Both the position numbers and the translations under genes were made by a program. This document shows, piece after piece, positions 1 through 64,000 of a stretch of DNA of 64,000 nucleotides. The number at the start of each line of letters is the position of its first letter. Within the stretch, counting starts at the first letter, position 1. Source of the DNA: the human T2T-CHM13v2.0 reference genome, Homo sapiens; assembly GCF_009914755.1 (NCBI RefSeq), contig NC_060929.1; one strand, given 5' to 3'. The notes below the pieces were generated by a model, which was given only the letters and a program-made list of their open reading frames with translations, did not search any database and was not told where the DNA came from.

Positions 1-360
1 AGATTCCTCCTAAGCTGACATTGTCCCTGATAATTTCTATGGCCCAATTTGGAGCCTCAGCTTCAGTAAATTCTGACAACTCAGGATAAAAGGACCCCAC
101 CACGTTGTGCTCCCCTATGACCTATTCTTTTCTTTCATGCAAGTTATATTTAAAAACCATGTATTTTATGTTTGTTTATGTGTTTACTGCTTGCCTTTGG
201 GACAAGATTGTAAGCTCTCTAAGGACAGGGATCAGATATTGTTTTATTTTAAACAAATGCATATGTAATTAATTTTATATTTTAAATTTATTGTTATTGC
301 ATTTTCCATTTGAATTTATTATTTAATAATTTTAATAAATTGTAATAATGAATGTGATTG

Positions 361-1038
361 TAGCTAATTCTCATTATTTGGGGATTCCCTATTTGTGAGT
401 TTACCTATTCACTAAGATTTATTTGTAACATCCAAATCAATACTCCCAATGCTTAGTAGTCATTGCTGGACATACCATGTGCAGAATGGGGAAAAGCAAA
501 GTGGCCTGATGTGCACATTCCTGGTTGAGGGTCCCAGCTGAGGTTGAACAAGATGACATTCTCTTATTATTTCAGGTCTCATACTGTAAACAAGTGTACT
601 TTCTGTGATCTATTTAATGCTACATTTTTCACATTTTTGTGTTTTATTATTGATAGTTTTCTTGCTTAAAATGGCCCTCAGGCATAGTGCTGAAGTGCTA
701 TCTAGTGTCCTCAAGCACAGGAAGCCTATGACGTGCCTTACAGAGAAAGCACTCATGTTAATAAGCTCCTTTCAGGCATGAGTTCTGTGTGGTTGGCTGT
801 GAGTTCAATATTAATGAATAGACAATATATGTTTTGCATGGTGTCTTTAAACAGAAACATAAAACATACAACAAGCAACAAGGCTATGTATTGATTATTT
901 GATTAAAACGTTGTGACCAGAGGCTCCCAGGAACCCAACCCTGTATTTCCTCTCCGTGACAATGATTCAGTATGTGCTAATTCAGTATTCACAGAGACTC
1001 TATAGAACATAACTACTTCAAATAATGAAAATTAACTG
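361..1038 (+). mobile_element. MER82 non-autonomous Tigger (TcMar) DNA transposon, near full length
   Basis: Terminal inverted repeats tagctaattctcattatt (361) and aataatgaaaattaactg (to 1038); internal sequence follows the recalled MER82 consensus; it interrupts an L2 3' end. Confidence 0.85.
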
Positions 1039-1239
1039 TGTTTAATTTTTATTTTTCTTTTAAATGAATGAATATCAATGTAATAAATATTTATACCTGT
1101 CATATAGTTGGTTACTAATAAATGTTTATCAAATGAACAATTAAATGAATGTTGATTGTGATCAGAACCGTGATCTTGATAAAAGGGTTTTTTCCCTTTA
1201 ATTAGTGGTTACAGTCAATAGACACTAATGCGTGGGTTG

Positions 1240-1440
1240 CATTGTGCCATGTGAAAAGGACATATGTCATAGCTTAGCTCTACCATTTACTGGCTGAATT
1301 TCCTCAACCAAATCCTTTAACATTCATGCCTCCATTTTCCTTTTCCCATCCATGAAAGAATGATTATAAGAAACTTGCTTTTGAAGAGCACTATGAGGTT
1401 TTAGCCAAAATCTTTTCATAAATAATTACAAAAGCACTTT
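1240..1440 (+). mobile_element. MIR fragment
   Basis: Degenerate MIR core (agctctaccatttactggctg...gcctccattttcc...aagcacttt). Confidence 0.45.
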
Positions 1441-4400
1441 CCAGGCTAGTGATCATTATTTAAGACAAGATTGCAGGTCTGGAAGTCAGGGGCCTATAAG
1501 CCAGACTTGCCTGTAGAACTCATTGTGAGATGCCTACTGAGTTCTCTCCTTTCTTCATATCTGTCTCAGAGCTCTTCTTTTTTAAAATGAAGATGTGATA
1601 TGGCTGATTTCCAGGCTCTTTTCTGGCAATAAACTTCTGAGACCCTGTGCTGTAATAGGTTTGATCTCTGAAGGGATTTTGAGAAAGTTGTGAATAGATC
1701 ATGGATGAAATCTTATATCCAGGACAAGGACAATGCCATCATTATGTTCCTGGTCCTTGTAATAATCTTGATTTTTCTCAGGCTTTGGTAAGCTGATTGT
1801 CTCTATGGGAAGCCCTCTGTTAAACCTCTGTTACCACGACATTTCTCTTCCAGAAGTTAAAGTTAAATAGCGCTGAAACTTGAGGTCTTCCCTGGAAGTG
1901 TAAAGCAACATTCCTGAGAATTAAGGGGTATCTGAGAACTCTTAAGGCTCATGTCTAAGAGAATGACAAAACTAGGAAGTTAAAAATGAAATAAAGATAG
2001 AATGAAGCTCTAACTTGGTTTATTTATTTTGTATAAATAGGGTCTTATAGACAGGTCAAAATCTTCTGTTCACGTACAACAATGAACCATCTAAATTACA
2101 TAAAGCTTAATTCTAAAAACGTATAAACTAGTTATGGGATATAGATAAAATCGTATGAGTCTTGAGCTTTCATTTTATCAGCAATAAGGCAGGGGTAACA
2201 AGATTCTGTCTAGGCTACCTCATAGCGTTGATACAACAAATAAGACATGCTTTCTGAGCACACAAAGAATGTGAGAAAATCTCATTAGTGCTATTTATTA
2301 TAGGTTAGTAGAAACTTGGGAATCATTACACAATGACAATGGCATGTGACTCTATTACATACATATCAAAAACCAAGGGAAAAACTCATAAAGTCTCATT
2401 ATGGTTCATTGTTTAAGAAATTGACAAAAAAAGAATTTAAGGAAAAGCAGCAGTTTTAAATTCTAATACAGTGTTCGCTGAGAACAAAATTGTTCTCTTT
2501 TGTTCTTAAGTTGAAGCATCCAGTCCTTTTCAATGACCCAAAAATGATGAATGCAATAATAAAAATATGTTGTGTGTGGTTTCTAGTATTGAGCGATCCC
2601 AAACAAACTAAATAACAAAATTAATTACCCAGAGATATATTGAGTAACAAAATAAACTATCATCCACGAGTACCCCAGTCTGAAATTGAATTTTAGTCTT
2701 GAATAATAAATTACTTCCAAAGCCAAGTACTATAGGTACTATAGGGATTTGTGTTTAAATTTGACATCCGCCTCATTAGGGTTGAAATTGGCAAAATAGC
2801 CAAAGTGCTGGTAGCTGGGAGCATATTCATATTAATTATGATTATTTTGGCAAATCTTTTTACCAGGAAGCAAATAAATAAAATCAAGGCCAAACAATAT
2901 AGCTAATAGAGATAAACAGGTTCATTTTCTGGAGGTAAATATTCTATTCAGTTGCTGAAATACCCTGGCTCTTGCTATTCTTTTCTTTGGATCCAAGGCT
3001 ATGCTTTCCACTTGCATAACTGTCATAGTGAAGAACAAGGCTCTTTCAAACCTCCGTATGGCTTATTCCTAAAGTCATTATCCAGTAGCAGCATTATGAC
3101 TCATCTATACAAAATGACCTTGTAAAAGTCAGCTAAAGGGAGGTGTAGAACCCTTATTTGAATTGATAAAAATATCAAGAAGTCCATGTGTAACTCAAAG
3201 CAACCTTGATTTTCTGCTGTCTGTCAAAACTAATTTTACTGTCAGGTATTTTTTTTCTTAAATAGTGACACTGGCTAAAATTAAAAATAATAATATAAAC
3301 AGAAAAATATCTTCAAATATCAATTCAAGGGGAATTACCATTTTCTATGACCAACCAGAACTCCCAAATATTCTGAAATATATTTCTTTATTTAATTTTT
3401 AGTGAAAGAGTAATTTGTATAAGGGCACTCATATAAAAGACTTAGTGAAAAAAATAATTTACAGGGAATTCTTGGGTTCTTCTTACATCGTCTTATATTT
3501 TTAAGTCTATGTCTGCCACTAACTAGCTGTGGATTTTGATAAGTCTCTTAATCCGGCATCATTATTTCTGGGGACCTTTCTAGCCCTAAATCCATGATTC
3601 TACAATGAGAACAGCATCTAGAATTATGACCAATTTCAGTTAGTAGCAAGGTTGGGAGAGGGAAGAAAAGCATTTCTAATGAACCATAAATAACTTTTAA
3701 AAGCTTAAAACATCCTATTCCTAAGCACTCAGGTTAATTATGAGATTTTATTAGAGAAGCTTGTTAAAAATAATATGCAAACCTTGCAATATTTTAGTAT
3801 TGCAAACTTTGCCATGTTATGGCTCATTGGGTTCTGTTTTATGCCATATGATAAAAATGGACATCCATTACAGATAAGTAAACACTTTAGCTAGAAAATA
3901 CAGATGATCTCGGTAATGTGGCCAGTGATCCAGAATAACTGGGCACATTTGCTTCTTGTGATTACCTTTGCAAACGAGGCAGATTCTTGCCTAATGCTGC
4001 AGTTTGAATATCAGTCCTGAAGACAGATACAGTGAAATGAACGCATGTAAACACAGCTTGGGGATGTAACTTCATGTATAAATTACAAAAACATTAAATT
4101 CTTACATGAAGTTGGAAATGGTGGTGTTAAGAAACAAGAAGCAGCTCTCTGTGGGGTTCACTCTGTGTGAGTCCCCAGGCTCCCTCTCTTCCAACTACTC
4201 TGAATCATGGCCGCTGCTCCAGCGGGGAGTTCTGTCTGATGGCACCACTGTCTTGTGTCCTAAGAACCATGGTTGCCTTAGACCCCCCAAGGATCTGGGA
4301 CCTAGTTTCAACTTGACCAGACTCCTGAGACTGGGGCCCTTTCTGCCACTTTGAGATGCAGATGAGGCCCAACTTTACTACGGATATAGAATTTGGCTTC

Positions 4401-4479
4401 TCCATCAAAGGGGCCAGATTACTCAACTCCATGAGGTAAACTGGTGTCAATTGCCATGACACCATTTTCCTGCCCAGAG

Positions 4480-4590
4480 TCTATCAAGTCCTTGGGGCAG
4501 GAATAGCGTTTAGTCTATTTCCCTGTTCCCCATCACTTAGCACAGTGCTTTTCACATAGAGATCAAACAATGTTTGTTTGCTAGATGAAC
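4480..4590 (+). mobile_element. L2 3' end fragment
   Basis: ccccatcacttagcacagtgc...aatgtttgttt...gatgaa resembles the L2 terminus. Confidence 0.55.
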
Positions 4591-4775
4591 ACAGTGTACC
4601 ATTTTTTCTCTCCCACATTTAGACTAAGACGATGTGACCAGATCAAAACTACCGCATTTAAAGTGATCTTACTGCTGATCCCTGTGGTCTCTCAACCTGA
4701 TGATGTGAAATTCAATACAACTTGGAGAAAAGCAGCAAGGCTAGTGCTTCTGGTGTCTTCAGCGTTTTTGGTGTC

Positions 4776-5000
4776 CTAGGCATGCGTTGTCAGTGTTATC
4801 TTAAATTCCCAGTTGTCCGTTTGTTACAGTGAGATAATATTATCTGTAAATACATTGAACTGGGCTCAAGTAACCTGCACTGTGTCCCAATATGCAGAGA
4901 ACAAAGGAATCGACTGCATCAGTGCCGCCAACCCCTGAAGAGGAGCTGGATTTCCCTTGCCTCTTATCTGAGGTATGATGCTGAGCAGGGAAGGCTGAGA
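4776..5000 (+). repeat. Left arm of long inverted repeat
   Basis: 4831-4959 is the reverse complement of 6199-6327 with 3 mismatches in 129 bp; flanks align at about 80%. Confidence 0.97.
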
Positions 5001-5239
5001 AGGGCAAAGCTCACCTGAAGTGTCCATTAATTTCCTGGCTAGAACTGTGACAGACTTCATCTTTGAGGGAATTAATCTGCATGACTGAGTGAGGACATTT
5101 TAATGATTTTTAAATGCCCTGATTTTTCTTCCCTTTTCATTACATTCTCACTCCTTGATAAAGAGCAAACACTTATCCCCCACCCTCCGTTTTTACCATA
5201 TTCCGAAAACCCTTTCACTTTTCCTCATGGAGGGCATTT

Positions 5240-5304
5240 CTGACCCCTGCTGACATGTGGTCTTGGAGTGGTGGCTCCCCACCACTCCAACCAGGCAGCA
5301 TCAG
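5240..5304. other. Hairpin with a perfect 12-bp stem inside the inverted-repeat spacer
   Basis: ttggagtggtgg (5263-5274), loop ctcc, ccaccactccaa (5279-5290); extendable by tgg/cca, tgctg/cagca and ctga/tcag pairs. Confidence 0.85.
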
Positions 5305-5479
5305 GTGAGAGCACCCATTGTTTCTGCTGGTTACCCTCATGCGAGATTTTTGTTTGCTTCCTTTCTCTCCCCAGATACTTCTGTTACTACTTCACTACTG
5401 TGGGGAACTTCACAAAAATGCATCCCTCAGCACCCTGGGCTCTGTGTCTGAACCACTTCACATGCCTTCTGTACTGCAT

Positions 5480-5990
5480 CCCAGCACTCCAGTATTCCTG
5501 AGCTGAAATCTCAGACCTCGTAATTACCAATCACTGTGCTTTTGACACCCACCCCTGCCACTCACTACCAGCTTCTCTTATTTTTCAACTTATTCTGGTT
5601 CACCAACGAAAACGATTCTTCAAGCCCACTGGGGCCTCAATCCATGTATTCATTATTGGCTGCTCTCGTGAGGTCAGATCTCTTTTGTTTTTACTCATCT
5701 TAGATGTCATAGACTATCATGTGCCCCTAGCTTTCTTTGTTGTATTTGCCTTTAAAGGTTTCAACCTTGCTCAGATTTAACTCTTCAACTGCTCCCCACT
5801 TATTCCTGTGTGGATGAATGTGGCTAGAGAAAAATGCACAAACATGATGACAAATTTATGATCACAAATCCCAAGTAAGCCTCAACACCACTAGGCCATT
5901 CTACTCTATGGCTTTATTCAGTTCCCAATGCCTCATTCCACCCCAAATTTTAAGAAGATAATTTCATCTCTTTTCAAAATTTCCAAAGTA
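5480..5990 (+). mobile_element. L2 internal fragment
   Basis: gtggctagagaaaaatgcacaaacatg...tttatgatcacaaatcccaagtaagccctcaac matches the recalled L2 ORF region. Confidence 0.6.
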
Positions 5991-6047
5991 TTTCCTCTTA
6001 TTCTTTTTAAGGCAAACTCATCCATATTAACAGTAGACAAAACATGA

Positions 6048-6172
6048 GTTCAAAAAAAAATTATTAAGAATTTCAAGACTGTGATAGCAGGACATTACGC
6101 TAAGGGTGAGCCCCATCTGAACACAGGGCCTTGTGTGACTGCACTGGCTACAGGCCTGCTCAGCTGGCCCTG
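6048..6172 (-). mobile_element. MER53 (hAT) fragment, one end missing
   Basis: Minus strand reads cagggccagc...gtgcagtcacacaaggccctg...gtcttgaaattcttaataattttt...gaac, as in the recalled MER53 consensus. Confidence 0.75.
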
Positions 6173-6376
6173 CTCAGGATCACACCTTAGACAGGAGACA
6201 AGGGAAATCCAGCTCCTCTTCAGGGGTTGGCAGCACTGATGCAGTCGATTCCTTTGTTTTCTGCATATTGGGACACAGTGCAGGTTACTTGAGCCCAGTT
6301 CAATGTATTTGCAGATAATATTATCTCGTTGCAACAACAATTGGGAATTTAAGAATAACACTGATATTCATGCCTT
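6158..6376 (-). repeat. Right arm of long inverted repeat
   Basis: Reverse complement of about 4776-5000; a further 11-bp match gacaccaaaaa (6409-6419) pairs with tttttggtgtc (4765-4775). Confidence 0.97.
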
Positions 6377-8990
6377 AGAAGGCGGAGGAAGCAGAAAATG
6401 GTAGAGTTGACACCAAAAATATTATGAACTAATAAGATCTCATAAGCTGCTAATCAAAATTTCAAAAATAATAAAAGGACTACTGAAAATATGAATTTAT
6501 TAGTATAATATAAATCGTGTTGTTAATCATAAACTTAGTGTATTTTGTGACTTGATAAATTAAGTACTAATCATAACTATAATGGAATTCATGCTCATTG
6601 TTTTCATTAATGAGTATGTGATCTCTGTTTCATTAAATATCTATGTTATATGATGATGTAGAATTACAGACGACACAGGGACAAAGGCAGAGCATATTCT
6701 AGAAAATGAAATTCTTATGTGTCAACTAATTTAGTCACTAGCCTCTATAATGTAACCTTGTGCTTAATACATATGAAGCATTAAAGAGTACTTGGACATA
6801 TGTCTGAATGAGCTATTCGTTTTCTAAGAAATTTCCCTCGGAAACGTGTCTACAATGAAGTAGCCAATTTGTTAATACTTGAACACCCTGATTGATGGGG
6901 AATTCACTTCCTCTGAAGACATTGCTAAAATGTTGTCACACACACACAGGACACACAGAGAAAGGGAGAAAAAATAATATTCTGAGTGCCTATGCAGTGT
7001 AGAATATACATACCCATGTTTTCCCCCAAAAAGATGTTGAAAACTTAGATCAAATAAATCAGCATCTCCTCTACAGTCTTATTTAGTGGAAACAACATGT
7101 TTTAAAAGCACGAGAATAGAACCAAGAAGGCAGAAAACATGGGCAATGGGAAAAAACAGAAGTGCATTTTACATAAATAAACAAATAATCCCTGAGCAGT
7201 GCACATATTTGTGGTTTTATTAATTTTTCAATTTTAAGGTGTGGAAATCTGGTTTTACGCAATAAGCTCTTTTGTTAACCGCAGAGCTGCTCCCTCAGGA
7301 TGCCTGGGATAACTTCCATAGGGCAGATGCTGCTGACGTGCTATTTCCAAAGGGTTCCTGGCATAGGACTGTGAAAGGTTTCCTGGAGCCTCCCTAGAAG
7401 ATCAGTTGTTTATCTGCAGGGAAGCCCTGAAAGAGCCTGAGAGTGTGTGCTTCTCAGGTGTAGTCAACGTGTGAAGAGCCCCAGGCACCCACGCAAGAAC
7501 CATCCCTTGGGCCATTTATTGAACTGTAGAAGGCAACTATAGCCAAGTGGGCTGGGGGGAGAGCTCTTTTGGGGAGTGTTGCTTTTGAACTCAGAATATC
7601 GTCTTTAACAAATGCAGTTCTTTTCAAATATCAGCCATAGTTTCATTCTCCATACAGCATTATTTGAAAATCCATCCCTTTCATCCAAGGATTTATCCTA
7701 ATTATAAAATAATCTCTGTTTTTATGATGCCTTCTAGTCAGTATGCCAGTGCCCATAGGTGGGGACAATCTAATGAGGCTTCTCTGCAGCTCAGAGCCTG
7801 GGTGACTATTGTATCCCATAGATGAGGAAACTAACTGAATAAAGCTCGTGACTCTGAGCCAGGAATAGGACTTTTGTGTTAGCAGCTTTGCTGCTCATAC
7901 TGTGCAATCCTAAATCCTGGACAATACTGAGCTACTAGCACAATGAAAATAATTTACATGAGAATAGATACCATGCCTTCCTCTCAAGATATGCTTATCC
8001 GTTTAATTTTCACCCACATATAGGTGACACTGATTTGTATTTCTAAAGCTGTAGTTTCTCTTAAGCGAAAATGTATCCTGTCCAATAAATTGAGTACTTT
8101 TCCAATGCAGTTATTTTTTAATATTGGGAAATGTTACTTTAATAATGATGTTTATTTTTGGTTTGTGTTTTTTCCCTTACAACAGCCAGCAAAGGATTAA
8201 ATTCAGTTATCATAAATATGCAAATCAAAGTGGCAATGATCAAAATTTGGGATTTTTTTCCCCTTTGTTTCTCTGCCTTTCCTGGAAGGTGGAATTATTT
8301 TGCTAGGTTTATATATTTTCCTCAAATTCTTTTTGAAGAGTCAACATATATGTCCTTTTTGCATCTTTTGATGAGGGTGGACAGAAGGGGACAATAAATG
8401 AAAACAAACCTATTCATGACTTATTAATGGATTAGGTTTTCCTAACTGGAGTTCACACAGAGCTTCTACCATGGCTCTGCTTTAAAAAAGTGAAGCTCTT
8501 TCCCTAATAAATATTCTGTTCTTTCCTGTCTTCTCCCACCAAGTGAGAACTAAGATAGCTGCAATTCACTTAAAGGTAACCAGGAAGTTTGCACAAGGCA
8601 CCTAGTAGCAGTATTCTTACTTCAAGAGACATGTTTTTCAAATGTAGGGTTGGTTGAAGTAAGAAAAGTAGAATCAAATTCCAGGTGTCAATTTCGTCAT
8701 AAGATTCTGTTTGACTTTTGTGCAAACTGATTTACATTAAGCAATCAATCCATAAGAGAACAAAAATTGCATTTGCAAGCAAAAGAATATATTCACAGTT
8801 GAATAAATGATTGAATTGTTAGAATGGTATTTCATACCTCAAAAGAATGAAGGGCAGTTCCCTTTAGGTTGAAGGAAACATCTATGGTGTAACCGAGGTC
8901 CTTAATACCTTTCAGCTTTCCCATTTATCAGAACTGTGACCTTAGGCCAGTTACCTTAGCCTTACACATCTCATCTAGAAAATGTGATTC

Positions 8991-9357
8991 TGCTATGGAC
9001 TGAATGTGTCAATCCCAAATTCATATGTTGAAATCCTAGCCCCTAATATGATGGTATTAGGAGGTGGGGCCTCTGGGAGGTGATTAGGTTATGAGGGTAG
9101 AGCTCTCATGACTGGGATTAGTTCTCTTATAATGAGATACAAGACAGCTTGCTTTTTCTTTCTCTCTGCTTCCCACTATGAGAGGATACAAGGAGAAGAT
9201 GGTGATCTGTGAACCAGAAGGCAGACCCTCACAACACCACATCTGTCAGCACCTTCATCTTAGCCTTCCCAGGCTCCAGAACTATGTGAAATAGATTTCT
9301 GTTGTTTAAGCCACCCAGTTTATGGTATAACTGTTATAAGAAGCCTGAATTAAGGCA
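8991..9357 (+). mobile_element. MLT1A-type MaLR solo LTR inserted in a MIR
   Basis: Starts tgctatggactgaatgtgt, ends aattaaggca; TSD gattc/gagtc. Confidence 0.85.
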
Positions 9358-9559
9358 GAGTCATAAAGTTTACCTTAGAGAATTTCAACAATTACATTTC
9401 TCTTAAAATGCATATAATATGTCTAACACATGCTTAGACATTTAGGATGTTTAATAGGAATTGCCTTTTAGATAGATAATATGACTAGGTCATCTAACCA
9501 ACTAAATAAAACTGCAACATCAACTACCAATTGCGGTTAAATGTCTTAGAGAGTTAACT

Positions 9560-9740
9560 TTTAGAGCAAGAATATTTCTTGAAAAATGTCTAATTCAATT
9601 TCTTTATTTGAGAAGTGGAAAAAAACAATTTCCAGGCAAGAAAAGTGACTTTCACAAGGACTTACAACTCCTAAGTATCAGCTCCAATCTCAGATCCAAG
9701 GTTTCTTGATTCTAAATTTACTCTCTCTCACCACACCATG
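9560..9740 (-). mobile_element. MIR3/MIR fragment
   Basis: tctaattcaatttctttattt...aagtgactttcacaagg...gtttcttgattctaaa. Confidence 0.5.
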
Positions 9741-11524
9741 CCTATGATAACGCTCTGGAGAGAACCAAGTCTACACTCACTAGATGTCATACTTAGAATT
9801 ATGGCCTTTGATGTTGCTGGCAGCAACACAGCCATTTGAAGACAAATATCAAATTGTCTCTAGTTCTCAGATACTTAGGTGAGGCATCCATGAAAATAAT
9901 ATCTATGGATTAGACTAACTTTCTGACTCTTAAGTTTTCAAATCCCTGCAAGGAAATATTCATTCATTTGTTTTTTTAAGAGACTAATTCTCTGTAAGCC
10001 ATTTATTTCCCTAAGCCTAAATTTCACCTCTCATCATATCTCCTCCCAGATGAAAAGAAGAAGGCACACTGCTTTTAAAAAATGGAATTTATTACCTTTG
10101 GCTAGAGGCCTCACTATGTAAAATAATTACCTAACTACTATTGTTAGCTTCTTAGAGGCTGGTTGATAAATCCTGGTCTGTGGTAATTAATTATGAATAA
10201 CTATTTTTTATTCCCATTTAAACCTTTCCTCTTTTTGTTTCTCTATTCCTCCAGCCTCAAACCTAATGGATTTGCCTTTATAACTTTTGAACCAAATCTT
10301 TGACTTTTTTTTAATGTGTTCAATTTTATTTTTTACTGCAATGTCTAGGTCAATGCCTTTTAAACAATCATCAGAAAAGCTTCAGCCCAACTTCCTGTGG
10401 ACTTCCTTTAATCACACATCCTTTGGACTCATTAAATCTTATCTGTGACAAAAGATGAAGCCCAACATTTCCTCTCCAGCTGAGGCTTTGGCCCAAGACT
10501 GTCCAAAGAACTGTTAACTCTTGAGCCTGGGCCAAGCCAAAGACTCGGCAGCAATCAAAGTCATGGCAAGGACAGAGAGCTGAGGAGTTCCTGGGTCACC
10601 AGGGCTTTCTCCAGCAGGAAGCTGGAGTGGCAGTGATGACATGGATGCAGGATTTATGGGGGTTGGGGGGACTGGCCCAGAGCCGTGCATAGGACAGAAA
10701 TTGTGTCACAAGCACTTGTGGGGCTGGGTTCACCTCTAGCAACCTCTGCTGAGATACGAGTGTGCTTGGAAATTGTAAGCATTCCAGTCATGGGTAAATT
10801 CAAGCCAAGGACTCTTTGCCAGGGTTTTAATCCTATTCCTCTCTCTCCATTCACATTGTCATGCTTTCTTCCTAACTGAATTTTGACACTCATGTTGGAA
10901 ATAAATGGATAGAGAAAATGGACTCTCAGATTTATTGAGGACCCATTGCCTGGACTATGGTGCTTTAGTGTTTTTCTTTGACCTTGTGTCCACCTTACAC
11001 ATTTATGCCTCTGGGATTGGTACCATGGTGTGTGATTGTCCTCTGGCTGGGGGCTGCTTTCTGAAGTAAAGGTTCTGGTTCACTGTGTTCCTACTGTGTG
11101 TGCCATGTGAAAGTAAGGTAGGGGTTGGCAAGTGTTTTGCTCTAGTGATAGCATTCTGTCTTGCTGTAACTAAATTTTATGTGATTTTATTTGAAATTAC
11201 TCTTGAACAAGACTTACCTGTTTGTTGTGAGCTAAGTATGTGGCTCTCTCTTTTGAGAATACAAGAACTATATAGAAGTAAGTCAAAAGTTTCTCTCTTT
11301 CTGTCTGTCTGTCTTTTGGTAGAGATATACTATTTTACATGAAGACAGCACAACTATAGAGTGAGAAGGAAGGCTCATGGGTATTATTTCCTAAACTATC
11401 CTATACTCCAGAAATTATAAACCACAGTTGAGAAGCACAAATTATTAGCTGATTTGATACTTATCATTTTATATCTAAATTCATTATTAAGCATGCCAAA
11501 AGTTCTAATGAGAATAAAACTATT

Positions 11525-11883
11525 TGCTATGGCCTGAATATTTATGTTCTCTCAAAATTCATAAGTTGAAGTGATAGCTTTCAGGGTAATGGTAATAGGA
11601 GGTGGGGCCTTTGGGGGGTGATTTGGTCATAATGGCAGAATGGGATGAATGCCCTTTAAAAAAGGCCCCAGGGAGCTCCTTCTTCTCTCCCATCCCCTGT
11701 GTGAAGACACAGCAAGAAGGCACAGTCTGTGAGCCAGAAAGTGGGCCCTCACCAGACACTGAATTTACCAGCACCTTGATCTTAGATTTTCCTGCCTCCA
11801 GAACTGTGAAAAATATACTTATGTTGTTGATAAGCCACCCAGTTTTGGTATTTTTTTTATATCAGCCAAAATAGACTAAGACA
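11525..11883 (+). mobile_element. MLT1A-type MaLR solo LTR
   Basis: Starts tgctatggcctgaat, ends atagactaagaca; TSD ctatt/ctctt. Confidence 0.85.
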
Positions 11884-12247
11884 CTCTTTTCCCTAAAACA
11901 GAGAAATATTCCAAATAAAACAAAGAAAGCATCTTGCAGTTTCTAAATCACAGTGTCTTTTATGTACATACATATTTGCCCATTAAGACTCTTTGATCAA
12001 AGCAGTGCCTCCCAGATAATAAGAAAAGAATATACATTTAATGGAATCCCATGTTATTTCTGATATAACTCATTTTTCTGGAGAAGTAGTTGTAGGAGGT
12101 AGCCAGAGAGAAAAAGCATTGACTGACAAGACAGTGTTTTCACAGAAACCACAAAAGGATATGCTTATGGTTAAAAAAAATCAGAAATAAAAAGGAGATG
12201 AATTGTTGGACCCCATAGTTACTAAGAGAGGATAAGCACATTTAGCC

Positions 12248-12782
12248 ATAGTGGACATTTTGCTACCTTTGCCAGCACCAATATTTTCCTTTCTAGCATC
12301 CACTGATTCTTGGGATTTGGGGATTTATGGAATTTATGGAACTTGACTGTACTTCTGCCCCAGGGAAGCATCACCTGGTAGACTAAGCCAATTAGAGCAT
12401 TTCATCCCCTCGCTCCCACTGATTGTCTCAGTACTGGGCAGATGACCTCAACTACCCTAGAACTTTTCTTTGGAATGCTGAGTCAAGGATAATCTTTTTT
12501 TCCCTGTGGGCACAAATAATAAAGATAGAGCTCAGGGAGCCGTTGGCAACTTTCTCAGGACCATAAGGCAAGGTTCTTCCAAAATAAAGTGATACAGAAG
12601 AGTTGGAACTGGAAAGGGAGGAAGAAAACAGTAGTTTTCACGTTATTTCAAGCCACTAGATTAGTATAACTTAAAAATAGCTCTGTTTAGGACTTCTGAG
12701 GACATGAATCAATAAATATCCTTTTGCTTATGCCAGTTAGTCAGGTTTTTTGTTTCCTGCAATTGAAGGCATACTAATAAAC
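12248..12782 (+). mobile_element. Old MLT1 (I/J/K-type) MaLR LTR
   Basis: 3' end aataaatatccttttgcttatgccagtt...gtttcctgcaattgaaggcatactaat is typical of old MLT1. Confidence 0.6.
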
Positions 12783-13662
12783 CATTGAGTAAGTATATAC
12801 AATAACTCTGAATCCTGTCCCACATCCCAATTCTGACTCTTTTTTCATTACTGTCTTGAACTCACAGAGCTGCCAGCTACCAGAACTCAGTAGAATCCTT
12901 CCCAGAGGTCAGTGCTCCATGGAGAGCAGAGTCCCTGACCAGAGATCATCTTGGCTCTGTTTGGAATTTGTTGCTGTAGAAATAGCAGAGATATCAACAA
13001 ACTCATGTTCCTGGGGCTGGACAGGCTGATGAGCCCATCTGCAGGGCAGGAATAGCCAGAAGAGAAAATTGAGCAAGAATCTAATGATGACCTAGAGGAG
13101 AACCAGGAAACAGAGGACCTGAAAACAACATGAATTTGGAACGTGAAAAGCAAATCCAGTTACTCAATACAGTAGGAGAGCCTACGTGAGACTTGGTGAA
13201 GAGCAGTCAGGCTTCCCAAGAAAAGACTATGCTCATGCCTCAGAGAAGTCAGAACTCTGCTGCATCTGCTCACATGGGACCTTCCTCATGTCCTGGTAAT
13301 CACAGGAGCTTTAATAAACATATGGGAGTCTGTAGGGAGTTACTTGTGCCTTCTAAGTTTTTCCTATCCTGGCACAAGAGGGGGAGAAAATAATCCAACC
13401 AAAGAGAAGTAAAGAGTAATAACTATACTCTTCTTACAGCCCCTAAACAGATTTGCTGAAACTTTGAGCTCCTAGTGCCTATCTCCTTTCCCTCAGAAAG
13501 CCCCTAAGGCACCTCCCATTCTCTCCTTCACCACCAAAAAACAAAGGATTAGAGTCCATAATGGACTCAATTCTAAAGTATTATTTTCTATGTATCACAA
13601 TTATCAGAAAATTGAGGAGCAAGCACAATTTATCCTTCTGGTGATATGTGATTTTCTTTCTT

Positions 13663-13692
13663 AAAACAAAACAAAACAAAACAAAAAAACAA
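13663..13692. repeat. (AAAAC)n microsatellite
   Basis: Seen directly. Confidence 0.9.
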
Positions 13693-13799
13693 ACTTTGTC
13701 AGTTCTAGGACAAAGGAAGAGTAATTAAACTTAGACTTTCTTAAGAATACATGTAACCACTAAAAGAATAGAAATGGAATGTATAATTAAAAGCTAGTA

Positions 13800-14160
<361 letters not shown>

Positions 14161-14476
14161 TTAGTAAAGCAGGAAAGGAGAAAAAAGCAAAGAAAATAAA
14201 TGATGCAAAATAAGGTTAAAATAATACAGTAATTGTATTGAACATGAATGAATTGAATCTACCAGTTAAAGGACAATAATTGTAAAATTAGGTTTTGATA
14301 AATTTGGACATATATCACTTATAAAATACACACCTAAATGATAAAAACCAAAAGTAGATAAAGAAATAAAAGACATGCCAGACAATTACTAAGGAATACT
14401 AATATCAACCAAAGTATTGCCAGAGATAGAGATTGATTATTGCAAGAAAAAAATGGACAAGTCTTCCTAAAAATGA

Positions 14477-14775
<299 letters not shown>

Positions 14776-15389
14776 TAAAAATGAGAGGTTTTAAACATTT
14801 CTCAGAAACAATGGATTTAACAGAAAAAGAATTATTAAAGTTACAGAAGACTTAAGAAATCCAATTAATGAACTTTATCTTATGAATGTAATGCACCTAA
14901 CAATTAGATAATACACAATATATTTCAAGTATATATCAAACAGATTCTGAGTACAGTCTTCCTTATCTTGCTAACTGTTCCCAATTGTTGATATTCCTCT
15001 AAGCTGGTTTACAATGAAGTGAAATGGTAGGATATATAATGACTACAGCTTCAGAATTTCAATACACCAAAGGATAGGAATCCTGGTAAGGAGCTGGGAT
15101 AGAGGGGCCAGTGGGCCAGAAACTAGTCCTGTGAGATTCTTTTGTACAAGAAAGACATGTTTTTACTTAGATTATATGTTTCTTTGCATGAGGGAAGATT
15201 ATTAGGAGCTAAGTCAACTCTCTTACCCAACAAAGTCATCCCTTTGTGCTTTGACTGTTCATTGAAACCTTCTTGGGATTGACCTATTCATCTGTTTCTT
15301 GTTAAAGGCTGAAGGTCCCTGATCTATATTTGACACAATATGATGTCTTCTACTGCAAGACTTCATAAACAGAACAATGTAAGTTTCTA

Positions 15390-15573
15390 TCTACTGCTAC
15401 CTAAATTCAGCTATTAGAATTATTTGGAAAGTTTTCAAAGTATAGATTTCTAGGCCCTATAGGTGGTATTCTGAATTGAAATCTCTAGGGGGTTAGCTAT
15501 AGAAATCTGATTCTTAGAGACTCTCAGGTGACTCTGATGCAGGTGTCAGCTGACCAGCATTTGATGACTACTG
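15390..15573. mobile_element. MER5-type hAT-Charlie MITE
   Basis: ttagaattatttggaaag...gatttctaggccc...caggtgactctgatgcag...tttgatgactactg. Confidence 0.6.
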
Positions 15574-17194
15574 CTTCAGCCAAAGGACTCAGTCTTGTGA
15601 ATAGAGAAGCATTGGTTTTCATCAGAATTCTGCAGCTAACTGCTGCCATAACAATTTCCTAACTTCCTAGTACGTCTCCTAACCTGTGGCACATTTTCTA
15701 AAATCTGGACACTGATGTATAATTATACCTGTGGCTCATCTAACAACACCACTGAGTTTTTTGAAGGATGAATTAAGTATGTTTGAACCATCAACTTAAA
15801 GCCACAAAAATATTTTTTTAAAGTTTGCAATAAAATTTTCTCTCTCTCTCCTAAACCAATTTATATGTTTTTCTTTGGTTTTTAGAGTGATGAAAATAAG
15901 TAAACAAGCTGTCCATGACTGGTTTTAGGTCAAAGCTTAACCTCAAAGTTGCTCATCTTAAAGCAGAAATGATGTGGCTTACAGGGTAAGATGTGTACCA
16001 AGGAATAACAGTACCTACATGATAATTTTATATGGGTATATATATATACATATATCATATATATATCAGAGATGTGCATAATATATGGAATATACATAAT
16101 TTAAAGAAACTGGGATGGCAGGAGCTGGTTATAATGTGTCTGTTATGTGGAAAAATTCACAGATTTAATCATCTGCATAAAGATTTAACTACATGATAAA
16201 ATTAGATGTGTCTTTTACATAAGATGTCACTTGGGATGATGAGTTTCTCAAATCTTAACCTTTTAGGTTGCAAAATGGTTCCTGAGGAAGATGATAGCAT
16301 TATTTATCACCTGTCAATGTTACCTTATATCTGCTTTGCTCCCACTTATGTTTAGAAGACAAGGGGATTCAATAATGAAATACAATAAGATGCAGAATAG
16401 CATAGCTACCAGGTGCTAAAGATAGACACAAATCTGGAGCTGGCCCCAACATCAAGGAAGAGGTGGCTCATTGAACTATAACCTTATGCAGAAGAGAGAT
16501 TGGTATTACAATGATTAAAATTACAAGACGGTGAATTGTCCCAAACAACACAGGTTCTGGCTGGGGTCTTCTATTCACATGCCAGTGGGCGGTAACACAT
16601 TTCAGAGTAACATCTCTCAAAAAGCAGTTATAGGTAGAAAACTCATCACCCCTAGTGAGGTGCACTGCATGAACACAGATACCAGGCCCAGATGGAGTTC
16701 TGTACACAAGATTACAGCTTTGCCATTTATAAAACTGAGCCATGAGATGCAAATAAGTTCTAAATGTTGTTTTTCTTCCAAGTAAAACTCAAAACTTGAG
16801 AACTTAATCTGTTGTTTTTGCTTTGAAGCTGAAATCTGCAGATTGCAAAAGTTGAGACTAGTAGCCTCTCTTTGTTTCCTTCTTTATGTTCTTATATAAC
16901 ATAGCAAGCTTTCCCAGAAATAGATGATAAAATTTCACATCAAAGGTACAGAGTAAAATTCCTGCAGACTTAAAGAACTTTCTTCCTTTGAGGAGGAATA
17001 GAGTGGTCAGTGGCCATTCTCCGGCAATAAAATTTTCTCAGGAGTCCTTGGTGATAAGAATGAGTGAAGGAATGTAGTCAAGGGTAATAAATTGCAGTGA
17101 AATAAATCCCCAAAGAAAACATAAGTTCATAGTCTACTTTTTCTTTAAATAGTATACCACAGTTCTTTTGAAAAACTAAAGAAAAAATATTATG

Positions 17195-17345
17195 TATTCA
17201 GTTATTTATGAGTTTAACAAACTTCTTTGCATAGTTACAATGTGTCAGGCACAATATTAGGACCTGAAAAGGCAAGAATATGACCAAGTCTCTACTCCCA
17301 AAGAGCTCCATTCTCGAGACAGCTTGACATAACACCAATGATAAT
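17195..17345 (-). mobile_element. L2 3' end fragment
   Basis: tttaacaaac...atgtgtcaggcacaatattagg...ctcccaaagagctccattct. Confidence 0.6.
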
Positions 17346-17892
17346 GATTATTATTCTGAACTATAATAAGTGCTTTCATAAAAAATATATTGGGTTTTAG
17401 GGAAAACAGGAAGGGGGAAGCCCTTAATCAGTAGATGGGGGGTAGGATAATTAGAGATAGAAGACACGGTAAAAGCAGAAATGACACTGGGTAGAGCAGA
17501 GGGGTATGAGTTACTGACGTCAATTAATACACTTTTTGTTCTCATTTGGGGAATTTTTTACTATCTCCTCTGTGAACATTAAGACAGTAGAACCAAAAAT
17601 GACTATCTAATTTTTATCTTCATGCTTGCCATAAACTAATGATCTGCAGTAGTAGATATTTTATCACAAATTTGAAAGTCTTTTACTGGAAAAATCACTC
17701 AAATAGATGACTGTTTGAAACTTATACTATTAAATATACTCTAAAGACCAAAGCATTAGTGGTATAAAACAAAGATATTATGATAAAAGTATTAATGTTT
17801 AGGTCAACTAATCTGATAACCACCTTACAAGGTCAATTCCAAATTCATGAAGAAGATACTTTGACAGGCCCAGCCTAGTTCCTTGTCTCTGA

Positions 17893-18195
<303 letters not shown>

Positions 18196-18429
18196 TGACT
18201 CAGATACCACCGTGAATCTCAATTATTATAACAACTTTTTTTTTTTTTGCCTTACATTTGAGCATTCGTTTTGCAACTGTGCCTGTTGCTGCAACACTTG
18301 AATGCCTAATATCTGGTTCTGAAAATTCATCTTTGTCTGGGGTTTGCCTCCTGACGAAGTTGGAGGCCATTGCATACTAATGGCCTACAACTCTGATTAT
18401 CACTGGATTTTGGAGTCCTTTTCCCTGAG

Positions 18430-18612
18430 CTTAGGACTATGGGCAGTCTCTAGAAGTGGGGAAAGGTAAGAAAACGGATTCTCCCTTAGAGACTCCAGAA
18501 GGAAAACAGCCCTGCTGACTTCCTCATCTTTACCCAATGAGGCCCGACTTAGACTTCTGACCTGCAGAACTATAATATAATAAATCTATGTTATATTAAG
18601 CCACTAAGTTGG
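18430..18612 (+). mobile_element. MLT1C/D LTR 3' part
   Basis: tctagaagtggggaaaggtaagaaaacggattctcc...agacttctgacctgcagaactata...aagccactaagtt. Confidence 0.8.
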
Positions 18613-19435
18613 GGGCAGTAAAACTATTCTGTATGATACCATACTGGCAGATTTATGACACTATGTATATGTCAACACGCATAGAACTTTATAATACAAA
18701 GAGTGAATCTTAATGTATTGGGAAACTAAAAAAATTAGGTGGTTAAGGGAACCTAAGATGGAATGCAGAATATTTTTAAAAAGTACTTATGTATATTGTA
18801 AATGTGTCAAACAACCTTAGTGAAAGGCGGGGGAAAAATGTGTTGACCTAAAAAGTTTGAAATGGGAGAAATCTATAAGACTAGAGGCAAAAATCTATAC
18901 CTATTTAATAAAGTTTTTTTCATGGGAGTATGAATTAAAAATTCTGAAACTGCTATATATGTATATTAGAACTGCATAACTAAGTAAATGGATGGCTCAT
19001 GATGGAAGTCAGATTTCTCACTGTAGGATTAGGAAGTTACAAATAAACAAGGGGATGAGTCTAGAACAGTCCATGTGTTAACGGGCTGGAATTAGAGACA
19101 ACTCTTTGAACTTTAACTTATAGATACCAATTAATATCTATATTTAATTTAGCTTAATAGAGATACAGATACATTCATGCTGAATATTTATATGTTTCTA
19201 TACACAAGGATTCCTTGCTCTGTCACTTGAAAGAGCCTGGAAGCAACAACACCCAGTAGCAGCTAGCACACCCAGTGCCAGGTCTTGGTTTCTAATAACT
19301 TCTCCAATAAAAGAAACTAGGGCTTTTTGGAGAAAGGGCTAATTCTAGGACTGAAGCAGGATTATATTTCTCTGTGCAAGTAGGAACATCTTATTGTGCC
19401 AAGAAGGAAGTGTTCACTGCATGCTCACGTGTGTA

Positions 19436-19469
<34 letters not shown>

Positions 19470-20270
19470 ATGATGGGGGCATGCCAAAGGGACATAGGAA
19501 CACAACTGAAATAGCTCCTAACATCCAAAACTGGAATAATCTGATCTGAGAAGAAAAGAACTACAGAAGCATTGGAGAATAACCCAGAGTATAAAATGAA
19601 CATCCATGAGTTCATACTCATATAAATGAATAAGTAAAGAAATAGAAAGAAAAAACAAATCTATATAGAATAATTCCAAATAATTTATGTAGATACTCCC
19701 CACTCAAGGTACAGCATAACTCCCCATTCCTTAAATATAAATATGGGCTACACACAGTAACTTCCTTCCAAAAAGTATAATTCAGTATGGGAAGAGGCAT
19801 AAAAAGAGTAACTTTATACAGGATACTGAAAAACACTACCTCGGCCAAGTGATCGAAGTTTATGTCAAGAGTGATAAGCCATGCTGATAATATGTTTCCT
19901 TGATGCAATGGATAACTCTGTCGTCTTCCTCTCCCAATTGAGAGAAATTCTACAAAATACCTGACCAGTACTCCTCAAAACTTTCAAGGTCATCAAAAAT
20001 AAGAACTGTCATGATGACTAAATGTAGTACAGAATCCTTAATGAGAACCTTGGAACAAGAAAAGGACATTAGGTAAAAGCCAAAAATATTTTAATAAAGT
20101 ATGAACTGTATAACCGTAATGTATCATTATTATTGCATTAATTGTAAAGAATGTACCTTATCAGTGCACGATGTTAATAATAAGAGAAAATTGATATGGG
20201 GTATAAGGGAATACTCTGTACTACTTTTGTATTTTTTCTATAAAGTTAAAAACAGTTTATTAAAGAAGTA
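18613..20270 (+). mobile_element. L1MC-type (MC3-like) 3' region
   Basis: gggcagtaaaactattctgtatgatacc, aacactacctcggccaagtgatc and the terminal actctgtactactttg...taaagtt motifs. Confidence 0.8.
19439..19467. repeat. (CA)n microsatellite
   Basis: Seen directly. Confidence 0.95.
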
Positions 20271-21479
20271 AATATAATGAGAAACCACTTTATTTCTATT
20301 TGCATGGCTAAAATTTAAGACTGATAATACCAAATTGACAGATTTCCTGGAAAGAGGCAGTCAGTTTGATGCTGATGTGGGGACAAAATGAAAAGAATTA
20401 CAATAGTGAAAGAAGTTTTAGGGAACATTTAAGAGGGCACAGAAATACTTTCCAATCCAAATTTGTCTTCTCTCATCACTTCCTCAAGCCAAGATGAGAA
20501 TTAAGACAATAGTCTAGTGTCTCTCTTTCCAATTAACCAACTAAGTGTTTTGGATGCAAGCCCTTCCAACTATAGGAGTGACATTTTTGTCTGTTGTTCA
20601 TATTTCCTAATTGTGAGAGCAAATTGTCACTGTCTATTAAAGTGAAAGCACAATAGGCTATAAATACATTTTAAAAGTCACTAAATGCTCTGGACTTTAA
20701 CACATATTTGCTTTTCAGGTATTGCTCAATCCTACTCATGGCACAGAATAGGAAAGTGGCACATTCAAGTACGGACAAATCCCCCCCACCGCCCCATCCA
20801 ACCTCAATCAATGATAAAGAGTAGATAATCTGGTCAGAATCTTCTTTCAATTGCCAGAAATCAACAGTATAACCCCAACTGCATCTGTTTAATGGATAAA
20901 ACTGAGGCAAAATCTCCCTACCTTTGCTATTCTAATTGTTGTTAACAATTCAATCTAGCTTAATTAGGTTTAACAAAATTAAAAGCAATTTTTGAGTTTT
21001 TAAAGAATCCTATTGATATATCCTAACTTAAATGAAGACATACTGAAAATTGCTGAACTATTTGTAAGTAGATTACTCATTTTTGAAGAATTTATGCTTC
21101 TGTGCAGTAATTTATTACTCCTTAAACTAGGGATACTATTAGCTCCTATAAAGCCTAGTTGGTCCCAAGTAGGTAAATTGAACACGATCACCCTCCCAGA
21201 TGACCACGTGGAAAACCTGAGTATCACCATTGATTCCTTCTTTCCTTTATCCCTCACGTCCAATTAATCATCAGTTATAATGATGTGAAATTTTTTACTT
21301 GTTTCATTATGTTTTTTAAGACTGTGTATATCTTTCTTAAGATCTGTTAACTTTAACACTTAATTCTGAGGGTGAACCTTTATCTTGATTTTGAATTTTT
21401 ATCAACCTATTTGAACTGTCATTCTATTTTTAACAATGCAGTTTCATATCAAGTTGAGTCATGAATATGTCTGGCATAT

Positions 21480-22400
21480 CTGAGGGGTAATAAACCAGTT
21501 AATATTGCTGCATCTCCATGGGTAAGGAGTATGTTGGCAGTCATGAGGTCAGAGAGGTAGCCAAGGTCTGAATAATTTGGGCCTTGTGGGCTATAGAAAG
21601 AATTGTGTTTTTGTTTTCCCTAGGAATAATAGAAAACTGTGAAAGTGCTTAGTTTTGAGCAGAGAAGTGAAATTATCTGAGTTGAGTTTTGAAGAATCAT
21701 TTGCTGTGTGAAGAATAAAATGTGGTGGGCAAGAGAAATAGGAAGACAAAAACAATGAAATTGTTCTATTCCAAGGGGGAAATGATGGTGACTTAGTTTA
21801 TTTTGATAATAGTGGAGGAGTTGTGAGACATTGACAGTGTCAGGATATTTGGGGTGTTGGTGGGGGTTGGTAGAGGCCATTAGCAGTACTAGGCCATCAA
21901 GGTTTTTTTATATGAGCTACTGAGTAAATCTCGTGCCATTTCCTATGTAGGTCACTGAAGAAGAAGAGTTCAGTTTTGAACATTTAACTCTGATGTGCCA
22001 AATAGATATCTAAGTGGAGATGTTAAATAAACAGTTACATATGGATCTTGAATTTAAGGGAGAGGCATAGATTTGAAAGTTATCAATATACAGATGCTGA
22101 TGGGACTGAATGAGTTCACCTACAGCGTAAGCGTCGACAGATATGAGAGAACATTGGAAGACAAAGCTTTGAAAAGTCTAGCATTTAGAGCTCAGGAAGC
22201 AGCAAAGAAGTTAGCAAAAGAGACTGAGAAGGAGCAGGGAGCCAGGTTAAACCAGAGAGTGTGGTGTGCTGGAATTAAGATGAAGGAGCCAGTGACCAGC
22301 TAGTTCAATAGTGGCTCAAAGTCCTATTAAGATAAAGACAGAGAATTGTCCATTGGATTTAGTAACATGGAGGTCCTTGGTGGCCTTGAAAAGAGCAGCT
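21480..22400 (-). mobile_element. L2 fragment
   Basis: atgaggtcagagaggtagcc, gagttcagttttgaacattta and gtccattggatttagtaacatggaggtccttggtggccttg are typical antisense L2. Confidence 0.8.
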
Positions 22401-22534
22401 CCACAATTGTACTGCATGCCACCATTTGTGAAATACTTGCTACCATTTCAGCATGCCTGACTTTATATTCTGAAGCCACATTCTCAAGTTATTCCTGTAA
22501 CTCAGTCAGATTAACCATGCCACGCGGAAGTTGG

Positions 22535-22685
22535 GACAAAGCACCAGACTGGCTATTAGGGGAACCATGTTCTAGTTCAGCCTCCTCCTACTAACCAGCT
22601 GTATGGCACGGGCAAGTCATTCTGTCTCTCAAGGCCTTGGTTTCCTCACAAGCAAAATGAGGGGGCTGGAAAAGATTTCATTTAG
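22535..22685 (+). mobile_element. MIR fragment
   Basis: gggcaagtcattctgtctctcaaggccttggtttcctcacaagcaaaatgaggg core. Confidence 0.65.
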
Positions 22686-24599
22686 AGATGTCTGTGTTAA
22701 AGTAAAAAACCAGAATTGTGTTTTGCATTTTAATAGAGAAGCTTAGAAAAAAAACCACAAGTCTCTACTTGATTATATGTAGTGGGAAGATATTTTTCAA
22801 GAGGATCCTCCAAGGGCTTCTTTCACCTGCAGTGACTAGCTCTCTTCTTTTCTGCCTGTCTGCCCAAGTTTACCATGCACAAAGACTCTGTATCCTGGCT
22901 CTCCTACCGCTCTCTTTCCTCACATACCCATGCAAACACATTCATCCTCGTCAAACACCCCAAAGAATTGAAAGCATGGCTGGAGAAGAAATATTGCAGT
23001 GAATATTGGAAGCTGAAAAAGATTTTTTGTGCTTTAATAATACACATAAAGACCATGCACATATGCATAATTCCTTTCTGTGCCTACGTTTACTTACCAT
23101 ACTAAGAAACAAATATAAAATTTTTACTCAATTATTTTTGTGTCACCATGGAGGGGAGAATTAACAGGATCCAGAAGCCTGATTTATAAGTTACATCACA
23201 TCAGTGTAACACTTTTTCCTGGGACCTCAGTAACTAATTTGATGGTTTAACTAGTAATTTCTATTAAACTAAATGAAAAATAAATAAATGAGTTGTCTGT
23301 GTTAAAACCACAGCAGGAATCTTGGCTATTTTGGTGAACTGACGTTTCCTCACATTAACCCCAGGTTAGGTGCTGGTGAAGAAAAAGTGCACTATGGAGG
23401 TAACTTCTTGGATTGGCATTTTATCTGTGCCAGTTCCTACGTTAGATGCTTTAAACTGGTGAACTCATTTGATCCTGACCACTTTCTGAGGTCTCATTGC
23501 CATTTGATCATGAGATGAGGAAGAGAGTGTGAGAGAGACCTCTCACAGTATTCTTCACCCCAGGAAAGTAAGTGTGAGGCATGAGAAAGCAAGTTATCAC
23601 CTTTGAAGGTGTTCCCTTGGGGAAGTGGGAGTGGTGGTGCGGGCTGCAACCACAAACAGAAAATGTGGGTGGGGATTGTTTTCATTCCAAGGTGCCAAAT
23701 TGTTAGCATTTGACAACCATATGCTCCCTTTGGGCCCTGCAGTTGTACCTAGAGGCCTATGCTGGGACATTTTTTTAAAGCAAATATATATTCTCTGTTT
23801 TCATGGAGCCAAAAACAACACAAAATATGATCAGAATATTTCTAGAAATGCAACTAAACAAGCTTACTTTAGATAAGGCAAACAGTGGTGACTCAGGGCA
23901 CGGTTTAGTTCCTTCTGGCTCCCTTCACAGAGATAGAAGGAGGCAGACAGATAAGAGAACAGACAGAAGCAACTCCACCCCTGGAAGAGGAATTACCTTC
24001 CAACCTCAAGATGGATACTACATCTGGACCTTCATGGAAGTTCTCATGGCATTTCCCCTGAATTCAGATCATTCTTCATTACACTAAAATAGCAGCCCAA
24101 TTAAAAACAAAAAGTCAACTCCCTTATTTCCTACAATACACAAACATAGTTGTTTCAATGACTTCATTTCTTAAGTAGTTATGTTGATTGGGAATTGCAG
24201 TCACTATTCTCACAGGCATCTGTTGGGGAGTTTTTTATTTTATGGCACTTTTGTTGTAAAGCTTTCTTTATCATCTTGCTGCTACTATGTGGAAATAATG
24301 TATTGTTTCCAAAACCTGACTGTGTTTCTTAAGTTTTTTGGACTACTTAAATGATATCCAACACTGAGACTTCAATTTTTACTTAGGTTTTGACTGGCTG
24401 TATAAACTTTCTATCCCTCAGTTTGTCCATTTGTAAGAGGATGATAATAATTTGTGTTGAAAGAACACACTAAAGACAGGGGGTCACAGGAAAATTTCTC
24501 TGCCTTCTGTTTTTTTCCTAGGCATTTGAAAAATCAAATTCATTATATTTAGAAAAGCTAACTCCTTCATCCTTAAATATTTCTTTTGAAGCCATGAAA

Positions 24600-24846
24600 T
24601 GTAGCATGGTATGGTAGGTAGGTGTGCAGACTCTTGAACCAGATTGCCAAGATTTTTACCCAAGCTACACTGTGGACTGGTTCATGAGCTTGGACCTGCA
24701 ACCTTGCGTTCCTTTGGCTTATTTATATGAAAGAAGAGCGTAAAAACAGTAACGTCATAAGATTGTTTTGAAGATTATATCAATTAATACATATAAAGTT
24801 CTAGAACAATGCCAGGCACAGAACAAGCATTCTTAAGTATTAGCTC
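24600..24846 (+). mobile_element. MIR
   Basis: gcagactcttgaaccagattgcc...taaagttctagaacaatgccaggcacag. Confidence 0.75.
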
Positions 24847-27316
24847 TTAAGTCACTGTATCTTCCCAATCTCCACTCACCTCTCTTCCAGCCTTGCACCA
24901 GTTGAGTCATTAGCGCCGTTACTCAAGTCACCTTTCTCACCAGTTGACTTTGCTATAACTTTGTTGTTAGAGCTCTGCCGTCCCCTCAGCCTCAAAGCTT
25001 TTCAGACTCTAGGTGGACTCTACATAAGAGATGTATCCCTTTGAAAGGAGACAAGGCATGTTCATGAATTGTTATATTACTTTTAATGAAATAATTATAG
25101 AAGACTTAACAAAAGAGAGGAGATTTGAGCAGAGATCTGAATGTGATGCAGCATATTCTACTTTTGAGGGCACTTCTACTTACTTTCAAAAGATTAATAT
25201 TCATTTTCCTGTTAATTCTTCAGACTTTTCATGGGCAGCTGATGTGCAAGCAGTAGATTTATTTAACATATTATTAAGAAATATTAGGCAATGTTCTATA
25301 ATTCACCTAAATCATTTGGTGGCTAAGGGGGGATAAAGACTAGTGGAAAAAGGAATCAGCTTATGAAATGAGTAAAGCACTTGATTATGTATTTGCCTGT
25401 GCTTATAATCCCAGGAGCCAGAATGCATTGCTTGAATTGGAAACAAGCAATACATTTCTTTTTTTTCACATTAGAGTTGCTGAATCCATTCTATATTGAT
25501 TAAAGTACTGAAAATAAGTTACCGTTAGACTCTTGCAAAGAAAGTTAATTCATCTTTGGACTGGTTCAAGAATTTCTTTTTGAAAACTTGGCTCTAAGTT
25601 TCTATTTGAGTTTTCAAACTTAATTTAAGAAAGATTGCCATTGTATAATAAAATCATAGGGTTCAGTGAAACATACATCTTCACATTAAAAAGAAGCCCA
25701 CCAAAATCTAACTATGGACTGGAAAATAAGACATCTTGAGGTTCTTAAGTATAATGCTGGAAGGATGCATTATACCAACTTTCAAAACCTGCTTGAAGTT
25801 TTTGAGTTTGAATTTCAAATTAAACTAGAAACTTTGGAGATTTGAATTGTTTTTTTCCCTTGGTAAAGCACCCCACCCTTATTCAAAAGGAAAAAGGAAA
25901 CCGTAATGTCCTCCATAAAAGTTTGAGAGCTTCTGGAAATTCTAATAGCTCATAATAAACATCACAACAAATAAAATGTAAATAAATAAGAAACAGATGT
26001 ATTACTCTGCTCTTAAAATATTTATAAATTTAAAAATGTGGAATGTTGGAAAAAAAAGAGCTAGTGAGTGATAATAAATTGATCATGGCTGTATTATATT
26101 ATCTTATAATTAAAACATTCTTCTCCAGTTGAATATAAAAGATGCATTTCTTATAAATTTTGAAGTTTGAGTTTGTTCCAGGATCTCTAATGTTACAACA
26201 TTGTTAACTTATTTATAAAATAAAAACCTTTGTAATATTTTCTATGGAAGTATATGTTCTTGGAACAATAATTTTCTTCTAATTGATTACACATTTAGTG
26301 TTGTGCTCCTTTAATCCACCTAATTTTTTACACACAATTACCTAAACTATACATAAACATATGGTCACATGGGACTGACTATATGCTTGTCTAGTTTTCT
26401 ACCACTGAATCCATAAGATGAAAGAAAGACCCTACAAATGTTAATTTTTCCCTCTTTATGCCAACTATTTAATTCTTTTTTAATGCTAAGAATATTTTAT
26501 GAAAAATTTGAGGTCAAAATCTAGTTATATATTTCAAAGGCTACAGATTAAAAAGGGGAACATTTGGTAACTCTCCCATTGCTCACAGAGAAGCTAAATA
26601 ACTTGAGAACACGAAGAGCTTATTAAGTTTTCGGATCCACTGTGCTTGCTCAAATCCAGATAAGCATAAAAAAATAGAGGCTGTACTATTAACTCCATGG
26701 TTTGTGTGCTCTCTTGCTGCATGACACTAACAGTTACTTTGTTGTAAACACGTGCATCAATCATAAATGTACAAGAAGTCAGAAATGTAGACAGCCCTGG
26801 TGGTTTAGAGGCTAAGGATGTTCAACAGGTCCAGGAAGAAATTTAATTCTGATGAGGGTCTTCAACCCAGTCTCTCAGACTTTGACCCTCACATAGTTCC
26901 CCCTTCCTTGGAATTCAGGTTTGGCCTAGAATCTGGGTAACACACAAAGTTGAATCAGTCTGGACCCATGGAGAATGTATGGGCATCATGCCTAGAGGAG
27001 TTTCGGATCATACTGCTGCACACTGCACTGTTGAGATAACACCCTAGAGAATAACTTGGTGTTCTTACCATAGGCCTGGCCTACTATTTTCCAGCTCTCT
27101 TGAAGGCCCATTGCGAATAGGGACACTATATTTTGGACTGTGAGCCTCCACTTGCTGGAAATAAGAAGCACCTCTGTGAAGAATCCCTTACTGTATTATA
27201 CTTCCAGCATTTTAAAACCATATATCCTTATGCCCCAGGTGGCTCGACTTTGAACACTTTTCCCCTGCATTCATTCTATTGTAATACTAGCCATACTTTA
27301 TTAGCTCTATAGAGGG

Positions 27317-27849
27317 TGAAGTATGGCAGAATATTCCCTGCTCAAAAAAAAACAAAACGCTTTGGCATAAGAATTATTTTGAGTTAAAGTCACTTGGAAA
27401 ACAACAGACACAAGAAGGGCATTCTGACCTTTTCTTTTTCTTCCCAAAAAAAAAAGAGGTGGAATCACCATATAGGAGATGTGTTCCCTATACCAGGAAG
27501 AAAGTAACACTTTTATCACTAGAGATGGGGACTTGAAACTGAGAAAAATCTGTCCAAACAAAGCTTGTTATACTAACTTTTATCTTTCTAGTTACTTTTC
27601 TACTATTAACTGCCATAACCCAAGCCCCTTTGTCTTGTCACGTTTTCATAATTTACTACACTTTTTCCAATTCAGTATATATGTGTTCAACTTTAACTTC
27701 TTTGGGTCTTCACTTCTTTATGAGGGCTCCCATGTCACATAAAATAAATGTGTATGCCTTTTTCTCAGTAATCCATCTTATGCCAGTTTGATTCCTTAGG
27801 CCTTGCCAGAAACCCTAAGAGGGTAGAGGAGAAAGTTTTCTCCTCCTGA
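27317..27849 (+). mobile_element. MER34/MER39-group ERV1 solo LTR
   Basis: 5' tgaag...cagaatattccc...tttggcataagaattattttgagt; 3' ccctaagagggtagaggagaaagttttctcctcc. Confidence 0.75.
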
Positions 27850-28393
27850 AGTTCAAAAAAATTATTTTTCCTTCTACCCCCTGGTGTTACTGCTGGGGAC
27901 CTGTAAAACTAGACTAACAAAAACCAGACTAACAAGAGATGAGCTGTTTATTTATTAAAACATACAGTATACATCACTCAGGAGAAATCAAAATGAAGAG
28001 TGTGACTCAAAGGGGTGGTTAGAACTTGGGCTTCTTAGTGTCTTCATAAAAGACCAATAAATCTGTAAAGAAGGGACAAGAGAAAGGAAAATGTTTTAGA
28101 TTTTCAAGGACAGCAAACTGTGAAGGAAACATAGATAGGAAAACTAATGAAATAAGATTTGTTTGTGCAGGTTCATTTCTGTGCTGACTTTCCATTTCTT
28201 CATGGCCATAAAACTTTGCCAAGAGAGAAGATTCATGGAAGTCTTCATTTTTCAGAAGTTTCTGCTTTTGGTCAGATAATGGAAGCCCTGGGAAGGCTTC
28301 TTTTTGCATCTGCAGATTCCCATTTATCTCCAGCTCAAATAATCCTTATGCCAAAGTGACATACTTTAAGGTGGCATATTCTGGTCACCTATA
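27850..28393 (-). mobile_element. Second MER34-group ERV1 solo LTR, opposite orientation
   Basis: Minus strand starts tataggtgaccagaatatgccacc...ctttggcataaggattatttgagctg. Confidence 0.75.
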
Positions 28394-30967
28394 GTTCGTT
28401 GTCCTATTGTAAAGCCATCCACTATAATAAAACTGTTTTCAGCATCAGCTGTAAAACATACCTATCTCTGTTGTGCTCATGCCTCCTGTTTAGCTTTGTT
28501 TTGATATATACTTTGCCCACTACTGAACAATTAAAATATAGGCATTTTTCTTCCTAAACTGTTTTGTAAATTCAATCTAGTTATTGTACTTAACATTTTT
28601 TTCTACTTTGTATGTCTGTCACTTATAATCACTCCCTTCTTTATCTCTGTCATATTCAATCTGCTTCTAACTTTTTAAACTTATCAATGTATATGCACTA
28701 CATGGGATTCAGAGTCACATTATTCAATGATATTTGGAAAACAAAATTTTATTGGCTAAATTGCAGGGGGGAAAATTGTCCTATTGAAGTGGTTTCGCCC
28801 TTTTAAAATGGTATGTGGCTAAGGGTGTGTGTGTGCATATTCACTGTGCATATATTGAGGACTGTTGCACGGTCCTGCAAGCACTCCCAGCCCAATTAGA
28901 TTCTCAATAATTTCTCTTTCTGCTGTTTTCTTTTGGCAGATGGCATATTCTTATTTTGTACTTTCAGTCTCTGCTTGTTAACAGACGCTTGTATGTATAG
29001 CAGAATTCTGTCTCAGATTTCTTTTTATTGTAATATTCACCTGGTAGCAAGATGATGGGAGAAGGAGACCTACAAATTATTAGGCCTCCAATCATGTAAG
29101 ACTTCCAATATCTGCCAAAAGGAAACAGATCAACTTAGTTTGTTGATAACATACTGCTATCCCTTGCAATCACCACCTTTATCTCTGCATTAGCAGGCTA
29201 ATTGTGCAATACATTTATCTAGATTGCTAATCTTTTAAAAACTGTGATGGAGCCCACAAGAGCCTCCCCCTAGAAAACTGACATATGCATATATAGTTAT
29301 CACTTTGTATACAATTTCCAGGGGATTAACAGCCTGGGGAAGGAGGCAATGGATGCTTCTTCTTTATCGATTAAGTACATTCTGACAGACACTGACACCA
29401 TTGTCATTATCTCCAACAACACAGGCTCGGGGGAGAAGAAGGAACTGAAGTGGGGTGAAGGTGGAGAGGTGTGAGCAGTTAAGTTCAGCGAGAAGTTCTG
29501 AATAATCTGTCCTTCCCTACCCTCCCCCCTTTGGCAGGGGTCAGTTTTTATAGCCACAGCCCAACTCCCTAATGGCATTTGGTTTTCTGGTAAAGATCAA
29601 AAGTGCACTTGGCATTTCCTGAGCATAAACAGCATACCAGCCTATACTGGCTAGAATCGATGGATCCATAACCATGTGAAAATGTGAATGCATTTCTGTA
29701 GATGGGCAGCTGTGGGTCTGGAAAATATCCAGTTTCAAAAGCAAAACAAATGATAAAAGTAGTTAAATAAGGATTCTGGCTTGATGTTCACCTAAGTTTA
29801 CCAAATGCATCCCTTTCATTTTCATGGAAAATTAATTCTGGCCTGTAATTCATTTCTATGACTGATTCCTTTTGTGGAAGTTGAAGTAATAGAAAATGAC
29901 TTTCTGAGGAAGTCCTCTGGAGTTGTTTTCTGAGTATGCTCTTTAATTCTCTTAAAGAAATGTCTGTCTGTACCAGTAGAAGTGACCTTTCTTCTGGTTT
30001 AATTTCTGAAGAGATCAATGATTATAGGATAATAACTTTTTAAATCATTCAAGAGGTGTATTGACAATTTGCTATAGGCCAATCCCTGAAGAATGCAACA
30101 TGGCCCCTACGTTCCAAGATCTTGCAGTTTGGTAGAGGAAACACATAAAACATCTTGTCCTAGAAACTCTGAGATTCACCATTCATATCACCAACATAGA
30201 TGGCTCATTTAAAACCCAATGGCCCAATCATATCACCCATGCTTTTTTCATCATAATTACTAACAAATTCGTACAATATGTGCTTCAACCTGCAGTATTT
30301 TGTTACAATCTTTGAAATACCTGCTTTTTTTTTTTTAAACTCATCAAGTTCCAAGAGTTTTGACAAGAGAAAGAGTGTTTGAAAGCTACATTTCAGCTTT
30401 AAGGTCTAGGTAACTTTGAGTACATTGTATTAATATAAGCAATGACCACTGAGGTAGCTACGCATTTGAGTGGAGTGCCAAAAAACTGACTGCCCTCTAC
30501 ACGAACACACACACACACCTCCCACACTGAACAATCTGGTTCTGTTTTCACTGACTACTGTCTAAAAAGAGGCTGGCCTGGAAGAAAGTCCTATCATTCT
30601 TTTGTGGACATTTTTTATATATTCCAGATGACTAGATGGAATCGGGATGAGAAAAAGAAAGAAAAAGCACAGAATGATAAAAATTGCAAGGTACAACGGG
30701 TCAACGCCAAAATTGACTGAGTATAAAAATGGCTCTATAAGTATTCAGTATAAGTCAGAAACATCCTCTATAATACCATATTCTCAGGGTAAATATTGTC
30801 ACAATATTGACAGTTACAAAAAGCCTACTGCAAGTTTTTCTAAACCTAACGATGTCTTGTAAATACCCAAAAGGTTATGGCAAAGTCAAGTTTTAAGTTT
30901 AACATTAAATTTATTAACCTGCACAATGTTCTTTGCAGGATCACCAACAAATAATGTGGTGTGAATT

Positions 30968-31618
30968 GAGGGACTTTCTTTTCTAGGAACACGGGATAGA
31001 TGTGTGTTTTCTTATCTTTCTAAGTACAACTGAAAAGTGTAGCTATAATACATATAATAATCATATGAAGACTTTGAAAGCTGGACATGAGAAGGCAGAC
31101 TGGCTAGAGACCTTGGAACTTGAGAAACAACACAGTAATGAGGTCTTGGGTGTTCTCTTTGCCTCATGTATCCCAGACTTGGAGCTGAAGAAGCCAGCAA
31201 CCTGGAGACAATAATGAGGGCAGACCACTACAAATAAATAAAAAACAGAAAAGAAATTATGATTTCTCTAGGCAAAAGACTCAGGAAGAAGTAGCCTAGG
31301 AAAAGTGAACATTTTTAGACAATAACCTCTCCAATTCAGCCAAACACCACAGAAAAAAACTGTGAGTGCATTCTGATCCAAGCCTGCAGAGGCTGAGTAG
31401 TGAGCCTAGATTTCCAACCTAATGAAGCTGTAACAAGGTGCTCTTGCATCCACCAGGATCCCATCAGGGAATGCCAAGTAGGGATGCTGGTTAGTAATAG
31501 GACCTTTCTTGCCCACTGTGTCAATAGAGACCATGTGGGGGGCAGAAACTTCTATGTCTAATTGGCAGTAACAAGAAGTTCTCTCCACCTTGGGTGTTAA
31601 TGAAAGCCAAGTGAGAAT
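30968..31618 (+). mobile_element. Ancient L1M (MC/MD-type) 5' UTR, left part
   Basis: gagggactttc...ctaagtacaactgaaaa...gaaggcagactggctagagacc matches recalled L1MC/MD 5' ends. Confidence 0.65.
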
Positions 31619-31848
31619 GTTTTCTTTTCTTTTTTTTTTTATTATTATACTTTAAGTTTTAGGGTACATGTGCACAATGTGCAGGTTAGTTACATATGTA
31701 TACATGTTACATGCTGGTGCGCTGCACCCACTAACTGGTCATCTAGCATTAGGTATATCTCCCAATGCTATCCCTCCCCCCTCCCCCCACCCCACAACAG
31801 TCCCCAGAGTGTGATGTTCCCCTTCCTGTGTCCATGTGTTCCCATTGT

Positions 31849-32395
31849 TCAATTCCCACCTATGAGTGAGAATATGTGGTGTTTGGTTTTTTGTTCTTGC
31901 CATAGTTTACTGAGAATGATGATTTCCAATTGCATCCATGTCCCTACAAAGGACATGAACTCATCATTTTTTATGGCTGCATAGTATTCCATGGCGGATA
32001 TGTGCCACATTTTCTTAATCCAGTCTATCATTGTTGGACATTTGGGTTGGTTCCAAGTCTTTGCTATTGTGAATAGTGCCACAATAAACATACGTGTGCA
32101 TGTGTCTTTATAGCAGCATGATTTATAGTCCTTTGGGTATATACCCAGTAATGGGATGGCTGGGTCAAATGGTATTTCTAGTTCTAGATCCCTGAGGAAT
32201 CGCCACACTGACTTCCACAATGGTTGAACTAGTTTACAGTCCCACCAACAGTGTAAAAGTGGTCCTATTTCCCCACATCCTCTCCAGCACCTGTTGTTTC
32301 CTGACTTTTTAATGATTGCCATTCTAACTGGTGTGAGATGATATCTCATTGTGGTTTTGATTTGCATTTCTCTGATGGCCAGTGACGGTGAGCAT
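31849..32395 (-). pseudogene. L1 ORF2p C-terminal Cys-rich region
   Basis: ...[18 protein letters not shown]...IFSLIGGN* native terminus. Confidence 0.95.
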
Positions 32396-32504
32396 TTTTC
32401 ATGTGTTTTTTGGCTGCATAAATGTCTTCTTTTGAGAAGTGTCTGTTCATGTCCTTCGCCCACTTTTTGATGGGGTTGTTTTTTTCTTGTAAATTTGTTT
32501 GAGT

Positions 32505-34855
<2,351 letters not shown>

Positions 34856-34974
34856 TTTTCTAAATTATGTTTAATAAGTGTTGTAGGGAGCTTCCTCTAT
34901 ATATTTGGATCTAATTTATGAAAAGTCGGGCTTTAAAATATAACTTTGATAAACAAATACATAATTACTATATT

Positions 34975-35358
34975 TGATAATTTAGTCCCTGATTTGGCTG
35001 TGTCCCCACCCAAACCTCATCTTGAATTGTAGTTCCCATAGTCCCCATGTGTCATGGGAGAGACTCAGTGGGAGGTAATTGAATCATGGGGTCAGTTACC
35101 CCCATGCTGCTATTCTCATGATTGTGGGTGGGTTCTCACGAGGTCTGATGGTTTTACAAGGGGCTTTTCCCCCTTAGCTTGGCGTTTCTCTCTCCTGCCA
35201 CCATGTGAAAAAGGATGCTTCTGCTTCCCCTTACACCATTATTGTAAGTTTCCTGAGGCCTCCCCAGCCATGCGGAACTGTGAGTTAATTAAACCTCTTT
35301 CCTTTATAAGTTACCCAGCCTTGGGTAGTTCTTTATAGCAGTGTGAGAATGGACTAAT
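34975..35358 (+). mobile_element. THE1D-like MaLR solo LTR
   Basis: tttggctgtgtccccacccaaacctcatcttgaattgtag...ctttatagcagtgtgagaatggactaat. Confidence 0.9.
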
Positions 35359-36019
35359 CCCTAAGTAAATTAAATTAAATTAAAAATTCCTATTATAGGA
35401 ATTATTTATTCCATACCATAGATGATTCAGGACTGATCCCATCCTTTCTTACCCTCTGAAGTGAAAATTATTTTCCTTGTGGGTTGGAGACAGCTCTAAG
35501 AATCACTGATAATAGAGGCACATTCTCATGAAGTCTCTTTAGCACTTGTTTATGTTGCTGTTTTTCTTCTTGAAAAGGATGCCTTCTTCAAACAGAGAAA
35601 TTGCCAAAAGGTGTTCTTCTGGGCAAATCATTTTGAAAAAAAAAAAAAGGCTTCTTTTCCTCCAGACCGCCAGCAACACTGGGTGAGGCAAGCAGAGCTG
35701 AGACCAAATTTTAGTTCCCATTCATCTCCCTTGGGAGCCACCCTAGTGTTGGGGCACAGTCTGCACAATCCCATACAGCAGAACTAACTCTTACCTTTCA
35801 CCTTTTCTTCTCCTGCTGCTGGCACAGGGAAGAGAGCACATTGATCCTCCTTGGGAAACAGGGCTCTTAGAATCTCTTTTCTGCAGCAGTGTTTTTCATT
35901 TGAGTATTGGAGTCCTCCGTTTTCTGGGTGTCGATGGTAGAGATTTAAAAAAGGGTGAGAGAGCAAAACTGGCATTTATTGAATACCTTCTATGTGCCTG
36001 TAACTTTTTACTTTAAGGC

Positions 36020-36197
36020 ATTTTTAAGAGTAGTTTTAAGTTCACAGCAAAATTGAAAGGAAGGTATAGATATTTCCCATTACCCACCCCCCCAACATGT
36101 GCATAGCCTTCTTCCATTGTCAATATGCCCTACCAGAGGGTACACTTGTTACAACTGATGAGCCTACGTTGACCCATCATAATCATCCAAAATCCAT
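36020..36197 (-). mobile_element. L1MC1/2-type 3' end
   Basis: agtagttttaagttcacagcaaaattgaaaggaaggtatagatatttccc. Confidence 0.7.
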
Positions 36198-37634
36198 ATG
36201 CCTGTAAATTTTCATGATATTTTACATACATTACGTGGCATATTACGATCTTTTCTTAGATGAGACCACTGAGGCTCTGAGAGGTGACATCCATTTGTTA
36301 AGACCTCTCAGTAAGGAGAAGTTAGAATGATGCCCAGGGCCACTTGTCTCCAAACAAAAAGAAGACTCTGTTGTGCTCTTAACAGTCCATCCTAGATTGT
36401 TAGCCAACCATGATGAGGGGACCTCAACAGTTTGCCCAGTTCATTAGGCTTTAGCTTAGCCCTGATCTTGATGGAGTGAAGAACAAGGAGTCTAAGAACT
36501 CAGTTATCTACTGGAAGGTTCTGCAGGACACAAGAAAGGGTAATATGATTCCTGACTTAATGTAGGTACAATATGACCTCAAGCTGAGGCCAATAGATTC
36601 TGATAACATGAAAAAGTGACCGTGAAAATCGAAGAAAAAACCATGGGTGTAGATGTGAAGAAACCCTGAGATTGAAAGGAATTAAAGAGAGCGTGAAAAA
36701 TTTTGCTTTAGAGATTGAATAAATTCCATTATCTTCTAAATGCAAACATTTTTAAACAGAGTGCATGAATTCCCTTTTGATGTTAAAAAATACAAAATTA
36801 CCTACCTAATATGGTGTTTGGATGGACAAGAGACTCATGTTGATAGTTGAGACACTTTCGTCAAAGAAATAAAACCTCTGAGTTTGAGGCAAAATCTGGC
36901 ACAGGAAAGAAATGGCATCCTTCAGCCCCTAGGGTTCTTGGAAGTGGTCAAAGTTCCAAACAGAATCTCCCTCACACTTATCTACAGCCATACTCAACCA
37001 TTGTCATCAATTTTATTTTTTAAAATTTTTGATTATCAGTATTTTATATTTACATTTAAGGATTTTTAGATTGTAGAGATGTTTAAATATGTATTGTATT
37101 TAAAAGACACATTTATTCTCCAGCATTAGTTTCTCTCATTCATGATTACTTACATTATGAGTTAAATGAGCTTTGGTGCACTGCCTGGGAATCCAGCCAG
37201 TATTTGTGAGATCATTTCTAAGATAACATGCATTTTCAGTTCCCGAAACCCTAGGAACAATAAAACTCCATAAACACAGTAAGTATTGTCAACTTGACTA
37301 GGGTCAATGAACAATAAGAGAAAATATTAATAATTCAGTCAATTCTTCAAGTCTTGATTCCCCTTTCCTGAATTACAATTTTTCCCTTTTCAATTTGATT
37401 TGCACTCCTTGGGTTGAATTTTGTGTTCTAGCTCATAGTAAAACTAGAAATATAAAAACAGGAATATAAAAACAGGAATATAAAAATCTTTGTTGAAAAG
37501 GTTAATGAAAATTTTTAGTTACAAATGTGCTTGTTATGTGAATGATGTTGGGAAGGTTTTCTGATATCCCTGGAGTAGTACATGAATGTGTGGAGTCATG
37601 CATTTAGTTTGTAGGATGAAATTCACATTATGGA

Positions 37635-38960
37635 GTGAATTTGGAATCATATCGAAGAAATCATTGCCAATTCCAATGTCATGAGGCTTTTGCCCAATAT
37701 TTTCTTCTAAAAGTTTATCGTTTTTGGTCTTACCCTTACGTCTGTGGTCCATTTTGAGTTTATTTTTGTATGTGATGTTATGTAAGGTACCCAATTTTAT
37801 TCTGAATATCCAATTTTCTTAGCACCATTTGTTGAAAAGACTGTCCTTTCCCCATTGAATGGCCTTGGCATCCTTGTCAAAAATTATTTGACCATAATTC
37901 AAGGGTTTATTTGTGGGTTCTCTTCTATTCCGTTAGTTCACGTCTGTCTTTATGCCAGTACCACACTGTTTTGATTACTGTAGCTTTGTGGTAAGTTTTG
38001 AAATGAGGAAGTGTAAGTTCTACAGTTTTATTCTTTTATTATTTTTTTCCGCAAGACTGTGGCTACTCGTGGTCCCCTGAGATTCTATGTGAATTTTATG
38101 ATGGGTTTTCCCATTTCTGCAAAAAATCATTGAGATTTGGATAGGGATTGCACTGAGTTTGTAGATCACTTTGGGTAGCACTGAAATTTTAACAATATTA
38201 AGTCTTCCAATCCATAAAGATAAGATGTGTTTCTGTTCTAATATTTTTCGGTAATGTTTTATAGTGTTCATTGTACAAGCCTTTCATGTCCTTGGTTAAC
38301 TTGTTTCCTAAGCATTTTATTCTTTTTGGTGCTATAGTAAATTGACTTGTTTTTGTCATTTCCTTTTCAGATTATTCATTATTAGAGTGTGAAAATGAAA
38401 GACATTTTGTATGTTGACTTCATATCTTTCTACACTGCTAAATTGACTTTTTAGTTCTAAGTTTATTTTTATGAACTCTTTACGATTTTCTACCTATAAG
38501 GTAATGTATCTGCAGACAGAGATAATTTTACTTCTTTCTTTACAACTCAGATTCCTTTTTTTTTTTTTTTTGGCCTAATTGTTCTGGCTAGAACTTCTAG
38601 TACTATATTGAATAGAAGTGTGAAAGTGGGCACCCTTGTCTTGTTCCTGATTTTAGAGGAATAGTTTTCAGTCTTTTGCCATTGCATATAAGGTTCACTG
38701 TATGTTTTTCATATATGGCTTTTACTATGTTGAGGCAATTTCCTTTTATTTCCAGTTTGTTGAGTTTTTTTTTATTATAAAAGAATGTTGAATTTTGTCA
38801 AATGATTTTTCTGCATCAATTGATATGACTGTGTGTTTGTTTTGTCTTCATTCTGTTAATATGGTATATTATACTGATTTTTATATTTTGAATCATCCTA
38901 GCATTCCAGGAATAAATTCTACTTGGTCATGATGTATAATCCTTTTAATATGTGCTGAAT
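37635..38960 (-). mobile_element. Old L1M ORF2 fragment
   Basis: Degenerate ORF2 peptides on the minus strand (WIGRLNIVKISVLPKVIYK; LLEENIGQKPHDIGIGNDF). Confidence 0.9.
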
Positions 38961-38974
38961 TAGCCAAATTCAGT

Positions 38975-39200
38975 TAAAATTTATTTAACATATTTTGCTT
39001 AACCTATCAAAATATATTATTTTCAGTGTGTAATTAATATAAACTGTAATTACTGAGATATTTTATATTCTTTTTTCACACTCAGTCTTGGAAACCAAGT
39101 GTCTATTTTATACTTACAGACATCTCTATTTGGATGATACCCATTTCAAGTGTTTAACAGCCATATGTTGCTAGCGGCCACCGTTTTGGATACCACAGCT
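38975..39200. mobile_element. MER33/MER3-type hAT-Charlie MITE
   Basis: catttcaagtgtttaacagccatatgttgctagcggccaccgttttggataccacag terminus. Confidence 0.75.
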
Positions 39201-39227
39201 CTGGTCACTGTGTTAAGAATTTATAGT

Positions 39228-40105
<878 letters not shown>

Positions 40106-40149
40106 AGATATTGTACAGTATTGTACAGAAAAGGAACATGGATGAAGTT

Positions 40150-40860
40150 TAAAAAGTTAGGAGGCCATTGCAATAGTGTTAGGAGGAGACAAATACAGCT
40201 TGGGCAGTGTAGTAGCAGTACAGGTGTTGAGACAGACCAGATTCTGGGAATATTTTGAAAAGTAGAGCCAAATAATTTTTGGATGGATTTTGGTCTGAGT
40301 GTCTGGAAAGATGGGATTTCCTCATGGGGCATGATGTTGGAGAAATAATTGGGGTTACTTAAAAACAGAAATTTGCTTTTGGACATAAGCATGAAATGCC
40401 CATTAGACATCTCATGATATCCAGTAAGCAGCTGGATATACAAATGAAGAATCGGGGAGAGATAGGTGCTGGAAAGAGAGAGACTTAGGCATCAACATAT
40501 ATAAACGGTATTAAAAGTCATGAGACTAGATGAACCCAGGAGGTGAGTTTAAATATAGAGGGACACAGGCCTGAGTCCTGACTCACTCCAATATTTAGGG
40601 TTCTGGGACATGAGAAAGAAGCTGCAATAATGATAAAGGAGTGACCAATTAGGAAGAAGAAAACTTGAATGAATTATGGCCTGAAAGCCACAGGAAAAAA
40701 AACAAAAACAAAAACAAAAACAAAAACAAAAAAAAACGTGGTTTAAGAACTGAGTGATCCTTAGTATCAAATGCTGTTGATAGGTCAGGTAAGATGAGGG
40801 CTGAGAAATTGCCACTGGATTTAACAGCACAGAGGTCATTCATAACCTTGGTGTAATCAA
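40150..40860 (-). mobile_element. L2 fragment containing an (AAAAAC)n tract at about 40696-40737
   Basis: gttaggaggccattgcaatag, tcaaatgctgttgataggtcaggtaagatgagggctgagaaattgccactggatttaac. Confidence 0.8.
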
Positions 40861-42486
40861 GGTGAAAGGAAAATTGTATTGGATCAACAGAGAGTGAAAA
40901 GATTATTGTAAATGAACACAGAAAAAGGGGCCCAAAGACTAAAAAGAAGTGGAGTCACAATATTCTTTTAAGGTGGAAGTAATAAGTCTATTTGTGTGAT
41001 AATGTGGACATTGCAGTAAAAAGAGAAAAGTCAAGATTCAGGAGAGGAAAAATGGCTCTGGAGTGTAGTTCGGCAATAGTTAAAATGAGGGTGTGAAAAT
41101 ACTTTAAACACAGAAAAATATTTTCAAAAGAAAGCAAATATATGATATGGCCTTTGAAAAGATTTATTGATTCTGTTTTAGGGGAGTTAGTATGGGCAGA
41201 CTCACTTGGGTTGCTCATGTACTTTTTTTCCTCCAAACTTTATAACCTCATTGGTAGTGTGCTCAAAGTAAAGTAATGAGGCAGAATTCAACCCACTGAG
41301 AAAGCAAGTAGATGGCAGCATGTGAATGAGGTTGAGACAGGGAACCAAATGGATGTGGATGCACCAGACAGAAATTGAAGGCAACTCAGATTTCATTAGG
41401 TGATGTTGGTTGTTAGGAGACAGATAAAAATGTTTCCTGTCACTGAACTTCCCTGCAATCTCTGAGGTTGCAGGAGACATTTTTCTCAGGGCCTAAACAT
41501 CAGCCTATTCCTGAAGTTGCTGGAAACTACTTATCAAACATTTTGCTAACGATTACAAAATCACAAGCTCTTCCCAAGACTCACAATCAATCAACAGCTT
41601 AGGCAGGAAGTAGTTGTAGTCTCTTGGGTCATCTCTTTTCATTTTTTGTCTCTTACTCTATCCGAGGAGCTGGATTGAGTCAGCCTTTGATTTCAACTGA
41701 AGGAACTGCTTGCTGAGCTCAAATAACAGCCAGCTAATTCCAGGAAAAGCCCTGGGAATGTATAAGGTACTTCGGAGACCCTTCAGGGAACCCAGCCCTT
41801 CTGCTGCTCTTTCCCAAAGAACTTCAAATCTGTAGGCTCAATTGCAAACTTCTCTAATGAAATAAATAGATGCTCTAGAAGGAGTGGCTTCCTGTAGAGG
41901 CTGAAACTGGCCCTTGTTGTCCTGCTTTTTTTCTCTAATGATCTGTCTTCTCCTAAGGGATGTAGCTTTGAAGGGGTGAGGTCATTGATCTTCCTTTACC
42001 AACCTGTCCTAGGTGTGGATACATCATTCTTCCTTAATATTCCTTAGCTGTGACCAGGTTGAATGTTCAAATGAAACTCCACTAAACAACAGAGTATAAC
42101 CAAAAGGAAGTACGCTAAAATATGCCCAACGGAAGTAACCAAGATAATCTGGGTTAAAAGACAGAGTTTTTAAATTTTCAACTTGAGGTCTCTAAGGGCT
42201 TGAGGTCTGCTAAGTAATTGATGCCTTCCTACTTAACTCCCAGGTTACTCACAAGTTTTAAAAACAAACAAAAAGTATCTTTAATTTCTTTATTGCTTGA
42301 AATATACTTGAGGTGTTTTTTATTTTTTATTTTTTGAAGTACAGACTTACTGAGCAAGATTTGGGAAGCCGTAAGAGGTCACTTCCCAGCTGCCTAGAAT
42401 CCACTTCTTAGGTCCCACCTATGCACCCCCCACCAGATCAGGTTATTTTACTTTTGTCTACCCCTAGTAAGAAAAGAATTTATAAC

Positions 42487-42791
<305 letters not shown>

Positions 42792-42879
42792 TTATAAAGA
42801 AGTAAGACTCCAGGTGCCTATTCCAAATTCTCTTGCCAGCACTGTAAAATCAGAACTTTCTTCTCCAATTATCACCCTG

Positions 42880-42880
<1 letters not shown>

Positions 42881-42919
<39 letters not shown>
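42881..42919. repeat. (CA)n microsatellite, about 19 units
   Basis: Seen directly. Confidence 0.97.
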
Positions 42920-42920
<1 letters not shown>

Positions 42921-43659
42921 ACAAATTAAAACAAGTGGGGCACTGAAAAGTCTCAGAGAATGACCACTGTCCAGGTGTCTCTCCACCCACCCTTGACTGG
43001 CTTGTGGGTTCCATTTTGTCTAGCAGCCATGCCTTGGTGGTTACTTTGACCTAGATATTCAGAAAAAGAGCAGGTCAGCCAGTATACTTTGTTGAGTGCT
43101 TTCTTTTCTTTTTTCTCTGGGGTGCTGGATGGGGATTTTGAGTGGTGGCCATAAATGGTAAGACAGAAACTTAGAATTGGACCTTCAAGTTTTGTCTGCA
43201 AACACTGCAAAAGAATAAAAACACTATTATACATTATTAAATGCATTTTTCTCTGACCCTTGCACAAGTTGTAACATCCCCCTCAGTATAGATAACCATG
43301 CCTTGAGGCCTCCAGGGTATCTGCAGATAGTTAAGGAAACTGGAGTAAGCAGTGACCTGGTGGTGGTCTTTGGATTCCAGTAGATATAGCCATACACAGC
43401 AGGACCCTGTAATGTCCCAAAGACTTGGTGGTATTGGGAGGAGACAGCTAGAGCAGAAGAAAGGCATGGTCCCTTCTGCGTGCAGCAGAACCAGAAGCCA
43501 ACTAGACTTATTCCTGAGCTGTTGTAAAACATCCCTGAAACTCCCAGAACTGTCCAGGGAAAACATTAATAGTAAGCTAGATTTCTAAATAGCATGAAAA
43601 GACTAGAGCCAGAAAAACATAGATCATGGTCAGACATATTTCTTTGCTTACAATGGATG

Positions 43660-43880
43660 TGAGAAGGCAAACCAGTTAGGAGGTCAATGTAGTAAATCAA
43701 CACGGGAGATTATGTCAGCCTCAATTAGGATGAATACAGCAGGAATAAGTTAATTGGATGTGTGTAAGTGATACTATTGAGTTACAATCGACAAAAGTTG
43801 GTGATTGACTTGATATGGGGTGTGGCCGATCAGATAGGCTGAGAGAGAAGACCACCTCCAGGGTGATTCCCAAGGTCCCA
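43660..43880 (-). mobile_element. L2 fragment
   Basis: ggcaaaccagttaggagg...ttggtgattgacttgatatgggg. Confidence 0.55.
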
Positions 43881-44902
43881 GCTGGGCTGTCACAGATGAG
43901 CCATCCTCTCCAGCACCCTTGCAAGCCACATACATTCTCCCTAGATTTTGAAATGGCCTTCTCTATATTCTTACAACTAACTCCCAGGGGTGGGTCTGCT
44001 CTGCTTTCACAAAAAGATGTGCTTTGCCCTAGGAATAGGATCAATTTTGTTTACTGTTGGGCAGAATTTAAGAAGCCCAGAGTGCTGACTTCACATCTGT
44101 TTCAACCTGAAACTCGTGTAACCACTTCATTATCATGACTTTCTCTTCAAACATCAGAAACTAGACCCCTGACTTTTAATAATCTAAATTCTAAAGTACC
44201 TTGAGAACTGAGGTCAAATAATCCCCCTTACCAATACTGGAGTTCAGCTCTAGTTACCTAAGTCCAACCTCTTTAACTCAACTGTCTGCATTCCTGGATG
44301 TTTACACACTTTCTGCCCATAAAGTTCCCACTTCGATTTTCCACTCTGTTTCTGGGAGGTCTCCTGTAGCCCATTGTGGACTATTTCTGTTGCTAATCAA
44401 CTGTATATTGTTTAATTTTTGCCATGGTCTCCTGATGCCATGCCACCTTCCTCTGCTTTTCAGCCAGTGACCTGCTATTGATGTCTTTTCAAGTATCTTC
44501 CCACCAGAAGGTTTTCTGATGTCTAAATGAACTTTTTACTCTTGAATTTGATGTGATCAACTATCATTAATACCTTAGCAGGTCCTCAAGAGCTCTTTCA
44601 AAGAGTTGGCCATTTGAGCTTCTGCAATTTCTATTAGAAATGTGACATCCTAAATCCATATTTTGCAGAGGTTCCGCTTTTTTTCTTAAATAAGCTAAAT
44701 GAAATAAATTAAAACTAAGATTTTGAAAGTATATTAAATACTGATTTGGGGGAGTTCAGCCATTTAATTTATAGAAAGATTTAGTAAACTATTTTTAAGT
44801 CATTTGGGAAAAAATGTTATTTAAATCTCAAGATGTTACAAACTTTTATAAGGTGTCAATTCTTTCCTCATTAAGGACTGAATTTAAGTACATTGGAATT
44901 AG

Positions 44903-45078
44903 ACCAGAAATTTTAACTTTGGCTGCAAAGTGGATTCACCTGGGGAGCTTTAAAAAAGTATTAAGGATTGAGTCTTGCCTTCAGAGATTCTGGTTAATTA
45001 CTCTGGGACACATCTGGGCAGTGGCATTTTTAAAAGCCCCTAATCATCCTAATGTGCAGCCAAATTTAAGAATCATTG
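44903..45078. mobile_element. MER5-type MITE
   Basis: ttggctgc...tcacctggggagctttaaaaa...aatgtgcagccaaatttaagaatcattg. Confidence 0.75.
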
Positions 45079-45374
45079 AATTAGATTAATGACATTTAAT
45101 CGTAGTTTTGAAAATATTAAATATTGTTTATATGGGTTTAAAAACACAGGAAAATTTTATATACCTTTTAGAGATCATCACTTTTAACTTTTTTGTTAAT
45201 TACACACACATGCACACACACACAGGTACATATATGGTATTCAAAATTTCTAAAAACAACCAACAATGTTAAATTCCATAAAAATAATAAAGAGCAGACT
45301 CCACCGGTTGCTAGGAAAGGAGAGTATTAGGGAAGATTTTTAATGGAAATGAAAACCTACTGGGCAAAATGAAT

Positions 45375-45520
45375 TTTGCATGCATTAGCTTGTTTATTTA
45401 CACAACCCTTTGTGCTAAGTATTATTACCCCCATTTACAAAAGGGGTCCTGGCATTGAGAGAGGTTGAATCACTCATGCAAAGTCTAGTAAGTGGTGGAG
45501 CTGTCATTAAAACCAGATGG
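45375..45520 (-). mobile_element. MIR fragment
   Basis: tattattacccccatttaca...gagaggttgaatcactcatgcaaag...agtaagtggtggagctg. Confidence 0.65.
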
Positions 45521-46159
45521 TAGACATTCTTTTCTCACTCCAGCTCACTCATCAGCTCTTTATAGGAGGGTAGTAGGTAGACAGGATCATCCTGGTGTTG
45601 AGTTTAAGAGTCTGCTTTTAAAGGTCTGAAAACTTGACTTTCGTTCTATTCAATGTTGACTAGATTCAGAGAAACTGATTTGTTCTTACTATATTCACAA
45701 AACACTAACGTATAAAATTTCCAATGTATTATTTTTAAACTGTTAAATAGACCAAAACATTGTGTTGGCCTTTTCTCCCTTGAAAATAGTTAAACAGGTT
45801 GAAAAATCATCAAGTTTGTTCAGTAAACTAGATTATTTAATGGATACTGCCTTTAAGCTACAGAGAGCTGGAGGCATACATCTCCACTGTAGGGAGATAA
45901 CCATCATGAAATCATGATTGTCCATGTTAGGTGTTAAGACATTCTCTCTCCGAACGGTGTGAGGTCACAGATTCCTGTGATTTCATTTACCCTTCTGTAT
46001 ACTCCATGCAAAATTTCTGCCTTTTTCCTCTCACACTCTTCTTATTTCTCTTAACACCATTGTTTAGGCTACGGTTTCTGTCCCCTTCTGTCAAGTCTTG
46101 ATTAGATTTCTGGAGCTGCTCTTCCTGCTTTGTCTAATGGGACATCCTGTTCCTTGGTT

Positions 46160-46330
46160 TACTGTTGCTCAAATTGTGTTGCTTGTAATATCAGTATCAC
46201 AACCATTTGAGATGCTAATTTAAAAATGTAGACTCATGGGATCCCCACCAGAAATACTAAATCAGAATCTCTGATTTGGGGCCTGAGAACCTAGATTTTA
46301 AGAAAATAACTACATGATATGTATAAATAC
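46160..46330. mobile_element. MER5A-type MITE
   Basis: aaaatgtagactcatgggatccccaccagaaatactaaatcagaatctctg. Confidence 0.65.
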
Positions 46331-47300
46331 CATGAGATAACTTCTGCAGAAGGTTCATTTCATTTGTCATGTATCACCTGTCCTGGTTTAAACCTGAAGA
46401 AGTTATCTTATTTCCAAAACCCAGGGTGGTTTTTAAGATGGCACCTATATACTGAGTAGAGTAACAAGTTGGCTCAAGTTAAAAGTAAAAGGAATTATAA
46501 AATCTGGCCACTAGTAGTTCAAGTGATGGGCAAAATTAATCCACATTTTTAAGTGACAAAAAATATTATAATAGAAAACAAAATAGTATAATGCTTTAGT
46601 GAGTTTTGAAAATAAAGGCCTGAAGAAAAGAGAAATGTAAAAAAGGAGGCTTTGACTATGTAACACTAAAAATAGGGGAAAAAATCATCCAGGGCTTTTA
46701 GTGGGTTTAACATCTGGTTTTTGTTATAGCATGGTTGATTTGATTATCTCTGATATATAATATGGCTGCAAAAACATGAAGAATCGAAAAATGATCATCT
46801 TTGAGACTCCACAATGACAGGGGCAGAGCCAGCTTTATTTAAGGAAAGGGGCCTGCATTGGGACCGAGAAAGGGACCATCTCCATGGTTTGTTTAAGGCT
46901 AATTCAATGGCCTGCAACAAATAACAAAATAATTAAAAATTATTTTTTAAAGACGTAGTCTTTAATCGACTTGCTCCATAAAATCCTACTTTGGGATATG
47001 TTAGTGTTGTCAATGGAAGACGACCATCTTGAGAAGTCAGCAAATATCAAGAGGTATTTATTAGCTTGGGAAAGAAAAAGTTGAGCTTTTCATTAATCTT
47101 AGTTGGGAAGTACCTGAGTGATGTCTGCACACAGGCTAATGGGTAGCTCTTAACCATTTCCCTGGAGAACAGTAGAGGAAGAAGGCTTTGCATTGCAGCA
47201 GGGCCTTGTACCAGCTCAAAGGAAATGCTTCTAACCTGAAAGGGTAGTGAGAGGTTGTTAACAGGAAACATTTCTCTGTATCTTTCTAGAGATCTTCAGA

Positions 47301-47344
47301 AATGGATCTGAAACCCTCTAAGAATGGATCTGAAACCCTGCAAG
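47301..47344. repeat. 22-bp tandem duplication
   Basis: aatggatctgaaaccctctaag followed by aatggatctgaaaccctgcaag. Confidence 0.9.
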
Positions 47345-47649
47345 AATAAACAAACCATTGTTTTGTGTCTTTCTTTCCCCTGCCTCATTCCCAGGTAACA
47401 GATTTGGGAAATATACTAGGTCACCCTCAGACTACAATTGCTTTTTTATTTTCTCCAACCTTCCAGATTGGTGTTAGCGTCCTCATTAAGCAGGTCAGAG
47501 TACTGTTAACACCTAGTATGGTCCTACTTACCAATCTTGCTGGATTGGTTATTATATAGTGAATTTGCAACAAAACAAAACCAAAAAACACTTATGCTTA
47601 TTGAAAAGTAGGAAAAATTATATTTTTTACTCGTATTTCTCTTCTTTTA

Positions 47650-47815
47650 TCTTAGTTTATTTTATTGAGACAGGATCTTGCTCTGTTTTACAGGCTGAAG
47701 TGCAGTCACCCAAACATAGCTCACTGCAGCCTTGATCACTTTGGTTCAAGTGATCCTCCTGTCTCAGCTTCCCGAGTAGCTGAGACCACAGACATAGGTC
47801 ATGATACCAGGCTAA
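47650..47815 (-). mobile_element. FRAM or AluJ right monomer
   Basis: gagacaggatcttgctctg...catagctcactgcagccttga...gatcctcct J-type diagnostics. Confidence 0.85.
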
Positions 47816-48747
47816 ATCTCCTAATTTTAACTATAATAACTTTAAAACAAAACAGAAAATTTAGTTTAAGGCTGTGAATTGTAACATTTTAGGTATTCAT
47901 GGAGACTTTATTGAGATACATTAAAGCATGGTAAGCTCTAATGAGAAATATATCTAGATAACATTTTCTTAAAAAGTGTAGCCAAATTATGGCTGATTGC
48001 CTGGGTTTTTCTCCTGTACATCAGTTTCTTAATCTTGCATTACAACCTAAATTATCTGGGCCTGGAAGTATCTTAGCAGGTTCTCAAGCGATTCTTAGAA
48101 AATACTTGTGCAGCAGTCTCTTCTAGACAAATTCAGACAGCAACGGTGTAAGTTTTTATGATGCGGTGGATTAATTAGGTTTAGAATAATTTCTTGCCTC
48201 CAAAGTAAGCAATAGCATCCTCAGTAGTTGCGAGGACTCCTTTTCCCACACGGACAAGTTCACCATGAAATCTGAAAGTTAGGTGCTGCTTGGCAGTGTG
48301 CTACACTTTATGTGTCGGTGACCAGGAGTCACAGATGGGATGAGCACACTGGGATTCTGGAAGGCAAAGAGAGAAAGCCCGAAGTTAAGCAAACAGTTTC
48401 TACACTGTCACAGCCACATGGTAGCCTCTTTCGAAGTAAAGAAAAAAAAAATTCACCTATTTAGACCATTTTAGAATTGAAGGTTGTCAATTTTATTATT
48501 TAAGAACGTTATGAAAATATTTCATGAGTCACTGTACCATACCCAGAATCAGATGCCTGGATACACAATTAGAGAAATTAATTGCACTCTTTCTAAATTA
48601 AAATTACTTTTACATATGCCAGGTGACACGGCTCCACCTCATTCAAATGTTCCTCCAACTTTCCTGGCTTACCTTAGTAGAAAAATACATTCCAAAATTT
48701 CAGGACATAGTTATAACTAAGAGATCTTACCAACATACAAACGGCAG

Positions 48748-50126
48748 TGTGCCCGGAATTGGTGGGTTCTTGGTCTCACTGACCTCAAAAATGAGGACGT
48801 GGACCCTCGCGGTGAGTGTTACAGTTCTTCAAGGTGATGTGTCCAGAGTTTGTTCCTTCTGATGTTCATACACGTTCAGAGTTTCTTACTTCTGGTGGGT
48901 TCGTAGCCTCGCTGGCTTCAGAAGAGAAACTGCAGACCTTCAAGGTGAGTGGTACAGCTCTTAAGGCAGGCGCGTCTGGAGTTGTTCATTCCTCCTGGTG
49001 GGTTCGTGGTTTCACTGGCCTCAGGGGTGAAGCTACAGACCTTCACGGTGAGTGTTACAACTCATAAAGGCAGGGCAGACTCAAAAACTCAGCAACAGCG
49101 AGATTTATTACAAAGAGCAAAACAACAAAGGCTCTACATTGTGGAAGGGAACCCCAACAGGTTGCTACTACTGGCTCGGGCAGCCTGCTTTTATTCCTTT
49201 ATCTGGCCCCACCCACATCCTGCTGATTGGTCCATTTTACGGAGAGCTGATTGGTCTGTTTTACAGAGAGCTGATTGGTCTGTTTTGACAGGGTGCTGAT
49301 TGGTGCATTTACAATCCCTGAGCTAGACACAAAAGTTCTCCAGGTCCCCACTAGATTAGCTAGACACAGAGCACTGATTGGTGCATTTATAAACCTTGAG
49401 CTAGACACAGGGTGCTGATTGGTGTATTTACAAACCTTGAGCTAGACACAGAGTACTGATTGGTGTATTTACAATCCCTTAGGTAGACATAAAGATTCTC
49501 CAAGTCCCCACTAGACTCAGGAGCCCAGCTGGCTTCACCTAGTGGATCCCACACCGGGGCACAGACGGAGCTGCCAGCCAGTCCCCCGCCATGTGCCCCC
49601 ACTCCTCAGCCTTTGGGCGTCAGTGGGACCGGGTGCCACAGAGCAGGGGGCAGCGCTTGTCGGGGAGGCTCCGCTGGGCAGCAGCCCCCAGCGGTGGGGA
49701 GGCTCAGGCATGGCAGGCTGCAGGTCCCAAGCTCTGCCCTGCGGGGAGGCAGCTGAGGCCCAGCGAGAATTCGAGCACAGTGCCGGCGGGCCAGCACTGC
49801 TGGGGGACCTGGTGCACCCTCTGCAGCTGCTGGCCTGGCTGCCGCGGCCAGCCCGGCTGCCCCCAGTGCGGGGCCCACAGAGCCCACACCCACCCGGAAC
49901 TTGTGTTGGCCCGCGAGCACCATGCGCAGCCTCCATTCCCGCCTGCGCCTCTCCCTCCACACCTGCCTGGAAGCCGAGGGAGCTGGCTCTGACCTTGGCC
50001 AGCCCAGAGAGGGGATCTCATAGTGCAACGGCGGGCTAAAGGGCTCCTCCAGCGTGGCCAGAGTGGGTGCCAGGCGGAGGAGGCACCAAGAGCGAGCAAG
50101 GGCTGCCAGCACGCTGTCACCTCTCA
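48748..50126 (-). mobile_element. LTR12C (ERV9) solo LTR, about 1.38 kb
   Basis: Minus strand starts tgagaggtgacagcgtgctggcag and ends ccaattccgggcaca; 4-bp TSD gcag/gtag; GC-rich U3. Confidence 0.95.
49185..49470 (-). promoter_or_regulatory. LTR12C enhancer/promoter: 7 CCAAT (NF-Y) boxes, GC/CACCC box and AATAAAA TATA-like box
   Basis: Seven ctgattggt copies between about 49223 and 49464; ttttatt at 49189-49195; known ERV9 LTR layout. Confidence 0.75.
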
Positions 50127-50433
50127 GTAGTACAGTCCTTATAGATGATATAAAGTAGAAAGCCCTTTAGTTGAGCTTTGGAAAGAAACACCAAGCCCCA
50201 GATAAGGTTGGCTTGAAGACAAACTATGACTTTGGCAATTTTGTTTTTCATTTTCATAACTTCTGTTTTATTGGATCAAGAAGCTCTTTTGTGGGTTCAT
50301 TTCAATGATGTGCCTGTCAGTTTAATCCAAGCATAAGTAAATTTAGTCAAATAATCAGTTGGAATTGATTTAAATGGATTGACAGGTGGTTTTGAGGTCT
50401 TCAGATTATTACCTCTGAGGCTATTTACTCTAC

Positions 50434-50459
50434 GTGTGTGTGTGTGTGTGTGTGTGTGT
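50434..50459. repeat. (TG)n microsatellite
   Basis: Seen directly. Confidence 0.95.
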
Positions 50460-50649
50460 TCTAAAGCCAGGAATGTGGCCCAAGGGGAAGAACACAGAAT
50501 GGTAACTATAAGAGAAAGAATATTACTTTGTGTAAATATAGGTGAGGCCAATGCAAACATGACAGGCCAAATGTAATCCTGTGTGATGGAAATTTATTTT
50601 TTAAGTTCCAAGTCGGTAAAATTATTTTCACACAAAAAGATTGAATCAG

Positions 50650-50753
50650 ATCCTTTTGTAGTTTACGAGCATGATGATTGAGTGTTCACACACGGATGTG
50701 ATATGTGCCACCCTCAAACCTTGTTACGACTTCAGCTTATTACCCAACTGACC
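50650..50753 (+). pseudogene. SNORD13: U13 snoRNA retrocopy, full length (104 nt)
   Basis: atccttttgtagtt...atgatga (box C)...accttgttacgac...ctga (box D); A-rich tail; degenerate TSD aaagattgaatc (50636-50647) / aaagactgactc (50775-50786). Confidence 0.92.
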
Positions 50754-53700
50754 TGAAGAAAGGGAAAGAAAAGGAAAGACTGACTCTTATTTAAATAACA
50801 GTATTGATACTTGACACTGTTAATTTCCTTATCATATTCTTAGGAGTATCTATTCATAACAATATGAAAGACATTGCTTTGACTTATATTCTCAAGCATT
50901 TCTTATGTTTGGTAGGTAAGAAAGTATATTCAATTATATCTCAAACTGAGATATAGTAGTATCCCTGCCTTCATCAGAAACTGTGTGAAAATAAGTAGTC
51001 AACATTTTGTACTGTTTAGGATATTGTGTGCTTATTTAGTGGTTTGACTTCAAATACATTTACAGGTAATGTAGAGTGGCTGCCTTCGCAAAGACGGGAG
51101 GGAAAGGCTGTCAGAGAGAGGTACAAGGAGAACAATAACCACAGAGATGGTTTATTCCTTGTTCAGAATATTAGGTATAGACTAGTTCATTATAGTACCT
51201 TAAATCACATCATATGTCTAAGATATTTAATGATAATCATTCAAGTACTTCACAGCCTGAAAAGTCTTCATGCACTTCCCTATAAAGATGGCTCCAAAAT
51301 ATATTTGAACACATTTTAAAAGTAAGTTGTTTATTGAATCTTCAGTTTTTACTACCTCTCCGCTCTATCTCAAAAGGTGACGTTCCCTAAAGCTTGCAGG
51401 TTGCCATAAATTACTGAGCTTTGGAGAAAAGTAATGAACTCATTTGTTTTGTTTTTGCTTTTCAACTTTACAGCAACCTTGAAAATAAATGAAAACTATC
51501 AGGATGTTTAGTTTAGGAAATTTTCATGGACTTTATATAAACTGCAGTAAGTCATTAAAAATAAGAGAAAAGCCAATGGGAAAAAAACTAATGTGATAGT
51601 GATAACTGAACCGTGATCTCCTAATTGCAGCTGTATATTATATCTACCTATAGCTACATGGCAACATAATATATTTATATCAATAAATTAGCAGCAAATT
51701 CCTAATGCTCTTCTTTATTGTTTCCCTCATACTACCTTCTTAAACCTCTTGGTCAAACTGCTAATTATTAGATTTTTTTCACCTTCTGCATGTATCTACA
51801 AAACATCTTCCTCTAATTGATTAATGGCAAGTCACTACATTTATCAGCTTACTCTTTCTGACGTCTGATAGGATTAAGCCTGAAGGGTGTCAAGGAAGCA
51901 GGAGGGAAAAGTATTCAGATCATACCTTCATTTGCATTCCTTTTAAGTACAGGAGAGTTTACAAAGCATTTATTCTATTACAGCTATCAATTTGCTATTT
52001 ATATAGGTGTCCTGAGAGCCAGATGGTATCAGGTTAGAGGTTGGTCCTATCATTTCAGGAGCAACCTCCACTTCTGAAGTCACAGGCCCCAAGAACAATG
52101 ACCAAGGTCGCCCTCCACAGCAGGGCTGTGCTTTTCTTTGAGGAGAGATAGCCCTTCAATGCTGAGAAACCCAGCTTCCAGGAACTGCAGGCCTCAGCCC
52201 AGGCACTGTCTTTCACGTAGTCCTGCAGAGAACAATTGTGTGAAGCACGGTGACCTCAGAAGCCCAAAGCCTGGCAGGCTATTTATGAATGCAGCGTGCT
52301 CAGAAAATGGGTTCAGGATGAGGAAACCCTATCAGAGCCCAATTTAGCTCCCACTCTGCCTGTGAGAGCATCCTATGAGAAAACAAGGGTAAATATAGCA
52401 ATAACCAGGTTGCATGTTGTGCTTCTGAGAGCAGAAATGAGAGATCTTCAGAGAAATTTTAGCCAGACAAGTAGGATTCTCGGAGCATTTGTTGTGGAGC
52501 TAGATTATCGAGGTGTTTTTCTATTGGCCTTTTATCTTTTTTGAGGGAGTTGAAAATCTGGTCAATGAATTCCCACTTTTACGTAAGAAAACATTTTACA
52601 ATGAATATGGGATAAATAACATTGCTCATCTTTGAAATATGATGGCCCCATTGTTATTTCCAGAGCAATCTAAATAGATAAAATAGTTTCTTTCCAAGCA
52701 GGTCGGCCACTTTGGGCTAATGCAGCTTATCATCTGTGAGAATTAGGCCTGGCCTGAAAATGCCCTCAGCAGGATTCAGTATAGTTTTCCTTATGTTATA
52801 TAGTCATGTTAGTAATAACGACAGAGGACACCCCGTCCCAGGTGTCAATCACCTAGTGGAAGAAGAACAAGAGCTTCCTCAAAAGAATGCAGCAGCTAAC
52901 GCAGAATGCTGTAAGACTCCAGCTTCACTGCTTTGAAACCTCCTGCAGATTCTTTTGTTCTTCACACACGATATATTTCACTCTTCAAATAGCTCCATGC
53001 TGTTTAATATCCAGAGTTCCTTTCATGAACTGTCACATGCTTAGGTTGACACAGACGCTAACTTAATTAAAGCCTCAGGGAGCACATGTATTATCCACTA
53101 TAACTGGCCCTTCATTGGAAGGAAAATGGCATTTAGCAGCAGTTGTGGGCTGTGATAACCAACAAAGTGAAAGTAAGAAGAATACTGCAAGTGGAAAATG
53201 CTACAACCTTACAGAAAAGCAACACAACTGCGTGAAGCAGGGGCTGCCAAGGAAGTCATAATGTTGAGCCAATAATTCTTGTGGAGTTTTTCATAAGCAA
53301 ATAGTAAAAACCCAAAGCTATAAGGACACAATTGCTCATTGCAATGACTGATATCCCAATCCCCAAAGAACAGAAAACAAAATCTCTTTAATTATAAATT
53401 TGCATATTGGGAATCTCAGTCTGGTCATTGACTCAAATATATTTTAATTTTAAAAAGCATGTATTTATACACATATACATTTGAAAACATGAGCTATGTT
53501 CTAGCAGTTCAAAGGCATTTGCCAAGACGTTTCCAATAATCTTGATGTAATTCCCTATTGTGCGCTTAAAAGATTATAAAACTTCCATTGAGCTTTTCTG
53601 TATTAAAACGAAACAACTCCATTCTACCTTCATCCCCTCTGGAAAGAATACAGGACCACATTTATGTATTTCTGGTATTAAAAATGCATATTTTACCCAG

Positions 53701-55319
53701 TGCTAAGTGGAGAGTCTGTTGCTTAATATTTGTAACCATGGGCTGGTAACAATTTCTCTCCAGAGTCACAGGTCCATGCAAAATGAGAGTACATGACCTC
53801 AGGCCTTGCCCTTCTCCTTCTCGGTCTTTACTAACATACAGGGGTACATACCCAGGACAATGGAACTGTTTATGAAACAATATAATTCATAATAACACAA
53901 TGACTCCTTAAAAGTAAAGCTTCGCAAGTGGTATGGAGGAAATGACATCACTTTTAGACTGGACAAGAGACTTAGTGTTTCAGCAAGCATATGAATACAA
54001 GTTTTCTACCTGGATGAAATACATGCTATCATAAAGTAATATTCACAGCATGGTTAGGATGAGAATAAAGTCAGAGATGACAAAAATAACCTTTTTATGT
54101 TTTTTAATTCTGCACAATTATTCTGGTGCTTTTAAAAATGATTAATGACAATGGCTCACCGATTCTGAGACTTTTACCTGTCTGTGACTTTAAAAAATTA
54201 GAAATGCATGAGTTTTTAAAAAGTCAAAGTGAGAACTCAGAAGTGTTAAACTGAAAGTAATGAAAGCACTTTCACAAAATTATTTTTTACCTAAGGGAAT
54301 CTATTTCAAGTCATATTCAGGATTCTGACTGATGAGTTGATGGATATGCCTGAATTCCATAAAGGAATATGAATTCAAGGGCAAAATGTATTTGGGGGAG
54401 GAAACAACTTTATTTAAAAGGCATTGAAATTGATTTTCAAAACTTGTGTGCTTCTGGGGAATAGGAAAGGACAAATTCTCTAATGAGAGCTGAGGATGAA
54501 AGTGAAGCGTGTAGGGAGAGAGATACAGACACATAGAGAGAGGCTTTGCAGATATACATGTAAGGACAGTCTCCATCCACAGCCTGAAGAAGTGCAAAAG
54601 GTCACTTTCTTGTCTCTGACATATAAGAATAGTATTCTATCATGCAGCAACCTCTATGAATTTGGATACCTCAGCTCATGTCTGAAAACAAAGAATAAAA
54701 TGTCAAATTCGCCAGTATAAGTTCTGAAAAGTTTCATTATGAAGTCCCCAAATCCAGTAGCATAATTATTAGCTAGGTGTTGACAGCAAGTGTCAGGATG
54801 TATCAATATTGCCTGAACCCAGTCGTGATTCAGGAACTACAACACTGACCTTTACCCCAGACACAGTGAGTCTAAAGGCAGTTGTGACATAAAGCTCATT
54901 TCAAACAAATGAATAGGGTTGTAAACTTAAGTATAAACAGGATTGTACATAAATCTTTCATCCCTGTATATGTTCATCGTTTTTTTTCAGCTGCCCCAAA
55001 CATACAAAAAAAGGGAGCTGTGTTTATTTCATTATTCGTATTATAGACTACTTTCAGATTGTGTTTAGAGAAGATGTCTCTTCCTATATGCATAGGTAGA
55101 TATACATAGATCTTCCCAGTTGAAGAGAGTTATAGCATTGTTTATCTTTTGGTTCCTGTTGTTTCTCCTAACACAGTAATTTTCCTTCAATAAATATTTA
55201 TTAAATAAATAAAATATAAATAGCTTTCCTCATACATTACAGCATAAGCATAATTAGAAATCATTTTTATTTTAACACCAAGGAGCTTGCTGCATATTTC
55301 TAGTTATAATTTGCATGCC

Positions 55320-55560
55320 ACATAGTGTAGCATACTGCGCTCCGATTCAGGTGGAGCTGAGTCCTGCCCTTATCCTTTTTATTAGCTAGATGATCTCCAT
55401 GGAGTTCATGACAATTTTAAAGGCTCTACTTCCTCAACTGGAGGACGGGAACGGAAAGGAGGAAAGGGAAGAAAAACTTAACTGGCTTATTTCCTAAGAT
55501 TGCCCTGATGATTGATTGAGATATATGAATGCCGGGTGTAAAATATACGACCCACACCGG
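55320..55560 (+). mobile_element. MIR fragment
   Basis: gagtcctgcccttatcc...attagctagatgatct...cttcctcaactggagga. Confidence 0.5.
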
Positions 55561-56224
55561 TATGCATTTTGAAAAAGTCTAGCAATCATGTCACTCCTTC
55601 CAACATGCTGTCTATAATGTGAATTTAGCCCTTATCATTTTTCTCACATTTGTATTTACAAGGCATTTTTCTTTTTCATTCAGGAACAAAAACTAGGATT
55701 TAGTTAGTACACAGACTGTTAAATGCGGCTTTCATAGAATGAATATTACAGCTTTTTAAAGCCATTTCTCATTATATTGAAAGCTTTAATTTTGAAAAGA
55801 AACTCATGTTTTGCTAACCAAGGTAACATGTAGTCTATTGTGTGCAAACAATATAAAATTATTGTTTGCAAATCTTTTTGTACCTAATTCTAGGATTGCC
55901 AAGGAAATGGAAAGATGAAAATGAAATATATGTAGCCATTCCAAGTTTTGCTTTACCTCAGCCTACCCACTTTGCAAGCACCAAAGTTTGAAGTTGGTTT
56001 CTAAATTCAGAACACAGTTTCCTAGAGGATCTATATTTGGAAGAAGGATATTTCCCTTGTCTAGAAATACACCCTTTCCTGTGTGCTCTGCAGATATCCA
56101 AATGGGAGTTTTCCCAAAACCAAGTAAACAATATCAACTCCTTTGCTTGTTATCTTAAATTTGAATTGAAATCAGTAACTTTGGAAAAATAGTTGGTAAT
56201 TTGACACAAATGGTGAAGTCTTCC

Positions 56225-56440
56225 AGTGCTGTGTTCGGACCATGCCTCTGCTCTGCTTTTATGCCCTTTACATTCTTGCATTATTGTACGTACTGTAATA
56301 TAATCCTATTCTATCTTCCTGATATAAACTCATTGAGGAGAAAGACCTTATTTTTCATTTTTAAGTCTCCTGTGCTTGGCATGGTTTTGGTATAAGGTAA
56401 GTGTCCGATAAGTATTTGTTGAAGGGATGAATAAATAAAT
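56225..56440 (+). mobile_element. L2 3' end
   Basis: gtgcttggcatgg...ataagtatttgttgaagggatgaataaataaa terminus. Confidence 0.7.
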
Positions 56441-56574
56441 TGCATATGACTATATAGACACACATACAGTAAAATGAATTTGTAAGGTCAAAACACAGCT
56501 GTTTACACAAATGATCAAATAACTTTAGTCCAGTCATAGAAATATAGTAACAGTGACTTAGAGGAACCGATTTG

Positions 56575-56800
56575 TGGTGAGATAAAACAGAGTTCAAAGC
56601 CAGCTCTGCCCCTTTGGCTGGCTCTATGACTTGGGCAAGTTACTACATCTCCTTGTAATAATTGCAATTATTACATCTCTCGGAGCCTCATTCTCCTCAT
56701 CTGTAAGGTATGGAATGGGTAACAGGATTGAAGGAGGTAAAGCATGCAAAAACTTTTGTAAGGGTCTGGCCATGTAGCAAGTCCTTGATAAATGGTAGCC
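56575..56800 (+). mobile_element. MIR with a 28-bp palindromic insertion
   Basis: gagttcaaagccagctctgcc...tgacttgggcaagttac...gagcctcattctcctcatctgtaa. Confidence 0.8.
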
Positions 56801-59800
56801 CTTAGCATTAAGTGGTAGTCACGGTAGAAAAATAAAAGATGTCCTAATAATTTGTAAGAGGTTTTACCACTAGAAACACTATATCTTTTTCTTTTAAGTA
56901 GTGTCTTTCTTTATACGACTTTTCATTCAATCTTCTTGAAGCCAGATTTCCTTCCGACAAATTATTCCATTTTCAGTTCTCCCTAATGGATGAATTCTTT
57001 TTCTCTTTATGATAAAATAAATAGAGGCAGCTGATACAGCCACAAATCACTCCAACTTCCTATGGAAATTACTTCATTGATTTCTGAAATGATAAAGGAC
57101 CTGTAATGTACCTATAAATACAGTCATTAAGTCACAAATTGCTCATGGCAGCACAGGAAATCTCAATATACTGTCCAGGCATCATCCTCCCCCAAATACA
57201 CATTTTCCCAAGGGCGCCCAGCCCGGATCCATTATCATAAGTACAGCTGGAGCTAGAGTCATGAATCAAGGGCAGCTTTCCTGTTCCTCATCCTTTCTGA
57301 GTTCATTAGAGTGGGCAAGTTTTCAGACTAACATGTTAGGTCAGAAGTAAGATCATTTGCATAAAACAAGATGAGTATTCACCAGTCAACTTCTCTGTGA
57401 CATGGTCAGAGTCTGGATTCTAAAAGGAGCCTCTCCTGAAACCCAGAAGGCTCTGATGCAAAAGTAGGAAGGCGTCACAGACTTGGAAAGTGGACTGTAT
57501 TCCCTAGCCCCAGACATTTCATTTGCAGGCATGCACCATGTCTCATGTCTGGGGCCTGCTCATATTGTCTTCACGGTCAAAGAAGAAAATGATAAGGATT
57601 TTGGGCACTGGAAGGTGCAAACAGTGGTTTTATTGCGTGTAAGTTCCGCCCCTGGATGCCTGCAAAAAAGCAGAGACCTTGGCATCTCTACCTGGAACAG
57701 AGATAATTCCAAGATCATTGTACGCCCTTTGTGGAATTATACTTAGCAGTGAAAATCTTTCAACCAACTTCTGAACTTGTTAGGGGTGGTTACTGGCAAA
57801 ATTCTTTGTTTCCCTTTTATATTTATTGACTTTGCCTTCCTCTTACCCCATACTGGCTATATTTCCCTTTTGGGTTTTATTTAGTTTGCTGAGGCTTTCA
57901 ATTTGTTTCTCCCCAAATCTTCTCAGATCTCTAGTCTCATAGGTTAGGTGTTTAAATAATATATTTAAATGGCTTGTGGAAGAACACAAACATAGAGGCA
58001 TCACAGCAGGCACTAGGCTCCATGACCTGAAAAACAAACTTATTAATGCCTTTGTGTTCTTTTCAGCACATCCCACTAGTGGAGGGCTAGCTGGCAGCCG
58101 CAGCTCACTGCTTAAACCGAAATGAATTTCACAAGAAAACACAGTTCATATGCCAAAAGGAAGTAATTCAATCCAAGTACAGAATAATCTTTTTCTGGTA
58201 CCTTATATTTATTTTTTATGTGCCGTATTTAAACTTTTAATCATCCAGCAGCAGCAGGAATTACTACTCATCATCATTCTTCCCATTGCATTTGGGAACA
58301 GCACCAATACTCAAGGATTACCTGGAGTGTGAGGGGATGCATATTAAATTCCTGTTTTCATTTTCCTAAATGTGTCCCATTATCTCTCTATTGTCCTTGG
58401 CTTTTGTGAAAGAAAAAGAGGCAAAAATAGGCCGAAACCTGTTCAGACAAGCAGCATCTAGTGAGCAAAAAGAAAATCTCCTGGGTAGGTCTTACTCAAA
58501 TCTCTTTAATGGCACACTAATTATATATAACCCTACTGGCATCTTTGGTGTCACTTTCTTTAGAAAAATTATCAAGTGTTTATCCCTGGGGTTTATGTTG
58601 TTACTCTTGGAAAGAATCCACCAAGTGTCTGAAATGACTCTGAGGCTACTCTCCTTGAACCTGCCCTATGCTTAGCCAGAGTTTGTCATTAACTGCAGGT
58701 GGTTACTGAGCAATTATAGCTAATCAGAACCTTAAAGGGAGGGGTTTTTAATCCCCCTCATGGGACGCTTTCCCCTTGAAGTTCTGTTTACTTCTATTTG
58801 ATGCTTTAGGCAATCCTCTAACATTTGGGAAGAAAGTTTTTCTATTTATCAATTACTATGAAATGTCTTCATGATGTGCTATTATTATATTATCTTTTAA
58901 AGGGAAATTTGAAAATTTCTTTGAAAATGAAATCTAGTTTTTTATACAGGATGAAAATTAATCCCTTCTAGGTTTGCCCTCAGCTGTCAGAAAACTCTCA
59001 TAGCACTCAGTAGTTTTTAATATCTTTTCTGCTGCAGTCTGAGTCTGGCTAGGGTTTGTGACCAGACTGTTTAATAGCTTTGTATCTTTTGTGAGATCTT
59101 TATGATAAGGGACAACATATACTTTCATATTTCAAAGACAAATAATTTCAGAAGGTAACATTTTTCTTGAGAGTTGAATTAAAAAATCTTCTGAATTTTG
59201 GATAGGAAGTTTTCTAAAATATATTATGCACTTCATTTCCTTCTTAAACAAACTATTTGATGCATATTTCCAAATTTTTAAATAAATAAAATAATCATCA
59301 TGGACGTCGACTATTTTCCTCTGCCTAAAACATAATGGTCTTGGGAATAATTAAGCTATTTGTGGCTATTTGCTCCATACCAAATGGTCCTGTACTGCCA
59401 GTCTTTTACAATCCTTTGTATGGCTTTTGTAAACCATAGATTTTGTCTATGGTCTTCATTGCTTTTACCTTTGTTTGCTTTCACTTCTTGCTGTGCCCTG
59501 GGCACTGCTGAGAGCCCTTAGCTAATAACTGACCCCTGGTGTATGAACATCAGGACATATTTTGACTGCTAGCTCCCTTGAGAACATTGGACTTAGCTGA
59601 TTTCCCTGTTCCACATATAACTATGATGTACATTACTCTGACATTGAATGGAATCTTTCAAAATAGTTAGTCAAAATGGTGGAACACAAAGTACAGGTTG
59701 ATCCTTTTACTTTAAATAAGTCGAATGTAAAATGCAGAAAGCCAAACAGATAGATACTACCTCTAATAGTAAAAGCAGATGGGCTAGAATCCAAATTTTG

Positions 59801-59839
59801 TCTATTCTTAAGCTTTATTTAGGAACTAAAGTGGTTTTA

Positions 59840-59975
59840 TTATGTTAAAAATGTAGATTCCTGGACACACTTCAAACCTTCTGGATCAGAATTTCTGGAG
59901 GCAGAATTCTTGATTCTTAAGCATGCAACCAACATAATTTTGACAAAAAAAAATTGGGGCCACATTTTGCGAAGT
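59840..59975. mobile_element. MER5-like MITE fragment
   Basis: gttaaaaatgtagattcctggac...ggatcagaatttctggagg. Confidence 0.55.
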
Positions 59976-60243
59976 GTTAAGCTATAGTTAAGCATTATAA
60001 TAATAATAAGTATGCTGGTGAATCACAGTGATCCTTGTTAAAAGAGAATTCTTACTGATAAATAAAAGTATTTATAGTCTTTTCTATATTCATTATATAT
60101 TTTATAATGAATCATCTATTTTTAGAAAAGTTCTGTGAAGTAGAAAATTTAACTCAGCATAAAAAAAAATGTAAGGTAATGTTTTTATTCTCAAGAGGCC
60201 GATTGGGCTGCAGAACATCTGTGAACTCCTTAAAAGTGCATGC

Positions 60244-60775
<532 letters not shown>

Positions 60776-61609
60776 AGCTTAGGGTCTCTCAAGTGGCTTC
60801 AAATATTTTCTTTCATTATTCTCGGAAGAGTTGCCCAATTTTGCCATGAGGTTGCCCTTCCCATGGCCCTGGCCATTCTTTACCACTTTTGTTCACCTAC
60901 TAGTCCTACCAGGTGAATCTTGTCTTAATAGTCTAATCATAATGTAATGAAGTGCTTTTCTCTCTTGGAGAAACAATGGCCCTCATTCTCTGTCTTATCT
61001 GATCTCATTTTGTTTCCGGTGATAGCTAACTCAGTTTCTTCAGGAGAGTTTTCCCAAAATTGTCAGAGAACAACCACACCAGACCTATTCAGCAGGTTAG
61101 GGGGAGCCCAGTTCCCCATTGTCCCCTGTTCCATTTTTATTTTTTATTTTTCAGTTTCTCTTGAATAAGCACTTGAAGCAGCTGGGAAACTTACACCACC
61201 ATCTAAGTAAAGCCAGCATGATCTCTGCCTAGCAACAGGAAGCAGGATCTATTGCCAGTGGCAATGTTTGTTTATCTCAACCAAATGCCTACTCATTCAA
61301 GAGACAAACCTGTCGTCTTGGTTGAGTCATTATTTTTTTTTCTAAATAATTATTTCTCTTTAATTATTTATTTAAGATGAGGCCCTTTTTAACAAGTGGG
61401 CTTCCACCACCTCCAATACTCCCCATATGGCTTTTTAATATTAGTAATCCTAAAGTGGGTGTTAGAACTCTCAAACTCCTCCACGGAGTCCAAGAACAGA
61501 AAAAAGAGGAAAAGAAATGAGAGTCTTCGCTAGAGGATCCTTCGGCTGCAAGGAAGAGCAGACATCCAGCAGCCTTGTGAGATCACTACTGATTCTGCTT
61601 TTTCACTGC

Positions 61610-61740
61610 AAGAAATATTTGTTCAGGCATTTGCAATGTACCATGTGTATGGCTAGGAGCTAGGGATACACATGATTAAGAAACAATATTTGACCTCATG
61701 AAGCTCCACATCAAATTAAAGAGACAGAGGCACATACCTA
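61610..61740 (-). mobile_element. L2 3' end fragment
   Basis: aaatatttgttcaggcattt...ctaggagctagggatac...gacctcatgaagctc. Confidence 0.6.
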
Positions 61741-62422
61741 GGGAAGTGGCTGCAGTTTGTGTATGCATTGAGACACACTCAGTGATGAAGAGGAGAAGCA
61801 ACTGTTATCAGGAAAGATAAAGGAAGCGACTGCTTCCTTGGGCTGGCCTTGTGTTTTCTCACTCATCACCACCCAGAGTTACATCAATCTGATGGTCTGC
61901 TCTAGGGAAAAAGAAGAAATGCACGTGGGTATGTTTAAATTTCCAGAAGGCTTGGGGCCTTTAACCAGCTAGAATTGTTTCTCTACAGAGGCTGAAAGTG
62001 CATCCATCTATCACTGAAATCTACTAGGAACGTATTGTCCAGCCTAGAGGAATTAGGAATTAATCTTTTCCAGAGAAAATCTTTTCCATGGTTGAAATCG
62101 AAACTGCCCCCAGAGAATAATATTCCTAGGAATATACATAATACAATAAAAACAAAGAGCACAGTTGAATAAATCTATGGTTAGACTGAAGAGTTTTGTT
62201 TCATTGAAGTATGTTGCTGGATTAGCTGAATCCTTGCTGTTTAGATTTTCTTTCTGAAATACATTGTAATGATTGCTTCAAATGTTTTATATTCAGACTT
62301 GGCCACAGTTATACTATTGAATTAGTTGGATGAATTTTAACCGATTTAAATGCAATTGGGCAAGTAAATAAAATCAATCTTATACCAGTTAGTTAACACT
62401 GTGCTAAAAATGTAATTATATG

Positions 62423-62498
62423 ACACAATGTCTTCCACAATGGTTGAGCTAATTTACACTCCCACCAACAGTGTAAAAGCTTTCCTTTTCTTTGCAAC
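62423..62498 (-). mobile_element. Isolated ~75-bp L1PA ORF2 fragment
   Basis: tcttccacaatggttgagctaatttacactcccaccaacagtgtaaaag closely matches 32212-32259 of the L1PA in this window. Confidence 0.85.
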
Positions 62499-62794
62499 AA
62501 TAGAACTTTGAATGCTAAACTGAAAGAACTTTGATATGATCAGGTCTACCTACCTATCAAGTAAAAATAAAATAAGTTATAACTTTAAATAATTAAAAAT
62601 AATTTTGGTACAACATGATGAACTAGTATGTCCCACTTCATCAGATTGGAGTACAAAATAAGGGGATATTTATTTTGAGGTTTCAACTATAATGATTATG
62701 ATTTCCCAACTTTCTCAAAATTGGGGGTATGTTATGCCACTTCTCTTTTGAAGCAATGTCTGTCAATCCCTGAGGAATTCTCACTTGTAAATTC

Positions 62795-63430
62795 CACTAA
62801 TATTTGTCCACTCACTAAATACCAGACCTTGTTCCAGGCATTAGGGATAAAAAGGATGCCCTGATTTCATAGAGCTTGCATTTTAGTTGGAAGAAGCAGT
62901 CAATAACCCAACAAATCAACAGGATGACCAATAGACAAACAGCAAAAAAATAAGGAGGAAAATGTTAAGTGTTATCTGAGAGCTAAATTTCAGTGATTTG
63001 ATGAACAGTGAGGGGTAGTCAGGGCGGGACTTTCCGAGGGCAGGGCATTTGAGGTGAGGTCTGAAGGAGCGGAAAGCAATCCATTTGGCTGGAGCACAGG
63101 AGCGGAAGTGAAAGTGAGGGAAAAGCAGGGATGGTCCCGGAGAGTCTGGTGGAGATGTAGATTTTAATATTCCTGTGAAGGGAAATCACTGGAGCCTGGC
63201 AAGTAGGGGGAGTGGCATGGTGTGATTAGTAACTTCAAAAGATGTGTTTGTATGGAGAATAGATTGTAGCTGGCAAGATTCGAAACAGGGTGAGCAGTTA
63301 GAAGCTATGAGAATGGTTCAGGTGAGATTCAGAGGGGACTTGGAAAGTGTGAAGCCATGGGGACATGTTCTGTAGGTGTGTTGATTAGACCTGGATAAGG
63401 TGTGGGGGTGAGATTAAGGATGGCTTCTAG
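62795..63430 (-). mobile_element. L2 3' region
   Basis: taatatttgtccactcactaaataccag...gagcttgcattttagttgg...ggatggcttctagatt. Confidence 0.7.
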
Positions 63431-64000
63431 ATTGCATCGCCAACACACTTTTAATGCTTTGTGATCCCAGAGATTTCCGGGTCCCCATATGCAGTCAGGC
63501 AATGGTGTTTCCTAAATGTTGCATCTCCTGGTACCAGCTTACTACAGGCACATTTAAAAATTCAATACCCACCTAAACCAAAGTATGCTATTGAACACTT
63601 TTTATTGCAAGTTTGGAATTTCAGCACTTGCTGATGTCTTATCAGGCTCAAAGTTCCCATCCAAAGACCAGGTGGTAGAGGTTGGCTTTTTCATTTTGGC
63701 CAAAAATAAATCTTAGTTCACTCATAATTTTGAGCCTAGAAACCTCACACTTCCAGTCATTTGCTCAGTATAGGTGACCTTTTCCTTTCCAGTTGTCCCT
63801 GCATAATTAACAGGGGTAAATCTGTTTCCTGTATTAGAATCTATAATATGTAATTAGAACAATGTGTAATTAAAACTTCTACAATATATAACTAGAACTT
63901 CTCCACCCAGAAAGAGCTATTACAATAGTGAACCCAATATTTTACATATTTGGGGAAAAATTTTAGCTAATAAAGTGCCCTCCAATTTGCATTATACACT

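What the first reader, a model, noticed from the sequence alone, without database searches (positions are those of the whole stretch)
4765..6419. Unique-sequence inverted repeat with a near-identical core and old flanks: candidate invertible segment or long-range RNA duplex
Seen: 4831-4959 and 6199-6327 are reverse complements with only 3 mismatches in 129 bp. The inner flank (4960-4990) has 6 mismatches in 31 bp. The outer flank has several substitutions and indels, with a detached 11-bp match at 4765-4775/6409-6419. The core matches no repeat I recognise. Established: inverted repeats mediate NAHR inversions and are homogenised by gene conversion. Inference: the duplication is old (about 80% flank identity) but the core is being kept identical. 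Either the ~1.2-kb spacer flips recurrently or undergoes conversion, or selection maintains a ~130-200-bp RNA duplex (ADAR substrate, looping out the spacer).
Basis: partly seen in the sequence, partly recalled or inferred. Interest (0 to 1): 0.8.

Follow-up and report, generated by a model that had tools for sequence, protein, structure and literature searches.

The report
Old inverted duplication with homogenised core
Two copies of a unique 240-base stretch face each other across 1.15 kb in a human gene desert, and their middle 129 bases have stayed almost identical while the rest drifted apart, most likely because the copies keep correcting each other.

Summary
Arms 4765-5003 and 6155-6419 are reverse complements. 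The core (4831-4959 / 6199-6327) has 3 mismatches in 129 bases. The flanks have 17 mismatches in 91 aligned bases, plus indels. This contrast is not chance (scan p about 1e-4).

The arms are not a repeat family. In the whole T2T genome each arm matches only itself and its partner.

New here: the last about 136 bases of the spacer plus the first 18 bases of the right arm (6037-6172) are the 3' end of an old hAT-type DNA transposon. The left arm carries a mirrored copy of just those 18 terminal bases and shares four derived changes with the right arm. So the repeat is a local inverted duplication made after the transposon landed, roughly half as old as it.

The core differs about nine times less than the flanks. 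The best reading (0.55) is neutral arm-to-arm gene conversion that now reaches only the core. Selection on a conserved element or an RNA duplex, and ongoing flipping of the spacer, are not excluded, but nothing found here supports them.

No orthologues or population haplotypes were available, so the mechanism is inferred. This is an ordinary kind of feature, but a tidy example of it.

The parts
4765..4830 (+). Left arm, outer diverged flank. It holds an exact 11-base match at 4765-4775, then 4778-4830.
   Evidence: 7 mismatches in 47 aligned columns plus 7 gap columns. An indel of about 31 bases separates the 11-mer from the rest of the arm on the right side.
4831..4959 (+). Left arm, near-identical core
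   Evidence: 3 mismatches in 129 against the reverse complement of 6199-6327. It matches only itself and its partner in the whole genome.
4960..5003 (+). Left arm, inner diverged flank. 4986-5003 is a mirrored copy of the last 18 bases of the hAT-type element.
   Evidence: 10 mismatches in 44. The 18-base three-way comparison shows 4 derived states shared with the right arm. The family profile finds no further transposon sequence in 4940-5240.
5004..6036 (.). Unique spacer, pyrimidine-rich on the + strand
   Evidence: 4960-5500 and 5500-6036 hit only themselves in the genome. nhmmer finds no weak relatives in 150,765 bases. GC skew is -0.19 to -0.38 for 200-base windows starting 5000-5900.
6037..6172 (+). 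5'-truncated 3' end of a hAT-type DNA transposon. It spans the spacer/right-arm junction at 6154|6155.
   Evidence: At least 40 dispersed copies at 71-87% identity. Family profiles hit 6055-6180 (E 3.9e-31) and 6037-6179 (E 5.3e-34). The element ends at 6172 and has K2P 0.23 to the family majority consensus.
6155..6198 (-). Right arm, inner diverged flank. 6155-6172 is the transposon terminus.
6199..6327 (-). Right arm, near-identical core
6328..6419 (-). Right arm, outer diverged flank
4832..4845 (.). Perfect 14-base palindrome at the outer edge of the core. Its twin lies at 6313-6326.
   Evidence: These are 2 of only 7 perfect 14-base palindromes in the 64-kb window.

Best explanation
This is a local inverted duplication of ordinary unique DNA. 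An old hAT-type DNA transposon was already in place, with its 3' end at 6172. A stretch running from 18 bases inside that end outward into the flank (now 6155-6419) was then copied in reverse orientation about 1.15 kb away (now 4765-5003). The likely route was either replicative template switching or a small inversion made by staggered breaks that were filled in. The two arms then drifted apart. Arm-to-arm (non-allelic, intrachromosomal) gene conversion kept overwriting one arm with the other. As mismatches and indels built up at the edges, conversion tracts stopped reaching them. Only the central 129 bases are still homogenised. The last event fell within roughly the last tenth of the repeat's lifetime. 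On this reading the structure is a neutral by-product with no function of its own. What is shown: the repeat, its uniqueness in the genome, the transposon landmark, the order of events and the non-random identity profile. What is inferred: gene conversion as the cause, its recurrence, and neutrality.
For: The repeat and its identity profile are real and non-random (scan p = 1.2e-4). Arm, core, spacer and outer flanks are single-copy in the 3.1-Gb assembly apart from each other. There were no weak relatives at E < 0.1 in 150,765 bases of human DNA. So the arms are paralogues of each other, not members of a family. 6037-6172 is the end of a dispersed element. Full copies of it show 8-base target duplications: 10 copies had both ends, the mean was 4.4 of 8 matches against 2.07 in shifted controls, and 5 of 10 had at least 5 of 8. 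Both arms carry the last 18 bases of this element, with 4 derived states shared, 0 right-only and 3 left-only. The left side has no more of the element. Hence the duplication came after the insertion, and the right arm keeps the ancestral junction. The bases just outside the two element ends are mirror images, not a direct target duplication, so this is not a whole transposon with long terminal repeats. Distances: flanks K2P 0.221, or 0.11 per arm; transposon fragment 0.232 to its consensus; core 0.024. Arm-to-arm conversion in inverted repeats is established for human Y palindromes (PMC3723533, abstract seen in the search listing). It was also inferred for C. elegans inverted repeats (PMC1803023, abstract). 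Inverted duplications of unique sequence, median 321 bp, arise with inversions by staggered breaks (PMC1885836, passages).
Against: No orthologous or population sequence was available, so conservation of both copies by selection gives the same one-genome picture. The arms are short, and the longest perfect runs are only 51, 33 and 26 bases. By recalled estimates of minimal homology for mammalian recombination this is marginal, so it is not obvious that conversion could still operate. GC content of the core (0.45-0.46) is not raised over the flanks (0.33-0.59), so there is no sign of GC-biased conversion. The inner boundary of the core (4959/4960) has no indel that would explain why tracts stop there. 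The sample is small: 3 differences in the core.
Confidence: 0.55

Rival explanations
1. Both core copies are held by purifying selection. The 129 bases would be a functional element needed in two inverted copies, for example a protein-binding module, or the two strands of a long RNA hairpin (about 130-200 bp of duplex) that is edited or processed.
For: The sharp step from 2% to about 20% divergence at both edges of the core is what a constrained element inside neutral DNA looks like. Each core begins with a perfect 14-base palindrome holding two inverted GATA-type motifs; reading the motif this way is from recall. As RNA the arms would pair with predicted -374 kcal/mol, against -125 +/- 7 for 30 shuffled partners. 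This follows by construction from the repeat.
Against: The hub table shows no annotated transcript or RefSeq functional element here. There is no Rfam match at E <= 1 in 3500-7700. None of 8 open frames matched Pfam at E <= 1. Transition differences are unbiased between G.U (6) and A.C (5) in a + strand transcript, so no strand is favoured for pairing. The core contains nothing found elsewhere in the genome. Conservation in other species was not testable.
Confidence: 0.15
2. The 1.2-1.4 kb spacer still flips by crossover between the arms (a recurrent or polymorphic NAHR inversion), and the homogenised core is the footprint of those exchanges.
For: The geometry is right: inverted arms with a 97.7% identical core flank a short spacer. 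Conversion and crossover are outcomes of the same recombination intermediates; this is established knowledge. Rare inversions accompany conversion in a Y palindrome (PMC3723533, title and abstract seen in the listing).
Against: The homology is very short, with perfect runs of at most 51 bases. No row with these T2T coordinates was found in the readable supplementary tables of PMC11794170 (2 files), PMC12350169 (2 of 3 files searched, one of them cut when stored) and PMC13755911 (7 files). This is a weak negative, because full call sets are not in those files, some may use GRCh38 coordinates, and PMC13419748 could not be read. The transposon fragment is intact across the spacer/right-arm junction; that fits this orientation being ancestral there, but does not exclude flipping.
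Confidence: 0.12
3. A single late event, either one conversion tract or one polymerase template switch, replaced the core of one arm with the other's. There has been no ongoing process before or since.
For: One tract of about 130 bases is within the usual range for human non-allelic conversion (recalled). Template switching between imperfect inverted repeats homogenises arms (PMC8604942, abstract seen in listings). The core is a single block with sharp edges.
Against: If the arms had drifted freely until then, they would have been about 80% alike at the time. Recombination between such diverged short sequences is strongly suppressed (recalled, inference). One genome cannot separate one event from many.
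Confidence: 0.15
4. Chance, or two independent insertions of one interspersed repeat, or an assembly artefact.
For: The innermost 18 bases of each arm do come from a dispersed repeat.
Against: The arm alignment has E = 1.8e-73 in a whole-genome search, with only 2 candidates found. The 18 bases share 4 derived states between the arms. The rest of the arms has no other copy. The structure is 1.65 kb in a T2T assembly, well within a single read length (inference).
Confidence: 0.02

Closest known systems
Human Y-chromosome palindromes P1-P8 (arm-to-arm gene conversion; PMC3723533 and PMC8600007, abstracts seen in the search listing)
   Same: Inverted arms around a unique spacer, with arm identity kept above what age predicts by intrachromosomal conversion and occasional spacer inversion.
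   Different: Those arms are kilobases to megabases long, more than 99.9% identical over their whole length, and carry genes. Here the arms are about 240 bases, only the central 129 bases are homogenised, the locus is autosomal in a gene desert, and conversion is inferred rather than observed.
Actively maintained inverted repeats in Caenorhabditis (PMC1803023, abstract read)
   Same: The inverted-repeat structure is more conserved than the sequence, which was taken as evidence of an active homogenising mechanism.
   Different: Those repeats involve gene pairs and whole intergenic regions and were shown by three-species comparison. Here there is one genome and no genes.
Inverted duplications at inversion breakpoints made by staggered breaks (Drosophila; PMC1885836, passages read)
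   Same: Inverted duplicates of formerly unique sequence, a few hundred bases long (median 321 bp), flank a segment and are often present at one breakpoint only. This is a plausible origin of these arms.
   Different: Those flank large chromosomal inversions. Here the segment would be only about 1.15 kb, and no outgroup was available to show that it was ever inverted.
Template switching between short imperfect inverted repeats (yeast; PMC8604942, abstract seen in listings)
   Same: It homogenises the arms and can invert the spacer.
   Different: It is described for short arms and short spacers that cause multinucleotide mutations. Arms of 129 or more bases that lie 1.15 kb apart are well outside that scale.
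hAT-superfamily non-autonomous DNA transposons of mammals. A resemblance to the MER20 group is recalled only and was not tested, since no Dfam or RepeatMasker library is on hand.
   Same: For 6037-6172 only: short terminal inverted repeats starting CAGG, 8-base target duplications in full copies, and about 20% divergence from the family consensus.
   Different: The inverted repeat as a whole is not such an element. Its arms lie mostly outside the transposon, have no other genomic copies, and are flanked by mirror-image rather than direct sequence.

Membership tests
Interspersed repeat family (both arms as independent copies) | Many dispersed copies in the same genome | tested here: not met
   Arm 4778-5003 and core 4831-4959 each gave 2 first-look candidates and 2 matches, namely the two arms. 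nhmmer with either arm against 150,765 bases of human DNA gave no other hit at E < 0.1. Limit: copies below about 70% identity could be missed.
DNA transposon with long terminal inverted repeats (whole 4765-6419 as one element) | Direct target-site duplication outside the termini, and other copies of the element | tested here: not met
   There are no other copies. The sequence outside the hAT-like ends is mirror-image, not direct.
hAT-superfamily transposon (for fragment 6037-6172 only) | 8-base target-site duplications and short terminal inverted repeats in family members | tested here: met
   10 copies had both ends. Mean TSD match was 4.4 of 8 against 2.07 in controls, and 5 of 10 had at least 5 of 8. 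Two of the low scorers look shifted by one base. The termini CAGG...CCTG are visible in the alignment. No transposase was looked for.
Inverted repeat under concerted evolution by gene conversion | Arm identity higher than the age of the duplication predicts | tested here: met
   Core K2P is 0.024 against flanks 0.221, with scan p = 1.2e-4.
Inverted repeat under concerted evolution by gene conversion | Arms cluster within species rather than by position across species | not testable with these tools
   No other primate or mammalian genome can be reached. The genome search says the assembly has no relatives here.
NAHR-mediated polymorphic or recurrent inversion | Both spacer orientations observed among haplotypes or species | not testable with these tools
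   Only one haplotype is held. There was no row at these coordinates in the readable supplements of three papers, which is a weak negative.
Inversion by staggered breaks with breakpoint duplication | Inverted duplicates of unique sequence flanking the segment | tested here: met
Inversion by staggered breaks with breakpoint duplication | An outgroup with a single copy and the opposite orientation | not testable with these tools
   No outgroup sequence is available.
Known structured RNA / microRNA hairpin (Rfam) | A match to a curated covariance model | tested here: not met
   0 matches at E <= 1 in 3500-7700 on both strands.
Edited long double-stranded RNA (ADAR substrate) | Both arms in one transcript, and clustered A-to-I sites | not testable with these tools
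   There is no annotated gene within the repeat (hub table). No RNA or editing data are on hand. Duplex stability is met by construction.

The most novel reading that the evidence does not exclude
The 129-base core is not a passive conversion island. It would be a selected two-copy module in one of two forms. Either it forms the stem of a primate-conserved long hairpin RNA that is processed or edited. Or it is a pair of oppositely oriented protein-binding sites, each opening with a 14-base palindrome, that bracket a 1.2-kb segment still able to flip in human populations.
Probability: 0.1. Interest if true: 0.6.

Novelty: new member of a known kind. Interest (0 to 1): 0.3.

Why it matters
If the main reading is right, the locus is a small, clean natural example of how gene conversion between short inverted paralogues decays from the edges inward. 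It comes with a built-in clock: the transposon fragment dates the order of events. That is useful for calibrating how little homology still supports non-allelic conversion in primates, but it is not surprising. It would matter more if primate comparisons showed that the core is conserved in its own right, or if pangenomes showed both spacer orientations. The arms would then be among the shortest known to drive inversion in humans.

Tried and rejected
1. Whole transposon with long terminal repeats. I rejected this because the dispersed family ends at 6172, inside the arm, the arms have no other copies, and the sequence outside the ends is mirrored rather than directly repeated.

2. A hAT element inserted at the centre of an older palindrome. 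I rejected this because there is no direct 8-base duplication, and the left arm's 18 bases share derived changes with the right arm's transposon end.

3. Deeper arm homology inward of 5003/6155. A permissive alignment suggested this, but the family profiles find nothing in 4940-5240: the best short-profile hit is a 16-base A/T run at E 0.54, and the long profile gives none.

4. The upstream about 600 bases shared by 9 'long-form' copies. This does not match the window upstream of 6037, so the window copy is a truncated end.

5. Arms or spacer as very old MIR/L2-type repeats. A vague resemblance recalled by eye was not borne out by nhmmer on 150,765 bases. No repeat library was available for a proper test.

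6. Coding potential. 8 open frames of 52-92 residues gave no Pfam match at E <= 1. All three frames on both strands are open across the core, so the frames carry no signal.

7. Rfam: nothing.

9. Published catalogues. There was no row at the T2T coordinates in the readable supplements of PMC11794170, PMC12350169 and PMC13755911. PMC13419748's files could not be read. Literature searches turned up mechanism papers but nothing on this locus. No search can be made by coordinate in main texts, so I cannot say the locus is absent from print.

10. GC-biased conversion signature: not seen.
Full report
**Observation.** The inverted repeat is there as described. The repeat finder gives ungapped arms 4821-5003 and 6155-6337, 183 nt, 91% complementary, 1151 nt apart. 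A gapped local alignment carries it out to 4778/6375. The detached 11-mer at 4765-4775 / 6409-6419 is an exact reverse-complement match. The full arms are therefore about 4765-5003 and 6155-6419, with an indel of about 31 bases near the outer end.

- The core 4831-4959 / 6199-6327 has 3 differences in 129, at 4847, 4899 and 4926. All are transitions and one is at a CpG.
- The inner flank 4960-5003 has 10 differences in 44.
- The outer flank 4778-4830 has 7 differences in 47 aligned columns, plus 7 gap columns.

Placing the 16 mismatches of the ungapped block at random gives a 129-base window with 3 or fewer mismatches in 0.012% of 200,000 trials. Fisher's test of core against the rest gives p = 1.1e-5. 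Within the 64-kb window this is the only inverted repeat of 80 nt or more outside NCBI-masked repeats, and it is the most similar of the five found (hub table).

**Is it a repeat family?** No. The assembly holding the window (3.1 Gb, 24 contigs) could be searched. The arm 4778-5003 and the core 4831-4959 each produced two first-look candidates and two matches, namely the arms themselves. The outer neighbours 4150-4790 and 6360-7000, and the spacer pieces 4960-5500 and 5500-6036, are also single-copy. That search skips very common words and scores only the best candidates. I therefore also ran single-sequence nhmmer with both arms and both spacer halves against 150,765 bases of human DNA (the window plus 28 fetched loci). 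Nothing but the sequences themselves scored below E = 0.1. Very old repeats below about 70% identity cannot be excluded without a repeat library.

**The landmark.** The last part of the spacer is different. 6037-6154 hits at least 40 dispersed places at 73-87% identity. With the query extended into the arm, some of these matches run on to about 6183.

- Aligning 28 of these copies shows a family with termini CAGG...CCTG. There is a short form of about 178 bases, and 9 longer copies share only its 3' part.
- Ten copies retained both ends. Their flanking 8-mers match at 4.4 of 8 on average, against 2.07 for shifted controls, and 5 of 10 match at 5 or more of 8. This is the hallmark of the hAT superfamily (established knowledge).
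- A resemblance to the MER20 group is my recollection only and was not tested.
- Profiles built from these copies, with the window left out, hit the window at 6055-6180 (E 3.9e-31) and 6037-6179 (E 5.3e-34) and nowhere else near the repeat.
- Pairwise alignment to the family majority consensus puts the element's last base at 6172, with K2P 0.232. The median over the 28 copies is 0.20. These copies were chosen for likeness to the window, so the distances may be underestimates.

The transposon end therefore lies 18 bases inside the right arm, which begins at 6155.

**Order of events.** The left arm's innermost 18 bases (4986-5003), read in reverse complement, align with that transposon terminus. 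Of the 18 positions, 4 carry a state shared by both arms but different from the family consensus. None is derived in the right arm alone, 3 are derived in the left arm alone, and 1 differs in all three. The family profiles find no further transposon sequence in 4940-5240. The more permissive alignment is therefore not trusted inward of 5003. The 8 bases outside the two 'ends' are mirror images of each other (7 of 8 as reverse complements, read by eye), not a direct target duplication.

Together this rules out three readings: two independent insertions, a complete element with long terminal repeats, and an insertion into the centre of an older palindrome. What remains is an inverted duplication whose inner breakpoint fell 18 bases inside a transposon that was already there and already somewhat mutated. 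The transposon is continuous across 6154|6155, so the spacer/right-arm junction is ancestral and the left arm/spacer junction (5003|5004) is new.

Two origins fit:
- a templated inverted insertion by replicative template switching;
- a micro-inversion of the 1.15-kb spacer by staggered breaks with fill-in. In Drosophila this mechanism leaves inverted duplicates of unique sequence (median 321 bp, often at one breakpoint only) at 17 of 29 inversions (PMC1885836, passages read).

An outgroup is needed to tell them apart.

**Ages (inference).** The flanks differ by K2P 0.221, or about 0.11 per arm. The transposon fragment stands at 0.232 from its consensus. The core differs by 0.024, or 0.012 per arm. 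The duplication is therefore roughly half as old as the transposon insertion, and the core was last identical within about one ninth of the duplication's age. With only three differences in the core, the second figure is uncertain by several-fold either way. I give no calendar dates, because they would rest on recalled substitution rates.

**Why is the core so alike?** Three processes give this picture in a single genome.

(a) Gene conversion between the arms. This is established for inverted repeats from Y palindromes (PMC3723533, abstract in listing) to nematode repeats (PMC1803023, abstract). If the arms had drifted freely, a late single event would have had to act on sequences only about 80% alike, which mismatch surveillance disfavours (recalled). 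I therefore prefer repeated conversion from the start. Its reach would have shrunk as the edges collected mismatches and, on the outer side, indels.

(b) Selection on both copies. Nothing supports it:
- no Rfam match;
- no Pfam match for 8 open frames;
- frames open in every phase;
- no annotated transcript or functional element (hub table);
- no bias of transition differences towards G.U pairs on either strand, with 6 G.U against 5 A.C.

The predicted duplex energy of -374 kcal/mol, against -125 for shuffled partners, merely restates the repeat. Cross-species conservation, the decisive test, was out of reach.

(c) Ongoing flipping of the spacer. The longest perfect runs shared by the arms are 51, 33 and 26 bases, which is short for crossover (recalled). 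I found no entry at these T2T coordinates in the readable supplementary tables of three papers (a fourth was unreadable). This is only a weak negative, since full call sets are not in those files.

**Against my reading.** The core's GC content is no higher than the flanks'. No indel explains the sharp inner edge at 4959/4960. The homology is at the low end of what is thought to support recombination.

**Verdict.** Gene conversion is the most likely cause (0.55), either recurrent as in the main reading or as a single event as in a listed rival. The RNA-duplex and invertible-segment ideas remain untested possibilities with no positive evidence. This is a new instance of a known kind of structure, and the interest is modest.

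Noticed in passing
window 6037-6172: The 5'-truncated 3' end of a hAT-type non-autonomous DNA transposon family with at least 40 dispersed genomic copies. The family has a short form of about 178 bp and longer copies that share only the 3' part. The family name was not determined; a resemblance to MER20 is recalled only.
   Followed up: yes
window 4832-4845 and 6313-6326: Each core starts with the same perfect 14-base palindrome, AGATAATATTATCT. It contains two inverted GATA-type motifs (motif reading recalled). These are 2 of only 7 perfect 14-base palindromes in the window. It sits exactly at the outer edge of the homogenised core.
   Followed up: partly
window 5000-6100: The spacer is strongly pyrimidine-rich on the + strand, with GC skew from -0.19 to -0.38 for 200-base windows starting 5000-5900. 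It is nonetheless single-copy in the genome. The origin is unknown.
   Followed up: partly
window 4826-5000: The first 11 arm differences, from 4826 to 4975, are all transitions. Four of the last five (4980-5000, at and next to the transposon terminus) are transversions. The numbers are small and no explanation was found.
   Followed up: no
window 4818-4979: The left arm is bracketed by splice-site-like strings on the + strand: a pyrimidine run plus AG ending at 4829, and GAG|GTATGA at 4971-4979. This was read by eye and not scored. No gene is annotated here.
   Followed up: no
window 9017-9101 and 11555-11639: Two direct copies of an 85-base stretch at 76% identity. The first lies in an NCBI-masked stretch, so these are presumably two members of a dispersed repeat.
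   Followed up: no
window 13821-14749 and 18038-18178; 39709-39819 and 47684-47794: These are the other inverted repeats of 106-168 nt at 75-82% identity. All lie in NCBI-masked stretches, so they are presumably pairs of common interspersed repeats.
   Followed up: no
window 32107-32389: The upstream part of the 'long-form' profile, built from the flanks of 9 loci, hits this spot inside the large masked block 31612-34150 (E 3.3e-11). The upstream region of those loci therefore probably holds another common repeat rather than transposon sequence.
   Followed up: no
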